Source: Escherichia phage vB_EcoP_YF01. From it: 64,000 nucleotides of DNA. The notes under the pieces were generated by a model. The model did not search any database. It was not told the DNA's origin and worked only from the letters and a program-made list of their open reading frames with translations. Shown here piece by piece: positions 1 to 64,000 of this stretch. The DNA lies in sequence record OQ025076.1. One strand, given 5' to 3'. Position 1 is the stretch's first letter. Every line of letters begins with the position of its first letter. The translations under genes were made by a program, and so were the position numbers.

Positions 1-36
1 AGCCTTTCTCTCACTCTCTAAAGGGGTACTAAATAA

Positions 37-99
37 ACGGGTAGCTAATGAATAGGATGGTATACACGGGGAAAGAATAACGGGGAGTAGGCACGGGGA
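37..99. repeat. Iterated ACGGGGA-type heptamer in the non-coding leader (exact copies at 66-72, 80-86, 93-99; degenerate ACGGGTA at 37-43)
   Basis: Read directly from the sequence; copies spaced 13-14 bp in a region with no convincing ORF, upstream of the packaging genes. Confidence 0.5.
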
Positions 100-252
100 A
101 ACGCTGGAACGTGGGAGGAGGTGTAAAGGCATTGCCAATAACCCTTTTTTAAATGAGGACTCCCCCTTTTTAGGAAACGCGCGGCGAGCGGCTAGCCCCA
201 CTCGGTCAAATCAGAATTTTAAACTCTTATATATAAGGTTGAAAGAGAACTT

Positions 253-417
253 ATGTGGAAAATTAAGTTAATCATTAAGCAATTCAAATGTGATCATGAG
301 TACTATCGGATACGCAAAGCTTACGGGGATGAAAGAGTTCACACCCTTTATAAATCCACTTGGAGATGTAGTAAATGTGGTAAGCTTAAACATAGCACAT
401 GGATGGACAGACCTTAA
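253..417 (+). CDS. Small hypothetical protein (54 aa) with Cys/His pairs, possible zinc ribbon
   Basis: Own translation: MWKIKLIIKQFKCDHEYY...WRCSKCGK; same strand as neighbours; below the ORF-track size cutoff; weak RBS. Confidence 0.25.
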   Translation: MWKIKLIIKQFKCDHEYYRIRKAYGDERVHTLYKSTWRCSKCGKLKHSTWMDRP

Positions 418-554
418 CGTGACATGACCTTTATGACTAAGCCTTAACATGAAGTCCCCTTTACATCAGCGATCACGGGTTGTTGGTATGAGGTGGCCTT
501 TACGGGTAGGTCTTATGATGTGCCCTTTATACTCTTATTCAGAGGAGAAGAATT

Positions 555-809
555 ATGAATTTAGTATTAGACTTTTTATCAGAGATGGTGCCTCGGTTCA
601 GAACGGAGACATACGCTTTCGTAGTCAACAGTGACTCTGAAGATGGGATGGAAGCTACGTGCTTAGGTCGTCTTGTTGACTTGGATGATGAAACAGATTT
701 CGATATTACAATTGATGTGAGTAGCTTAGGTTGGCTCTTCTTCAGAGCATTCCGCACTTACAAAGTAGAAACATACAAAGATTACAGTAAGGGAGAGACA
801 GATGAATAA
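555..809 (+). CDS. Hypothetical acidic protein
   Basis: ATG preceded by GGAGAAG RBS; overlaps start of the next gene by 8 nt. Confidence 0.4.
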   Translation: MNLVLDFLSEMVPRFRTETYAFVVNSDSEDGMEATCLGRLVDLDDETDFDITIDVSSLGWLFFRAFRTYKVETYKDYSKGETDE

Positions 810-1434
810 TCAAATAATCGCACGTAACATGGAAGGTGTTTATGGAGGTAGTTTCCCTTCTGGTTCTCCTTTCCACATCAAAGCGATGGACCTTAACGAG
901 TATAATTCACAGCTATGTCGCTCTGGTTGTAGCTTACAACATTTAGAGACTATGGGAAACATCTCAGGATTGGCTGTACAAGATTTATATAGTGGAAGTA
1001 TTCTTAAACCAAATATTACGGAGAACAAAAACATGTTAGATTTGATTCATACTACTCGCCCTAACTCTAAAACTAAAACACAACCATCTACTCTGGAAGT
1101 AGTTGAATACGAATCTACTAAACATGATCACCTCCCTGACTATGCTCGTGCAATGATTGAGATGATTGAAGAAGCTGAATATGAAATGCTCCATGATTAC
1201 ATTACCTCCAAAGATGAATGGCATCGTGATGTTCGAATCGAAGAGGATGGTACAGAAACAATTACGTGGATTCACAAGAGTGAGCTAGTAGACGACGCAC
1301 TGCGAGACTACGAAAAATTTTTGGTCGACGGCTCTATTCTTTTAGAGGAAGAGAAGGGTGCAGAACTTCCGTGGGAAGGTGAGACGATTGCTCTAGGTAA
1401 GATGTTTAACCTGTCCGTTGGTGATTGTAAGTAA
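802..1434 (+). CDS. Hypothetical protein
   Basis: 210 aa ORF with AAGGGAGAG RBS, followed by a terminator hairpin. Confidence 0.5.
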   Translation: MNNQIIARNMEGVYGGSFPSGSPFHIKAMDLNEYNSQLCRSGCSLQHLETMGNISGLAVQDLYSGSILKPNITENKNMLDLIHTTRPNSKTKTQPSTLEVVEYESTKHDHLPDYARAMIEMIEEAEYEMLHDYITSKDEWHRDVRIEEDGTETITWIHKSELVDDALRDYEKFLVDGSILLEEEKGAELPWEGETIALGKMFNLSVGDCK

Positions 1435-1439
1435 TATTT

Positions 1440-1462
1440 GCCTCCGTTGGGAGGCTTTTTGT
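1440..1462 (+). terminator. Rho-independent terminator (GCCTCC-GTTG-GGAGGC then T-rich tract)
   Basis: Perfect 6-bp stem with tetraloop followed by CTTTTTGTG. Confidence 0.5.
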
Positions 1463-1490
1463 GTTGTTGATAATGTAGAAGGAGTATAAA

Positions 1491-1964
1491 ATGTTTGGAG
1501 AAAACGGAGAACTCACGCCTGCACAGGTAGCTGAGATTACAGGAAGATTACCCGGAGTAACGGAAGAACTTGAAGGCCGTGGTATGAACCCAAGCAATGG
1601 GAAGTTTCAAAAGGGAAATAAATTCGGACGACCCAGAGGTAGTAGAGGTAAACTGACACAATTAATGTTGGACCGTGTTGCTGCAAGTCATTTGTCTCCT
1701 GATGAAGTGTTAATTCAAATTTACGAAGATCCTAATATTCCACCTGATCTTAGATTCAAGGCTGCATCAAAAGTTGCAGATCTGGTATATCCTAAGGCGG
1801 CCTCTGTTGAAGTTAAGATTGAGGAAGAGAATGTAATCAACGAAGAATCATTGAATGCACAAATCAAGGACTTCTTGACTGGAGCGCTTGGTATCGACGT
1901 TATGCCTCCAGAAGAAGACAACTCTGAGGACGCTGAAAAGGGGGAGGAAGCGGACGAGAGTTAA
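1491..1964 (+). CDS. Putative terminase small subunit
   Basis: Sits immediately upstream of the large terminase; basic glycine-rich motif KGNKFGRPRGSRGK typical of small terminase DNA-binding proteins; acidic C-terminus. Confidence 0.45.
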   Translation: MFGENGELTPAQVAEITGRLPGVTEELEGRGMNPSNGKFQKGNKFGRPRGSRGKLTQLMLDRVAASHLSPDEVLIQIYEDPNIPPDLRFKAASKVADLVYPKAASVEVKIEEENVINEESLNAQIKDFLTGALGIDVMPPEEDNSEDAEKGEEADES

Positions 1965-2033
1965 GTAAAGGAAAGAAGGGGAGGTTCTTTGACGAAGGGA
2001 CTTTCCCTTTTCTATTTTTAAACTGGAGGAAGT

Positions 2034-3575
2034 ATGTCATTAGATAAGCAAATTTATGAAGCTCTAACTGGTAACAACCTTAGTGTAGACGAAAAGAAAG
2101 CACTATTGAATATGTTGAAAGAGCGTGACCAATGGAGGAAGTATAATAGGATTTTGTCTTTCAAGGCGTATGACTTCCAAAAGAAATTTTATGCAGCAGG
2201 ATTGAAGCATCGCTTTAGATTCTTGTGTGCAGCGAACCGTGTTGGTAAATCTTATAGCGAGGCATACGAGTTTGCTTGTCATGTCACAGGTCGCTACCCA
2301 ACTTGGTGGACAGGATATAAATTTAAAAGACCTATCTTAGCGTGGGCAGTTGGTATTACAGGGGATTCCACAAGGAAAGTATTGCAAAAGGAATTGTTTG
2401 GTACACCTATCGGAAAGGATACAAATTTATTGGGGACAGGTGTCATTCCTCGTGATGCTATCGTCATCGACACGATAGAACGAGATGGTAACAAACTTCA
2501 AATCGTACAAATCAAACATCAAAATGAAAGAGGAGAGTTTGACGGTTTAAGTACATTAGAATTCCGTTCAACCCAACAGGGTGAACACACATTGATGGGT
2601 GCAACAGTTGACTACATTTGGTTAGACGAAGAAGATCCATACGAGTCTATGGCTATATTCGCACAGTGCGTCACACGTACACTCACAACTAAAGGTCTAG
2701 TTACAATTACAGCTACACCAGAGAACGGTTTAACTGAACTGGTAGATAAATTTATGAAAGGTGAAGGGGATGAGAACACAGGTTCTCTATATTTCCAGAA
2801 TGCTTCTTGGTGGGATGCTCATGCAGACCTAGGTGGACATATCACTGACCAAGATATAAAAGATATGACTGAAGGTATTCCAGCGTGGCAGTTAGAGATG
2901 CGTTCGAAAGGTATGCCATTGTTAGGAAGTGGTTTGATTTATGATGTATCGGATGACACAATTAAATGTGAACCATTCGAAATTCCTGATACGTGGAAAC
3001 GTGTCTGTGCAATTGATATTGGTATCGATCACCCAACTGCTGCTGTTTGGACAGCTTACGATGCAAACACGGATACTATCTATGTTTACGACTCATATAA
3101 AGAAGGTGGCTTTACTCCAGTGTATCATGCTCCAGCTATTAATGGTCGTGGTCAGTGGATTCCTGTCATCCTGCCGCACGATGCGGACAATATTGAGAAA
3201 GGTAGTGGCTCATCTGTTGCTCAATTCTATAAGAATGCAGGAGTTAACGTACAGAGTGAGACCTTCTACAACAAAATTGGAATGGATGGTAAAAAGAACT
3301 TCTTTGTAGAACCCGGAATCACAGATATCCGAGAAAGAATGATGAGTGGACGCTTTAAAATCTTTAACACAGCCGCTAACGCTAAGCTATTCGAAGAGAA
3401 AGCTAGATATCACCGTAAGGTTGGTAAGATTATTAAAGAACATGATGACTTAATGGATGCAATGCGCTATTCAGCGTGCTCTGTTACACATCGTGGTCGC
3501 TCTAAGCATGACGTTAGCTACGGAAGTGCTTCTCTGTATGAGGCAAACGTAAGCAGATGGAATCAGAGTTACTAA
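2034..3575 (+). CDS. terL: Terminase large subunit
   Basis: 513 aa; Walker A-like AANRVGKSY, Walker B-like YIWLDEED, C-terminal nuclease-type region; strong RBS GGAGGAAG. Confidence 0.85.
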   Translation: MSLDKQIYEALTGNNLSVDEKKALLNMLKERDQWRKYNRILSFKAYDFQKKFYAAGLKHRFRFLCAANRVGKSYSEAYEFACHVTGRYPTWWTGYKFKRPILAWAVGITGDSTRKVLQKELFGTPIGKDTNLLGTGVIPRDAIVIDTIERDGNKLQIVQIKHQNERGEFDGLSTLEFRSTQQGEHTLMGATVDYIWLDEEDPYESMAIFAQCVTRTLTTKGLVTITATPENGLTELVDKFMKGEGDENTGSLYFQNASWWDAHADLGGHITDQDIKDMTEGIPAWQLEMRSKGMPLLGSGLIYDVSDDTIKCEPFEIPDTWKRVCAIDIGIDHPTAAVWTAYDANTDTIYVYDSYKEGGFTPVYHAPAINGRGQWIPVILPHDADNIEKGSGSSVAQFYKNAGVNVQSETFYNKIGMDGKKNFFVEPGITDIRERMMSGRFKIFNTAANAKLFEEKARYHRKVGKIIKEHDDLMDAMRYSACSVTHRGRSKHDVSYGSASLYEANVSRWNQSY

Positions 3576-3580
3576 AGTAA

Positions 3581-3610
3581 GGGGGAGGTTTGTCCTCCCT
3601 TCTTTTATTT
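3581..3610 (+). terminator. Hairpin (GGGAGG-TTTGT-CCTCCC) followed by TTCTTTTATTT; possible attenuator
   Basis: Seen in sequence between terminase and portal genes. Confidence 0.4.
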
Positions 3611-3636
3611 AAGCTATCAACCGAGGGAGAGAATCG

Positions 3637-5880
3637 ATGGCTAAGCAAAAATATAGTGAAGAGGTGTTGGACGAGTTACGTGTTGACCTTCAACGTCGTT
3701 TTAATTACGCTCAAGGCTACGTAGACACAGCTGTTAAGGGCTATGCTCGTGAAGCTTGGGAATATTTCTATGGTAACTTACCTGCACCAGTAACTGCTGG
3801 CAGCTCTAGTTGGGTAGACCGTACTGTTTGGGAATCTGTTAACGGTACATTGCAAGATATTATTAACGTATTCTGTTCTGGTGATGAAGCAGTTACTTTC
3901 GTAGCTGACAACCAACAGGATTCTGATGCTGCTGACGTAGCAACTAAATTAGTTAACCAAATTCTTCTGCGTGACAATCCGGGATACAATATCATCTCTT
4001 CTGCTGCACAAGAATGTCTGGTTACTCGTAACTCTTTTATCAAATATTATTGGGATGAACAAACTTCTACTCAAACTGAAGAAGCTGAAGGTGTACCACC
4101 GGAAGCATTGGCTGCATATGTTCAGGGATTAGAAGCTGGTGGACTCAAGAATCTGGAAGTCTTCACTGAAGAAAATGAAGATGGTACAGTTGATGTTAAA
4201 GTTACTTACGAACAAACTGTTAAACGTGTGAAAGTTGAATATGTTCCTTCAGAGCAAATCTTTGTTGATGAACATGCTACCTCTTTTGCAGATGCACAAT
4301 ACTTCTGTCATCGTGTACGTCGTTCTAAAGAAGATCTGGTTGCTATGGGCTTCCCTAAAGATGAGATTGAAGCATTCAACGACTGGACAGACACGATGGA
4401 TACCACTCAATCTACAGTTGCTTGGTCTCGTACCGACTGGCGTCAGGATATTGATGCTGATATTGGTACAGATACCGAAGACATTGCTTCTATGGTTTGG
4501 GTTTATGAGCACTACATCCGTACTGGTGTTCTAGATAAGAATAAAGAGTCTAAACTCTATCAGGTTATTCAAGCTGGTGAGCATATCCTTCACACTGAAG
4601 AAGTAACTCACATTCCGTTTGTAACCTTCTGCCCGTATCCGATTCCGGGTTCCTTCTATGGTCAATCGGTCTATGACATTACGAAAGATATTCAAGATTT
4701 ACGTACCGCGCTAGTTCGTGGTTATATTGATAACGTCAACAATGCTAACTATGGTCGATACAAAGCTCTTGTTGGTGCATACGATCGTCGCTCTCTGCTT
4801 GATAACCGTCCCGGTGGAGTGGTTGAAATGGAACGTCAGGACGCTATTGATCTGTTCCCATACCATAACCTACCTCAAGGTATTGACGGCCTCCTAGGTA
4901 TGTCTGAGGAGCTTAAAGAGACACGTACAGGTGTAACCAAACTTGGTATGGGTATCAACCCTGATGTGTTTAAGAATGATAACGCTTATGCAACTGTAGG
5001 CTTGATGATGAATGCTGCACAGAACCGCCTCCGTATGGTATGTCGTAACATTGCTCACAATGGTATGGTTGAATTGATGCGTGGTATTTACAACCTTATC
5101 AGAGAAAATGGTGAAGTTCCTATCGAGGTACAAACCCCTCGTGGTATGATTCAGGTAAATCCAAAACAATTACCAGCTCGTCACAACCTCCAAGTTGTTG
5201 TAGCTATCTCTCCTAATGAGAAAGCAGAACGTGCACAGAAGCTGATTAGCTTGAAACAGCTGATTGCAGCAGATGCACAGTTAGCACCTCTCTTTGGTTT
5301 GGAGCAAGACCGTTACATGACTGCACAGATCTTTGAGTTGATGGGTATTAAAGATACACATAAATACCTTCTGCCTCTGGAACAGTATCAGCCTCCAGAA
5401 CCTTCTCCGATGGAAATCCTCCAGCTCGAGATGACTAAAGCACAGGTTGAGAACGTACAGGCTTCTTCTCAGAAGATGATTGCTGATGCATTCGACCAGC
5501 GTGAACGTACTACATTCGAACAGCAGAAAGCTGCGGATGAATTAAGTCTGCGTCAGGAAGAGTTGCAGTTCAAGCAAGAAAATGCAGCAGATGCTATGAC
5601 TCTGGAAAACCGTAAAGAAGATAACAATGCAACTCTGGAACAAGCTAAGCACAAGTTAGCTCTTATGCAACAGCAGGTTCGTCAGTATGAGTCTGTACTG
5701 AAAGAATTGCAGATGGTTATGGAGCATCAGGTTGACCAAGAGAAGATTGTTCAGCAAACTCGTGTTCAGGATAAAACTTTGGAACTCCAGAAGAAAGAAG
5801 CAAATGTAACTAAGAAAGAGCAACAAGCTTCTCTCAAAGATTCACGGATTCCAGGCAAACGTCTTGGAAGTAAAAAGTAA
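3637..5880 (+). CDS. Portal protein with Q/E-rich coiled-coil C-terminal extension
   Basis: 747 aa ORF directly after the large terminase; RBS GAGGGAGAG; assignment by position and size. Confidence 0.65.
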   Translation: MAKQKYSEEVLDELRVDLQRRFNYAQGYVDTAVKGYAREAWEYFYGNLPAPVTAGSSSWVDRTVWESVNGTLQDIINVFCSGDEAVTFVADNQQDSDAADVATKLVNQILLRDNPGYNIISSAAQECLVTRNSFIKYYWDEQTSTQTEEAEGVPPEALAAYVQGLEAGGLKNLEVFTEENEDGTVDVKVTYEQTVKRVKVEYVPSEQIFVDEHATSFADAQYFCHRVRRSKEDLVAMGFPKDEIEAFNDWTDTMDTTQSTVAWSRTDWRQDIDADIGTDTEDIASMVWVYEHYIRTGVLDKNKESKLYQVIQAGEHILHTEEVTHIPFVTFCPYPIPGSFYGQSVYDITKDIQDLRTALVRGYIDNVNNANYGRYKALVGAYDRRSLLDNRPGGVVEMERQDAIDLFPYHNLPQGIDGLLGMSEELKETRTGVTKLGMGINPDVFKNDNAYATVGLMMNAAQNRLRMVCRNIAHNGMVELMRGIYNLIRENGEVPIEVQTPRGMIQVNPKQLPARHNLQVVVAISPNEKAERAQKLISLKQLIAADAQLAPLFGLEQDRYMTAQIFELMGIKDTHKYLLPLEQYQPPEPSPMEILQLEMTKAQVENVQASSQKMIADAFDQRERTTFEQQKAADELSLRQEELQFKQENAADAMTLENRKEDNNATLEQAKHKLALMQQQVRQYESVLKELQMVMEHQVDQEKIVQQTRVQDKTLELQKKEANVTKKEQQASLKDSRIPGKRLGSKK

Positions 5881-5889
5881 GGACGTCGA

Positions 5890-6126
5890 ATGAACATTAG
5901 GCATCAATTCAATAAAGAGCACGCCGCCGCTTTGGCGGCTCTCAATCTTAACGGCAGTCTTGACGCAGCATTAGAGGCATTGAAAGAAAGACTCATGACA
6001 GAGATAGTTCAAACTGAACCTCATGAGAATAAGAAACGCGAAGATTGTTATCAAAAGTATAAAATGGTGGGTAGCTTAAAAGAGGTCATAAAAGCTGCTA
6101 TCAATAGTGCAGGAGATGTTTCATAA
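5890..6126 (+). CDS. Hypothetical small protein
   Basis: 78 aa; ATGA overlap with the following gene suggests translational coupling. Confidence 0.4.
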   Translation: MNIRHQFNKEHAAALAALNLNGSLDAALEALKERLMTEIVQTEPHENKKREDCYQKYKMVGSLKEVIKAAINSAGDVS

Positions 6127-7211
6127 TGCCACAAGATAATTATATTGACCCGAACGATTTTAAATCTTTCCTCCAACTGGATGACCTGAAAGGTTCTTTC
6201 AAAGAAGAACTTGGTCGATTAGAATCTGAACAAGAGCCAGAAGTGGACATTGACGATGAGTTCCCGGAAAAAGACGGTGACGATTTCGACTTTGATACCG
6301 ACCTTCTTGGTGAAAGCGATGAGCTTAAGTTCGAAGATGAAGATGGTTGGGAAGATCATGATGAGGAAGGCGAAGTCGAAGAAGATGGGGATGACTCTGA
6401 TGAAGGTGATGAAAACACTGAAGCAGAAGAGGAAGACTCAAGCGATGCAGGATATGAAGATGATTCTGCTGACGGTGAAGGTGAAGTCTTTGATGTAGAC
6501 TACGAAACCGTTATCACCCTTCCTGATGGACGTGAGATGACTATTGAAGAACTCTCCAATGGATATCTTACTGGTGCTGACATGACTGAACGAGAATCAA
6601 CTCTTCAGCGTCACATGGAAGCATTTGAGGAACGTGTAGTAGGTTTGAAGGATGTATTAGAACTAGCGTCTTTAGAAGCAGACCGAGTAATTGAAGATTA
6701 CAATGGTTTTGATTGGGACAAGCTTGCAGTAGAAGATCCTCAAGCATATGTTGAAAACAAACGTTTCCTAGAGAAGTACACAGCTCGTCGTAACCAGCTT
6801 GAACAGGCTCAGGTCCGTATTAAGCAGGAAGCAGCAGCTAAAGAGCAGGAAGCTTTCCAAGCCAAGAGTGTTGAGTGCGTTAATATTCTGAAACGTGAGA
6901 TTCCAAATTGGGATGAAAACTTATATCAAAACTTAATGCAATATGCAATTGACTTAGGTGCTACTGAAGAAGAAGTATTGAAGGAAAACCGTCCGTCTAT
7001 TTTCCTAGCTCTCCATAAAGCATACCAATTTGATAAAGGTAAGCAGCAGGTGATGGCTAAGATTAAACGTCCCGGTGCTCCACGCAAGGTTGTGAAGTCT
7101 GATGCTGCAAAGTCTCGTACTTCCAATAAGCCAGACAACGCTAAGGTTGCCAAGGCATTCGCAGAGGGTCGCGTTAGTCACGAAGACGCATTCAAATTCC
7201 TCGTAGATTAA
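6126..7211 (+). CDS. Putative scaffolding protein
   Basis: Highly acidic D/E-rich N-terminal half and helical charged C-terminal half; lies between portal and major capsid genes. Confidence 0.5.
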   Translation: MPQDNYIDPNDFKSFLQLDDLKGSFKEELGRLESEQEPEVDIDDEFPEKDGDDFDFDTDLLGESDELKFEDEDGWEDHDEEGEVEEDGDDSDEGDENTEAEEEDSSDAGYEDDSADGEGEVFDVDYETVITLPDGREMTIEELSNGYLTGADMTERESTLQRHMEAFEERVVGLKDVLELASLEADRVIEDYNGFDWDKLAVEDPQAYVENKRFLEKYTARRNQLEQAQVRIKQEAAAKEQEAFQAKSVECVNILKREIPNWDENLYQNLMQYAIDLGATEEEVLKENRPSIFLALHKAYQFDKGKQQVMAKIKRPGAPRKVVKSDAAKSRTSNKPDNAKVAKAFAEGRVSHEDAFKFLVD

Positions 7212-7252
7212 TCGACAAATTAATTATTTAATAGTATAGGAGCTAACATAAC

Positions 7253-8314
7253 ATGGCTAATCCAACTTTATTTGTATCGTATGACCAGAATGGTAAAAAA
7301 CTTTCTTTTGCTAACTGGATTTCTGTTCTGTCCCCTCAGGATACTCCGTTCGTATCTATGACCGGTAAAGAGTCTATCAACCAGACTATCTTTAGCTGGC
7401 AGACCGATGCATTGGCAAGCGTTGACGCTAATAACGCACACGTTGAAGGTTCTCGTGCGGTTGATGGTGAAATGCAACCTACCGTAATCAAATCCAACGT
7501 TACTCAGATTCTGCGTAAGGTTGTTAAAGTTTCTGATACCGCTAACACCACCGCTAACTACGGTCGTGGTCGTGAACTGATGTATCAGCTGGAGAAGAAA
7601 GGTAAAGAGATCAAGCGTGACCTCGAGAAAATCCTTCTGTCCGGTCAGGCTCGTACCGACGTTCTGGCTGACCAATACCTGACTAACTCTGCAACTGATC
7701 CTGCAACTGTTGGTCTGAATGACGGTCATGCAGCTCGTAAGACTGGTGCATTCCAGTTCCTGTGTGCTCACGGCGGTCTGGATGGTGCTGTTGTTGACAA
7801 GACCAAGAACGGTCCTGCTGACCCGGATACTGGTGCAGTAACTGTTAAAGTTGCACAGAACGCTTCTAACCCGACCACTAACATTGGTTTTGACGAAGCT
7901 GATATCTTTGATATGACTCTGCAACTGTACACCGCTGGTTCTGAAGCAGATATCATCATGATTAACCCGGCTCATGCTAAGATCTTCGCTGGCCTGCAAG
8001 AAAACACTCAGGGTTCACGTAAGCGTATCTTTGAGAACACCAAGCAGTTCATCTACGAAGTTAACAGCATCACTGACCCGCTGGGCCAGAGCTACAAAAT
8101 CATCGTTAACCGTTGGATGCCTACCGATGCAGTTTACTTCTTCCGTAGCGCTGACTGGACCCAGATGGTTCTGCGTGCTCCGAAACGTACTGAACTGGCA
8201 AAAGATGGTTCTTACGAGAAGTGGATGATTGAAATGGAAGTTGGTCTGCGTCACCGCAACCCGTATGCTTCCGGCGTTCTGTTCACTGCTGCGGGAAAGG
8301 TAGCGGCGGCGTAA
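7253..8314 (+). CDS. Major capsid protein
   Basis: 353 aa, in the canonical position after the scaffold; strong RBS; ends 13 nt after a slippery heptamer. Confidence 0.65.
   Translation: MANPTLFVSYDQNGKKLSFANWISVLSPQDTPFVSMTGKESINQTIFSWQTDALASVDANNAHVEGSRAVDGEMQPTVIKSNVTQILRKVVKVSDTANTTANYGRGRELMYQLEKKGKEIKRDLEKILLSGQARTDVLADQYLTNSATDPATVGLNDGHAARKTGAFQFLCAHGGLDGAVVDKTKNGPADPDTGAVTVKVAQNASNPTTNIGFDEADIFDMTLQLYTAGSEADIIMINPAHAKIFAGLQENTQGSRKRIFENTKQFIYEVNSITDPLGQSYKIIVNRWMPTDAVYFFRSADWTQMVLRAPKRTELAKDGSYEKWMIEMEVGLRHRNPYASGVLFTAAGKVAAA
8293..8299 (+). other. Candidate -1 programmed ribosomal frameshift site G_GGA_AAG at the 3' end of the capsid gene
   Basis: Heptamer lies in the capsid zero frame (codons GGA AAG); the -1 frame is open from 8233 through 9930 and encodes Ig-like domains; a 6-bp hairpin (AACAGT...ACTGTT) lies at 8312-8334. 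Confidence 0.45.
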
Positions 8315-8346
8315 CAGTAGATACCGTAACTGTTAGTCCTTCGTCA

Positions 8347-9930
8347 GTGGCAAGTCTTCTGACGGGGGCTACTCAGCAGTTTACAGCTACAGCAGAAATG
8401 AGTGATGGCTCCACTAGCACAACTGGATTTAGTTGGTCCGTTGAAGGTGGTGGGGCCGTTTCTGTTTCTGGGCTATATACTGCACCGAGTACGTCGCAAG
8501 AAACCCCAGCAACAATTACGGCAACCAAAGGCGGTAAGAAAGGTACTGCTACTATCGTTAAGGTTATTGACCCAGCAATGATTGCATCAAAAGGTCCAAT
8601 CACAGGAAAGATTGGTGGTAACACTACGGAATTTACTACAATGTTTACAGCAACCCACTCAACCTACAGTGATTATAATTTTGCAGTGACTCCTACTTCA
8701 GCTGGTACAGTTAATGGGTCAGGTGTATTTGTATTAGACAATAATGCATCAGGCACAGTAACAGTAAAAGCTACCCATAAAACACAGACTTCTGTCACGG
8801 CTACGACCTCTTTCACAGGAGTTGTTGCTAAGGCTAGTATCCAGTCTAAAGGTCCAGTAACTACTGCTCTAGTTGGTGGAGATGCAGTGGCATTTACTAC
8901 AATGTTTACTCCGACTAATTCAACAGCCAGTGATTATACTGTTACTATTGACCCGACAGCTAATGGGACTTACAGCAGTGGTTCTGTGACACTCTCTGCT
9001 AGTGCATCAGGAAGTACTGTAGTGACAGCTACTCATAAAACTCAACCGGGTGTGGTAGAAACTTGTACCCTTTCTAATATCACTCCTAAGGCAACACTGA
9101 CTGGTAAAACAGTTACTGGTAAAATGGGAGAAGATACGGTAACGTTTGCTGAGATGTTCACTAGTAACAAACCAGCTTCTGAGTTTAGTTATGTTGTAAC
9201 TCCTAGCACTAACGCATCTGTGAACGTTAACACTGGACTTCTCACTCTGACTAACAACGCTAGCGGTAACTATGCAGTTAAAGCAACCCATAAGGTTCAA
9301 ACTTCTGTCACAGCAACAGCTAACGTCAATGGTGTAGTCCCTAAGCCTGATATCAGGGCTAGTGAACTACCACCTCAGGTGGGCGGTTCTCAGTTGAATT
9401 TCGGTGTTATGTTCCTCTTTGGTAACTCTTCTCCTAGCGATTACACTGTCACAATTACTCCAGCAGAAGCAGGTACTGTTGACCCAACTGATGGTGATGT
9501 GACACTTGCTCTTGATCCGGGCGACGAGTTGATTTCAGTTAAAGCTGTTCATAAAACTATCCCTTCTGTTCAAGCAACCTGTAGTTTCACCGCTACTCCT
9601 AAGCTGTTAGGATTGGTAGCATCACAGGTAACTAATACAGTGGTTGTAGGTGATCCAGAAAACCCACTTGCTACTGATACCATCACAATTACTGACTCCG
9701 CTCAACCGGGTGTAGTTCGTTTTGACAGCGTACCTCAGGGTGCTATTGTTGGCAAACTGGTGTATGACGTAGAAGGTACTGATGCAAGTTTGATGGAATT
9801 GTCTCTTTCTGGTCAGGTATTGACAATCACCTTGTCAGCTCCTATTACCAGTGAAGATACTAAAGTCACAGTTAGAACTGACCCAGGTTCTAATGTGTTC
9901 CGTACTTATATTGTTAAATCTGGTGCATAA
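8347..9930 (+). CDS. Multi-repeat Ig-like (Big_2-type) protein, probably a capsid-fused decoration
   Basis: About six repeats ending in ...ATHKTQTSVTAT-like strands; ORF-track start is GTG with no RBS; the first Ig-like strand (VDTVTVSPSSVASLL) is encoded upstream of that GTG in the same frame. Confidence 0.7.
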   Translation: MASLLTGATQQFTATAEMSDGSTSTTGFSWSVEGGGAVSVSGLYTAPSTSQETPATITATKGGKKGTATIVKVIDPAMIASKGPITGKIGGNTTEFTTMFTATHSTYSDYNFAVTPTSAGTVNGSGVFVLDNNASGTVTVKATHKTQTSVTATTSFTGVVAKASIQSKGPVTTALVGGDAVAFTTMFTPTNSTASDYTVTIDPTANGTYSSGSVTLSASASGSTVVTATHKTQPGVVETCTLSNITPKATLTGKTVTGKMGEDTVTFAEMFTSNKPASEFSYVVTPSTNASVNVNTGLLTLTNNASGNYAVKATHKVQTSVTATANVNGVVPKPDIRASELPPQVGGSQLNFGVMFLFGNSSPSDYTVTITPAEAGTVDPTDGDVTLALDPGDELISVKAVHKTIPSVQATCSFTATPKLLGLVASQVTNTVVVGDPENPLATDTITITDSAQPGVVRFDSVPQGAIVGKLVYDVEGTDASLMELSLSGQVLTITLSAPITSEDTKVTVRTDPGSNVFRTYIVKSGA

Positions 9931-9936
9931 GAATAA

Positions 9937-9965
9937 AGCCGCCTTCGGGTGGCTTTTCTTGTTTT
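9937..9965 (+). terminator. Rho-independent terminator (AGCCGCC-TTCG-GGTGGCT then T-tract)
   Basis: 7-bp stem with one G-U pair, UUCG loop, then TTTCTTGTTTT. Confidence 0.55.
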
Positions 9966-9987
9966 AAGACCTATACAAGCTAGTGTG

Positions 9988-9996
9988 TAATGTATA
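9988..9996 (+). promoter_or_regulatory. TAATGTATA promoter-like element, 34 nt upstream of the 10030 start codon
   Basis: Exact 9-mer; same motif recurs with similar spacing upstream of other genes. Confidence 0.45.
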
Positions 9997-10029
9997 TTCT
10001 TTGTCTACATATAACAAGGAGGACAACCT

Positions 10030-10782
10030 ATGGCAATGCCAGATGTTCAATACCCCATCAATACCTATGGGTGGCTAAAGAAGGCCGTGGCCCTCTGGGC
10101 AGATAGGGACGATGATGAATTTGTTAATCAAATTCCAAACTTTATTAACTTTGCAGAGAAAGAGATTTATCGTAACTTACGTATCCCTCCTCTGGAAAAA
10201 GAGGTGTATTTAGATATTAAAGATGGAGTAGCTTATATTCCTCCTGATTACTTAGAAGCTCAATGGATGATGAGAGCCAAAGATGGTACAATCTTCCAAG
10301 TAACATCTCCCGAAGAGATTAGCTATCGTAGACAGCATGGAACAATTAACCCATCTCATTGGAATAACCAACCTGTTAACTTTGCTCGTTTCGGTAGTCG
10401 TTTTATTTTCTACCCTAGTATTGAAGCAGATACTCCTGCTTATCCTGACGATGGAAGTCCTTTGATTCCAGCAGAAAACTCAGTAATTCTTAGTTATTAT
10501 GCAGACCCACCTGAATTCCATGAAGATACAGATACCAGTGCTATCCTTACTATTGCACCAGAGCTTCTTCTGTATTTCACTCTACGTCACGCTTGCTTGT
10601 TTGTTCAAGATGATAACGGAGTTCAGAAATGGTCAGCATTAGGAAAAGCTATCCTTGATGAAATGGTAGAGCAGAACAAGAAACAAGAATACTCAGGTTC
10701 ACCTATCGCAATTCCGAATAACATGACCCGACTTCAGAGCAGCTTGCCTGATATTTATGGTATTCGTACTTCTCGTGTATAA
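10030..10782 (+). CDS. Virion structural protein (unassigned)
   Basis: 250 aa with strong RBS AAGGAGGA; inside the structural module. Confidence 0.45.
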   Translation: MAMPDVQYPINTYGWLKKAVALWADRDDDEFVNQIPNFINFAEKEIYRNLRIPPLEKEVYLDIKDGVAYIPPDYLEAQWMMRAKDGTIFQVTSPEEISYRRQHGTINPSHWNNQPVNFARFGSRFIFYPSIEADTPAYPDDGSPLIPAENSVILSYYADPPEFHEDTDTSAILTIAPELLLYFTLRHACLFVQDDNGVQKWSALGKAILDEMVEQNKKQEYSGSPIAIPNNMTRLQSSLPDIYGIRTSRV

Positions 10783-10791
10783 GGAGATAAT

Positions 10792-13434
10792 ATGATCGTT
10801 TATAATAACCAAGCACCTGATGCAGTGAATAACGTTGGGCAGTTTGGTGCTACTGAAGGCTCTATCGGAGCTTACAAACAAGCAGCAGAATATGCAGCTG
10901 ACTCCAAATATTGGGCACTGCTAGCGGAGTCTAAGTTTGGTACAATTGATGACTTGATCGCTGAAGTAGAACGTCTGTATCAACAAGGTGTTCTGATGAA
11001 GCAGGATATTGAAGATCTTAAGCAGGATTTTATAGATCAAGATGCTCGTCTGATGAGCTTGATTGCTCAAACTAACGCAGCAGTCTCTGATGCTAACAAT
11101 GCCGTTGCTCTCATTAATCAGAAGCTCATTGAAGTCCAGAAACAGCTTGATGTTCTATTGGGAATGTCCGTTGACGTAACTACACTTCCTCCGGGAACTC
11201 CGGCTACTGGTTCTTTTAATCCGACCACTGGTGTAATCTCTTTAGGTATTCCAGAAGGTGAACCCGGAAAAGATGGTTCTGTTAAAGACTTGGATACAGC
11301 ACCTACAGGTGTTCCAGAGCTAGGTGACTTGGGTTTCTATGTTGACAAAGATGACAATACCGTCCATAAAACTACTCTAGAGAATATTGCTAACTTAATC
11401 CCATCTGTTCGTTCTGTTTCTGTTAATGGTGGACCAGCTCTTGATGGAGAGGTTGCTCTAACAATCAACAAAGAGACAGTAGGTTTAGGAAATGTTCTGA
11501 ACGTTGCTCAGTACAGTCGTCAAGAGATTAATGACAAATTTGACAAGACTACCAAGACATACCAATCAAAAGCAGAAGCTGATGCTGATGCTCAGTATCG
11601 TCAAGTAGGTGAGAAAGTTTTAGTTTGGGAAGCTACTAAGTATGAATTCTATACTGTTGCTGCTAACAAAACACTAACTCCTGTTAAAACTGAAGGTAGA
11701 ATCCTTACCGTTAACTCTCGTTCTCCAGACTCAAGTGGTAACATTGATATCACTATTCCAACAGGGAACCCGTCTCTGTATCTTGGTGAGATGGTGATGT
11801 TCCCTTATGACCCAACGAAGAATATCTCCTATCCGGGAGTTCTTCCAGCTGATGGTCGTCTAGTGTCTAAAGAATCTGCTTCAGACTTAGGTCCATCTCT
11901 TGTCAGTGGACAACTTCCTGTTGTTTCTGAAACTGAATGGCAAGCAGGGGCTAAACAATACTTCTCTTGGGGTAAATTGGCAGATGGTATTACCGATGCA
12001 GATTCTACTAATTTTATCAACATTCGACTTCCTGATTGGACTGGAGGGGAGGCAATAAGAGCACCAGATTCTGATAAAGACTCTCAGTACAATGGGTCTG
12101 TACAGGCTCAGAAACCTTATGTTGTTACTGTAAATAACCAAGCTCCTGATGAGATTACTGGTAATGTGAACATCTCCAGATCAATTTTAGGTGCTGCCGC
12201 TTCTGGTACAAACTCTGATATAACATCACTCACGGGACTCACTACAGCACTGTCTGTCACACAAGGAGGCACTGGAGCTAAAGATGCTGCTAGTGCTCGT
12301 TCTAATCTAGGTCTAAGCTCAATAGCTACACTCAACACAATTCCTATAGCTAATGGTGGTACAGGAGCAACTACTATTGATGCTGCTCGTTCCAATTTAT
12401 CTATAGATAGAGTTGATCAAGCCTCTGGGGAGAGTAGATTACTGTCCCCTAACAAAGAAACCTACCTCTTTGTGGATAATAATGGGTGGGGATGTTACAG
12501 TATCTCGCCTGGAAGAGTTGGCGATTTGGCTCTAGGTGTTGAAAGAGGGGGAACTGGAGCTAAAGATGCTGCTAGTGCTCGTTCTAATCTAGGGTTGGGA
12601 AGTGTTTCTACTCTAGATAACGTCCCTATTGCTAGCGGTGGGACAGGTGCTGGGGATGCTGCTGGTGCAAGGTTTAACCTAGGGTTGGGGAGTTCAGCTA
12701 CTCTAAACACTGGAACTACCAGCGGTAATGTTCTTAAGGTTGGTGATTTTGGAATTGGAAGACCTGATGGTGCTCTTGTTTTTGATACTACTTCACAAGA
12801 CCAACTTCTTGCTGGACTTGACACTTATGGGCTGTGTGTGTTTAGGAATAACCAACAAATAGCAGCACCTTGGGATATATGGAACTACTCCTCAAACCTC
12901 TTCTTTAGGGCAGGAGACACATACAGTATGATAAGTATTCCGTTTGAGTCTGCCGGTAAGATAAAAGTTTTTGGTGGTGCAGAAGGCAGTGGGTGGAAGA
13001 CCTCAAGGACGATATACGATACTGTAAATACAACTGTTGACGTCAACGGTTTTATTAAAGCAGCGTCACCAATAGTTAAGGTATTCCATGACGGAAGTTT
13101 TGAAACAAATGAACAATCCGATGGAGTTAGTGTTAAGAAAGTCTCCACCGGGGTTTATTTAATTTTAGGGTGCCTTGGTCTTAATTCTGATGCAGGATGG
13201 GGTGGGGTAGATGGAGGTTTTGAAATCCCAATAGATCGTAACAAACAGCCTAGAGTTTGGTTGGATTATGAGGTTAAAGAGGATGGTTCTCTTTTAATTA
13301 AAACTTATCATAGAACCCATTCAACATCCCCAGCTTTTGCTAGAAACGAGTTGGAAGGTTTTTCTGACGGAGACCCTGTTGACATTCCTAAGGATGCGTT
13401 CATTTCGGTTCGTGTTGAAATGCCTTCTAAGTAA
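10792..13434 (+). CDS. Tail fibre protein with internal tail-fibre repeats
   Basis: 880 aa; repeated GGTGAKDAASARSNLGL motifs typical of phage tail-fibre repeats; Gly/Ser/Thr-rich. Confidence 0.65.
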   Translation: MIVYNNQAPDAVNNVGQFGATEGSIGAYKQAAEYAADSKYWALLAESKFGTIDDLIAEVERLYQQGVLMKQDIEDLKQDFIDQDARLMSLIAQTNAAVSDANNAVALINQKLIEVQKQLDVLLGMSVDVTTLPPGTPATGSFNPTTGVISLGIPEGEPGKDGSVKDLDTAPTGVPELGDLGFYVDKDDNTVHKTTLENIANLIPSVRSVSVNGGPALDGEVALTINKETVGLGNVLNVAQYSRQEINDKFDKTTKTYQSKAEADADAQYRQVGEKVLVWEATKYEFYTVAANKTLTPVKTEGRILTVNSRSPDSSGNIDITIPTGNPSLYLGEMVMFPYDPTKNISYPGVLPADGRLVSKESASDLGPSLVSGQLPVVSETEWQAGAKQYFSWGKLADGITDADSTNFINIRLPDWTGGEAIRAPDSDKDSQYNGSVQAQKPYVVTVNNQAPDEITGNVNISRSILGAAASGTNSDITSLTGLTTALSVTQGGTGAKDAASARSNLGLSSIATLNTIPIANGGTGATTIDAARSNLSIDRVDQASGESRLLSPNKETYLFVDNNGWGCYSISPGRVGDLALGVERGGTGAKDAASARSNLGLGSVSTLDNVPIASGGTGAGDAAGARFNLGLGSSATLNTGTTSGNVLKVGDFGIGRPDGALVFDTTSQDQLLAGLDTYGLCVFRNNQQIAAPWDIWNYSSNLFFRAGDTYSMISIPFESAGKIKVFGGAEGSGWKTSRTIYDTVNTTVDVNGFIKAASPIVKVFHDGSFETNEQSDGVSVKKVSTGVYLILGCLGLNSDAGWGGVDGGFEIPIDRNKQPRVWLDYEVKEDGSLLIKTYHRTHSTSPAFARNELEGFSDGDPVDIPKDAFISVRVEMPSK
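12271..12593 (+). repeat. Two identical 41-bp direct repeats (12271-12311 and 12553-12593) inside the tail fibre gene
   Basis: ACTGGAGCTAAAGATGCTGCTAGTGCTCGTTCTAATCTAGG occurs twice; encodes the repeated peptide TGAKDAASARSNLGL. Confidence 0.7.
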
Positions 13435-13443
13435 ATTAACAAT

Positions 13444-13466
13444 GCTCCCTTCGGGGAGCTTTAAGG
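13444..13466 (+). terminator. Hairpin GCTCCC-TTCG-GGGAGC with a weak T-tract
   Basis: Perfect 6-bp stem and UUCG loop; the downstream U-tract is poor. Confidence 0.35.
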
Positions 13467-13474
13467 AGATTTAA

Positions 13475-15646
13475 ATGGCTAGAGAATTAATGCCCAAATC
13501 TGGTATAATGATGCCTCATGTGGTTGTAACCAGAGATGCGGCTGTTGTTGGTGTTTCTACCGTAGATGGACAGGCAGGGGCTATTGACCTCACTGGAAAG
13601 TATCTACAGAAAACTGACGCAGCTGCTACATACCAGACTAAAGTAGAGGGTGCATCTAAAGATTTTGTGCTGGATTCAATTCAACCTATTATGTCTGGTG
13701 CTTTGTTCCGAGAAGATCCTTGGGTTGTGAACGATACCCCCTTCCGCTCTACTGGTGCTAATGGTGTAGAGTCTGTGGATATGATGAAAGTCACCACTGA
13801 TAACTCAATTAAGATTGGTAGTTATGCTTCCTCAGTTCAAGGTGTAGAAATTCATTCTGCTGGTCGTCTTCAGGTTGTTGACCAGAATGACTCTGGGGTA
13901 GAAACTAAGTATCCAGTCTATTCTAAACGTTATCGTCCTGAGATTGAGGATTTGCCTTTTGCTGCAATTGGTTCTTATGTCAAAGATTCCAAAGGTCGAA
14001 CTATTGGTGTTACTCGTACAGGGATTAACTCTGATATCAAACAACTTACCCAGAAGGTAACTTTCACTCAACCAGTTACTGTTCCTGATGCAGTTGGAGA
14101 TTATGATGCAGTTACTTTGAGACAGCTTCGTAACAGTGGTGGGGGTTCTGGTGGCCCTACCATGAGTGGTATTTCTAACTTTGGGATTGGGGATTTTCAT
14201 TTACGTGATAGTCGTGCTTTCATCCCAGCTTTTGAGGTTGTGTCTGATGGTCAGCTTTTAAACCGCGCTGACTACCCAGATTTATGGGCTTATGCACAAC
14301 TGCTATCCCCAATTGAAGACTCTCTTTGGTTGTCTAATATCTATCAGAGGGGTAGGTATTCTACCGGAAACGGTACAACAACTTTCCGTGTTCCTGACCG
14401 AAATGGCATCCAAGAGGGGTCACTGAGAGCTTTATATGGCCGTGGTGATGGTGGTAATTCTGCTGCAAATGGTCAAGTGTTTGATTCTGCTGCACCGAAT
14501 ATCACATATGCGTCCCCTCACACAATGGTAACACTAGCCTCCGCTCCGGGGCAGGTGGCAACTAACGGGGCAATTCAATCAATCACCTCTACAGACGATG
14601 TGGCTCCAGTGGGGGCTGGAGGTAAATACATATCCACAAACTTTGACGCATCACGTTCCAGTCCTATTTATGGTCGCTCCACTGAGGAGATTCTGACCCG
14701 TAACTTTGTAGGTGTTTGGACTATCCGTGCTCATGGTGGTTTTGTAGCAGCTAATACTTCTTGGTCTGTTATCAACAGTGGCAGCGCAGCTCCGGCTTTA
14801 AACACTTCTGTAGTTGGTGGTAAGGTGGAATCTAAATACACTAACCCAACCTCTTCCCAATATGCTCGTATGTATATTTCCTCTTCTTGGGGAAGTGTTT
14901 GCTCTGCCGTGATTGAAGCACAAGGTGCAAGTACTCACGCTTATAAGTTTTATGAGGATGGCACTGTTGATTTTAGGCAGTCTGGTAAGACAAACCCATT
15001 CCGCATGTACACACCAACTGGAATTTGGACTGGACTGACGGATGCGGGGCCAAACAATTTAACCACCAATGGAATGGATAGGGTGGCGATTTCTAGTGGC
15101 TCTGACACAGTGGTGCGTGGGTACTCTATTGGAGGGTCTAAACCTAATGGTTATCCAACCAAGGTTGGGTATCATATGTATTTGCCGGGAAATGACGCCT
15201 TCGGTATCGCCTGTACAATTATTGGAGGAGACAACGGAAGGTTCTGTCGATATTTTTACGACATAGACGGGCAGATGTATGGCTCAACTAATTATGGAAA
15301 CTTTAGCTATACAAAGAGTGGTGTCTCGGATGAAAACCTGAAACATAACATTGTTGATATTGATGCAGAAAGAGCTATTGAAGTAATAAAAGGACTGAAG
15401 TTCAAATCCTTTGTTTACAACGATGATGAGAAGAATCGATCTCGTCGTGGTATCATTGCACAGCAGGCAGAGATGGTAGAACCTCTGTATGTTAAGACTC
15501 GCAAATACCCAGGAATGGAGAAAGGTTCTCCAGAAATTGAGCAGAAAGAGCTAGACACTACTCCAATGCTCCTTGACACTATGCAAGTAGTTCAAGATCT
15601 TCTGAAGCGTATTGAAGTTCTGGAATCGAAGTTAGCAGAGAAGTAA
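13475..15646 (+). CDS. Tail fibre / tailspike with C-terminal intramolecular-chaperone (peptidase S74-like) domain
   Basis: 723 aa; C-terminus carries the NLKHNIVDIDAERAIEVIKGLKFKSFVYN...RRGIIAQQ block characteristic of self-cleaving chaperone domains of phage fibres. Confidence 0.7.
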   Translation: MARELMPKSGIMMPHVVVTRDAAVVGVSTVDGQAGAIDLTGKYLQKTDAAATYQTKVEGASKDFVLDSIQPIMSGALFREDPWVVNDTPFRSTGANGVESVDMMKVTTDNSIKIGSYASSVQGVEIHSAGRLQVVDQNDSGVETKYPVYSKRYRPEIEDLPFAAIGSYVKDSKGRTIGVTRTGINSDIKQLTQKVTFTQPVTVPDAVGDYDAVTLRQLRNSGGGSGGPTMSGISNFGIGDFHLRDSRAFIPAFEVVSDGQLLNRADYPDLWAYAQLLSPIEDSLWLSNIYQRGRYSTGNGTTTFRVPDRNGIQEGSLRALYGRGDGGNSAANGQVFDSAAPNITYASPHTMVTLASAPGQVATNGAIQSITSTDDVAPVGAGGKYISTNFDASRSSPIYGRSTEEILTRNFVGVWTIRAHGGFVAANTSWSVINSGSAAPALNTSVVGGKVESKYTNPTSSQYARMYISSSWGSVCSAVIEAQGASTHAYKFYEDGTVDFRQSGKTNPFRMYTPTGIWTGLTDAGPNNLTTNGMDRVAISSGSDTVVRGYSIGGSKPNGYPTKVGYHMYLPGNDAFGIACTIIGGDNGRFCRYFYDIDGQMYGSTNYGNFSYTKSGVSDENLKHNIVDIDAERAIEVIKGLKFKSFVYNDDEKNRSRRGIIAQQAEMVEPLYVKTRKYPGMEKGSPEIEQKELDTTPMLLDTMQVVQDLLKRIEVLESKLAEK

Positions 15647-15650
15647 GATA

Positions 15651-15670
15651 AGCCCCTTCGGGGGGCTTTA
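15651..15670 (+). terminator. Hairpin AGCCCC-TTCG-GGGGGCT then TTTAGTAG
   Basis: Seen in sequence directly after the fibre gene stop. Confidence 0.45.
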
Positions 15671-15739
15671 GTAGTAAGTACCCTTAGTAAGTAATGAAAC
15701 TAATATATCCCAAGAGGTTAATATATAGGAGACACTCAA

Positions 15740-15958
15740 ATGAAAATGATGAAACAAGCTGCATATGGTTTAATATGTTTAGGCGCAGGTGTTGTGGTAT
15801 CCACCGCAGTTCCTGTAGGCGCAGTTCATCCATTAGTAACTGTCCCTGCTCCAGTAGAGAAGCTCAGCTCTCAATGTAAGCAGAGAACAATTCAAAATAA
15901 CTTAGTTGTTATTTGCCCTGATGCTGAATCTAACGCTCTGAGAAAGATACTACCTTAA
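15740..15958 (+). CDS. Small membrane or secreted protein, possible holin-like lysis partner
   Basis: 72 aa with N-terminal hydrophobic segment AAYGLICLGAGVVVSTAV; immediately upstream of the lysozyme gene. Confidence 0.4.
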   Translation: MKMMKQAAYGLICLGAGVVVSTAVPVGAVHPLVTVPAPVEKLSSQCKQRTIQNNLVVICPDAESNALRKILP

Positions 15959-15987
15959 TTTAAAGGGACTACAAAAGGAGGTTAGAA

Positions 15988-16479
15988 ATGGATAACGTCG
16001 CATTGCCACCTGTACAACTAAACTTAAGCCCAGCTGGAATGGAATTCATCATGAAGCATGAGGGTATGAGAACAAAGGCTTATAAAGATTCCGCGGGTAT
16101 CTGGACGATATGTGTAGGGGCTACGCGCGATATGAATGGTTATCCGGTTAGACAAGGATTAACGTATTCTATAGAGGATTGTCTAGCTCTGCTAGATAGA
16201 GACACACAAGACTCTGTTCGTGCTACTCAGAAGAACATAAAGGTTCCTTTACTAGTTCATGAGTTTGATGCACTCACTTCTTTCAACTTCAATGTTGGCA
16301 GTGGGGCTTTGAGCACATCTAAGTTAAGGAAGGTAATCAATGGAGATGTTAAGGGGGATGTTTATTCCGAATTTCTTCGTTGGGATAAAATAACGGTCAA
16401 GGGAGAGAAGCAGAGAAGTCAGGGTCTTCATAATAGAAGAGTTGCAGAAGCTAATCTTTACACCGAAGGTAAATATTAA
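15988..16479 (+). CDS. Phage lysozyme (GH24-type endolysin)
   Basis: 163 aa; EGMRTKAYKDSAGIWTICVGAT catalytic-region motif of T4/lambda-type lysozymes; strong RBS AAGGAGG. Confidence 0.8.
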   Translation: MDNVALPPVQLNLSPAGMEFIMKHEGMRTKAYKDSAGIWTICVGATRDMNGYPVRQGLTYSIEDCLALLDRDTQDSVRATQKNIKVPLLVHEFDALTSFNFNVGSGALSTSKLRKVINGDVKGDVYSEFLRWDKITVKGEKQRSQGLHNRRVAEANLYTEGKY

Positions 16480-16491
16480 TGGAGGTGCCTT

Positions 16492-17295
16492 TTGGCTATC
16501 GAAACTAATGCGGTAGTTATTACCGACTTAAACCCGCTCTATCCTAGAGACAGGGATTACATCTACGAAGGGGCGGCTCAAATCCGCCTCATTAAACAAA
16601 CGTTACAGAACACATTCCCCAATGTTACAGAACCAGTTGATATAGATTCTGACACCTTTAAGATTATGTCAGAGAAGCTCAAGTTTACTGGTGATTCAAT
16701 GGATGTTGGTGGTCTTATGATCAAGAACGTTACTCCGGGAACTGGTGACAAGGATGTTGTTACTAAAGGCCAGATGGAAGCGTTCATGAAGAACTGGATG
16801 GAAAACAAGGTATTCCGTATTGGTGCTTACTATATCACTGAAGAGGATGTTAACCCCGGTGATTCTATCTCCTTAGGGTTTGGCTCTTGGGCTAAAGTGA
16901 CTGGTGTTATCATGGGTACTGGTGTAGTAAACCCTGATGGTTCTGTCCCTAATGCTCAGAGGGTTGAGTTCCAAGCAGGTGGTACTGGTGGTCGTGTCTT
17001 CAATACCATTCGAACTGAGAACGTACCTTTGATGACAGTTAATGGCTCCAGCTTCTCTCTATCCAGTAACACTCACAGTCACAATATGGTGTTTGGTCGT
17101 GGAGATGCTAGTGGTCATAACAGCTCACCAAACTGGTATAGCCCGGGTGGTGGTTACAGCCAGAGAACTGATAATGACACACATACTCATACAATCTCTG
17201 GTAGTGTAAGTCTTGGTCGTGATGATATCTCTCGTCAACCTATTAACACTTTGCCACCATTCAGAGCAGCTCACATTTGGAGACGTATTAGCTAA
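16492..17295 (+). CDS. Tail or fibre-associated structural protein
   Basis: 267 aa; TTG start 4 nt after a GGAGGTG RBS; Gly/Ser/Thr-rich C-terminus. Confidence 0.45.
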   Translation: MAIETNAVVITDLNPLYPRDRDYIYEGAAQIRLIKQTLQNTFPNVTEPVDIDSDTFKIMSEKLKFTGDSMDVGGLMIKNVTPGTGDKDVVTKGQMEAFMKNWMENKVFRIGAYYITEEDVNPGDSISLGFGSWAKVTGVIMGTGVVNPDGSVPNAQRVEFQAGGTGGRVFNTIRTENVPLMTVNGSSFSLSSNTHSHNMVFGRGDASGHNSSPNWYSPGGGYSQRTDNDTHTHTISGSVSLGRDDISRQPINTLPPFRAAHIWRRIS

Positions 17296-17304
17296 GGAGG
17301 AATT

Positions 17305-20300
17305 ATGGCGCTGTATCCAATAAAGTCACTAGGTGCTGTAGGCGTTATCGCTGATCAGGCTCCGACAGACTTAGCTCCTAATGCTTTCACTAATGCTATA
17401 AATGCTCGATTTGTTGAGCAGAGAGTATTTAAGACGGGGGGCAATGCCCCTCTTTCTTATGTAGATGAAGATAAGGATTTAACCCCTCTGTCTTTCGTTT
17501 CTATGCCTTTCGATTATTATAGCGCAGGTAATAGCTTTCTTGTTGTAGGTACGGATAAGAAGTTATATAAACTGACAGATGAAAGCTTGACTGATATTAG
17601 CCGTAAGGTTGCTACAGTCACTAAGAAGGCTTCTGCCTCAATTAAGATTTATCCAGTTGTTTCTCAAATCGTTCCTAAAGAATCAACTATTTCAATGAAC
17701 TTCAATCAGACTAAGAATCTAGAAGTTTCTCTTCTTCCTGCTGATGCTAACAATACCGATCTTGTTTGGGAGGTTAGTAATTCATCTTATGGAAGTATTA
17801 CAGTAGACCCTAGTGATTCTAAACTTGCTACTCTAACATCTTTTGAGAGAGAGGGTAATCTTGTAGTAACCATCTCTACTGCTGATGATTCTGTAGTGGC
17901 TCAGATTGCTGTGAACATTATAGACGGTGATTCGGGAATCTTCTTAAGTCAGGACACTGTTACTATCCGTAAAGGAGGGACTACCACCCTCACGGCTGTT
18001 ACTGGCAAGACTCCTGTAACTTGGTCCAGCAGCAATGCTTCTATTGTATCTGTAACTCCTAACGCCAATTCCCTGACTGCTGTTATTACTGCTAATGGCG
18101 AGGGCAATGTAACAATCACTGCTGACAATGGAACGAAGACTGCTTCTTGTGAGGTTGTTTCCATACCTCAGATTGACAGTATCACCTTAAGCCAGTCAGA
18201 TGTGATAGTTAGTAGAGGTTCTCAGTACATCTTAACCGCTACCATTTCTCCTGCTAACGCCCCTAATCAAAACATTACTTGGACCTCTTCTAATCCAAAT
18301 ATTGCAACAGTATCAGGGACTAGTACACAAGGGACAGTAAATGCTTTACTCGCTGGCTTTACTGAGATTACAGCTACCACTGAAGAAGGTAACAGGGTTG
18401 CTGTCTGTACTGTACGTGTAGATTTAGCTGGAAGGACGATGAGAACAAGTGCTATGGCATTTGCCGACCCTGCATCAGAACCAACGGAGACACAAGAGGA
18501 AGAAGTAGTAACCCCTATTGAAAGTGAAGAAGTGGTTTATTTTGCTGAGCCTAAGTCCAGTATTGATACGTCAGGAATGTACGAAGGTAATAGCTTCTAC
18601 GACTATTCTAACGTAAATGATATTGAAGGTTTTGCAAGAGCTTCTTTACTAGCAACTCCTTTGTCATCCGTAACTTTAGATGTTGTCAGCGCCTCTCTCG
18701 ATGTTGGTGAGGAAATAGTTATCACAGCTACAGCTTCTCCAGAAGGTGATTATTCTTATCAGTGGTCTGTTGATAAGACTGGTTATGTTTCTACAACTTC
18801 AGTTACTGGTAAATCTATCAAACTGGTTGCTCTTCGTAAAGGAGAGATTAACGTAACATGTACTGTTAGTCAGATGACTCAGAAGGATTATGATGCTTTT
18901 GATGATTACCCTTGGTATCACGCTGTTATCTCTAACTGTGCGGTTGCTACAACTCACTATGAAACTCCTCAGGTAAAAGAGTTCGAATCAGAATACTTTG
19001 TAGACCTTCCGGGGTGGGGTGAGCAAACAGTTGTTGATAATGATGGAAACCCTTCAGTTAAGAAGTTTAACTGGAAATGTGAAAGAGTAAGATCTTTTAA
19101 CAACCGTCTTTTTGCTCTGAATATGAGAGAGGCTAATGCTTCTGGTGTTACCACTAACTACCCGCTTCGTCTTCGTTGGTCTAACTTTGCCAATGAGAAC
19201 AAGGCTCCTACACTGTGGGATGACTTTGCCTATGATCGAGTTGTGTCTTCGGACTTAGCTTCTAACATCGTAGGGCAGACTCAGGCTCTAGAGAATGGGT
19301 ATGCTGGTTACATTGACTTAGCTGACTCTAATGGTAGCTTGATTGATATCCTGCCTCTTAAAGATTACTTGTTCGTTTACACAGAGTTTGAAACGTATAT
19401 TGGTTCTCCGACTAATAACACGTACCAACCTCTAATGTTCAAGAAGCTCTTTAACGACTCTGGTATCCTTGCTCCTGAGTGTGTGGTTGAAGTAGAAGGT
19501 AGCCACTTCGTAGTTACTCAGAACGATGTAATCTTACACAACGGTGCAACCAAGAAGTCAATTGCATCTAACCGTGTTAAGAACATGTTGATTAACGAGG
19601 TGTGTCTGGTTAACCCTCTAGCAACTCGAGTACACTTGCATCAGGATAAGAAAGAAGTTTGGGTTCTGTACGTAGGTCCGGGAGAACCAAAAGAAAGCTT
19701 CGCTTGTACTAAAGCTGCTGTATGGAATTATGAGTTTGATACTTGGTCTTTCCGTACTATCCCATATGCTCAGTGTATCGGTCTGGTTGATCCTCCTGTT
19801 TTAGAAAGAGGCCCAATCTGGTCTGACTTCCAAGAAATCACTTGGGATGACCCATCTATTAAAGAACTCGTTTGGAGAAAGGATGCAACAAACTTTAGAC
19901 AGAGGGTTACTATAGTAGGTTCATTCTTGAAGGGATTCTATCAAGTGGATGTAGGTGCTCTTGATTACTTCTATGACAGGCTAAATGATGTTGTTATAGA
20001 GAAGCCTCTGGAAATGAGGTTGGAGAGGACTGGTATAGATTTTGATAATGTGACGAATGAGTGGAATCAGAAGCATATTAACAGGTTCCGACCTCAGACA
20101 ACTGGCTCAGGTACTTACATATTTGAAGCTGGTGGTAGTCAATTCTCGAATGAATATGGACACCCACACACATCTAAGACATATACGATCGGTGTTGACA
20201 GGCATGTCTCTGTGAGACTGAACCATCCATACCTTTTCTATAATGTTATAGATAATGATGTTAACAGTAATGCTGCTATCAATGGTTTAACGATAGAGTT

Positions 20301-20322
20301 TGCTGTTGGCGGGCGGAGATAA
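17305..20322 (+). CDS. Large tail structural protein with Ig-like (Big_2) domains
   Basis: 1005 aa; several Big_2-like segments (e.g. TVTIRKGGTTTLTAVT...VTWSSSN); followed by a terminator. Confidence 0.55.
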   Translation: MALYPIKSLGAVGVIADQAPTDLAPNAFTNAINARFVEQRVFKTGGNAPLSYVDEDKDLTPLSFVSMPFDYYSAGNSFLVVGTDKKLYKLTDESLTDISRKVATVTKKASASIKIYPVVSQIVPKESTISMNFNQTKNLEVSLLPADANNTDLVWEVSNSSYGSITVDPSDSKLATLTSFEREGNLVVTISTADDSVVAQIAVNIIDGDSGIFLSQDTVTIRKGGTTTLTAVTGKTPVTWSSSNASIVSVTPNANSLTAVITANGEGNVTITADNGTKTASCEVVSIPQIDSITLSQSDVIVSRGSQYILTATISPANAPNQNITWTSSNPNIATVSGTSTQGTVNALLAGFTEITATTEEGNRVAVCTVRVDLAGRTMRTSAMAFADPASEPTETQEEEVVTPIESEEVVYFAEPKSSIDTSGMYEGNSFYDYSNVNDIEGFARASLLATPLSSVTLDVVSASLDVGEEIVITATASPEGDYSYQWSVDKTGYVSTTSVTGKSIKLVALRKGEINVTCTVSQMTQKDYDAFDDYPWYHAVISNCAVATTHYETPQVKEFESEYFVDLPGWGEQTVVDNDGNPSVKKFNWKCERVRSFNNRLFALNMREANASGVTTNYPLRLRWSNFANENKAPTLWDDFAYDRVVSSDLASNIVGQTQALENGYAGYIDLADSNGSLIDILPLKDYLFVYTEFETYIGSPTNNTYQPLMFKKLFNDSGILAPECVVEVEGSHFVVTQNDVILHNGATKKSIASNRVKNMLINEVCLVNPLATRVHLHQDKKEVWVLYVGPGEPKESFACTKAAVWNYEFDTWSFRTIPYAQCIGLVDPPVLERGPIWSDFQEITWDDPSIKELVWRKDATNFRQRVTIVGSFLKGFYQVDVGALDYFYDRLNDVVIEKPLEMRLERTGIDFDNVTNEWNQKHINRFRPQTTGSGTYIFEAGGSQFSNEYGHPHTSKTYTIGVDRHVSVRLNHPYLFYNVIDNDVNSNAAINGLTIEFAVGGRR

Positions 20323-20326
20323 CAAC

Positions 20327-20355
20327 AAGGGGCTTCGTGCCCCTTTTATTGTTTT
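20327..20355 (+). terminator. Rho-independent terminator (AAGGGGC-TTCGT-GCCCCTT then TTATTGTTTT)
   Basis: 7-bp perfect stem; lies between the stop at 20322 and the next start at 20366. Confidence 0.55.
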
Positions 20356-20365
20356 GGAGGAACTT

Positions 20366-21334
20366 ATGGGTGCAGGTGGTTTTCGTAAGAACACTGGTCG
20401 CAATAACACCACACTCCCGTACAACGTTGGGTTTCTCAATAATGTACAGGACACAGAAACATATAACGTAGCCGTATATGATGAGCTACAAAAAGTCAGT
20501 ACAGCTACTAACCAAATGTTCCAAGCTATTGACGAGATTCACGATGAGATTGATGTTCGTATCAAAGCTCTTCATGCGATGAACTTACAATTCGATGAGC
20601 TTGAGAATAGAATTACTACAGAGATAGAGACAGCTATTGCCGATATCCAAACACAGATGGGGAACCTCTCCACTGAAGATATTTGGGATAATTCTGTTCA
20701 ACCCCCTGTAAAATTAGAAAGCACTGTATCTGGCTTTAAAACAAGTATTGAGGGTAACACAACTAAGATTCAAACGGTAGAAGGTATTGTCAACGACCAA
20801 GGTCAAGAGATTGCTTTAGTTCAGACAGAGATTCAAAATATTAACGGAAGCCTCTCTCAGTATATGAAGCTTTCTGAGTATGAAGCTACATGGGGAGTTA
20901 ACTCTACAGTCAACGGAAGATATGCTGGGGTCAAGCTAACCAACAACGGAACAAACAGTCAATTCCAAGTAACAGCTAACAAGTTTATTGTTGGTGATGG
21001 TAGCTCTGGTAACACTCCTTTTGTGTTTGAGGGTGGAAGAGCTAGGATGGAGTTTGCTGATATAAAGAACGTCAATATCACAACAGCTCAGATTGCCAAC
21101 GCTAGAATCCAATGGGCACAGATTGATAACGTATCTATCTCCAATGCTCAGATTCAGAACTTATCAGCGGATAAAATTACTGCTGGTTCTATGTGGGGTT
21201 CTAACTGGAGACTTACCGTTGGGGGTGACTTTGTTATGGGTGGTACAGGTGGAGCACAATTGTGGATGAATGGAAACAGGATAGACTTCTATGATGGAAG
21301 TGGTGCTCTAAGAATTAGAATAGGGAGTTGGTAA
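20366..21334 (+). CDS. Tail fibre-like structural protein
   Basis: Start placed at ATG 20366 (RBS TTGGAGGAA) rather than the ORF-track 20300, which sits upstream of the terminator. Confidence 0.5.
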   Translation: MGAGGFRKNTGRNNTTLPYNVGFLNNVQDTETYNVAVYDELQKVSTATNQMFQAIDEIHDEIDVRIKALHAMNLQFDELENRITTEIETAIADIQTQMGNLSTEDIWDNSVQPPVKLESTVSGFKTSIEGNTTKIQTVEGIVNDQGQEIALVQTEIQNINGSLSQYMKLSEYEATWGVNSTVNGRYAGVKLTNNGTNSQFQVTANKFIVGDGSSGNTPFVFEGGRARMEFADIKNVNITTAQIANARIQWAQIDNVSISNAQIQNLSADKITAGSMWGSNWRLTVGGDFVMGGTGGAQLWMNGNRIDFYDGSGALRIRIGSW

Positions 21335-21335
21335 T

Positions 21336-22367
21336 ATGGCATATGGAATATGGACGCAACCAGTAGGGCCGGGGCCAGCAACCCCCGCTCCCTTGTTTAT
21401 TGATAGTGGAAGCACTTTCCCTCAGTTCAAGAATAGCATAAGAGGAAGTTTTAACTTTAATGGAGCTGGGAGATCTTTCCCTATTAGTGGATGGGATGGT
21501 AGTGGTCAGATAATTATTGTTCCCACTGGTTCTCTGTGCTGGCAATGGGAAGTCCCTCCTAACTTAGTCCCTGATGTTTATTGTGTAAATAACATCTATG
21601 TAGAAAATGCCTCATCTTTTAGGGTTACCCTGAACCAGAATCCTGGCAGTAACCCCCTGTTTGATTGTGGGTTCAACGTGTATCAAATTTGGCCTAGAGC
21701 TGATAGGAATTACGGAATCACTTTCTCAAATACAGCAGACTATTTTTCCATATCAGATGCTGGGGTTGTTGGTCAATGTATTTGGGCTTGGCAGGGGGTC
21801 ATAAACAATGCCCTTCAGATACCAAATATCGGTGGGTTCAATATGACCAATGCTGTTGTATTTGCTAATTGGTCTGATGGAGGGCTCGGACTGTCTTATA
21901 CCTCTGATGACAGAGTTATTCGTGTCTACCAGAACAGACCTTACGTAAACGGCAACACTAATGAGGGTGGTTCAGTGTTTGCTAGAGTTGCAGTATTCTG
22001 CAATGGGGCAGGGGTTCCGGAACATAATGGAGGTTTGAATATCTATTCTCCGGGTACCACTCAGTGTGTCTTCTCTACTAACAGAACACCTTTCACTGTG
22101 GATACTTTTATAGGCTCAGGGGGTGGTAACACGGGAATGGCATACCCTATGATACCTCTTACTTCTGGAATAGGTGCAATAAAAGGCCAAGGTAGTGGGT
22201 GGAGATACCAGCAAATGAGATCTCACACAATGAGTGGTTCTAGCATAGGAACTGGCTATGGAAGGTATCTATTTCAGTGGGATCAAAATTACGATCTAGG
22301 AGCTGGCACTGTAGTTAATTTATCAGTTCCTGTAATAAATGCAGCTAAGGTTTTTGCTGGACTATAA
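21336..22367 (+). CDS. Virion structural protein (unassigned)
   Basis: 343 aa, Gly/Asn-rich; RBS GGGAG; tightly packed with flanking structural genes. Confidence 0.5.
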   Translation: MAYGIWTQPVGPGPATPAPLFIDSGSTFPQFKNSIRGSFNFNGAGRSFPISGWDGSGQIIIVPTGSLCWQWEVPPNLVPDVYCVNNIYVENASSFRVTLNQNPGSNPLFDCGFNVYQIWPRADRNYGITFSNTADYFSISDAGVVGQCIWAWQGVINNALQIPNIGGFNMTNAVVFANWSDGGLGLSYTSDDRVIRVYQNRPYVNGNTNEGGSVFARVAVFCNGAGVPEHNGGLNIYSPGTTQCVFSTNRTPFTVDTFIGSGGGNTGMAYPMIPLTSGIGAIKGQGSGWRYQQMRSHTMSGSSIGTGYGRYLFQWDQNYDLGAGTVVNLSVPVINAAKVFAGL

Positions 22368-22379
22368 TAAGGAGATATT

Positions 22380-23162
22380 ATGGCAATTAAAATGGGTATT
22401 GAAGAACTAGACCCAATGGTTCAACAGGCTTCAAAGAAGTATGGAATACCAGCTGCTTTGATTCATGCTGTCATCCAAAGGGAATCTAGTGGACGTCCTA
22501 CAGTGGCTTCCGGAACCGGTCCTGTAGGTTTAATGCAGATCAGTAAAGGGTTGGCTAAAGATTATGGTTATAAATTGGAAGATAGATTAGACCCAGCAAA
22601 GAATATTGACATGGGTGCTCGGTATATCAGAGACAACCTAAAAGCTTTTAACGGTGACGTCAAGAAGGCAATGGTTGGTTACTCTGAAGGAATAGGTGGT
22701 GCTAAACAAATGTTTGCTGGTAAGAAAGGGTTTACTCCTCAAGCTCTTGACTCAATGAACAACAAACACTTCCTCCCGTTCTATGGCGATGCAGCTTCTC
22801 AGATTGCTAATCCTATTGGTGCTTTGCAAGCTGTCCAACCAGTTAACCAGTTTAATCCTGATACGCTGGATAGGGAGAAGGCTGCTCAAGCTCCTACTCA
22901 AGCTGAAATTGCTGCTTCTAAGACAGGTGCTTTAGGTGGCAACCCAGTAGAATTTTACTCTGATGAAGTTCAAGAAGGAGAAGACCAGAAGCCTCAGCAG
23001 AATTTTGGTAATGCAGTATTAGGAGTAGCTGCTATGCTTGCTGGTAAACCTCCTACCTCTCAAACAGTTCAGAGAGTGAGCACACCTCATGCAGCAGGTT
23101 CTCAGTACAGCCCACAAACACAAGCAGTGCTTAGACGTTTGGCTAGCATTGGTATTAAGTAA
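22380..23162 (+). CDS. Lytic transglycosylase (SLT domain), probably virion-associated
   Basis: Motif AVIQRESSGRPTVASGTGPVGLMQIS matches the SLT catalytic Glu and GLMQ signature. Confidence 0.75.
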   Translation: MAIKMGIEELDPMVQQASKKYGIPAALIHAVIQRESSGRPTVASGTGPVGLMQISKGLAKDYGYKLEDRLDPAKNIDMGARYIRDNLKAFNGDVKKAMVGYSEGIGGAKQMFAGKKGFTPQALDSMNNKHFLPFYGDAASQIANPIGALQAVQPVNQFNPDTLDREKAAQAPTQAEIAASKTGALGGNPVEFYSDEVQEGEDQKPQQNFGNAVLGVAAMLAGKPPTSQTVQRVSTPHAAGSQYSPQTQAVLRRLASIGIK

Positions 23163-23181
23163 TAATCGTTAAGGAGGACTT

Positions 23182-24234
23182 ATGTCTTTATTTGGAAAAT
23201 CAGCTTCTAGCAAAACCACAGTGGCTCCTTCCTCTCAGGTTGATGCCCTGCTGAAGCAGATTGTTGCTAATGCTCAGAATATGCAGAACAACGATCAGGG
23301 ATTTATTTCCCAACAGCTGGCTGGGTTTAATGGCAACCAACAAGGTGCTCTGAATAACTTAGCAGCTTCTACAACTCAAAAACAATTGGCTGATATGTAC
23401 ACACCTCGTACACAGCAAGGTTTGGACCAACTGAACTCCCTTGCTCAACAGTATCAGAATATTGTCAATGGTGGTGGAGTTACGGCTGAAGGGGTTAACA
23501 ACTTTAGTAAAGGTTTGAATAACTCAGCTCTTGCACAAGCTACTAGCAAAGCAGCTTCTAATGTCTCTCTTGGCAATGGCTCTGATTCTGGTTCTCTCCG
23601 TAGGGCTGCGGCTCAAGGGGCTGCTTTGAATGGTGCTAATACAAACTTGTCTCGTACTGTCAGTGGCAAGAATATGGGTGTAAGTGCTCTTCAACAAGAT
23701 CAGAACTTCCAGAGAGGGTTACTTGGTGCTCAATCCGGTCTAGCTGGACAGAACCTCAACCTAGGTGCTCAAGGTGTTCAGGCAACTCAACAGGCCATTC
23801 AGAATCAACTCATGGCTGGCAATCTGCAACAGCAACAAGCCCAAGCTCAGGCTGATATTAATTGGCAGAATGCTATCGGCTCTCAGCAGTATGGATGGAA
23901 TCAGCTTAACAATCAGCTTAATGTACTAAATAGTGTAAGTCCGATGGCTGGATACACGATTAAGAATGCTGCTCCGGGGATTAATACTGGACAACAGCTC
24001 CTAGGTGCTGGTATCACTGGTTTGGGTATTGCAGGTCGTATGGGAGCTTTCTCTCCTAACCAACAGACTCAGAATGCTTGGAGTTCCTATAACAACTCAG
24101 GTGGGCAATCTGGAATGGCTGGTCCTATGATTGGAGGTTCTAATCTTTCTCAACAGAAAGGTCAGTCTAACTGGTTATCCACAACGGGTAATAATATCTT
24201 AGGTGGGGTCTTAGGGGCATTCGGAGCAAACTAA
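23182..24234 (+). CDS. Q/N/G/A-rich low-complexity virion protein
   Basis: 350 aa with almost no charged residues; strong RBS AAGGAGGA. Confidence 0.5.
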   Translation: MSLFGKSASSKTTVAPSSQVDALLKQIVANAQNMQNNDQGFISQQLAGFNGNQQGALNNLAASTTQKQLADMYTPRTQQGLDQLNSLAQQYQNIVNGGGVTAEGVNNFSKGLNNSALAQATSKAASNVSLGNGSDSGSLRRAAAQGAALNGANTNLSRTVSGKNMGVSALQQDQNFQRGLLGAQSGLAGQNLNLGAQGVQATQQAIQNQLMAGNLQQQQAQAQADINWQNAIGSQQYGWNQLNNQLNVLNSVSPMAGYTIKNAAPGINTGQQLLGAGITGLGIAGRMGAFSPNQQTQNAWSSYNNSGGQSGMAGPMIGGSNLSQQKGQSNWLSTTGNNILGGVLGAFGAN

Positions 24235-24246
24235 AGGAGATTTAAT

Positions 24247-25215
24247 ATGGGACTTTTCGGAGGCGGGGGTAGTAAGACTACTTCTCAAATGATTCGCCCT
24301 GAATACATTCAACAGTATATTGACCAGCTTAATCAACAGATTGGTAATACTAGTTCAGGGGATTATGTTTATCGTGACAATGTAGGGTTTAATAACAACC
24401 AGACAGAAGCTCTTAATAACTTGGCACAATCTGGCGCCTTAGGGACTCTCTCACAGCAATACATGGATGCAGCAGGTCAGGGGCTAGGTTATCTAGATAA
24501 TGCCTATAAAGGCTATCAGAGCCTCTCTGGGCAAGGTGGTATTACTGGAGAACAGATTGGTGCTCTCGCTGGTCAACTGTATGATAATGACGCTGTGCAA
24601 GCAGCCATTACAGCTAATAATGAACAGGTTCAACAGAACTTGGCACGTAATGCTCTTCCTCAGTTAGCTCAACAGTATGCTGGTCAGCAAGGTTCAGGTG
24701 CTCGTATGGCTAAGTCTTTTGCCCAAGGTGATGCTCTGAATCAGATGCAAGGCCAAGCAACAGATATTACCAATAGTGCCTATAACTCGGCTATTAGCCA
24801 AGCTGAAAGCATCCTCTCTGGTAATAGACAGAATCAGGCAGCTGCTCTCTCTGGTCTTTCTAATATTGGTTCTAACCTTTCTAACCTAGGTCAGCAGGGT
24901 GCTAATTTGTCTCAACAGCAAATAATGAATCAATGGAATGCAGGGTTGCAGCAACAACAGCAACAACAGAATGAATATGATAATGCCTACCAGAATGCTC
25001 AGAACGCAGCTAATTGGGGATGGCAAGATATCAATAACCAACTCGGTGCAGCAGGTGTACTTAACGGCGCTCTCGGACAAACTACAACTACTAAAACATC
25101 TGGTGGCAAAGGTGGTTTCCTTGGTGGAGCTATGAGTGGTGCAGCAGCTGGCTCTTCCTTTGGGCCTTGGGGTGCATTAGCTGGGGGTGTAATCGGTGGG
25201 TTGGCTAGTACTTAA
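24247..25215 (+). CDS. Q/N/G/A-rich low-complexity virion protein (paralogue-like of the upstream gene)
   Basis: 322 aa with similar composition; Gly-rich hydrophobic C-terminus. Confidence 0.5.
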   Translation: MGLFGGGGSKTTSQMIRPEYIQQYIDQLNQQIGNTSSGDYVYRDNVGFNNNQTEALNNLAQSGALGTLSQQYMDAAGQGLGYLDNAYKGYQSLSGQGGITGEQIGALAGQLYDNDAVQAAITANNEQVQQNLARNALPQLAQQYAGQQGSGARMAKSFAQGDALNQMQGQATDITNSAYNSAISQAESILSGNRQNQAAALSGLSNIGSNLSNLGQQGANLSQQQIMNQWNAGLQQQQQQQNEYDNAYQNAQNAANWGWQDINNQLGAAGVLNGALGQTTTTKTSGGKGGFLGGAMSGAAAGSSFGPWGALAGGVIGGLAST

Positions 25216-25228
25216 TTAGGAGATAAAT

Positions 25229-26878
25229 ATGCAACAGACAACTTACGCTCAGGTCAGAAGTCGTGACCCGAGAAATACTTTCTATGGTGTTAATCCGGGA
25301 GCGGCTTCGGCCTCTCCTTATATGGCTAGACCAACTCAGACAGCAGATATTTCTATGTATCAACGTCCTGCTATACCTGCTGGGCTTTCCTCTCTTGTAG
25401 GTCAAACTTCAGTAGATTATCAGAATATGTTGAATCCTGTTCAGAGTAATGGTCTTCCTTCTGATATCCCAAATGATGTACAACCTCAAGCACAACAGGC
25501 TGTAACTCTTCCTGAGTTTGAGAATCAAGAAACCATGCAAGCTGCTGGACTTTCTCCTTCTTCTATTCCTCCAGAATCAGAACCTCTTCCGGTAACACCT
25601 CCTACTAAACCGTTAGAAGCTGGTCCTATGGAGTTTACTCCTTCTCAGGTGGAACAGGCACAAGGTGTGATTAATACTCTTGCCCAAGGACAAGACGCTG
25701 GTGATGGAATGACTGCTGCTACTCGTGCTAAAGATCAGGAACGTGTTAACAACGATATCTTGCAAGTTGCGAAAGCTAAAGACCCTTCGGAAGCTTGGAA
25801 CAAACTACAGAAAGAACCATTCTACCAAAACTCCAGTTTCTACACAGGTTTGATGGGTGTAGGTCTTTCCATTATGTCAGGTAAGTCTCCTATTGAAGCT
25901 TTCCAGATTGGTCAGGGAATGGCTAATCAAGATGAGACTAAGAAGCAACTGGAAGCTAACCGTGATGCTCTGATTGAACAAGGCTTCTCTCAAGACTCGA
26001 TCGCAGCTGCTATTGCTAACGGAGACCCGTCTCTACTGAAGATGAGAGCTGTAGACCCTGCTCAGAAAGAAGCGCTGTATGCTGCTCGTGAAGAACGACA
26101 AAATGCTGAATGGGATAGACGTCAACAGATTCAAGAGCAAACTATGCGTGAGCGTGCTGATGAAACTCGTCGTGCCGCTGAAGAAAGAGCTAACATGAAC
26201 TTTGAACGTCAGAAAGAGTTGATTGGTTATCGTGATAAGGTTAAGGCTGAACGTGCTGAACAAGCTGCTCAGAGTTTTAACTTTAACCCGAAAGAAGTTC
26301 GTCTTGCTCAGAATACAGCTGAAGGTACGGTTGCTAAGCAGTGGGCAGAGAAAGGTGGCCTGTTTAACCAGTCTAACAAAGACTTGGATTTGGCTGACAA
26401 AGCAGTTAAAGATAAAGACTACCAGACAGCTCGTTCTGCTTACATGCAGGCTATCATGAACTCCGCAAGGGCTGAAATCGGTGCTACTCGTTCTCTTACC
26501 GAAGAAGACTTGGGGCACTTTGCAGAAGACCCATCAATCTTCGTTCGTGTTGGCAACAAGTTTGCACTGAAATCTGGATGGCGTCCTACTGATTCTGCTC
26601 TTGCTTATGCTCGTAAGCAAGCTAACGTTGGTCACACCTCTGCAATGAAAGGTGTTGCTGATGCTAAGAGAGCTACGATTGAAGCTTACATCGGTTCTGG
26701 TATGGATAAGAAGAGAGCTACTGCATTGGTTAACCGTGCAATCCCTTCTGGTGGTTTCTATGACCCTCTAGGTGTTTTCTCTGAACAAGCAGAAGAAGCA
26801 GTTGGTGGTGCAGCAACCAATCCTAAGCTTAATGGTGCTTTATCAGCTGTCGAAGACACTAGCTGGTTTACTCAATAA
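25229..26878 (+). CDS. Internal virion protein (unassigned)
   Basis: 549 aa; Pro/Gln-rich N-terminal third, charged helical C-terminal half. Confidence 0.5.
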   Translation: MQQTTYAQVRSRDPRNTFYGVNPGAASASPYMARPTQTADISMYQRPAIPAGLSSLVGQTSVDYQNMLNPVQSNGLPSDIPNDVQPQAQQAVTLPEFENQETMQAAGLSPSSIPPESEPLPVTPPTKPLEAGPMEFTPSQVEQAQGVINTLAQGQDAGDGMTAATRAKDQERVNNDILQVAKAKDPSEAWNKLQKEPFYQNSSFYTGLMGVGLSIMSGKSPIEAFQIGQGMANQDETKKQLEANRDALIEQGFSQDSIAAAIANGDPSLLKMRAVDPAQKEALYAAREERQNAEWDRRQQIQEQTMRERADETRRAAEERANMNFERQKELIGYRDKVKAERAEQAAQSFNFNPKEVRLAQNTAEGTVAKQWAEKGGLFNQSNKDLDLADKAVKDKDYQTARSAYMQAIMNSARAEIGATRSLTEEDLGHFAEDPSIFVRVGNKFALKSGWRPTDSALAYARKQANVGHTSAMKGVADAKRATIEAYIGSGMDKKRATALVNRAIPSGGFYDPLGVFSEQAEEAVGGAATNPKLNGALSAVEDTSWFTQ

Positions 26879-26898
26879 GACCTAAGTCCTGCCTTCTA

Positions 26899-26907
26899 TA
26901 ATGTATA
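26899..26907 (+). promoter_or_regulatory. TAATGTATA promoter-like element, 39 nt upstream of the 26946 start codon
   Basis: Exact 9-mer; it overlaps the ORF-track ATG at 26901, which I therefore reject as the start. Confidence 0.45.
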
Positions 26908-26945
26908 TAGGGGGTAGGACATTTTTATTTATAAAAGGAGACGTT

Positions 26946-29900
26946 ATGGCTAACATTAAACCGTGGGAAGAAGCTTCCAAAGCTCCTGCGTATCTGAATG
27001 CCTCTCCGGAGCAACAAGCTCAAATGAGAGAACAATATAAGGCAGCAGGTGGCTCTATTCCTGAGGAACAACCAGTAGCACAACCACAACAAGAAGAACG
27101 TGGTGCTATAGGTGAGTTTGCTCAAGGTGTGTCAAATGCTCTTCAATCTGGTGGTGCAAATATTGCAGCTAGTGCTGCTAAAGGTATTGGTGGTTTAGTT
27201 GAGATTGGTGAGAATCTAGCTGGAGCACAAACTAGTTATGGTAAGCGTATCCAAGAGAACTCTCAGAACCTTCTGAAAGAACGTATGGATAAGATTGAGG
27301 ATGGGATTGGTAAAACTGTCGGTCAGTATGCTGGTGTTGCTGGTGATATCGGTTTGACAGTTGCTAACCCATTGGCTGCTGCTGCTATCATCGCAGGTCG
27401 TGAGACAGGTCGTGCATATGCAGACCAAACCCCTGAAGAGGGAGAAGATAAGTCTATTCTAGATGCAGCCTTAGTTGGTGGTGCTAACTATGCGGCTCAG
27501 AGAATCCTTCCGGGTGCTGTCGGTACAGCTGAATCCACACTTGGACGTATTGGTCAGAACGTTGCTAGTAACGCAGTGGCTGGTGCTAAAGGTGGTGCTC
27601 TTGTGGGTGCTGCTGAAGCTCAGAATAAGCACGGAGATGACACAACCTTTGCTAATGTATTAGAAGGTGCTATCGAAGAAGGTGCTATGGGTGCTGCATT
27701 CGGTGGTGCAGTTGGTGGGGTTCATGGTTTGATTAGCCGTCCGGATTCTGCTGTCTTCAAGAATACTCCAGAGTATGCGAAGACTGATATTGCTGCTGAT
27801 GATGAACTAATTCGTAGTGCTAAGAACATTGATGAACTGAAAGAAGCTTACTCTAAAGCTGAAACTGCTAACGCTGCTTCTGCTCTGAATCTTCTGGATG
27901 AGAATGGATTCCGTATTACGGATGCTGTTGCTGTGGACTCTCCTGCTGCTCAGCGTATTCTTAATACTGACCAAGCTCGTGCTGAGAAAGCTGCTTCTGT
28001 TCAGAAAGAACATTCCAACATTCCGGGCCTTAATCCTTTAGCTTCTCCTGCTAAGACTCGTGGTAAAGCGTTTGCTGATAATGAGCACAACCAGAAGCAG
28101 GCTGTTGCTATGAAGGATGCAATGGCTGACTACACCAAAGACAACACGAAAGCTCTTACAGATGTTCTAGATAACCTAGACCGTGAATTAACTTCTCTCC
28201 GAGCTTCTGGTGATTTTACTGGTAGTCCGATCGATATTAAGAATCGTACACAAGCTGACCGTGATTTCATTGATGCTTACAAGACTTTCTACAATGAAGC
28301 AAATCGATTCAAAGCTCGCGAAGGTGAAGATTTTAATAACTTTGTAGAGAAAGCTACTGAACTACAGAAGATGGCTGATAATGTTTCTCCAGAGATGAAG
28401 AAAGCTATCGGTGGGTTGAAGAAACTGAAAGGTATGCCTGAAGGTTTTAATCCTATCCAAGATGCTTACACTCTGAACAATACGGCTAAGTTTATGAGCA
28501 ACCAAGATCGTGGTTGGACTTCCCTGACTGATGATGGATTCCGTGAAGCTTCTTCACCTAGTCTGGTAATGAACACTCTCGGTGCTGCTAAGTATGCTCT
28601 GAATCGCTTCTCTTCTCAGCGTGCTCGCTCTCAACGTGTTAAGCAACAAGAATCTAACAGTGAAGCTATCCGCTCTCTGGCTCGTGGTGATTTGGAAGTT
28701 GCTCGTGCTAAATCTACTGCTGATGAAGCTCGTGCTAAGATGGAAGAACCAGTTGTTGATGACATTAAATTTAAGACGCAAAATGACGTGGAAACCGAAC
28801 CGGTTCGGGAGACTTCTTCTAGTACTGTGACGGAAGAAAATCTTCCTTCTTCTGCTCCTCAAGAAACCCCTCTTACAGCTCGTGATTTAGTTGCGCAAAG
28901 ACGTGCTATCCGTCAGGCTGAACAGCGTCGCGCTGAAGAAGAGGCAGCAGCTGCTCAAGAAGCTCCGGTCGAACAAGCTCCACAGGCTGAACCTCTCCCT
29001 GCTCGTAACCCTCTAGAGGAGCGTCGTGCAATGGAACAGCAACGTGCTCAAGAAGAGGCCGTACAGGCTCCAGAACCAACCGTAGAGGAACCAACAGTCA
29101 AAGCTGAGCCATTACCTGCTCGTGCTCCTAAAGCTCCTAAGGAAGCTGTACAGGACGTTAAACCGGCAAGTGGTGTAGAACGTTTAGCTGCTATGTCTAG
29201 TGCTGCTCGTCAGGCTACTAAAGATCGTGCAGAACGTTTTGCTCGTTCTCTGTACTCCAAGGCTACTAAAGCTAAAGCTACTGCTGAAAACTTCTTGGCT
29301 TACAAGGGTGATCCTAAAGAGTTGATGCGTCGTATTCGTCAGGAAGATAATGCTATCAACACTGAACGTCATGAAGAGATGGCTCGTAATCAGCTAGCTT
29401 CTCAGCAAGGTATTGCTACTGCTAAGAACAACACTGTACGAACTAATTTTGCTGAATGGGTTAAGGAACGTGGTCTGCCAGAAGACGTTGCTACTAAGGC
29501 ATTACGTGCTGAAGAGAAAGGTTTAGGTGGGAACGTAACTAACTTGGATAGTCTGAAACGTCGTGCTGAAAGGTTGTATCAGAAGCAGCGTGAGGATGAG
29601 TTTGATAGACTGTACCAAGAAGCTCTGGAAGAGAATAAAGCTTTCGATAAGAAGGATGCTCCTAAACTGGTTGACCAGAAGAAAGAGCTTCAGTCTGAGA
29701 TTGATACTTTGATTGATTCAGAACCTTTACGTCCTGCTCAGAAAGATGCTATGCGTAAGCTGATGAATGATTTTGTAGATGGGAAGTTTAAATCTTCAGA
29801 GAAGGCTGGTAGAGAAGAGGCTTTGGAAGTTGGTCAGATGAAGGATGTTTGGGATGGGTTTATTAACACCTATAACAGAGAAGTGAATGCCTTCAATAAA

Positions 29901-31364
29901 GCTAACAAGAACTCTCAGTACGAAGCTGCTGCTAAGCATTTACAGGCTCGTGAAGAACGTCTTGCTACTCTGAGAAATAAAGCTCGGGCTCGTTCAGATG
30001 CTAAGGCTGCTGTTGAGAATGAACGTAAAACTCTAGAGGCTATTGCAGCTCAGAAGAGTGAGATTGAGAAGATGATGGAAGGTTTACCTAAACCTGTTCG
30101 TGAGGCTCAGGAATCTCGTACATTGAAACAGTTGGCTGCTCACCATGACAAGAACTCTCCAGTTCCTCCAGAGAAGTTCCGTAGTTACATTGAACGTATC
30201 CACAACGCCGAGTCAGATTACCTTGATCGTCAGCGTCGTTTAACTGATGCAGAGGAAGATGCTCGTCAGGCCAAATGGAACAAGATGTATGAGCAAGCGG
30301 AAGAGATGAACCGTAAGTTTGATGTGGACAAGAGAGTTAAGCGCAGTGAAGAGCTTAAAGCGGCCCAAGAGCGTGAGAATGACCTTATGGCAGTACAACG
30401 TCAACGTGATGACATTCATCGCCGCCTGATGCGTACTATGGAAGATAAGGGCATATCTAGAGAGGATGCTGAAGCATTTGCTGGTTCCTATATGGATAAC
30501 CGTTATGCACTTCTTGAGAAGCCTATGACTCCTACTGAACATCAGAATGCTCGTTCTCGTATCGAAGCTGATGTTGAGAAGTTTGCTAAGAAATACGAAT
30601 CAATGACTCCTATCGAGAAAGAGATTGTTAAGGTTACTGGAGATACTGAAGGTAAGCTTGATAACTTGGATGCGGATACTAGGAAGGCTATTGAGGAGGC
30701 TCAGAAGGTTGACTCTGATATTAAGAAACTGCAAGAGGAAGAGTTGGAGATGGAGAAGATTCGTTCTGCTCTGCCTGATGATGAAAAATCTCAAGCAAAT
30801 TCTGATATCTTGGAAAGCATTAAACAACAGGAAGAAGTCTTTGCTGATAAAGTAGAGAAAGCTTTCTTGAGTGGGAAAAGCTTGGATGAGTTGGCTAGTG
30901 TGGCTGAAGTTTTAGACAGGGTTCATGGTGCAGATAAGGCTGGTAACAACCGTCGCTTTGTACGTGCATTGCAGACTGCTGCTGAAAACAAGAAGAAGTA
31001 TGGTGATAATCCAGTAGCTTGGTTTAGTGCTGATGATTACTCTGCCATTGCTAAACTTGGTGCTTCTTCCGCAGGTGGTAACAAATCCAGAGCACTGGAG
31101 AAGATCTTTGGTTCTACAGCTGAACAGGCTAAGAGTAAGTTGCTTGGTAGGGATGATGTAGCGAAGATGAGACGTGTGATTGAAGAGAACCCTGATATCA
31201 AGATTCCTTCTTACAAGACAACAAATCGTACTGAGTACTTGCAGTTCTTGGAGAAGTTTAATGAAGAAGGGAAGCCGAAGATTAAACGTGGCTCATTGTC
31301 AGAGAAGCTTGAACGCAGTAAGCGTCAATCGAGACTCCGTGTAAGAGTTCGACCTAAGGAGTGA
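26946..31364 (+). CDS. Very large coiled-coil internal virion / tape-measure-like protein
   Basis: About 1470 aa from ATG 26946 (RBS AAAGGAGA); Gly/Ala-rich N-terminus then long E/K/R/A-rich helical region. Confidence 0.6.
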   Translation: MANIKPWEEASKAPAYLNASPEQQAQMREQYKAAGGSIPEEQPVAQPQQEERGAIGEFAQGVSNALQSGGANIAASAAKGIGGLVEIGENLAGAQTSYGKRIQENSQNLLKERMDKIEDGIGKTVGQYAGVAGDIGLTVANPLAAAAIIAGRETGRAYADQTPEEGEDKSILDAALVGGANYAAQRILPGAVGTAESTLGRIGQNVASNAVAGAKGGALVGAAEAQNKHGDDTTFANVLEGAIEEGAMGAAFGGAVGGVHGLISRPDSAVFKNTPEYAKTDIAADDELIRSAKNIDELKEAYSKAETANAASALNLLDENGFRITDAVAVDSPAAQRILNTDQARAEKAASVQKEHSNIPGLNPLASPAKTRGKAFADNEHNQKQAVAMKDAMADYTKDNTKALTDVLDNLDRELTSLRASGDFTGSPIDIKNRTQADRDFIDAYKTFYNEANRFKAREGEDFNNFVEKATELQKMADNVSPEMKKAIGGLKKLKGMPEGFNPIQDAYTLNNTAKFMSNQDRGWTSLTDDGFREASSPSLVMNTLGAAKYALNRFSSQRARSQRVKQQESNSEAIRSLARGDLEVARAKSTADEARAKMEEPVVDDIKFKTQNDVETEPVRETSSSTVTEENLPSSAPQETPLTARDLVAQRRAIRQAEQRRAEEEAAAAQEAPVEQAPQAEPLPARNPLEERRAMEQQRAQEEAVQAPEPTVEEPTVKAEPLPARAPKAPKEAVQDVKPASGVERLAAMSSAARQATKDRAERFARSLYSKATKAKATAENFLAYKGDPKELMRRIRQEDNAINTERHEEMARNQLASQQGIATAKNNTVRTNFAEWVKERGLPEDVATKALRAEEKGLGGNVTNLDSLKRRAERLYQKQREDEFDRLYQEALEENKAFDKKDAPKLVDQKKELQSEIDTLIDSEPLRPAQKDAMRKLMNDFVDGKFKSSEKAGREEALEVGQMKDVWDGFINTYNREVNAFNKANKNSQYEAAAKHLQAREERLATLRNKARARSDAKAAVENERKTLEAIAAQKSEIEKMMEGLPKPVREAQESRTLKQLAAHHDKNSPVPPEKFRSYIERIHNAESDYLDRQRRLTDAEEDARQAKWNKMYEQAEEMNRKFDVDKRVKRSEELKAAQERENDLMAVQRQRDDIHRRLMRTMEDKGISREDAEAFAGSYMDNRYALLEKPMTPTEHQNARSRIEADVEKFAKKYESMTPIEKEIVKVTGDTEGKLDNLDADTRKAIEEAQKVDSDIKKLQEEELEMEKIRSALPDDEKSQANSDILESIKQQEEVFADKVEKAFLSGKSLDELASVAEVLDRVHGADKAGNNRRFVRALQTAAENKKKYGDNPVAWFSADDYSAIAKLGASSAGGNKSRALEKIFGSTAEQAKSKLLGRDDVAKMRRVIEENPDIKIPSYKTTNRTEYLQFLEKFNEEGKPKIKRGSLSEKLERSKRQSRLRVRVRPKE

Positions 31365-31372
31365 TAAAAGAA

Positions 31373-31410
31373 AAGCCCCCTTCCTTTCGGTTGGGGGGCT
31401 TTATTATTTC
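31373..31410. terminator. Bidirectional terminator at the convergence of the plus and minus gene blocks
   Basis: AGCCCCC...GGGGGGCT stem flanked by an A-run upstream and a T-run downstream. Confidence 0.6.
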
Positions 31411-31725
31411 TAAGTTTTAAAAACCATCAAATTCGTCATACATCCCAATTTTCTTCAGAGGTCTGGGCGTTCATCTTCAAAGCACCCTGAGATGCCTCCA
31501 TAGAACCAATCTGATTTACTTACAAGGATAACAACTTCTTCATTCATATCCCCTCCTAGATTGTGTTTATAAAATTAGTAAGTTTCTCTTCACTTTCATC
31601 AAAAGCTTTTCCAGCTGCTTCCATCTCCCAAGTATCGGCATTGTCAATAAAGCTCTGAGCTTCTAATAGATCGTGGATTAGGTCGAAGAGTTTATTTTTA
31701 TCTGCTTGTGTGATCATGTAAGTTC

Positions 31726-31953
31726 CTAGATTAAATCATAATACTGAATAATGTCAGAGAGTTTGAATTCTCGAATCTCATCTTTCTCTACATCTATCGC
31801 TGTCATAATCCAACAAGGTTTGCCACCGTTATGAAAACGGGAGCTAGCAACGGAGGTTCGGAGTGGAATAACGGACCGGTCAGCAACCTCGCCTCTCCAA
31901 TTGCGATAGCGAAAGCGAAGCACTTGTTGCGTAGATTTTTGATCATCATTCAT
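31726..31953 (-). CDS. Hypothetical protein
   Basis: Start placed at an internal Met of ORF 31726..32094 to avoid a long out-of-frame overlap with the HNH gene. Confidence 0.3.
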   Translation of the reverse strand: MNDDQKSTQQVLRFRYRNWRGEVADRSVIPLRTSVASSRFHNGGKPCWIMTAIDVEKDEIREFKLSDIIQYYDLI

Positions 31954-32347
31954 TTCCTTTTTTGAATTGTTTTCTTGCATCATTCTCTTCTTTTGTTTTA
32001 ATCTTATGACAAGGGTCTTTACACAGAACCTGAAACCCTTCTTTCTCACACAGAGCACGAGAGATGATTTCATCCCAAGTTGCTTCATGGTCAAGAGGAA
32101 CTATAGGTTCTATGTGGTCAATAGCCATATCCTTTACAGGGTGGTCAGAGCCACACATGGCACACTTGAAGTGCATTGCCAGTCTGCCTGTCTTTGGATT
32201 AATCTTCTGTTCTGTCTTGGCGTCTGCTAGTGCATCAAACATGGGCTTCCACTTTCTAGTCAGAGAACGAATCCCTGACTTGATGAAAGAGTTGTAACGA
32301 GCTTCAGTCCACATTCCACTACAGCGAGTCTTCTCAGACTTCGCCAT
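31946..32347 (-). CDS. HNH endonuclease
   Basis: 133 aa; CAMCG...DHIEP...CKDPCH cysteine/histidine pattern of HNH nucleases. Confidence 0.55.
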   Translation of the reverse strand: MAKSEKTRCSGMWTEARYNSFIKSGIRSLTRKWKPMFDALADAKTEQKINPKTGRLAMHFKCAMCGSDHPVKDMAIDHIEPIVPLDHEATWDEIISRALCEKEGFQVLCKDPCHKIKTKEENDARKQFKKGNE

Positions 32348-32513
32348 AATCAGCTTCTTCCCAAACTCGTTTGTTTACACGATGGCTTACTTTGCCCTCA
32401 CGAGGAATACGACCAGTCCGCTGATCAAACAGTTGATGTTTAATCTTTTGGTCTTTACGAGATTCACGATTGGATGAGTTTTCATCATATGAACGATAAT
32501 CAAATTTACCCAT
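32338..32513 (-). CDS. Small basic hypothetical protein (59 aa)
   Basis: Own translation MGKFDYRSYDENSSNRESRKDQK...; AAGGA RBS; stop overlaps the HNH start. Confidence 0.3.
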
Positions 32514-32526
32514 TATAATATCCTTA

Positions 32527-33369
32527 TTACCAAGATTTATCTAACCATGTCCAGTCGAACAGGTCTTCCGGAGTCTGACCAACAAAGAGAAGCCGAGCAT
32601 TCTCGAGCATCTTCTCTTCATCTTCAGTATCGAACTTCTTATAATATTCCATTCGTACTATATGATACATGGTCCACTTATCTGTAACACCAGCCAACAG
32701 TTTAGCTGCTGCTTTCTTCCCTATTCCTTGACGTCGAAGCTGGAGCTTACCACCCCACATAACTTCTTTACGTTCTCCACATCCGGGGATATTATCTGTA
32801 TCATCTCCAACCAGCATCTGATAGAAGAAATTTTGCCATGAAACTAAATCAGACACGTAGTGAGGGGGAACCTCTTTCTGTCTTTCTCCACAAGCCCAAC
32901 GATAATGCCATCCGGGAGTTATCAACAAATCTTTGTCTCTAGTACAGATGATAGTATTCTTATCTCTGCGTTGCCTTTCGGCTAGTGCATCGTCAGCCTC
33001 TCTCCCAAATACGTCTATGTATTCATATTTACCTTTAATATAATCGCCAACGTTTTGCCAGTGAAAAGGTCTTTCTCCGGGAGGTCTATTTGCTTTGTAG
33101 TCTTGCTGCTTAGCAACATCAAAACGGAAGTTACCACCTTCGCTGAAGTAGAACACAACCTTACTACAACCTGATCGAGCTATGATTGTATCAATCTTAT
33201 ACTGAAGTCGTTCAATCATGAAATTGTAATCAACTGGAACACGTCCTGTGTCAAGAAAGAGATGCTCCTGAGTAAGAGCACCCACTTCATATCGAAGAAC
33301 GTCAGCGTCCACTATAGCAACTTCAGGGAGCTTAACTTCTTCCATAAATATCATCCTGAGCTTGAGCAA
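32527..33369 (-). CDS. FEN-family 5'-3' exonuclease / flap endonuclease
   Basis: Motifs TRDKDLL and GDDTDNIPG...GIGKKAAAKLL (H3TH); true start may be an internal Met at 33354 or 33345. Confidence 0.75.
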   Translation of the reverse strand: MLKLRMIFMEEVKLPEVAIVDADVLRYEVGALTQEHLFLDTGRVPVDYNFMIERLQYKIDTIIARSGCSKVVFYFSEGGNFRFDVAKQQDYKANRPPGERPFHWQNVGDYIKGKYEYIDVFGREADDALAERQRRDKNTIICTRDKDLLITPGWHYRWACGERQKEVPPHYVSDLVSWQNFFYQMLVGDDTDNIPGCGERKEVMWGGKLQLRRQGIGKKAAAKLLAGVTDKWTMYHIVRMEYYKKFDTEDEEKMLENARLLFVGQTPEDLFDWTWLDKSW

Positions 33370-34221
33370 TAATCCAATCTAGATCTGACACTGCTGATTC
33401 AATAGTTGAGTCATTAAACAGTAGATATGTTTTTCTCTGTTCGCCTTCAATATATGAGCGAGAGTCTCCATCAAAAGAGCAACCATCTCTAAGAACTTGG
33501 ACAACTTGGACATGGAAATTCTTTTCTAGTTCTCGTACCTCTGCATTAAAACCTCCGTCAGTAAACATGACAATATCATCCTGACCTAGTCCTTCTTGTT
33601 TGATGCTTTTTACAGCAAGATTCCCCATATGGTTGTTGCCAAACATAGGTTTTAAGAAATCTTCACTTGTAGAAATCATCAAATCTCTTACAGACTTCCC
33701 TCCCCATTCTGGTCTAGGTTTTTCTTTCCATTCACGATCTTCATAGCGTGCTAGAAAGTTTTCTAGAGGTATTCCTAGTGCAGCAGCAGCTACTCTGTAC
33801 ATTGGCTCCTTGAAGGATTTGGTTGAATATCCATGGTGGTATGAATGGGCATTGACCCAAGCATTGGCTATCGTATCTTTACCACAACCCGGAGGCCCAT
33901 TAAGAATTACTACTAAAGGCTTATAGTGGGAATCTCCCACCATATTGGTCAGTGCTGGATTGCCTTGAGATTCCATTTCTAATTGCTCCGTGTGGTCATG
34001 TGAGTAGTCTACTGGAGAAGTTTTGTTACCAGTAACTTTAGGTAAAATCGCTCTAGTTGTTTCTACGTATTTACCGCCATCAACATTTATTTGAAACTCT
34101 ACAAGCTCATTCTGTAACTCATACCCTGATAAGTTGGATAGCTCCTCCAACTCATTTCTGACGAAATTTAAATGTTTGATTTTAATTGCAAGAGCTTTCT
34201 TTAAAGCTTTTACCTCTTCAT

Positions 34222-34231
<10 letters not shown>
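33332..34231 (-). CDS. dNMP kinase-like P-loop kinase with N-terminal coiled-coil extension
   Basis: P-loop ILNGPPGCGKDT; downstream blocks resemble T4 gp1 dNMP kinase (from memory). Confidence 0.6.
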
Positions 34232-35717
<1,486 letters not shown>

Positions 35718-35718
<1 letters not shown>

Positions 35719-35978
35719 TATTCTATTCCACGCTCTTTCAGAGCTTCTAACAATCCATTGTGATTAGCAGCACATTCTGTGTACTGGTCCTGATACCACT
35801 CCAACGTAGTGGCTAGTGCTTTTCCTTGAGCACTTTCTAAAAGAGGTAGGTCAACCCTACATTCAGCTTTTAGGTTTGTTGGTAAGGGCATTGATTGCCT
35901 GCTGTTGTCGCTCGTTGAACAAGCTGACATACTCATCACTAGCGCAGACATTATAAAAAACTGGTTTAGTTTTCTCAT
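35718..35978 (-). CDS. Putative o-spanin (outer-membrane lipoprotein), embedded out of frame in the i-spanin 3' region
   Basis: Start placed at internal Met giving MRKLNQFFIMSALVMSMSAC with a lipobox-like MSAC; ORF-track start 36077 is upstream. Confidence 0.45.
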
Positions 35979-36213
35979 AATGCATCTCTTTATAAACGGT
36001 TTCCGTGTTCTTCTTCCAGTTAGATAAACCGGTAAGAACTCTCTGAGCAACTTCATCAGCTGCTCTACTTCTTTCAATCTCTAACTCTTGCTGGTGCTTC
36101 TCTTTGTCCAGATTACTGCTGTCTGTTTGATATTCGTTAAACTTCATACCACCAAAGAATACAAGAGCTGAGAAAACGATAAACCCTAAGTTATCACTTA
36201 ATGTGTTTTGCAT
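35863..36213 (-). CDS. Putative i-spanin (N-terminal transmembrane segment plus coiled coil)
   Basis: TM segment LGFIVFSALVFFGG then charged helical region; start moved to ATG 36213 because the ORF-track start lies inside a terminator hairpin. Confidence 0.45.
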   Translation of the reverse strand: MQNTLSDNLGFIVFSALVFFGGMKFNEYQTDSSNLDKEKHQQELEIERSRAADEVAQRVLTGLSNWKKNTETVYKEMHYEKTKPVFYNVCASDEYVSLFNERQQQAINALTNKPKS

Positions 36214-36225
36214 GTTGTCTCCAAC

Positions 36226-36249
36226 GAAAAAAGCCACCCGGAGGTGGCT
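36226..36249 (-). terminator. Rho-independent terminator downstream of the SSB-like gene
   Basis: On the minus strand AGCCACC-TCCG-GGTGGCT followed by TTTTTT. Confidence 0.5.
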
Positions 36250-36270
36250 AAGCTATAACAAGGAGAGTTA

Positions 36271-37017
36271 TTAGAATGGGCTATCGTTGTCGTCTTCGTA
36301 AGTAGAAGCAGGCTCTTTATCAATCGTAGGGATTGAAGGAGTAGCTTCTTTCTGCTCTGTTTCAGAAGCACGAGTAATTTCACGACCAGCCAGAGGCATG
36401 TTCTTAGCGTCATTAGCTTGGGTAAGCAGGTTGCGCTGGAACGGGAACATCAGTTGATAGGATGCTACGTTCTCATCGGTTTCCGCATATGGTTCGAAGA
36501 ATACCAGAGGACTGCGAGCTTCACCAACTGCTGCACGATATTTGGTTGGGATTGGAGAAATGGTTTTGATGGAGTTTTTAACTTCACCAGCTTTGTTAGT
36601 GTAAGAATTAACCAGAATATTAACAGGCTGACCTAACAGAACATCCTTGAACCAAGACAGATCACCTTTCAGTGCTTGAATACTTGGGTCAATCATCTTG
36701 CAAAGATCAAGAATACCAGAGTTCTTAGCTCGTGGGTTTACATCATAGCTCTTGAACTGGCAAGCCGGACGTGGTTCTAATGCCTTACCATCGGAATCTT
36801 TACCAGTAGCATCAACACCAATCAGCTCGAAAGCCAAATCCATACGGAAAGCTGGGTTCTTAGGAGTTACTGCTTTGGTCTTCGGGTCAATCCAAGGGTC
36901 ACGATTGTGAACACCCAAACCTACTACACGAACGATACGTGCTTCGTACTCACCATCAGGGATTACATCGTAGTTGGATTTACGGGAAGCAGTTGCGATA
37001 GTTGGAATCATAGACAT
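36271..37017 (-). CDS. Putative ssDNA-binding protein (T7 gp2.5-like architecture)
   Basis: 248 aa; acidic C-terminal tail ending in Phe (...YEDDNDSPF); own promoter-like motif and terminator. Weak inference. Confidence 0.45.
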   Translation of the reverse strand: MSMIPTIATASRKSNYDVIPDGEYEARIVRVVGLGVHNRDPWIDPKTKAVTPKNPAFRMDLAFELIGVDATGKDSDGKALEPRPACQFKSYDVNPRAKNSGILDLCKMIDPSIQALKGDLSWFKDVLLGQPVNILVNSYTNKAGEVKNSIKTISPIPTKYRAAVGEARSPLVFFEPYAETDENVASYQLMFPFQRNLLTQANDAKNMPLAGREITRASETEQKEATPSIPTIDKEPASTYEDDNDSPF

Positions 37018-37433
37018 ATTTTAATTTCCTTATTTAATTTGAAAGATTGTTGCTCTCTTTGAGCGGTTATGTATAGTATACATTACGCTTATACCGATAA
37101 GAGTACTATATAGTATAAGTATCTTTGGTAGTAGATATAACACACTAGTAATGTATGTATTGTATAGCTGATAAAGTTATTGCAGGCTTGTATATTGGGC
37201 AATTCACAGAATCCCTTGCAAGTACCGAAGGGCAGGAGCCACCTGCGAGATAAAAATAGAGAATTAAGGAATCCTTGATTTAGGTTGTAGGGACTCCTAG
37301 GGACTTTGATTCTCTATTTAAAAGAATATTAATTACTTATTACCTAAATAATTAACTAACTTACTTAAACCAAATTCAATGAGAATAGATAAAAAGATTA
37401 TTCCTAAGAAAGCTAAGAAGTAAAGGATGTAAG
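37018..37433. promoter_or_regulatory. 416-bp AT-rich intergenic control region with palindromic promoter-like motifs and hairpins
   Basis: Contains the near-palindrome TTATGTATA-G-TATACATTA (37067-37085), TAATGTATG (37149-37157) and tandem hairpins around 37215-37250. Confidence 0.4.
37077..37085 (-). promoter_or_regulatory. TAATGTATA promoter-like element (minus strand), 60 nt upstream of the SSB-like gene
   Basis: Plus-strand TATACATTA equals minus-strand TAATGTATA. Confidence 0.4.
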
Positions 37434-37563
37434 TTACCATTCAAGTAGACCTTTAAAGTTAGTTTGTTCTACTATCCTCTGATAGCGAAGATTAGAATCA
37501 GCTTGTTTCTTTAACATCTCATTATATTGATCTCTGATAGAGTCTTTATAAACTACAGGTTCT

Positions 37564-38067
37564 TTAAATAATAAGATCTTGTTCTTTTCTTCTTTCATCG
37601 AAAACCTTCCTAATCTCTTGCAGAGAAACAGCTTTATAATTAATTTGCTCCATTGATGTACAGAAATATCTCCAATCATCAATTACATGATTATGGGTAT
37701 GAGCATAAATATTAAACTTCCCTCTCATTTCATCAGCGTGAATAGGAATATGAGTTACCCAAAACTCTTTATATTTATAATCACCAGAGATTCTACGGAA
37801 GACTTTCATCATATCAGGGAGAAGTTCTAATTTGTCATGATTCCCCAAGACCAGATGTTTCTCTCCTTTTACTTCAGCGATGATATCAAGGGCATATTTT
37901 TCAAACACCCAATCACCAGTAAAGAAGATTTTATCTCGCTTAGTTACGTGATCAAATGCAGCTAGAATTGCTTTGTCATGTTCTTCGATGGTTTTAAATT
38001 GCTTACGAAAACTACAGATGTTGCGATGACCTAAGTGACCATCTCCTGCAAAATAAACTTCAGCCAT
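37564..38067 (-). CDS. Calcineurin-like metallophosphoesterase
   Basis: Motifs GDGHLGH, GDWVF, GNHD and HTHNH in the expected order. Confidence 0.7.
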   Translation of the reverse strand: MAEVYFAGDGHLGHRNICSFRKQFKTIEEHDKAILAAFDHVTKRDKIFFTGDWVFEKYALDIIAEVKGEKHLVLGNHDKLELLPDMMKVFRRISGDYKYKEFWVTHIPIHADEMRGKFNIYAHTHNHVIDDWRYFCTSMEQINYKAVSLQEIRKVFDERRKEQDLII

Positions 38068-38076
38068 AAAGACCTC

Positions 38077-38559
38077 TTAAATTGTTAATTTGTGATCTTC
38101 CTCCGCTCTGTTTCTAACAGAGGCGGCTTCCTTTAGGGTTGAGAAGGTTCCTAGGTATTTAGTTTTACCTTTAATGTGTATATTGGCTATGTACTTCCCT
38201 CTTGAATTGAGGTATACACCCTTAGCCCCGGATGTGTTGTTAGAGTTCAAACCCTTGTTCCAAGAGTTATTCTCGTTGTTAACTTCTCTAAGGTTGCCTA
38301 TGGAATCATTGGAAGGGTTTCGATCAATGTGATCTATTTGATCTTTAGGTAAAACACCATTAGCAAAATACCAAATGATGTGGTATCTGTAAATGGCTCT
38401 TCCTTTCAATCGAATAAGCACTCTTCCATCCTTTTTTGAAGTTCCTGCCTCATCACCCCGCCTGCATTTTGTTCCATTGTGAATCCTCCAGAAAACTTTC
38501 CCAGATGATAAATCACAAACAAAGAACTCATCCAGAAGATCTTCTATCATATCATGCAA
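38077..38559 (-). CDS. HNH homing-type endonuclease with AP2-like DNA-binding domain
   Basis: HNH region HIIWYFANG...DHIDRNPSNDSIGNLREV and C-terminal GVYLNSRGKYIANIHIKGKTKYLGTF. Confidence 0.7.
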   Translation of the reverse strand: MHDMIEDLLDEFFVCDLSSGKVFWRIHNGTKCRRGDEAGTSKKDGRVLIRLKGRAIYRYHIIWYFANGVLPKDQIDHIDRNPSNDSIGNLREVNNENNSWNKGLNSNNTSGAKGVYLNSRGKYIANIHIKGKTKYLGTFSTLKEAASVRNRAEEDHKLTI

Positions 38560-38762
38560 CCATCACAAGTTAAATCTCCGAGAAGGGACAGTGATAACAA
38601 ACGAGACTGCTCATCGCTATACAGTTGATCAATCTCTTCTTTAAGTTTTGCCAACTCAATGAAATTGATAAGTTGACCATGTTCAAGACAGTCTGTTTTT
38701 AGTATAAATAAAACTTCAGCGTCTGTTGAATCTTCACTTGAATATTTATCAATGTATTCCAT
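38547..38762 (-). CDS. Hypothetical small acidic protein
   Basis: 71 aa ORF; overlaps the downstream gene start by 13 nt. Confidence 0.3.
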   Translation of the reverse strand: MEYIDKYSSEDSTDAEVLFILKTDCLEHGQLINFIELAKLKEEIDQLYSDEQSRLLSLSLLGDLTCDGCMI

Positions 38763-38917
38763 TTTTACTCCTATTAATTATGACCAAGATTTAACTTTTA
38801 CTTCGACGTATGTTTTAACTTCACCTTTCAAGACTTCCTGAGAAGCATTTGCACTTTCCTCAGAGTGATGTACAACGGTGATCTCTTTCTTTCCAATCTT
38901 ATAAGTGTGAATCCAAA

Positions 38918-39085
38918 TCATACTTCTTCCTCATATTCCCAATTTCTTTCATAATACCCAGAGTTGTAGTTTAGGGCGCACTTCTCGGCCTCTTCTATGT
39001 CGTCAGTGTTTAGGATATTTACCCATCCTCCAACTTCATCAAAACCTTCTTCTACTTCGTTAAACCATACACTATACTTTTTCAT
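38918..39085 (-). CDS. Hypothetical small acidic protein
   Basis: Start placed at internal Met (MKKYSVWFNE...) to give an ATGA overlap with the upstream small ORF. Confidence 0.3.
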   Translation of the reverse strand: MKKYSVWFNEVEEGFDEVGGWVNILNTDDIEEAEKCALNYNSGYYERNWEYEEEV

Positions 39086-39258
39086 CGAGAAGTTCTTCCC
39101 CAATCTTTTACATAGCATCGACCGTTAACCCACTTTGTCTCTGACTTAAATTCCTGAGACAATCTCACTTCACAGTCTTCTCTACTGGCATCTCCTCCGA
39201 TATCAATCAGATACAGGAATAGAGCTATACCTAAAGCCCAAAGAATTATCTTCTTCAT
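39082..39258 (-). CDS. Small membrane protein (58 aa)
   Basis: Own translation MKKIILWALGIALFLYLIDIGG...; ATGA overlap with the upstream gene. Confidence 0.3.
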   Translation of the reverse strand: MKKIILWALGIALFLYLIDIGGDASREDCEVRLSQEFKSETKWVNGRCYVKDWGRTSR

Positions 39259-39647
39259 CGAATCACCAAAGGCTCTTCAGAGTACACAGGAGCGGCTATT
39301 TCTACAGGAGGTGCTGCCCTAAGGTCATTAAGTCTTACGCCCTTCAGCATACCGTCTAGGTGGTCCTTTTTGGGGATTCCAACAGGGAAGTCGTCAATCC
39401 AAATATCGACGAAGAAACCTAGCTGTCGACAGACCTCATCCTTCTGCACACCATTACAAAAGATAATAGGAATCTGCAAACACTCTGCATCAATCTTAAT
39501 GTCGTGATTATCGTACCCATTAGGCTCTGCAAAGCGATAAGTTACAAAGCGTACATCGTAGCCCTTTTCTTGCATTAATGCCACCACAGAGCGCCACAGC
39601 TTTTTATCTGAGGTGTAAGTGTCATCGTAATCTAAACCAATATTCAT
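39255..39647 (-). CDS. HAD-like phosphatase (possible nucleotidase)
   Basis: DxDxT-type motif (GLDYDDT) near the N-terminus and IWIDD later; start moved to ATG 39647 with AAGGA RBS. Confidence 0.4.
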   Translation of the reverse strand: MNIGLDYDDTYTSDKKLWRSVVALMQEKGYDVRFVTYRFAEPNGYDNHDIKIDAECLQIPIIFCNGVQKDEVCRQLGFFVDIWIDDFPVGIPKKDHLDGMLKGVRLNDLRAAPPVEIAAPVYSEEPLVIR

Positions 39648-39660
39648 GTCAAATCCTTTA

Positions 39661-39687
39661 GACAAGAAAAGCCGCCCGAAGGCAGCT
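39661..39687 (-). terminator. Rho-independent terminator (minus strand GCTGCC-TTCG-GGCGGC then TTTTCTTGTC)
   Basis: Seen in sequence between the small ORF at 39694-39870 and the HAD-like gene. Confidence 0.5.
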
Positions 39688-39693
39688 TCTTAT

Positions 39694-39870
39694 TTAACTG
39701 TTCACTTTAGCTTCAAGTGTTTCGTTTTCAATACTCAAGTCAATCACTACACCAGTAAGCTCAACGACTGCTTGGCGAAGGGCATCTTTACCCATAGAGT
39801 GTACTTGAGATAAGAAGAAAGCTTTACCTTCTTCAGTGGATAGGGTTTCTTTTAATTCAGAAGCAGTCAT
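39694..39870 (-). CDS. Small hypothetical protein (58 aa)
   Basis: Own translation MTASELKETLSTEEGKAFFLSQVHSMGKDALRQAVVELTG...; followed by a terminator. Confidence 0.3.
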   Translation of the reverse strand: MTASELKETLSTEEGKAFFLSQVHSMGKDALRQAVVELTGVVIDLSIENETLEAKVNS

Positions 39871-39879
39871 TGATATTCC

Positions 39880-40074
39880 TTATGTTATGTTATAAATTCG
39901 CATGATTGTACCACCATTGGCTTCAATAGCAGCAACCATTTGGTTTCGTTCTTCATCCGTGTAAACTAACACACTTCTAAACTCGCCTGTTGCATCAGTA
40001 TAAAGGATGTTATATTTTGGAGGCGGTTTACGGTAAATACCTTCCATCACTCTTTCTCCTCTCGTTCTTTCCAC
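39880..40074 (-). CDS. Hypothetical small protein
   Basis: 64 aa ORF in a tightly packed early-gene array. Confidence 0.3.
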   Translation of the reverse strand: MERTRGERVMEGIYRKPPPKYNILYTDATGEFRSVLVYTDEERNQMVAAIEANGGTIMRIYNIT

Positions 40075-40230
40075 AGTTCGGCTAGCTCTAGATAGAACTC
40101 AGCCTCATCAGGACGACCTTGTTCATTACAGATGGCGCTCTGACGATAACACCAATCCGATGGCATCTCTTCCACTTCAATCTCCTTGTTACGAACCAAT
40201 CAATAAGAATAGTTCATTCGTCTTATTTAT

Positions 40231-40425
40231 TCACTCTACCAATGCAGGTACTTCTATCCTTTTAACTGTGAATGTCTTGTTTGGAAACTTTCTAACTAAC
40301 TCTGCTGCTTTGGTTATTGCTAAGTTCTCTGTCTCAAAGATACACAGTTGACCATTTAATGCTACGAGAGTGGAGCCACCACTGAAGACGGCCCAAGATT
40401 CATAATAACCACGAACACTCATCAC
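40231..40425 (-). CDS. Hypothetical small protein
   Basis: 64 aa ORF overlapping the upstream gene by 4 nt. Confidence 0.3.
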   Translation of the reverse strand: MMSVRGYYESWAVFSGGSTLVALNGQLCIFETENLAITKAAELVRKFPNKTFTVKRIEVPALVE

Positions 40426-40790
40426 TCAACCTCAATACTATATAGAGTTTTCAGTGTATCTTTAATCCAAGCACGTCGTTTTGGATTCTTATGATGTGCC
40501 CCGTTTTCCCTATCTCTAAAATATTGATCACATCCGAATGGGTATGTTGGGTCCAAAAACTTTTCTTGATTAAACATATTCTTCATGTCGTCAATATCTA
40601 AATGCTTTGTGAAATAGTAATACCTCTTATAACAGCGAAAGTTGAAGCATAATCCTTGATCTTCACTAAACCATTTTGGATAAATTCCAGTCTTAGTTAT
40701 TTCATAATATTGGAGGAGGAAATCCTCCATCCCCCTCTCTTTAGCTAAACATCTCAATGTTCTGTAGATGATATTGGTTTCTTTCATCAC
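40422..40790 (-). CDS. Hypothetical protein
   Basis: 122 aa ORF immediately downstream of the DNA polymerase gene. Confidence 0.4.
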   Translation of the reverse strand: MMKETNIIYRTLRCLAKERGMEDFLLQYYEITKTGIYPKWFSEDQGLCFNFRCYKRYYYFTKHLDIDDMKNMFNQEKFLDPTYPFGCDQYFRDRENGAHHKNPKRRAWIKDTLKTLYSIEVE

Positions 40791-40795
40791 TCACC

Positions 40796-42640
40796 TTAGT
40801 GTGTATGCATCCAGTTAAGTCCAATCTGACAATCAGATGCCAGAGGACATTCCATATTCAGATACTCGCCAGCTTTCTTAACACAAAGCTCGGTGTGCTC
40901 TTTGAGTTTCTGTACATCATTACGGTTTACTGAGAATTGACCTTCATCGTGCATATCAATTACCTTAGCACAACGAACCTTATCTTTCTCAATCCACTTG
41001 TTAAGGAACATCATAGCATATTTCATAACAACAGCACCAGCACATTGCAGGAGTGTGTTAAGGGCTTTATGAACCATAACCTTACCAGTGGCATCCCGTC
41101 TCATTGTAATCTTACGACCATCAACTCCAATCAAGTATCCTTGAGCAGCTTTCTCTGTCATACGATCAATGAGGATTGCAATACATGGGTTCTCTGCTAA
41201 GAAACGTGCTCTCATCACTGAACCTTCGTCAGCCCCACCACCTACAATTGAACCAAGCTTAGCATCGCCAGCACCGTAGTTGAATGCATAGATAAACGTT
41301 TTAGCGTTGTCACGAGTAGGAAGACCAGCAAGTTTCTGGTTGTGGGAGTGGATATCACCTTCAAGGAGAATATCACGATACATAATAGCAGAAGCTAAAC
41401 CACGTTCTGCCAGAGCTTTCTTAGCTGGGTTGTTCTCTTCAATTGCCTCAGCAAGCATATCCCTACACTCTTTAATGAGGTAGTGAGCGAGCATACGAAG
41501 TTCAAGTCCAGAACCATCATACCCTAAGAATACTTCTTTACCAGCAGGTATGTAATATTTGTAAGCGCCTACAGGTTTGTCTTTCTTCCCAGGCTTACCT
41601 TTCTCGTAAATTACGTTAGTACCTTTTCGTATATAACAACCATCAGGAACAACGTTAGTAATAACGAAAGGACGAGAGTGATCACTGTCTGAGTTATAGT
41701 CAGACTCAAACAAACTGCGACACTCGTGACCAAACAGACCACGGGAGGGAATATTAACCACGATACGATGTTTGAATCGAAAAGTCGGCGTAGCGCAGCT
41801 GTTAGCTTCTGCCGAAAGTTTACCATCTTCGCGTTCCTTTGCTATGAGTCCACTGATAAGACCTAGCCTGTGAGCCGCTACAACGCGTCTCTTAAGCAAA
41901 CTTCCGACACTCCCTAGCTCACCCCCTAACCCTTCTTCAAGAGTCTCCTCGAGGTTTGTAGGAGCTGTAGGCCACTTGTTTGATGTGGCTAGTGCTTTCT
42001 TAATCTCATCAAACGTTACAGGATTACGGCGATTAGGGTTCAACCCCAAACCAAATACGTAAGCCTTCATGTAATTCTTAGTCTTAAACCTGAAATGCTT
42101 TTCTAAGAACTTCTTAATATCAGCGTCAACCATCTCGGCTGTCTGCTTCTGCTTAGCATTGCCTCGCATCCAAGCAGTATACCATGCTTGGTATGTTCCA
42201 TACTTTCTCATATCTTTCTTAATTTCGAAAGTATTCCAAGGCTTCTTAGATACGTTAAACTCTGGAGGAAGAAAGCCCTCATCCATAAGAGCTTCTTTAA
42301 CTCGTGCATCTTTCGATGGGTCAAAGTCTACGTATTCGACACAGGTGAAAGCTCCACCAATATCTTCTCTCTTCAGCCCAACCCTATCACAATAGGCTTG
42401 AGGCCACTTCTGTAAAGCTCCAGACTTTTTAAATGGCTTCATGTAAGTAGAGCCATCTAATCTCATCTTAGGTAAGAGAGGAATCAACTCTCTGTCAATA
42501 TTAACAATAATCTCTTTAAGGAGGTGAACATACCACCGAGCATTTCTTCGGTTGAAACTCACTCCGTGCTTTGCTTGCTTAGAGATTATATCAGCGACAG
42601 TCATCTCTGTCAAAAATGGAAGAGCGTCCGGGTTGCTCAC
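40796..42640 (-). CDS. Family A DNA polymerase, polymerase domain only
   Basis: Motif A LGYDGSGLELRML, motif B RDNAKTFIYAFNYGAG, motif C MHDEGQF; no N-terminal exonuclease domain in this ORF. Confidence 0.85.
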   Translation of the reverse strand: MSNPDALPFLTEMTVADIISKQAKHGVSFNRRNARWYVHLLKEIIVNIDRELIPLLPKMRLDGSTYMKPFKKSGALQKWPQAYCDRVGLKREDIGGAFTCVEYVDFDPSKDARVKEALMDEGFLPPEFNVSKKPWNTFEIKKDMRKYGTYQAWYTAWMRGNAKQKQTAEMVDADIKKFLEKHFRFKTKNYMKAYVFGLGLNPNRRNPVTFDEIKKALATSNKWPTAPTNLEETLEEGLGGELGSVGSLLKRRVVAAHRLGLISGLIAKEREDGKLSAEANSCATPTFRFKHRIVVNIPSRGLFGHECRSLFESDYNSDSDHSRPFVITNVVPDGCYIRKGTNVIYEKGKPGKKDKPVGAYKYYIPAGKEVFLGYDGSGLELRMLAHYLIKECRDMLAEAIEENNPAKKALAERGLASAIMYRDILLEGDIHSHNQKLAGLPTRDNAKTFIYAFNYGAGDAKLGSIVGGGADEGSVMRARFLAENPCIAILIDRMTEKAAQGYLIGVDGRKITMRRDATGKVMVHKALNTLLQCAGAVVMKYAMMFLNKWIEKDKVRCAKVIDMHDEGQFSVNRNDVQKLKEHTELCVKKAGEYLNMECPLASDCQIGLNWMHTH

Positions 42641-42656
42641 TTTATACTCCTTTAAA

Positions 42657-43079
42657 TTATTGGTAAAGTAAATCTGTAAATGCTTGGTTATCTTCTACTA
42701 CATTCAACATGGTAGCTTCATCACTATAAGCCCTAACCGTCCCGTTGACAACTGTCCAAGGAGGAGGTGGAGGTGGTGTATGGTTAGCCCTAGCTTCACG
42801 AGGTTGCTCTCGTACTAAATGAGCCACAACCCTTTGGTTAGCGACTTCTTCTCTTTCTCTAATAGCTCTCTGGATGTAGGCCAGCTTCATGCCCCAAGCT
42901 TCTTCAAACTCTTGAGGGTGCTTATCACTGATAACCACATACTGACGTTCAGGAATACCAGAGCGAATCTCTGATAATAATTCATGGAACAAATCTAGTT
43001 CGTGCTCAGTGAGATTCATTTCAATATCATCCCACTTTAGAACTAGGAAACGGTTTTGGTGTCTAGCTGGTAATGGCAT
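42657..43079 (-). CDS. Hypothetical protein with poly-proline stretch
   Basis: 140 aa ORF upstream of the polymerase gene. Confidence 0.4.
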   Translation of the reverse strand: MPLPARHQNRFLVLKWDDIEMNLTEHELDLFHELLSEIRSGIPERQYVVISDKHPQEFEEAWGMKLAYIQRAIREREEVANQRVVAHLVREQPREARANHTPPPPPPWTVVNGTVRAYSDEATMLNVVEDNQAFTDLLYQ

Positions 43080-43082
43080 AAC

Positions 43083-43367
43083 TCAACCTCTTGGGAATGG
43101 CATCAAAAATTCCACAGCAGATTTAATTTCATTATTGATTCTTGAATCACGATAAGAGATAAACTTACCTTTGCTATCACGTAACATCACATTAGTTCTG
43201 GCTGTTTTGTGAGGTAGTAATGTGACACTAGTTGGAATAGCATCAATCCCTACAGCGTATTTGTCAATAGTCTTACTTTCAGCCAACAGATAAGACCAAG
43301 TACGCGGTTTCTGCTCCGGGCGGTTAGGGTAGGTGTCCCGAATCTGAACCATAGCTAACTTATTCAT
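43083..43367 (-). CDS. Small protein, tandem paralogue 2 of 2
   Basis: Shares TARTNV(M/L)LR...GKFISY...AVE.L.PFP(R/K)G with the adjacent gene. Confidence 0.45.
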   Translation of the reverse strand: MNKLAMVQIRDTYPNRPEQKPRTWSYLLAESKTIDKYAVGIDAIPTSVTLLPHKTARTNVMLRDSKGKFISYRDSRINNEIKSAVEFLMPFPRG

Positions 43368-43368
43368 A

Positions 43369-43623
43369 TTAAACTCCTTTAGGGAATGGGATGAGGTTTT
43401 CTACTGCAACACGGAAAGATTTTTCTACGTTCTTATTCTTATAAGAGATAAATTTTCCATCAGCTCCGCGAAGGAGTACGTTAGTGCGAGCTGTATTTGG
43501 GTTTTGTTGAATCATAGAACGAATGATGTTCTCTGAACCTCTGTGCTTATTGGTGAATTTCCAACTGATAATTTTACCGGTACGAGTTACATCAATGATA
43601 TTTACGATTTTTACAATAGACAT
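43369..43623 (-). CDS. Small protein, tandem paralogue 1 of 2
   Basis: See the adjacent paralogue; separated from it by one nucleotide. Confidence 0.45.
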   Translation of the reverse strand: MSIVKIVNIIDVTRTGKIISWKFTNKHRGSENIIRSMIQQNPNTARTNVLLRGADGKFISYKNKNVEKSFRVAVENLIPFPKGV

Positions 43624-43654
43624 ATTTATTACCTAAAAAGTTCAACTTGGTTTA

Positions 43655-43687
43655 TATAAAAGAAAAGGCCACCCATTTGGGTAGCCT
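43655..43687 (-). terminator. Rho-independent terminator downstream of the HNH gene
   Basis: Minus strand AGGCTACCC-AAAT-GGGTGGCCT followed by TTTTCTTTTAT. Confidence 0.55.
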
Positions 43688-43702
43688 CATATTACGATGA
43701 GC

Positions 43703-44197
43703 TTAAAGCTCCTTTAAAGCGTGAAGTATTGCTGTGTGGCTGACACCAAACAACTTACCAAGACCTCTAGAGCCGAAATCCCTAGAACCCTTCACATACA
43801 TTTGTTTAACCTTTACAACATCTTCAGATGATAGTTTGGTAGCTGCATTATGGTCACGAGGCTTTCCAACATTCAAACCCGTATCAAATGCATGTCTCAT
43901 ATTTTCAGAAGGAGTCACCCATTCAAGATTCTCTATCCTGTTATCAGACTTAATTCCATTTATATGGTTTATCTCTGGATAGTTGTTAGGGTTGGGTATC
44001 AAATGTGTTGCTATAAGTCTGTGAGCTTTCCAATGCCTGCCCTCGAAAAAGATTCCTATATAACCCTTTCGGTTTATATGACCAGCTTCTTTGCCGGGAT
44101 GGCTCTTGTTCCACTTACGACCTCTTTCTGTAGACGAAGTAAAGAAAAGCTTTCCAGATGTTTCATCATAAGAAAGCCAACTTCTAATAGGAATCAC
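43703..44197 (-). CDS. HNH homing-type endonuclease with C-terminal HTH-like domain
   Basis: HRLIATHLIPNP...EINHINGIKSDNRIENLEWVTPSENMRHA. Confidence 0.7.
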   Translation of the reverse strand: MIPIRSWLSYDETSGKLFFTSSTERGRKWNKSHPGKEAGHINRKGYIGIFFEGRHWKAHRLIATHLIPNPNNYPEINHINGIKSDNRIENLEWVTPSENMRHAFDTGLNVGKPRDHNAATKLSSEDVVKVKQMYVKGSRDFGSRGLGKLFGVSHTAILHALKEL

Positions 44198-44514
44198 TGA
44201 CTCAGTGCTCCTTTTCGCTTAGCAGCTCCAGCTGCTTTTCCAGCTCGATCACCACTTTTGCCGCCGTTTGAACGGTTTGAGCTGACTGATTCAACACGTA
44301 AGTTGCTTGACGCATTAGAACCTCCAGACTTGACAGCTCGTTTGTGTCCAACATCTTTACCTCTGACAGCAGCTTTTCCATCGCGCTTTTCAACGATGCG
44401 ACGTGCACGGTGGCGCTGAGCATCTCCGCTCTTGCTCCCAATTCCCGTTTCACCACGCTTGATCGCAGTCCTTCTTTCTTGTGCATAATCTCTCTTTCCT
44501 ACATGATCTGCCAT
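44194..44514 (-). CDS. Basic K/R/G-rich hypothetical protein (an alternative overlapping frame 44202..44486 also exists)
   Basis: Strong RBS AAGGAG 6 nt before ATG 44514 and a TAATGTATA element 37 nt upstream; which frame is expressed is unresolved. Confidence 0.3.
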   Translation of the reverse strand: MADHVGKRDYAQERRTAIKRGETGIGSKSGDAQRHRARRIVEKRDGKAAVRGKDVGHKRAVKSGGSNASSNLRVESVSSNRSNGGKSGDRAGKAAGAAKRKGALSQ

Positions 44515-44550
44515 TTAAAACTCCTTAATATATCAGTGTACACTAAGGAG

Positions 44551-44559
44551 TATACATTA
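44551..44559 (-). promoter_or_regulatory. TAATGTATA promoter-like element (minus strand), 37 nt upstream of ATG 44514
   Basis: Plus-strand TATACATTA; followed on the minus strand by the perfect palindrome AGTGTACACT. Confidence 0.45.
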
Positions 44560-44570
44560 TAAGTTACTGT

Positions 44571-45308
44571 TTAAGCTTTCTTTTCCATTGCTTTAACAAT
44601 CGCCTTACAGAAACCAGAACGAACAATATCATCTGATTCACCATCTACAATCTCAGCAAACTCATACAGATCATGTTCATCAATAAAGTTAGTAGCCCAA
44701 GTTAGACCACTCTCGCGACCACGCATATCATGCTGGTTTGTATCACCCATACAGAACAATTGAGAGGTTTCTCCCAATCGAGTCATGATGGAGAAGGCTT
44801 CATCCTTAGTTGTGTTCTGGAACTCATCTACGATAACAATGGCATCATTGAAAGAGCGACCACGGAGATATTCCAGAGGTACAAATTCAATGTTACCATT
44901 TCCGATTTGGCATTCATAGAATCCCTTACCGTATCGCTGAGTAATAACATCAATGATAGGCATCAGGTATGGTTCAAACTTCTCACGCATTCCTCCCGGA
45001 AGTAGCCCAAGAGAATTTCCCATGCCAACCGAAGGGCGACTCAGAATGATCTTCTGAATCTTACCGCTCTTCAATGCATCAATAACTGTGGAAGTGATTA
45101 CAAAGGTCTTACCACAGCCCGCAGGAGCGTCTGTGAACACAACTTGCTTAGTCTTGATAGCGTTGAGTAGCTCAGACTGAAACTGGTTCTGAGGGACTAC
45201 AGGCTTTGCTAAAACCACCTCTTCAAACTCTCGCTTACCCTTACGAGTGACAAGTGCTTCCCGACGAAGGTCTTTCCGTGATTCTTTCCGTGATTGACGA
45301 CGACTCAT
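44571..45308 (-). CDS. phoH: PhoH-like ATPase
   Basis: Walker A DAPAGCGKTF and PhoH-type downstream blocks (IVIVDEFQNTT). Confidence 0.8.
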   Translation of the reverse strand: MSRRQSRKESRKDLRREALVTRKGKREFEEVVLAKPVVPQNQFQSELLNAIKTKQVVFTDAPAGCGKTFVITSTVIDALKSGKIQKIILSRPSVGMGNSLGLLPGGMREKFEPYLMPIIDVITQRYGKGFYECQIGNGNIEFVPLEYLRGRSFNDAIVIVDEFQNTTKDEAFSIMTRLGETSQLFCMGDTNQHDMRGRESGLTWATNFIDEHDLYEFAEIVDGESDDIVRSGFCKAIVKAMEKKA

Positions 45309-45490
45309 TTACGCTCTCCAATTTCTTCGTAATGACATTCAGTAGTTAAACAATCTTTACAGATTGCTGTATAAACCCTGACGTTAGTAAATCGTTTGTT
45401 CTTCCCTTTGGTTGGAGAGCCTTTGGCAAGCTCTCTGATAACCTTGTTACTTAAGTGAAGGTTTGTTCCTTCACATTTAGAGCACTTCAT
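45305..45490 (-). CDS. Small zinc-ribbon protein
   Basis: CSKCEG...CKDCLTTEC cysteine pairs; 61 aa. Confidence 0.4.
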   Translation of the reverse strand: MKCSKCEGTNLHLSNKVIRELAKGSPTKGKNKRFTNVRVYTAICKDCLTTECHYEEIGERK

Positions 45491-45806
45491 GGTTCATATC
45501 TTTATGAATCCTGTAAACAACTGTCGCCATACAAGCAACAGCCTCATTGTGTGGGAGATGCATCCCTGTAGAACCGTCCCAATCTTTGAACTCATTATCA
45601 AAGACTCCGGTAGGTTCTGGATAGAGGGCTTGCAACTCAACCAAATCGTTAGCAACTTGTTGCCATTTATCATCAGACCAGATAGGGTCATCCAACCAGT
45701 AATACAAATAGGAATGGATGATCAATTGCCTTCTATGCCGATTGATTACTTCAGCGGGACTTATCTCACTTCCATTTGAAGTCCTAAATGTATTACTGTC
45801 AATCAT
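45477..45806 (-). CDS. Small protein resembling the N-terminal Ia domain of NAD-dependent DNA ligase
   Basis: HSYLYYWLDDPIWSDDKWQQVANDLVELQALYPE parallels the LigA motif [32 protein letters not shown] (from memory); no adenylation domain follows. Confidence 0.4.
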   Translation of the reverse strand: MIDSNTFRTSNGSEISPAEVINRHRRQLIIHSYLYYWLDDPIWSDDKWQQVANDLVELQALYPEPTGVFDNEFKDWDGSTGMHLPHNEAVACMATVVYRIHKDMNHEVL

Positions 45807-45968
45807 TTCACAACCTTAAATTTGAATGTTGTTGGGTGATAATAATGCAACCTGTTGATGGTGTGCTTGATTTCAAGGTATGTCCTACAGGAGTGGCACA
45901 TAACATGAGACAAACCAGTAACAGGATTGGTCTTAAAATTGATGATAGGCTTCTCTTTCTTACAGAAG

Positions 45969-46202
45969 CTACAGACTTTCTTTTCCATCTTTTCTCCAGT
46001 GGTCAACGAATTGCTGAAACACTTTATGGTCGAATGTGAAACCGCGAGCAATCCCACACTCTACGAAAGTAGAAGGCATATAGTCTACATCATCTTTAGA
46101 TGTATGACCATAAACTTGAATAAGCTTTTTAATCTTATCCTTCTCTCTTCGAGGAAGCATTCTAAATGCCTCCTGAATATCTGTAATATGTTTGATTTTC
46201 AT
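45969..46202 (-). CDS. Hypothetical protein
   Basis: 77 aa ORF upstream of thyX; a small zinc-finger ORF (45803..45988) may follow it. Confidence 0.35.
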   Translation of the reverse strand: MKIKHITDIQEAFRMLPRREKDKIKKLIQVYGHTSKDDVDYMPSTFVECGIARGFTFDHKVFQQFVDHWRKDGKESL

Positions 46203-46218
46203 CAGAAAGCCTCTGATA

Positions 46219-46875
46219 TTAACTCTCCAAAGTTTTCTTCAGAGCTGCCCACGAGATTGGGTAGAGTTTAGCCATCTCTTCATCTAGAGATTTAGCAAAC
46301 ACTCGAACTTCATATTGAGCGTGAGAGGAGAGTCGCTGACGACACAACTCAAACCAGCCATACAAAGAACCGGTCCACACCCACTCAGTGATCATCCCCT
46401 GAGGAAGAACAAATCGAGCTTGCTCTGGTGCAATAAATTCAATCAACTTGTCATATGCTGCTAGAGAAGCTTCATATGAATCGTTAATCAGCATTAATGC
46501 TTCAGCTCGCTCTCCGTCGATGAGTTGAACCCCTGAACCTGCATGGAGGTCCGAAGGTCTCGCAAAAATCTCTTTAGGGATGAAGACTTCAACTGCTCCA
46601 TCTTTATACCGCCGGGACATTTCGTTCCACGAGAATCCAACCTGATGCTTGCCCAACTGTCTCGCAATTGCAATAGGTGCTTTGCATCGGAAACTGACTT
46701 GCGGGTGTCGGAATGGGGTAACATGCTTCTCTCTTGCGAGAAAGTTGATGAGACGTTCATCACGTTCATTTAAATCACCTTCACGGGTTACGCCAAAGGA
46801 AACTCGAGCTGCGTTTACTACGCTACGATCACTTCCCATAGCTTCAATTAATGTTGCTTGTAGTTGTTCATTCAT
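46219..46875 (-). CDS. thyX: FAD-dependent thymidylate synthase ThyX homologue with variant motif (KHQ in place of RHR)
   Basis: AARVSF, TPFRH, KAPIAIARQ, SWNEMSRRY and SHAQYE blocks align with ThyX; the RHR position reads KHQ. Confidence 0.8.
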   Translation of the reverse strand: MNEQLQATLIEAMGSDRSVVNAARVSFGVTREGDLNERDERLINFLAREKHVTPFRHPQVSFRCKAPIAIARQLGKHQVGFSWNEMSRRYKDGAVEVFIPKEIFARPSDLHAGSGVQLIDGERAEALMLINDSYEASLAAYDKLIEFIAPEQARFVLPQGMITEWVWTGSLYGWFELCRQRLSSHAQYEVRVFAKSLDEEMAKLYPISWAALKKTLES

Positions 46876-46890
46876 CCGTGAATATCCTTA

Positions 46891-47166
46891 TTACTTATTT
46901 CTCAGGGCTGTGTCCAAAAATGCTTTCAGGTTTGCTTCAGTCTGCATACCGGAGAGGCTGTAGTGTGCACCACTGTTACGGTCAGGCACAACGAAAGCAG
47001 GGATACTTCGTACACCATACTTAACAGCTTGTTCACGACCACCACCTTCAAGGATGTTAATCTCTTCCACTTCTACATCAAACTCCTTAACAACCTTCTC
47101 AAAGGTAGGAGCCATTGCTTTACATGGAGCACACTGATCACTATAAAACTTAATTACTTTAGACAT
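46891..47166 (-). CDS. Thioredoxin/glutaredoxin-like redoxin
   Basis: 91 aa with CAPC active-site motif near the N-terminus. Confidence 0.6.
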   Translation of the reverse strand: MSKVIKFYSDQCAPCKAMAPTFEKVVKEFDVEVEEINILEGGGREQAVKYGVRSIPAFVVPDRNSGAHYSLSGMQTEANLKAFLDTALRNK

Positions 47167-47174
47167 GTAAATCC

Positions 47175-47354
47175 TTATGCAGTCAGGAGGTGAAGCAGGA
47201 ATGGGATAACAACAGCTACGATAACCATGATAGTTGATGCTGTTTGAATCTCACCTTTCTTATCAGGAGTTTCTTCAATAAGCTTACCAGAAGCCCAATA
47301 AATACCACCACCAATAAAGATAGCCCAAATACCCCATACGATTGCTGATAACAT
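47175..47354 (-). CDS. Small membrane protein (59 aa)
   Basis: Own translation MLSAIVWGIWAIFIGGGIYWASG...MVIVAVVIPFLL; two hydrophobic segments; AAGGA RBS. Confidence 0.3.
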   Translation of the reverse strand: MLSAIVWGIWAIFIGGGIYWASGKLIEETPDKKGEIQTASTIMVIVAVVIPFLLHLLTA

Positions 47355-47416
47355 ATATCTATATCCTTATAAATAAGTTCGCCCCACCTCGGGTTAGGAG
47401 ACAGGGCGGAGGTTTT

Positions 47417-48028
47417 TTAGTAAGACACGTCACCACTTGAATGGGACATGTTGCTCTTGACGAAGTAGCAATACTTGCCAAGACCTTCATTAATTTCTTG
47501 AAGCATACTCTGATCGACAGGGTAGGTGGCTAAATCACCATCAAACTCATCCATCTTCTCAATAATACACATCAAAGTCATGCACATATCAGAGAGCATA
47601 CCATCCATGTCTAGATCAGCATTACCCTCTGAGAACCAAGCATGGGAGAGATAGTTAGCTGCTGTAGCATCCACTTTAACACAGTGGTAACGCATACGTT
47701 CAGCAATACGATCTCCTACCTGTCGTGCGTAATCTTCCAGCTCATCAAACATACCATGAACACCCTGAAATCCTGCACCAGAGACGTTCCAGTGGTAGTT
47801 TTTAGCTTTGATATGCAAGAGTTCCATGTTAGCTTGTAAGCAGCTCAGGATGTGTTCTAGGCTGTTTCCGCTAATCATACCCTGCATTGTTTCAAGGCGA
47901 GAGATTGATAGGTCGGACCGGTCTAACACGCTATAGCTGTCACGACCAATCTCAGGTAAATCAAAAACATTCTTATGCATTTGGGTTTTCTCCATCAAGT
48001 TCAACTGAGTTAGCAACGTTACGTGCAA
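47417..48028 (-). CDS. Dps-like ferritin-family protein
   Basis: KAKNYHWNVSGAGFQGVHGMFDELEDY...DRIAERM matches the Dps ferroxidase-region signature; true start probably an internal Met. Confidence 0.75.
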   Translation of the reverse strand: MHVTLLTQLNLMEKTQMHKNVFDLPEIGRDSYSVLDRSDLSISRLETMQGMISGNSLEHILSCLQANMELLHIKAKNYHWNVSGAGFQGVHGMFDELEDYARQVGDRIAERMRYHCVKVDATAANYLSHAWFSEGNADLDMDGMLSDMCMTLMCIIEKMDEFDGDLATYPVDQSMLQEINEGLGKYCYFVKSNMSHSSGDVSY

Positions 48029-48302
48029 TATTATCCATTACCTGCTGGGTAATTACGATGCAGTTCTGCGGGTCTACTGACTTAGAACGCCCCATTTCAG
48101 GGTCATACACCTTAACTCGCTTAGCAGTTGAGCCTGTAACCTGAAGAACCTTCAACAGATATCCCTGATTACCGATAGACCAAGCAACAACATCACGATT
48201 CTTGATAAAGCGACCAAGCATATCACGATGATAAAACTGTTGCATCACCTTGGATTTTGTAATCTCTTCAGTGGGCGGGGCCACTTTACTCAAATCTAAC
48301 AT
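47973..48302 (-). CDS. Hypothetical protein
   Basis: 109 aa; an AAATGTATA near-match to the promoter motif lies 40 nt upstream. Confidence 0.4.
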   Translation of the reverse strand: MLDLSKVAPPTEEITKSKVMQQFYHRDMLGRFIKNRDVVAWSIGNQGYLLKVLQVTGSTAKRVKVYDPEMGRSKSVDPQNCIVITQQVMDNIARNVANSVELDGENPNA

Positions 48303-48341
48303 AACTCTCTCCTGTAAAATACAAATTCTTATTGTACTCTA

Positions 48342-48350
48342 TATACATTT
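48342..48350 (-). promoter_or_regulatory. Near-match promoter-like element AAATGTATA (minus strand) flanked by a 9-bp inverted repeat
   Basis: Plus-strand TATACATTT; ATAACTCTC at 48301-48309 and GAGAGTTAT at 48351-48359 bracket it. Confidence 0.3.
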
Positions 48351-48374
48351 GAGAGTTATCATATCTACTACCAA

Positions 48375-48584
48375 TCAGTAGTAAATTACTTTAGACATAA
48401 AAGAACCAGTGTTAGGGTCTTCATACCAGCGATGTATGTCAGCGCTTTTTACTATTGTGCCCAGAGTCTTCAACTGTTTCTTAGCAATACGAGCCTCTTT
48501 GCGAGTGTCAAACAATTTGATGTTATCTTTTCTCATGTGTTGCTCAAGATCCCAAACAACATGAATAGCCCACATCTTTTTCAT
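48375..48584 (-). CDS. Small basic protein, tandem paralogue 3 of 3
   Basis: Shares a TR-x-(E/Q)-AR...K core and C-terminal (V/I)YY-type ending with the two upstream genes. Confidence 0.45.
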   Translation of the reverse strand: MKKMWAIHVVWDLEQHMRKDNIKLFDTRKEARIAKKQLKTLGTIVKSADIHRWYEDPNTGSFMSKVIYY

Positions 48585-48793
48585 TAGTAATGTACCTTTC
48601 CGCTGATATAAACACGACCAGAAGAATACTCCTTGGCCTTATGGATACTGATACTGTTGACCACGTCACCAGTAAGCATAGTCTTTTTAAAATCTCGAGC
48701 TTGTTGGCGAGTGGGGAGTGCAGTCATAGTCATGCCACCTGATGCCCACTTAATCTTTGCTAACCAAAATTGTCTCATAGTGATCGGTCTCAT
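48584..48793 (-). CDS. Small basic protein, tandem paralogue 2 of 3
   Basis: Same family as neighbours; abutting coding regions. Confidence 0.45.
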   Translation of the reverse strand: MRPITMRQFWLAKIKWASGGMTMTALPTRQQARDFKKTMLTGDVVNSISIHKAKEYSSGRVYISGKVHY

Positions 48794-48990
48794 TAATAAT
48801 AAACCTTACTGTTGGCAATAAAAGCACCTTCGCTATTCACAATAGCCCTTCCTAATGTAACCTTGTTAAGTCTAAAAGTAGACTTGTATTGATTTTTGAC
48901 CCTACGTGCGTGTTCTCGAGTCTTAACAAAATCTACAGCTACTAATTCTCCAGTCGTGTTATCATGTACACGAACAATCCACTTTTTCAT
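48793..48990 (-). CDS. Small basic protein, tandem paralogue 1 of 3
   Basis: Same family as neighbours. Confidence 0.45.
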   Translation of the reverse strand: MKKWIVRVHDNTTGELVAVDFVKTREHARRVKNQYKSTFRLNKVTLGRAIVNSEGAFIANSKVYY

Positions 48991-58792: not shown

Positions 58793-59896
58793 TTACAGCG
58801 CTTGCTCTAACTGATTTTCCAGATGATCTGGAATGTATCCTGTGATGTTGCTATCACTGTGACCTGACTCACGTAGCAAGTCAAAAATAGCACGGATACG
58901 TTGCTCTGGTGCAGATCGTACAGTAGATAGGTCAGTTGTACGAAGCATAACCAGAATCTCTTGGTACAAGTTGTTAGCGTTCCCTCGTACATATCCAAGG
59001 AATCCGTAGAAGTCTGAGATAAGACGTAAGTCAACAAGAACTTCTCCGTTGGAGTTGGTTCGACGTAAACGAATACGACCAGACTGCTCTACTCCATGAG
59101 AACGGCAATACAAAACATCACGGGCCATACAATACCCTGAATGCAAATCCGATTCGTCCAGATTGTAATCCAGAGGAAGGTAAGGAAGCATTGGGGCAAA
59201 TCGTACAGTATTTAAATGCTCAATAAACTGATCATTGCTCATCTCTGCGTTATCTAAAGCCAGCTTCTTCAACATCAAGAAGCGGTTAACCAGATTGAGA
59301 AGTTGACCACGTTTCCACTTAGGCTCACTGATACGGAACTCAATCGAACCGTATTGGGCAAGTGGCAGAAGGTTCAGAGATGTATATTTATCCCACGAAC
59401 GAACCAGACGGTTGAAGAACTCTTCATCGTCGTAGTTAAATGCGTCAGAGGCATTCATTACCTGTGCTTGTACCACTGCAAACGCAGGGCAGAAGTTGCT
59501 ACGGTAACGATGATAGCCTGAACACTTGAACAACACCTTTTCATAGAAGGTCCAAGCGAGAATGGTTTTCTTGAGGATATTACTATCAGCATCCCTCATA
59601 TCCATATGAACGTGAGTAGAGCAACGCCAAGTCCCCTCGGCGTGCGATTCAGCTACTGCTTCACTCAGGTTGTTGATAGCGTCTAACAACTCCTGTCCGT
59701 TGTAAGGTCGTGAACATACCATTTCACAACCATTACGCAGGGAACCATCCTCTGTACAATCCCACATATCTGCTTCGATATGATCGGAACCTTCGAGTTC
59801 AAGTTCAATACCGACACCGCACTGAAGTGCAATTGAACTATGCGCCTCAGTTAAACGACCTTCTCGATATCCAAAAGTTTGCGCTACAGTTGTCAT
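58793..59896 (-). CDS. Amidoligase-like (COOH-NH2 ligase) protein
   Basis: GVGIELELEG, TEDGSLRNGCEMVCSRP and STHVHMD resemble the phage amidoligase pattern as I recall it. Confidence 0.55.
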   Translation of the reverse strand: MTTVAQTFGYREGRLTEAHSSIALQCGVGIELELEGSDHIEADMWDCTEDGSLRNGCEMVCSRPYNGQELLDAINNLSEAVAESHAEGTWRCSTHVHMDMRDADSNILKKTILAWTFYEKVLFKCSGYHRYRSNFCPAFAVVQAQVMNASDAFNYDDEEFFNRLVRSWDKYTSLNLLPLAQYGSIEFRISEPKWKRGQLLNLVNRFLMLKKLALDNAEMSNDQFIEHLNTVRFAPMLPYLPLDYNLDESDLHSGYCMARDVLYCRSHGVEQSGRIRLRRTNSNGEVLVDLRLISDFYGFLGYVRGNANNLYQEILVMLRTTDLSTVRSAPEQRIRAIFDLLRESGHSDSNITGYIPDHLENQLEQAL

Positions 59897-60510
59897 AACG
59901 AATCCACCAACGTAATATTATAATTGCTAAGGTTTTCAGAGATGTGATGAAAATGCTCCAGAAGTCGCATCGGTTGTTGACCGTAAGAGTCACGAGGCGC
60001 TTCCAGATCTGCCTGACCTACCAGTGCACCTTTATAATGCACTTTACCATCTGTAGGATTGATGTAAATATAACGAGTAACCAATCCATCAAATTCAGGA
60101 TTGAACAGACTGTAAACCATTTCACCAGAGATAGAACGACCAATCCCCGGAGCGTTTCGAATCTTGTTACCCATCAAACCCTTCGCTCTCTGACGAACAG
60201 GGTTGATATGAGTCCAGCTTACAGTGTTACCATTATGGAACAGATAACCAACATCAGGTGATTCAAGAATCAAGGTTGGGTCAAACACTGGAATATTCAT
60301 CGTAGTGTTTCGGAGATTCCCATGCTCGTTCTTGTACCACTGCTCTACAACAAAATACAGAGCCTGTTCTGCTTCATGTGAGAAGTCATCGCTGCGGAAG
60401 TTACCGCTCTGCTCAACACCAATCACAAAACATGGAAGGTTGATATTACCTGCTCGTTTAGCAATCCATGTACCATTATAGTAATGAGAAAAATCAGCTA
60501 CTAAGCTCAC
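59893..60510 (-). CDS. Hypothetical protein (cluster member, unassigned)
   Basis: 205 aa; 4-nt overlap with the downstream amidoligase gene. Confidence 0.4.
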   Translation of the reverse strand: MSLVADFSHYYNGTWIAKRAGNINLPCFVIGVEQSGNFRSDDFSHEAEQALYFVVEQWYKNEHGNLRNTTMNIPVFDPTLILESPDVGYLFHNGNTVSWTHINPVRQRAKGLMGNKIRNAPGIGRSISGEMVYSLFNPEFDGLVTRYIYINPTDGKVHYKGALVGQADLEAPRDSYGQQPMRLLEHFHHISENLSNYNITLVDSL

Positions 60511-60519
60511 GATAACCTC

Positions 60520-61326
60520 TTATGCTACCTGAAGGAGTTTGATCTGCTGGTCAGCTTCTTTAACGTTGTTCCCGTTAATGATTTCATGAAGCTTCTCAAT
60601 CGGAAGGCGAGAGTGCAATGCCATCAGAGTGGACATGTCACACTGCTGAACAACCTTGTCAACCTGATCGTAAACAAACTTACGGTTTTCACGATCGCTA
60701 ATCCAGAAGTTAGACAGTGAACGGTATTCGATACCATAGTCTTTATAGCGGATTGCAGACGCTTTACCGTAGAGTTCTTTACGGCGAGTATCTTTGTCCA
60801 TAATTACTGCTGGGAGTGACAGGAAGTAGTCACACAGCACACCAAGCATCATCTGAGTTTGCAGAGTGATATCCAAAGCACCAACGACACCAAGATGTAC
60901 GTGACCACCGGCAGTACGAAGCCCCTTGTTCTGAGAAGTCGGGGATGGGTTTTTCTGACCAGTGAAAGCGTTGAAGTCAGGAGTGCATCCAAAGATGAAC
61001 GCTGATTCATTAAAGGTCTTCATCTCTTCTTCGGTGAAGATGTGAGAGCTGACACCCGGAGCTGTTTCCATATCCAGTTTGTTCAGGACATTGTTAGTAA
61101 GATCAATACCACGTTGCATGTTATCGTTAAACGCTTCAAAACCGCTCTGTGGGTCAATGTCAAACTCAGCCAGTACGTTGTCCTCTTGAAGACGAACATC
61201 CTTAGCCAGAGTGATCTTATCGTCCTTAGAACAGCCTAATAGACCAGCTACAGAGGTGATGATACCGTTGCTAGTACGAACGAACATTTCAGGGTCAGAG
61301 CCGATAAGGAATTTGCGCTTAGTCAT
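60520..61326 (-). CDS. Possible second COOH-NH2 ligase-like protein
   Basis: N-terminal acidic FLIGSDPEMF and later GGHVHLG (E...HxH arrangement); tentative. Confidence 0.35.
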   Translation of the reverse strand: MTKRKFLIGSDPEMFVRTSNGIITSVAGLLGCSKDDKITLAKDVRLQEDNVLAEFDIDPQSGFEAFNDNMQRGIDLTNNVLNKLDMETAPGVSSHIFTEEEMKTFNESAFIFGCTPDFNAFTGQKNPSPTSQNKGLRTAGGHVHLGVVGALDITLQTQMMLGVLCDYFLSLPAVIMDKDTRRKELYGKASAIRYKDYGIEYRSLSNFWISDRENRKFVYDQVDKVVQQCDMSTLMALHSRLPIEKLHEIINGNNVKEADQQIKLLQVA

Positions 61327-62290
61327 TGTAATACTCCACTAGTTCAGAAAAGAGAGATGAGATTGTGTTACCAACTTCTTCAGTAGTAAGGCCAGAGCTT
61401 GGGCCAGTACGTTGAATTAGTCGGGCGGTAAAGTTTTGTACTGTAATGTTTCCCAACTTGTCGTCTATTGATTCACGTTTGTGACCATAACAGTTGGACC
61501 AGAGTCTTAACCACTCTGACATTGTTTCATACTCGTCCGGGTCTTGATCTTTAGCACGAGCAAATCTTCGTAAGGCATCTTGGTTATGGTTACGAACATA
61601 ACCGTCCTTGTTGTCACCAACACCGAAGGGGTTTTGAACCCACACTTGCTTCGTATATTCATCAGAGTCTACAACCAAAGGAAGGAATGCTGCTGCTGAC
61701 ATATTGTTGTTAATAACAACAGATGTACTCTCGCTACTCCCATTGGCTCTTCCTCGTTGAGACCATCCACCGAAGAAGTCACGACCTAACCCAGCTAACA
61801 CTAGAGCGATACCGATGCGTTTACGCTTCAGCCACTCTTCCCTGTCTTCAATTCCTTCTGCTAGGAAATCCATTCCACGATATTGCCCTTCCAGAATACT
61901 GCGGAAGAGCATAAGTCCTGTGAAGATCTGATCTGCTGGATGCTCACGAAGGTTGACCGCGACACTATTCGCTGAAGTGATCGTAAATACGTCACGATAG
62001 CAAGACATAGAGTTCATAATGTCTGCTGTTTCAACCAAGTTCTTTTCAATTTCAGATGTAACATGACCATGAAAAGAGTGAGTCCAGTAATTCAACATCT
62101 CCAATTGCAAGTTGATATCACGGTTGAAGCGTCTATAACGCCCCTCTTCCGTGATAACTTCGCCATTAATATCGTTTACGCATTGGCCTTGCATGTAGTT
62201 GTGGATACCGAAGCATCCACGACCTAAGAACTTCTGTTCCCCTAAATCCTGTTGAAGATTCAGAGGTACGATCGTTGTGGAGATTGACAT
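61319..62290 (-). CDS. Hypothetical protein (cluster member, unassigned)
   Basis: 323 aa; 8-nt overlap with the downstream gene; no motif recognised. Confidence 0.4.
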   Translation of the reverse strand: MSISTTIVPLNLQQDLGEQKFLGRGCFGIHNYMQGQCVNDINGEVITEEGRYRRFNRDINLQLEMLNYWTHSFHGHVTSEIEKNLVETADIMNSMSCYRDVFTITSANSVAVNLREHPADQIFTGLMLFRSILEGQYRGMDFLAEGIEDREEWLKRKRIGIALVLAGLGRDFFGGWSQRGRANGSSESTSVVINNNMSAAAFLPLVVDSDEYTKQVWVQNPFGVGDNKDGYVRNHNQDALRRFARAKDQDPDEYETMSEWLRLWSNCYGHKRESIDDKLGNITVQNFTARLIQRTGPSSGLTTEEVGNTISSLFSELVEYYND

Positions 62291-62300
62291 AACTAACCTT

Positions 62301-63497
62301 TTATTTTCCTAAAAATAATCCGCTCATAACACCATCCCACTCAGAGGACGGAATCACTGAATACTCCGAACTTTGGTCCAGAGTCCCACTACTAAATCGC
62401 TGAACAATGTTGTAGATGTTGAACAGGTCTTTAGTCTCAGCACGAATGCCGTAGATTAGCCTGTTAGTTGTTCTCTCATTTTTAGACACGCGACGAGTAA
62501 AGTTGATCAGAAGGTTGTCACATTTCAGGATTTCTGATTCACTCTCTACTAAATCAGGGTGCATCACCGGCAAGAACATTGAGTTATTGACTCGTAATTC
62601 TGCTGTTTCATCATTCTCATAATGAATCCACTTAAAGTCTTCATCACGGAAGTGACCACACCCATCTCTGTATGACTGTTGACGCCAAGGCACTTGAAAT
62701 GCTTCAGCATATTTATCAGCCATACCAACCGTAAACAACGACGCTGGGAAGATACAAGCATCCCAATCGTTACCAACCAGAGTTGCTTTCGTTTCACCCA
62801 AGAGGTTAGTGTAAGTGCTAACCATTCGGGAATAAACGTAAGCCTGAAGGATTGTCCAGCCTTCAACCAACCATTTATGAAGGAAGGTTTCAACTTGACT
62901 CTCTTCATCTTCACAATAGAAGGTTCGATCTAACATCAAATAGAACAGACAACGATCAGCAGGAACATTCTCAGTTGCTACCCCCATAAAACCTTTCTCG
63001 TGCCAGCGTAAACAGGAGGGACGATCTTTGTCCACAAATGCTTCCATAGCTTCCAGTACAGCACGAGGTGTAGTTCGATATTCAGGGTTTTTGTCGTTCC
63101 AACGTTCGATATTATTTTTAAGCTCGCCTTCGTAGTCAATAGCACCCCAACCTAAAGCTGCGGATACAGGCTTTTCGTCACGCCAACGTCTAAAACCTAA
63201 CATCTTCATGTGAGTTCCGGAGTTCCAGATATGCTTGATTTTACACATATCCATCTCTCGGCTTAACAGGAACTCTTCCCCATCAGCACTACGAACGTTA
63301 GCTTCTTCATGCCACACTCGAACGTGCATATTCCACCCATGAGTTGCCTCATACATGTTAGGGTCGAAGTAGTCATCATATTCGTCATCGTCTTCATCAA
63401 CGCCACCGTTATAGTTGCGAAGCTGAAGGAACCCATAACAAGGAGGGTTGACCGTTAAAACATTACCTTCAGTATCTTCTAATGTTACTGGAAACAT
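62301..63497 (-). CDS. Hypothetical protein (cluster member, unassigned)
   Basis: 398 aa; acidic N-terminal region; no motif recognised by eye. Confidence 0.4.
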   Translation of the reverse strand: MFPVTLEDTEGNVLTVNPPCYGFLQLRNYNGGVDEDDDEYDDYFDPNMYEATHGWNMHVRVWHEEANVRSADGEEFLLSREMDMCKIKHIWNSGTHMKMLGFRRWRDEKPVSAALGWGAIDYEGELKNNIERWNDKNPEYRTTPRAVLEAMEAFVDKDRPSCLRWHEKGFMGVATENVPADRCLFYLMLDRTFYCEDEESQVETFLHKWLVEGWTILQAYVYSRMVSTYTNLLGETKATLVGNDWDACIFPASLFTVGMADKYAEAFQVPWRQQSYRDGCGHFRDEDFKWIHYENDETAELRVNNSMFLPVMHPDLVESESEILKCDNLLINFTRRVSKNERTTNRLIYGIRAETKDLFNIYNIVQRFSSGTLDQSSEYSVIPSSEWDGVMSGLFLGK

Positions 63498-63508
63498 TAT
63501 ACCAACCT

Positions 63509-63871
63509 CTATTGGTTTTTAATCAACTCAATCGACTTACGGATATAAAGAATATCTCGGAAGTTTCTGTAGTTGTTCATAAATTGGTGCTTCTGGAAAG
63601 TAGCTTCTTCCAGAGCTTTCTTTGCTTCTGCGTAGTTTTTACGGGCAAGATGTACAACCCTCTCTGGTAACACATTTGCACGACGGATGATATACTTGTG
63701 AGCTTTCATGTTACTTTGCTCACGAGTAATCTTACCTTTAGCAACTTTGATACCATTTGCAATCCAAGCAAGTTCTTGCTCAAGCTCGTCGTTGGACATT
63801 CCACCGAGATTTGATGCAACCTTGTTCAGAGTTTCAATATTAACGTTGCCCTTAATGGGACGTGTATTCAT
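63509..63871 (-). CDS. Hypothetical basic protein
   Basis: 120 aa ORF at the upstream end of the minus-strand operon in this window. Confidence 0.4.
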   Translation of the reverse strand: MNTRPIKGNVNIETLNKVASNLGGMSNDELEQELAWIANGIKVAKGKITREQSNMKAHKYIIRRANVLPERVVHLARKNYAEAKKALEEATFQKHQFMNNYRNFRDILYIRKSIELIKNQ

Positions 63872-64000
63872 ACTTACTCCTGTTGTTTACACTCGTCAAT
63901 AACCCACTGATAAGTGGATTGCCCAGAAAAGAAACACTGAATAAATCCAGATGTTCTCTGCGTTACCAGTGCTAGTGCACAAATCACTACCGCTGCTGCT

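Follow-up and report, generated by a model that had tools for sequence, protein, structure and literature searches.

The YF01 capsid gene and its open −1 frame

We analysed a window of 64,000 nucleotides from Escherichia phage vB_EcoP_YF01 (hereafter YF01; record OQ025076.1), in which the major capsid gene is followed by a long open reading frame (ORF) encoding immunoglobulin (Ig)-like domains. This gene order (portal, scaffold, capsid, Ig-like ORF, adaptor) is shared with phages Paul and phiEco32, and the neighbours in the window match PF23899 (portal) and PF24175 (adaptor). The capsid protein belongs to the Pfam family SU10_MCP (PF17236, E 5e-77) and to PHROG 1328, major head protein. Feature coordinates are collected in Table 1.

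A sequence-only reading of this stretch had proposed that a fraction of capsid subunits is extended by −1 frameshifting into the Ig-like ORF, and the elements it named are in place. The capsid ORF ends at 8314 after 353 aa (C-terminus ...FTAAGKVAAA*), and the −1 frame has no stop from 8233 up to the TAA ending at 9930, running 538 codons past the capsid stop. The heptamer G_GGA_AAG at 8293–8299, 13–19 nt before that stop, has the claimed phase: the capsid-frame codons are GCG GGA AAG, with GGA and AAG inside the heptamer. GGGAAAG occurs 9 times in the 64-kb window against 7.3 expected, a chance level that makes its frequency alone uninformative; what makes it significant is its phase, its distance to the stop and the fact that relatives keep it unchanged.

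Joining 7253..8299 to 8299..9930 in silico gives a product of 892 aa and 93.3 kDa, in line with the roughly 95 kDa suggested for the long form, that reads ...FTAAGK-GSGGVTVDTVTVSPSSVASLL... across the junction. The record of phage Paul annotates one ribosome-binding site for both capsid coding sequences, at the place equivalent to 7238..7242, and a terminator at the place equivalent to 9935..9956. In YF01 the latter is the only strong terminator, with none separating the Ig-like ORF from the capsid stop, so the capsid gene and its extension form one transcription unit.

Table 1. Features of the YF01 capsid locus (positions in the window).
Feature	Position	Strand	Basis or remark
Shine-Dalgarno AGGAG, common to both capsid isoforms	7238..7242	+	precedes ATG 7253, pairing energy −6.5 kcal/mol
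Major capsid protein, short (0-frame) form, 353 aa, 38.7 kDa	7253..8314	+	ORF; Pfam; PHROG
Slippery heptamer G_GGA_AAG, X_XXY_YYZ in capsid frame	8293..8299	+	sequence, conservation, PMC9965538
−1 frame extension, 543 aa plus stop	8299..9930	+	translation, in-silico fusion
GSGG linker, capsid C-terminus to first Ig-like domain	8299..8310	+	translation
Big_2 (bacterial Ig-like group 2) domain, begins before GTG 8347	8311..8565	+	Pfam, model
0-frame stop TAA, end of short form	8312..8314	+	sequence, ORF list
Conserved RNA hairpin, 21 pairs in consensus, 59 nt	8326..8384	+	folding, covariation
GTG given as ORF start by ORF finder	8347..8349	+	no Shine-Dalgarno, not conserved, inside hairpin stem
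Four tandem Ig-like beta-sandwich repeats, ~86 aa each	8566..9600	+	PHROG, repeat HMM, model
Repeat R1	8566–8826	+	
Repeat R2	8827–9087	+	
Repeat R3	9088–9342	+	
Repeat R4	9343–9600	+	
C-terminal all-beta domain, ~109 aa	9601..9927	+	modelled strands
Intrinsic terminator directly after extension	9935..9956	+	9-pair stem then T-run

The extension is modelled as an all-beta chain (pLDDT 90.5) of six beta-sandwich domains, namely Big_2, four repeats and a C-terminal domain, in agreement with the "about six Ig-like domains" foreseen earlier. The GSGG linker expected between the capsid C-terminus and the first Ig strand is present in the translation; it is modelled as non-regular structure of lower confidence (pLDDT <50 for the first 3 residues), and its length varies by one codon among relatives. 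Big_2 is matched by Pfam PF02368 (36.5 bits, cut-off 22.8), with strands modelled over extension residues 7–90. Self-BLAST of the extension gave no repeat matches; the repeats emerged with PHROGs (PHROG 13745, "Ig domain containing protein", E 9e-102, four stretches) and with a custom repeat HMM, which found 4 units in YF01 and 1–4 in relatives, and this region is modelled at pLDDT 90–97. The C-terminal domain, without a match in the Pfam search, has strands at extension residues 438–541 (pLDDT about 80–94). A sequence search of the extension against solved structures returned nothing significant, while the best structural matches of its model were tandem Ig, cadherin, titin and S-layer chains, with E down to 1e-17.

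Frameshifting weighed against other origins of the extension

The account that we favour, with a probability of roughly 0.9 as a whole, is that −1 frameshifting on G_GGA_AAG gives an 892-aa capsid form with six Ig-like domains. Most ribosomes would stop at TAA 8312–8314 and yield the 353-aa capsid protein, while a minority would slip back one base on the heptamer, tRNA-Gly re-pairing from GGA to GGG and tRNA-Lys from AAG to AAA, and read on in the −1 frame as far as 9930. The C-terminus of the long form would then comprise the GSGG linker, Big_2, the four ~86-aa Ig-like repeats and the final beta-sandwich domain. By analogy with lambda G-T, which has the same heptamer, the slip would be expected to occur at a frequency of a few per cent. 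The long form should co-assemble because the whole capsid fold is contained in its N-terminal 349 residues, and we infer that it is incorporated into YF01 virions, where it would lie in the prolate head and carry a flexible Ig-like string on the head surface. At a slip rate of 3.5–10%, some 25–70 of roughly 715 capsid copies per head would be expected to be of the long form.

Conservation of the slip site extends across the group. All 24 Kuravirus-group loci (21 distinct sequences), whose −1 extensions span 172–540 aa, carry G_GGA_AAG unchanged and in the capsid phase, and it is also in phase in 2 Privateervirus loci at 57% capsid identity; scans of metagenomes and IMG/VR yielded few further haplotypes. 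Upstream of the heptamer, variable columns concentrate at 0-frame third positions (6/9, others 1/10 and 0/10). From the capsid stop to the GTG (8314–8346) they concentrate at −1-frame third positions (7/11, others 3/11 and 1/11), for which the figure after the GTG is 22/26. Judged from these columns, the signature of coding selection follows the capsid frame up to the heptamer and the −1 frame beyond it.

If the Ig-like ORF were a separate gene, starting at GTG 8347 or nearby, its product would be a free decoration protein held non-covalently on the capsid, with no frameshift. Most GenBank records of relatives present it as such (phiEco32 gp12, SR02, SGF2, EP335, LAMP, E20-1, IME267), and the SU10 structure paper allows that gp10 may be a minor capsid protein of its own. 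However, the annotated starts in relatives differ and are non-homologous, and the GTG itself is not conserved, its codon being GTT, TTA or GTA in most relatives. Shine-Dalgarno pairing is 0 kcal/mol at 8347, as the sequence-only reading had supposed in describing this GTG as lacking a ribosome-binding site, and also at 8398; it is weak at ATG 8578 (−3.9 kcal/mol), compared with −5.9 to −11.4 kcal/mol for six neighbouring genes. Moreover, the GTG is buried in a −23.7 kcal/mol hairpin, and the 33 nt upstream of it show the −1-frame coding pattern.

The domain boundary speaks against the separate gene as well, since a start at the GTG would remove strand A of Big_2. In the translation from 8233, the Pfam match begins at residue 29, equivalent to nt 8317 and 30 nt upstream of GTG 8347, and the first modelled strand spans extension residues 7–14 (nt 8317–8340); both bear out the proposal that the first Ig strand is encoded upstream of the GTG. 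We therefore consider a separate gene improbable, and GTG 8347 is probably an internal Val codon rather than a start. Peptides from GSGGVTVDTVTVSPSS in virions would contradict independent initiation. For the junction peptide put forward earlier, ...FTAAGK-GSGGVTVDTV..., a protease other than trypsin should be used, since trypsin would cut at the junction lysine and yield a 77-residue GSGG... peptide.

The same fused protein would be expected if the frames were joined in the RNA, through slippage of RNA polymerase rather than the ribosome at GGGAAAG. Nothing specific points to this, and the homopolymer runs here, GGG and AAA, have only 3 nt each, short of the stretch of at least about 7 A or T that RNA polymerase requires for productive slippage. 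What is conserved is a phased X_XXY_YYZ, a feature specific to tandem tRNA re-pairing, and we give polymerase slippage very little credence. A third possibility, that heptamer and open −1 frame coincide by chance and the downstream ORF is an untranslated relic, would fit the chance frequency of GGGAAAG in the window and the deposited SU10 sequence, where a 1-nt indel, in the region equivalent to 8320–8335, truncates the −1 ORF. It is nevertheless highly unlikely in view of a 543-codon open frame with third-position-biased variation, a confident six-domain fold, an arrangement kept across genera and a long form reported as detected in relatives.

Among the sequence comparisons, every test that we ran points to −1 frameshifting at G_GGA_AAG and away from independent initiation. 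The proposal of a frameshift-extended fraction of capsid subunits thereby gains support from the conservation of the heptamer, the switch of frame, the non-conserved GTG without a Shine-Dalgarno and the position at which the Ig domain starts.

A conserved hairpin downstream of the slip site

Stimulatory RNA structures 5–9 nt 3' of a slip site are common but not obligatory in bacteria, and we know of no defined stimulator for lambda G-T, which has the same heptamer. We found no such structure at this classical distance in YF01; the only conserved, covarying one is a hairpin (8326–8384) whose 5' end lies 26 nt beyond the heptamer and 11 nt beyond the capsid stop. With a dG of −23.7 kcal/mol (z −4.0), this hairpin ranks second in stability among 3255 59-nt windows of the late region, and 98.9% of cells are paired across 21 sequences. 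Pair 8346:8360 is seen as U-A, G-C and A-U. The covariation score was reached by 0 of 500 shuffles and rests on roughly three independent double substitutions, among about six distinct hairpin variants. No description of the hairpin was found in the accessible literature.

Other local folds were set aside. As a classical stimulator, the fold at 8300–8400 (z −2.2) depends on an outer stem, GUAGC/GCUAC, that is absent in relatives without a 3-nt insert, and 8270–8360 folds no more stably than shuffled sequences (z +0.65). At −30.2 kcal/mol, the fold at 8404–8462 is locally the most stable but is not conserved, its consensus reaching only −10.7 kcal/mol. The stem proposed for SU10, whose loop holds the heptamer, can pair in 92% of cells with no compensatory change, and is uninformative.

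That the 8326–8384 hairpin is an undescribed cis-element governing how much short relative to long capsid protein is made is a tentative idea, which we rate well below even odds. It could act on frameshifting from farther away than is usual. A likelier role would be to protect the capsid-coding stretch of the mRNA from decay or from Rho termination in the 1.6-kb extension, where translation would be sparse, or to prevent re-initiation downstream.

The phiEco32 group and other extended structural proteins

The YF01 capsid frameshift is already known. A 2023 paper on the same genome reached the same conclusion, giving the capsid gene at nt 7253–8314, GGGAAAG at 8293–8299 and an 892-aa isoform at 7253–9930 (PMC9965538). 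The deposited "major capsid protein [Escherichia phage vB_EcoP_YF01]" and our in-silico fusion agree at 892/892 residues. SDS-PAGE and MS are mentioned in that paper for SU10 only (PMC9965538).

YF01 belongs to the extended capsid system of the phiEco32 group (Kuravirus, Gordonclarkvirinae: phiEco32 gp11-gp12, SU10 gp9-gp10, Paul and YF01), with the same SU10_MCP capsid family and gene order and no difference in kind. The Paul record gives a joined coding sequence with the note "Frameshift at GGGAAAG". Both capsid forms were detected in phiEco32, according to the Paul GenBank note and two papers, and proteomics of SU10 reports capsid forms of 38.5 and 55.4 kDa. A cryo-EM study of SU10 saw no extra capsid density or band; because the deposited SU10 −1 ORF is truncated by the indel, this negative does not bear on YF01. 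Extensions are longest in YF01 and Paul (543–545 aa), with Big_2, four repeats and the C-terminal domain, and reach 178 aa in phiEco32-type phages, with Big_2 and one repeat. We found no description of this variation in repeat copy number (1–4) in the accessible literature.

Proteus phage Privateer has a homologous capsid (57% identity), G_GGA_AAG and a −1 extension with I-set and Big_2 domains; two capsid bands appear in SDS-PAGE, and the minor form was detected by MS. Unlike in YF01, the stop codon follows its heptamer directly (G_GGA_AAG_TAA), a hairpin begins 6 nt downstream of the heptamer, and the extension is only 168 aa. Lahexavirus-like relatives, in which GTA_AAG is followed 5 nt downstream by strong structure, appear to make the same Ig-like extension by slipping on this probable non-canonical site, of which we found no description in the accessible literature.

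The lambda G / G-T frameshift involves different proteins and sets a tail chaperone ratio, whereas the YF01 site would serve capsid display; G-T is not part of the virion. The heptamer itself is identical to that of lambda G / G-T, as the sequence-only reading had noted (PMC9965538), and is read in lambda too by E. coli ribosomes. Its slip rate there is about 3.5%, as quoted in PMC9965538 from Xu et al. 2004, and G_GGA_AAG is highly shift-prone in E. coli (PMC5009743).

The comparison with T7 10A/10B made by that reading holds in part. T3 and T7 gene 10A/10B, like YF01, use a −1 frameshift near the end of a podophage capsid gene to make a minor, C-terminally extended, co-assembling capsid protein. 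T3 is the closer parallel, its extension being Ig-like as in YF01 (PMC5009743, PMC9965538), while T7 has a short extension that is not Ig-like, a slip site of the G_GU form in place of G_GGA_AAG, and a frameshift that depends on a distant 3' element in the terminator (PMC5009743). Nothing was found to link the YF01 capsid to those of T7 and T3 beyond the HK97 fold, its Pfam match being SU10_MCP and no T7-type family; 10A/10B is a functional analogue of the YF01 system and not a member of it. A wider class of phage structural proteins (Fraser et al. 2006; coat proteins of Lactobacillus A2 and Listeria A118/A500/PSA) bears C-terminal Big_2 or I-set domains, often through programmed frameshifting (PMC5009743). 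YF01 has a slip site and a capsid family unlike those of this class, and its six tandem domains stand at the long end of the range. Phage Ig-like domains have been suggested to act as weakly adhesive accessories (PMC9965538), and by analogy those of YF01 probably serve weak adhesion to carbohydrate-rich surfaces.

A true recoding event was thus recoverable from sequence alone, and the GenBank records listed above, in which the extension is a separate gene with an arbitrary start codon, could be corrected. The conserved downstream hairpin offers a small lead towards what determines the balance of the two isoforms. The variable number of Ig-like repeats on the capsid of an E. coli phage is relevant to gut phage adhesion and to phage-display engineering.

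A capsid frameshift already on record

The capsid frameshift of YF01 is already known. The 2023 paper on this phage describes a capsid protein of 353 aa encoded at nt 7253-8314, the motif GGGAAAG at nt 8293-8299 and, through the -1 frame, a longer isoform of 892 aa spanning nt 7253-9930 (PMC9965538), and its coordinates are identical to those of the window. Our in-silico fusion is also identical (892/892) to the deposited 892-aa 'major capsid protein [Escherichia phage vB_EcoP_YF01]'. The finding is therefore published and deposited for the YF01 genome itself.

The sequence-only reading proposed that the capsid ORF continues by -1 frameshifting into an Ig-like ORF, and each sequence element that it cited is borne out. 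The capsid ORF stops at 8314, and the -1 frame is stop-free from 8233 to a TAA ending at 9930. The capsid ORF closes with ...GCT GCG GGA AAG GTA GCG GCG GCG TAA, and its codons GCG GGA AAG therefore set the heptamer in slippery phase. Slippage there yields ...FTAAGK-GSGGVTVDTVTVSPSSVASLL..., with predicted masses of 93.3 kDa for the 892-aa fused product and 38.7 kDa for the short form. Frequency alone does not set the heptamer apart, since 7.3 copies would be expected in the window and 9 occur; what gives it weight is its phase, its position and its conservation.

The capsid belongs to the SU10 type (Pfam SU10_MCP, E 5e-77) and adjoins SU10-type portal and adaptor genes, in DNA that matches Kuravirus-group coliphages at 86-95%. 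Related phages have records that bear on the same event. For SU10, the genome paper identifies the slip site along with capsid proteins of two sizes, 38.5 and 55.4 kDa (PMC4281155); extra density was not seen in the cryo-EM study of this phage. The Privateer paper reports two bands, with the minor form found by mass spectrometry, and states that phiEco32 and SU10 both showed two capsid forms (PMC7881722). The phage Paul record notes 'Frameshift at GGGAAAG; Frameshift in PhiEco32 major capsid protein product as well (PMID 18294652)'. A joined CDS is carried only by the Paul, Privateer and YF01 records; those of phiEco32, SR02, SGF2, EP335, LAMP, E20-1 and IME267 (GenBank/RefSeq) split off the extension under the name 'Ig domain containing protein' or 'hypothetical protein', from start codons that are arbitrary and differ. 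More broadly, frameshift-derived Ig-like capsid extensions are known in T3, A2 and Listeria phages; T7, to which YF01 had been likened, differs in that its extension is not Ig-like (PMC5009743).

Features of the capsid region and of related capsid loci (window positions unless an L-number, denoting a collected locus of a related phage, is given)
Feature	Position	Details
Capsid ORF	7253-8314	353 aa, C-terminal end ...FTAAGKVAAA*
G_GGA_AAG heptamer	8293-8299	X_XXY_YYZ phase in capsid frame
GSGG linker	8299-8310	
Big_2 domain	8311-8565	
Conserved 59-nt hairpin	8326-8384	inside Big_2 coding region; GTG 8347 within
Four repeats	8566-9600	
C-terminal beta domain	9601-9927	~109 aa
Terminator	9935-9956	only strong one; directly 3' of long ORF
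Invariant pre-stop sequence	L009-L012 ~4913-4924	
Invariant pre-stop sequence	L018 ~4413-4424	Aeromonas phage LAh_9
Capsid paralogues	L019 2485-5261	Salmonella phage SE131
Capsid paralogues	L020 3492-5629	GAP52
Capsid paralogues	L021 1569-5763	APT65

Frameshifting and independent initiation compared

All 24 Kuravirus-group loci collected (21 distinct sequences) have the heptamer unchanged and in the slippery phase, starting 16-22 nt 5' of the stop codon, and the -1 frame runs 172-540 codons past the capsid stop. Privateervirus, with 57% capsid identity, retains G_GGA_AAG immediately 5' of its TAA, followed by a 168-aa extension with I-set and Big_2 domains. Codon-position variation changes frame across the site. 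Variable columns fall at capsid-frame third positions 5' of the heptamer (6/9 vs 1/10 and 0/10) and at -1-frame third positions both in the stretch from the capsid stop to GTG 8347 (7/11 vs 3/11 and 1/11) and 3' of that GTG (22/26). Coding selection thus acts in the -1 frame on the 33 nt 5' of the GTG.

An independent start would use GTG 8347, which the sequence-only reading had described as lacking a ribosome-binding site. Indeed, Shine-Dalgarno pairing is 0 kcal/mol there and at ATG 8398, compared with -5.9 to -11.4 kcal/mol for six neighbouring genes. Most relatives replace the GTG codon with GTT, TTA or GTA, and annotators of their GenBank records chose differing, non-homologous start codons. 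The first Ig strand lies 5' of the GTG as predicted, since the Big_2 match begins at nt 8317 and the first modelled strand spans 8317-8340. Conservation of the heptamer, the switch in selected frame, the missing independent start, the domain boundary and the single strong terminator together support -1 frameshifting.

The evidence best supports tandem -1 re-pairing as the mechanism: tRNA-Gly would move from GGA to GGG and tRNA-Lys from AAG to AAA. G_GGA_AAG is classed as highly shift-prone in E. coli (PMC5009743). The identity with the lambda G-T heptamer given in the sequence-only reading is correct, and E. coli ribosomes slip on that site at ~3.5% (PMC9965538). If slippage were 3.5-10%, a head with the 715 capsid subunits of SU10 (cryo-EM study) would carry roughly 25-70 long subunits.

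The Ig-like extension and a conserved hairpin

The estimate of about six Ig-like domains joined to the capsid by a GSGG linker is accurate: a Big_2 domain is followed by four tandem units of ~86 aa (PHROGs and a custom repeat HMM) and a C-terminal beta domain. A structure model of the extension, resting on 26 homologues, is confident (mean pLDDT 90.5) and all-beta; it most closely resembles chains of tandem Ig-like, cadherin, titin and S-layer domains, among them the nozzle domains of SU10, which are Ig-like. Relatives whose capsid genes are otherwise 92-99% identical (L001-L043) carry between 1 and 4 repeats: phiEco32-type phages have one repeat in a 178-aa extension, Paul and YF01 four. Some relatives have the C-terminal domain and others lack it. 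The extension behaves as a rapidly reshuffled module, and its domain class suggests that it may be adhesive.

Folding and comparison of relatives revealed no conserved RNA structure beginning at the classical 5-9 nt from the heptamer; a stem suggested for SU10, whose loop would hold the heptamer, can pair but lacks covariation. Further downstream, 26 nt 3' of the heptamer and 11 nt 3' of the capsid stop, begins a hairpin that the YF01 paper does not mention. At -23.7 kcal/mol (z -4.0) it is the second most stable of 3255 59-nt windows in the late region, and the phiEco32 and E20-1 versions reach -27.6 and -28.7 kcal/mol. Across 21 sequences the hairpin is conserved, and 98.9% of cells are paired; 0/500 shuffles reach the observed score, and slid controls pair only 29-52%. 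Three pairs covary, most clearly 8346:8360, which is U-A (10), G-C (8) or A-U (3). Position 8346 is a synonymous Ser site, but 8360 alters the residue (L, P, Q or E), which points to selection at the RNA level. The evidence, drawn from about six haplotypes and some three independent double changes, is suggestive, not conclusive. This minor lead has three candidate roles: the hairpin might modulate frameshifting from afar, shield the capsid-coding mRNA at the point where fewer ribosomes pass, or suppress re-initiation. Within the 10-kb late region, the local RNA fold of lowest energy, at 8404-8462 (-30.2 kcal/mol), is unconserved (consensus -10.7 kcal/mol) and probably incidental.

The deposited SU10 sequence (L044, KM044272, 1390-1433) carries a 1-nt indel relative to phiEco32 just 3' of the capsid stop, as the YF01 authors remarked (PMC9965538). 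Its -1 frame therefore stops after 13 codons, GKGGGVTVDTVYC*, and the Ig-like ORF is shifted into the capsid frame, 3' of TAA CAG TAG. Either SU10 has truly lost the long isoform or the indel is a sequencing error; the hairpin is kept.

Other possible routes to a longer capsid protein

Lahexavirus-like relatives (L009-L012 and L018 examined) have no X_XXY_YYZ site. Before the capsid stop they share an invariant ...CTG AAG GTA AAG... (TGAAGGTAAAG), and an overlapping -1 ORF encodes two Big_2 domains (L009) or, in LAh_9, where it is annotated as a gene of its own, an I-set domain. Minimal -1 slip sites are known to include A_AAG (PMC5009743), and in L009 a -50.5 kcal/mol structure (z -4.8) begins ~5 nt downstream. 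These features suggest a probable unannotated -1 frameshift on GTA_AAG, a non-canonical slip site that is a minor lead.

SE131, GAP52 and APT65 encode two to four tandem capsid paralogues, one in each being longer at the C-terminus, in frame; Ig-like (Big_2) content is confirmed only for SE131. A distant relative with four paralogues (L014, 55% identity) has an in-phase dnaX-type A_AAA_AAG at 4921-4927, 10 nt 5' of the last paralogue's stop, with a -1 extension of only 40 aa and no Pfam match. Besides frameshifting, a longer in-frame paralogue offers a way to produce a minor decorated capsid subunit. Such paralogues and the non-canonical slip site agree with a view in the literature: chance decides whether an Ig-like domain arrives in or out of frame, and any workable route then serves to express it (PMC5009743).

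Follow-up and report, generated by a model that had tools for sequence, protein, structure and literature searches.

The thyX gene and its surroundings

The window, that is, the whole 64,000-nucleotide stretch of Escherichia phage vB_EcoP_YF01 analysed here (OQ025076.1), carries on its minus strand a gene for a flavin-dependent thymidylate synthase homolog, whose coordinates are given in Table 1 together with those of its sites and of the neighbors discussed below. The open reading frame is intact, begins with ATG and translates into a product of 218 amino acids, and its start codon is preceded, at 9 nt, by an AAGGA ribosome-binding site. The product matched Pfam Thy1 (PF02511) with an E-value of 4.5e-43 and 147.7 bits (cut-off 24.8) over residues 8-206, a full-length match covering positions 1-190 of the 191 in the profile, and it scored 129.6 bits against the NCBIfam thyX equivalog TIGR02170, whose cut-off is 87.9. 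Thy1 was the only family matched in Pfam, and the protein does not qualify as a member of the ThyA (Thymidylat_synt) family. Among solved sequences, the best HMMER match was PDB 6j61 (E 4e-31, residues 8-215), and Thermotoga maritima (Tm) ThyX was found at E 1e-24. The AF2 model reached a pLDDT of 94.9 and a pTM of 0.89, and its top Foldseek matches in the PDB were all T. maritima ThyX, with TM scores of 0.78-0.82 and a probability of 1.00. By curated HMMs, predicted fold and catalytic residues, the phage protein belongs to the ThyX family.

Table 1. Positions in the window of thyX, of its sites and of the genes considered with it
Feature	Position	Strand	Basis
thyX, predicted flavin-dependent thymidylate synthase, 218 aa, K-H-x / X8 / SRRY subfamily	46219..46875	(-)	Pfam, NCBIfam, PDB matches, AF2
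ThyX signature block ARQLGKHQVGFSWNEMSRRY, aa 71-90: R72, Q73, K76-H77-Q78, G80, E85, S87, R88, R89, Y90	46606..46665	(-)	translation, alignments
Codons AAG CAT CAG = K76 H77 Q78, equivalent to T. maritima R78 H79 R80	46642..46650	(-)	sequence read, alignment
Loop after SRRY, aa 100-114, PKEIFARPSDLHAGS, equivalent of PolB 'Loop 1'	46534..46578	(-)	alignments
dCTP deaminase (Dcd), presumed upstream supplier of dUTP	48991..49524	(-)	Pfam DCD E 3.5e-34; TIGR02274 107.7 bits vs 92.8
Deoxynucleoside monophosphate (dNMP) kinase ORF, putative dTMP to dTDP step	33332..34231	(-)	PHROG 139 E 9.1e-55
Thioredoxin-fold protein, immediately upstream of thyX in the same direction, neighbor only	46891..47166	(-)	Pfam Thioredoxin E 4.4e-13

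Between positions 44000 and 50000 the window shows 96-98% nucleotide identity with Kuravirus/Gordonclarkvirinae podophages that infect E. coli and Shigella, among them SGF2, YW01, Bas91, SU10 and about 90 others. The annotated gene order of Bas91 matches that of the window and runs through PhoH, a stand-alone NAD-ligase Ia domain, thyX, a thioredoxin-fold protein, a Dps/ferritin-like protein, three small paralogs, dCTP deaminase, a nucleotidyltransferase, a 3'-5' exonuclease subunit and a primase/helicase; the domains of the neighboring genes were confirmed in the window itself by domain searches. Beyond the primase/helicase, at 53410-63497 and 6.5-16.6 kb from thyX, lies a phiEco32-type amidoligase cluster, which encodes a GGACT-type cyclotransferase, a class-II glutamine amidotransferase, an Amidoligase_2, a COOH-NH2 ligase type 2 and unknowns. 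The window also has an HNH-type ORF at 43703-44197 that is missing from most relatives. The Bas91 ortholog of the dNMP kinase ORF is annotated as a dNMP kinase, and the true start codon of this ORF may be further in. When we searched the window by tblastn, with E. coli ThyA and a dUTPase (Dut) as query sequences, no homologs of either were detected.

Among Kuravirus thyX orthologs, dN/dS ranges from 0.04 to 0.16, with dS up to saturation, and the phage gene is under strong purifying selection. As thyX is already annotated in dozens of near-identical phage genomes, there is nothing new in the gene itself, and the novelty, which is modest, lies in the description of the subfamily it belongs to.

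A ThyX subfamily with the K-H-x motif

The plus strand reads ctgatgctt at the motif codons, the reverse complement of AAG CAT CAG, and in the HMMER alignments the encoded K76, H77 and Q78 are aligned with R78, H79 and R80 of T. maritima ThyX and with the RHR of PDB 6j61. Translation, these alignments and the end-to-end Thy1 match thus bear out the initial annotation, which had described a ThyX homolog with KHQ in place of RHR. Relative to both reference proteins, the phage ThyX has a one-residue insertion before the conserved Ser, giving a spacer of X8 and not X7, and it carries SRRY where the classical SGRY stands, with Arg (R88) at the position of Tm Gly89. Where the literal signature is R-H-R-X7-S (Myllykallio 2002, as quoted in PMC2826268), the phage protein reads K-H-Q-X8-S.

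The residues of the RHR motif form hydrogen bonds with the FAD AMP phosphate, the FMN phosphate and the ribityl, the first Arg additionally contacts the isoalloxazine and dUMP, and Mtb R190 is assigned to FAD phosphate/ribityl contacts beside Mtb R95, H96 and R97 (PMC6514825). Given these contacts, the role in substrate and flavin binding that the initial annotation had ascribed to the motif is essentially right. Ulmer et al. (2008) reportedly defined a motif, to which the R-H-R residues belong, that the M. tuberculosis enzyme cannot do without. Of the three classical FAD-phosphate arginines the phage ThyX lacks two, Tm R80 being replaced by Q78 and Tm R165 (Mtb R190) by Tyr172, K76 and H77 keep the kind of residue found at Tm R78 and H79, and a new conserved arginine, R88, is added. 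All of the dUMP-binding/catalytic set is kept, namely H51, R72, Q73, E85, S87, R89, Y90, R154 and R181, corresponding to Tm H53, R74, Q75, E86, S88, R90, Y91, R147 and R174. The near-invariant R88 would be a likely substitute contact for flavin or nucleotide phosphates.

To see how widespread the substitution is, we turned to the homologs. In the 120 closest, taken as 90%-identity cluster representatives with 53-92% identity to the phage protein and coming from Kuravirus, Chaseviridae, 7-11-like and other phages and from metagenomes, the motif is KHQ in 119 and KSQ in one. Chance or a sequencing artefact was rejected as the origin of KHQ on this result. When 1.84 billion cluster representatives were searched exhaustively with HMMER, 6,886 ThyX-like clusters were retrieved at E <= 1e-3, and residues and motifs were counted in the best 150 of these (50%-identity cluster representatives, 38-57% identity). 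Here KHQ is found in 68, KHK in 11, RHT in 8, KHT and RST in 4 each, and RHR in a single one, and the spacer is one residue longer (X8) in all 150. The position of Tm R78 stays basic (K 119, R 29) and that of Tm H79 is His in 132 and Ser in 15, while the position of Tm R80 varies (Q 85, T 18, K 17, V 7, H 6, R 4). Moreover, Arg occupies the Tm G89 position in 142 of the 150, Arg or His the Tm N169 position in 121, and hydrophobic residues replace the arginine of Tm R165. Nearly invariant, in Tm numbering, are S30 (144 of 150), H53 (146), R74 (133), Q75 (141), E86 (148), S88 (149), R90 (148), Y91 (149), E144 (149), R147 (150), R174 (150) and Q180 (149), and the phage ThyX holds every one of them. 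In these alignments the subfamily signature is [K/R]-[H/S]-x-[V/I]-G-x3-[N/S]-E-x-S-R-R-Y, as against the classical R-H-R-X7-S-x-R-Y. The third motif position is, by the same counts, no longer constrained in the subfamily, and the first basic residue is kept, here as Lys.

A mixed alignment shows what lies between the two signatures. RHR-X7-S(G/A/Q)RY is found in T. maritima, Thermus phage G20c and cyanophage S-B68; RHR-X8-SGRY in the actinophages LinStu (a mycobacteriophage) and R4 (a Streptomyces phage); RHR-X8-SRRY in Petrotogaceae bacteria; RHT-X8-SRRY in a giant-virus contig; KHK-X8-SRRY in a Rheinheimera phage and a Klebsiella Schitoviridae (N4-like) phage; and KHQ-X8-SRRY in vB_EcoP_YF01 and its clade. 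The existence of these intermediate types points to a stepwise drift of the motif inside one homologous family.

The loop that follows SRRY is a further point of difference. Its subfamily consensus is P-x-x-W-R-x-R-x4-K-Q-G-S, with R in 139, K in 139 and Q in 144 of the best 150 representatives, and the phage ThyX departs from it at F104, H111 and A112. The departure is specific to the Kuravirus/Chaseviridae/7-11-like clade; the substrate-recognition peptide E85-x-S87-R88-R89-Y90 is intact in the phage protein. The X8 spacer, SRRY, Tyr172 at the Tm R165 position and the lost W-R...K-Q-G-S loop are all additions to what the initial annotation had noticed.

Moreover, we looked for KHQ-type genes in prokaryotic genomes, each species being represented by one. 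Of the 80 loci retrieved, 47 have KHQ, which is no unbiased frequency, as the search pattern itself contained KHQ, and many of the matches resemble prophages or mis-binned phage contigs. Several KHQ thyX genes are clearly in chromosomal housekeeping contexts, however, in Spirochaetia, Chloroflexota, Nitrospinaceae and Poribacteria. On a complete Spirochaetia chromosome of 1.79 Mb, genes for citrate synthase, an aldo/keto reductase and an SDR precede it, and its other flank holds those for dihydroorotate dehydrogenase (pyrD) and OMP decarboxylase/OPRT (pyrF/pyrE). In Chloroflexota/Dehalococcoidia MAGs it adjoins 2-oxoacid dehydrogenase E1/E2 genes, in Nitrospinaceae it is flanked by an AcrB/HlyD pump and IspH/MlaA, and in Poribacteria by an enolase-superfamily gene and an aminotransferase gene. 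Synteny at these loci is retained among independent MAGs within each lineage, and in Chloroflexota it persists with flanking orthologs at only ~50-58% identity, which argues for a long vertical inheritance in cells. The idea that KHQ is an oddity of phages only was rejected on these syntenic chromosomal copies.

The chromosomal proteins share with the phage ThyX 40-47% identity and the signature K-H-Q-[V/I]-G...S-R-R-Y, and they likewise exceed the TIGR02170 equivalog cut-off. They differ from it in sitting among housekeeping genes and not in a phage genome, and in keeping the W-R-x-R...K-Q-G-S loop, whose motif the Kuravirus clade has lost. Since thyA and thyX are largely mutually exclusive, the bacterial proteins are very probably the thymidylate synthases of their cells. 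The nearest relatives of the Spirochaetia ThyX are mostly metagenomic contigs, many of them ~43 kb long, and a cultured organism of known thyA absence was not found among them.

Taken by its distribution, KHQ is what a large and ancient subfamily of ThyX normally carries, and no private oddity of this phage. The subfamily with K/R-H/S-x, X8 and SRRY is prominent among phage ThyX genes and is also chromosomal in bacteria, and the R-H-R-X7-S pattern is too narrow for the family because this whole subfamily, chromosomal bacterial genes included, fails it. The textbook signature, held to be universal, needs correcting accordingly. Earlier ThyX surveys excluded such sequences through motif-based filters; particularly, the phylogenetic survey of Stern et al. 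(2010) discarded sequences deviating from RHRX7S (PMC2826268). No assay, complementation or crystallisation of a K-H-x ThyX, and no report of complementation by a phage thyX, was found in the searchable literature. ThyX is an antibacterial drug target.

Function of the phage enzyme

From homology, fold, residue conservation, purifying selection and the distribution of the motif we infer, with a probability of about 0.85, that this Kuravirus-type E. coli phage has a flavin-dependent thymidylate synthase of the ordinary kind, with dTMP-synthase activity. A working enzyme would convert dUMP, CH2-THF and NADPH into dTMP and THF. In the pathway that the gene content suggests, the phage dCTP deaminase would turn dCTP into dUTP, the host dUTPase (Dut) would yield dUMP, the phage ThyX would make dTMP, and the phage dNMP kinase together with the host NDP kinase would bring it to dTTP. 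The G+C content of the window is 42.5% and that of E. coli is roughly 51%; such a pathway would raise the supply of thymidylate for the phage genome in its host, with no need for DHFR. Most likely, then, the enzyme follows the phage dCTP deaminase and provides an AT-rich phage with dTMP, although an unrecognised DNA modification would fit the restriction resistance of the Gordonclarkvirinae (PMC11990801), and this counts against so ordinary a reading. Also on that side are the loss of the arginines at Tm R80 and R165, the reported importance of the R-H-R motif in M. tuberculosis ThyX, and the departure of the Kuravirus clade from the W-R...K-Q-G-S loop of its own subfamily.

The substitutions need not be neutral, even if the reaction is the same. 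The K-H-x / SRRY subfamily might bind flavin differently from the ThyX enzymes of solved structure, which could alter how tightly FAD binds or how it is exchanged, which flavin is preferred, or the competition of NADPH and folate for the site; we consider this a possible but rather unlikely reading of the alignments. It draws on the loss of two pyrophosphate-binding arginines with the gain of Arg88, and on the residue counts given above, in which the Tm R80 site is variable, the Tm R165 site hydrophobic, Tm G89 mostly Arg and Tm N169 mostly Arg or His; RHR and Mtb R190 are residues assigned to the FAD phosphates and ribityl (PMC6514825). Consistent with it as well, a HMMER search against solved structures found no PDB ThyX belonging to the K-H-x subfamily. 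On the other hand, PDB 6j61, which has the canonical RHR, is also without an equivalent of Tm R165, which shows that even classical ThyX enzymes do not all have this arginine, and Lys76 retains the charge where the isoalloxazine and dUMP are touched. Some rewiring of the cofactor-phosphate contacts in the subfamily is a reasonable supposition from these residues, and the first structure of a member would reveal what grips the flavin phosphates once two of the three classical arginines are gone.

Altered substrate or product chemistry, which the initial annotation had raised on account of KHQ, found no support, as KHQ predominates in a very large subfamily, chromosomal KHQ genes occur in four bacterial lineages, and the dUMP-binding and catalytic residues are conserved. 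In such a neofunctionalised ThyX the product could be 5-hydroxymethyl-dUMP, or dCMP or, as in PolB, UMP could be methylated, and the product would feed a DNA modification behind the restriction resistance of the Gordonclarkvirinae. We judge this very improbable. In its favor are the encoded dCTP deaminase and dNMP kinase, and the loop of Kuravirus/Chaseviridae that departs from the subfamily at the equivalent of PolB Loop 1; in PolB, Loop 1 and the substrate-recognition peptide gate the choice and entry of the substrate (PMC5003785). Nevertheless, the phage enzyme conserves the Arg that reads uracil (Tm R174) and, Tyr included, the entire E-x-S-R-R-Y peptide, and T. maritima ThyX, from which the W-R...K-Q-G-S motif is wholly absent, is a normal dTMP synthase. 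Also against it, genes for a dTMPase, a ThyA inhibitor or 5-hmdU processing were not recognisable, KHQ is common to the chromosomal bacterial enzymes, and phiEco32 DNA is cuttable and clonable, since the termini of this phage were mapped via restriction profiling and subcloning (PMC9965538).

The initial annotation had also tied the motif to the adjacent dCTP deaminase and to a modification cluster. The cluster meant is probably the amidoligase set described above, which has no known nucleotide link: domain searches of the window found no nucleotide-related domain in it, and the tie was rejected, there being no domain or context evidence connecting the cluster with ThyX or with nucleotides. 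The BASEL authors report that restriction-modification systems have remarkably little effect on the Gordonclarkvirinae, in which no modification pathway is known, and they speculate on dU-DNA, pointing to Dcd and the nucleotidyltransferase (PMC11990801). The neighboring 'nucleotidyltransferase' is a weak match to the head domain of poly(A)-polymerase/CCA-adding enzymes. We did not retain the dU-DNA idea in view of this weak match and of a thyX that is conserved and selected; together with the cuttability of phiEco32 DNA, these observations argue against dU replacing T and also against heavy hypermodification. Known thymidine hypermodification pathways begin with a ThyA-family enzyme (PMC8989533). 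That the K-H-Q site and the remodelled gating loop yield a different pyrimidine nucleotide which underlies the restriction resistance has, in our estimate, a very slim chance of being right. The phage flopper is by its record a member of Chaseviridae/Carltongylesvirus and not a Wifcevirus; its use as a restriction-sensitive Wifcevirus arguing against a modification role was dropped on that account.

Finally, an inactive relic or pseudoenzyme, in which the loss of RHR killed catalysis and left a non-catalytic or decaying gene, is suggested by the deviation from the literal signature and is scarcely credible in the face of the low dN/dS (0.04-0.16) and the intact catalytic and dUMP-binding set, on which a pseudogene was rejected, as well as of KHQ in 119 of 120 homologs down to 53% identity, the stable chromosomal synteny in bacteria and the very high-confidence AF2 model. 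The preferred reading, an ordinary thymidylate synthase, agrees better with the other option of the initial annotation, benign divergence, which can be refined to an old, subfamily-wide and probably compensated change. The alignment it had proposed as a check, to see whether KHQ is common among ThyX enzymes, came out in favor of benign divergence as far as sequence and genome context reach (119 of 120 close homologs; 68 of the best 150).

Comparison with known ThyX enzymes

Compared with the annotated ThyX of Kuravirus phages (SGF2, YW01, Bas91, SU10 and the phiEco32 group), the gene has the same synteny and shows no difference of substance. The protein is 99.5% identical to that of Shigella phage SGF2, 98.6% to that of phage PH444 and 96.8% to that of YW01, and the Bas91 ThyX differs from it at 3 of 218 residues.

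T. maritima ThyX (TM0449; PDB 1O26, 1KQ4 and many mutants) is the mechanistic reference, with the same fold (TM 0.8) at ~33% identity. Both proteins have, in Tm numbering, H53, R74, Q75, H79, E86, S88, R90, Y91, E144, R147, R174, H178 and Q180, and both are without the W-R...K-Q-G-S loop consensus. From T. maritima to the phage the differences are R78/K76, R80/Q78, G89/R88, R165/Y172, N169/E176 and E58/R56, and the motif block of the former, ARQWFRHRIA-SYNELSGRY, has one residue fewer than that of the phage in the stretch from RHR to the Ser of the catalytic site. PDB 6j61 has the same block structure as the phage ThyX and differs in its canonical ARQWFRHRTA-SVNEISGRY, its R-x-Q...N-K-Q-A-S loop and its length of 270 aa.

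PolB (SVIThyX2 of Streptomyces, PDB 4P5A), a ThyX paralog with methylase activity on both UMP and dUMP, is of one family with the phage protein (E 3.7e-16) and is an example of how the loops after the peptide can retune substrate choice with the chemistry unchanged (PMC5003785). Its specificity rests on Tyr124 and Tyr126 of Loop 1 (PMC5003785), whereas the phage loop, PSDLHAGSGVQLIDGE, is without tyrosine, and aa 100-122 of the phage ThyX, the equivalent loop region, contain no Tyr at all. PolB is encoded in an antibiotic (nucleoside-antibiotic) gene cluster, whereas the phage thyX stands in a module of replication and nucleotide metabolism.

Chromosomal ThyX proteins of the KHQ type

Our scan of one genome per prokaryotic species placed KHQ-type thyX genes, in which KHQ stands for the RHR motif, in a chromosomal and syntenic setting on genome contigs of Spirochaetia, Chloroflexota/Dehalococcoidia, Nitrospinaceae and Poribacteria (loci L007, L008, L012, L013, L011, L022, L024, L019, L025, L044, L080, L026 and L027). 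The Spirochaetia gene is adjoined by pyrD and pyrF/pyrE, and that of Chloroflexota by 2-oxoacid dehydrogenase genes. The closest relatives of the Spirochaetia protein lie mainly on metagenomic contigs, many of them of about 43 kb, which are possibly phage genomes; this hints at a transfer of the Spirochaetia gene from phage to cell.

Restriction resistance and the genes around thyX

Members of the Gordonclarkvirinae, the group of vB_EcoP_YF01, were reported to be remarkably resistant to restriction-modification systems, and neither a modification pathway nor a restriction inhibitor is known for them (PMC11990801). The authors of that study speculated that the DNA of these phages contains dU (PMC11990801), an idea that fits poorly with the conservation of thyX and the purifying selection acting on it. 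The phage also carries a phiEco32-type amidoligase cluster, listed below with the other features.

Coordinates of the features considered in this part
Feature	Position	Strand
SLOG/YAcAr-domain protein	34222-34614	-
Macro-domain protein	35278-35718	-
HNH-type ORF, 164 aa	43703-44197	-
Stand-alone Nlig-Ia protein, 109 aa	45477-45806	-
ThyX loop, aa 100-114, IFARPSDLHAGS	46534-46578	-
Ferritin/Dps-like protein	47417-48028	-
Three small ORFs (69, 69 and 65 aa)	48375-48990	-
"Nucleotidyltransferase", 456 aa, adjoining Dcd	49534-50904	-
phiEco32-type amidoligase cluster	53410-63497	-
GGACT cyclotransferase, amidoligase cluster	53410-53829	-
Class-II glutamine amidotransferase, amidoligase cluster	56683-58635	-
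Amidoligase_2, amidoligase cluster	58793-59896	-
COOH-NH2 ligase type 2, amidoligase cluster	60520-61326	-
Three further conserved proteins, amidoligase cluster (PHROGs 4877, 13102, 13063)		

Beside Dcd, the dCTP deaminase, the nucleotidyltransferase gave a single, weak Pfam signal, to the head domain of poly(A) polymerases and CCA-adding enzymes (E 2.5e-4), and matches PHROG 12715 over nearly its whole length. A role as an RNA or tRNA nucleotidyltransferase is more probable for it than one in DNA modification.

Several other neighbors were observed. Between the Dps-like gene and Dcd lie the three small ORFs, arranged back-to-back in tandem, each basic, with an internal K/R-rich stretch and Y-Y or H-Y at the end; they look like paralogues. 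The gene between that of thioredoxin and these small ORFs codes for the ferritin/Dps-like protein, which matches Pfam Ferritin (E 2.9e-7), is annotated as "DNA-binding protein" in relatives and is an uncommon cargo for a phage. The Nlig-Ia protein consists entirely of that domain of NAD+-dependent DNA ligase (E 8.3e-35) and lacks the catalytic domains, yet it is called "DNA ligase" in relatives. The HNH-type ORF, also present in phage YW01, is probably a mobile insertion, although coverage across relatives supports this only in part: in most relatives other than YW01, the alignment to the 44000-50000 query begins only about 225 nt in. In the related phage XT18, an HNH gene immediately abuts thyX. 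Elsewhere, the Macro-domain and SLOG/YAcAr genes, annotated in relatives as "phosphatase" and "GTP-binding domain", respectively, adjoin those of the phage sigma factor and dNMP kinase.

The ThyX loop after SRRY

The subfamily consensus for this loop, W-R-x-R-x4-K-Q-G-S, is gone from the Kuravirus/Chaseviridae/7-11-like clade. In the phage protein, F104, H111 and A112 replace R, K and Q, each of which is found in 139-144 of the 150 representatives of the 50%-identity clusters. The loop is the counterpart of Loop 1 of PolB, the Streptomyces paralogue that methylates UMP and dUMP, and ThyX of T. maritima likewise lacks the W-R-x-R-x4-K-Q-G-S motif.
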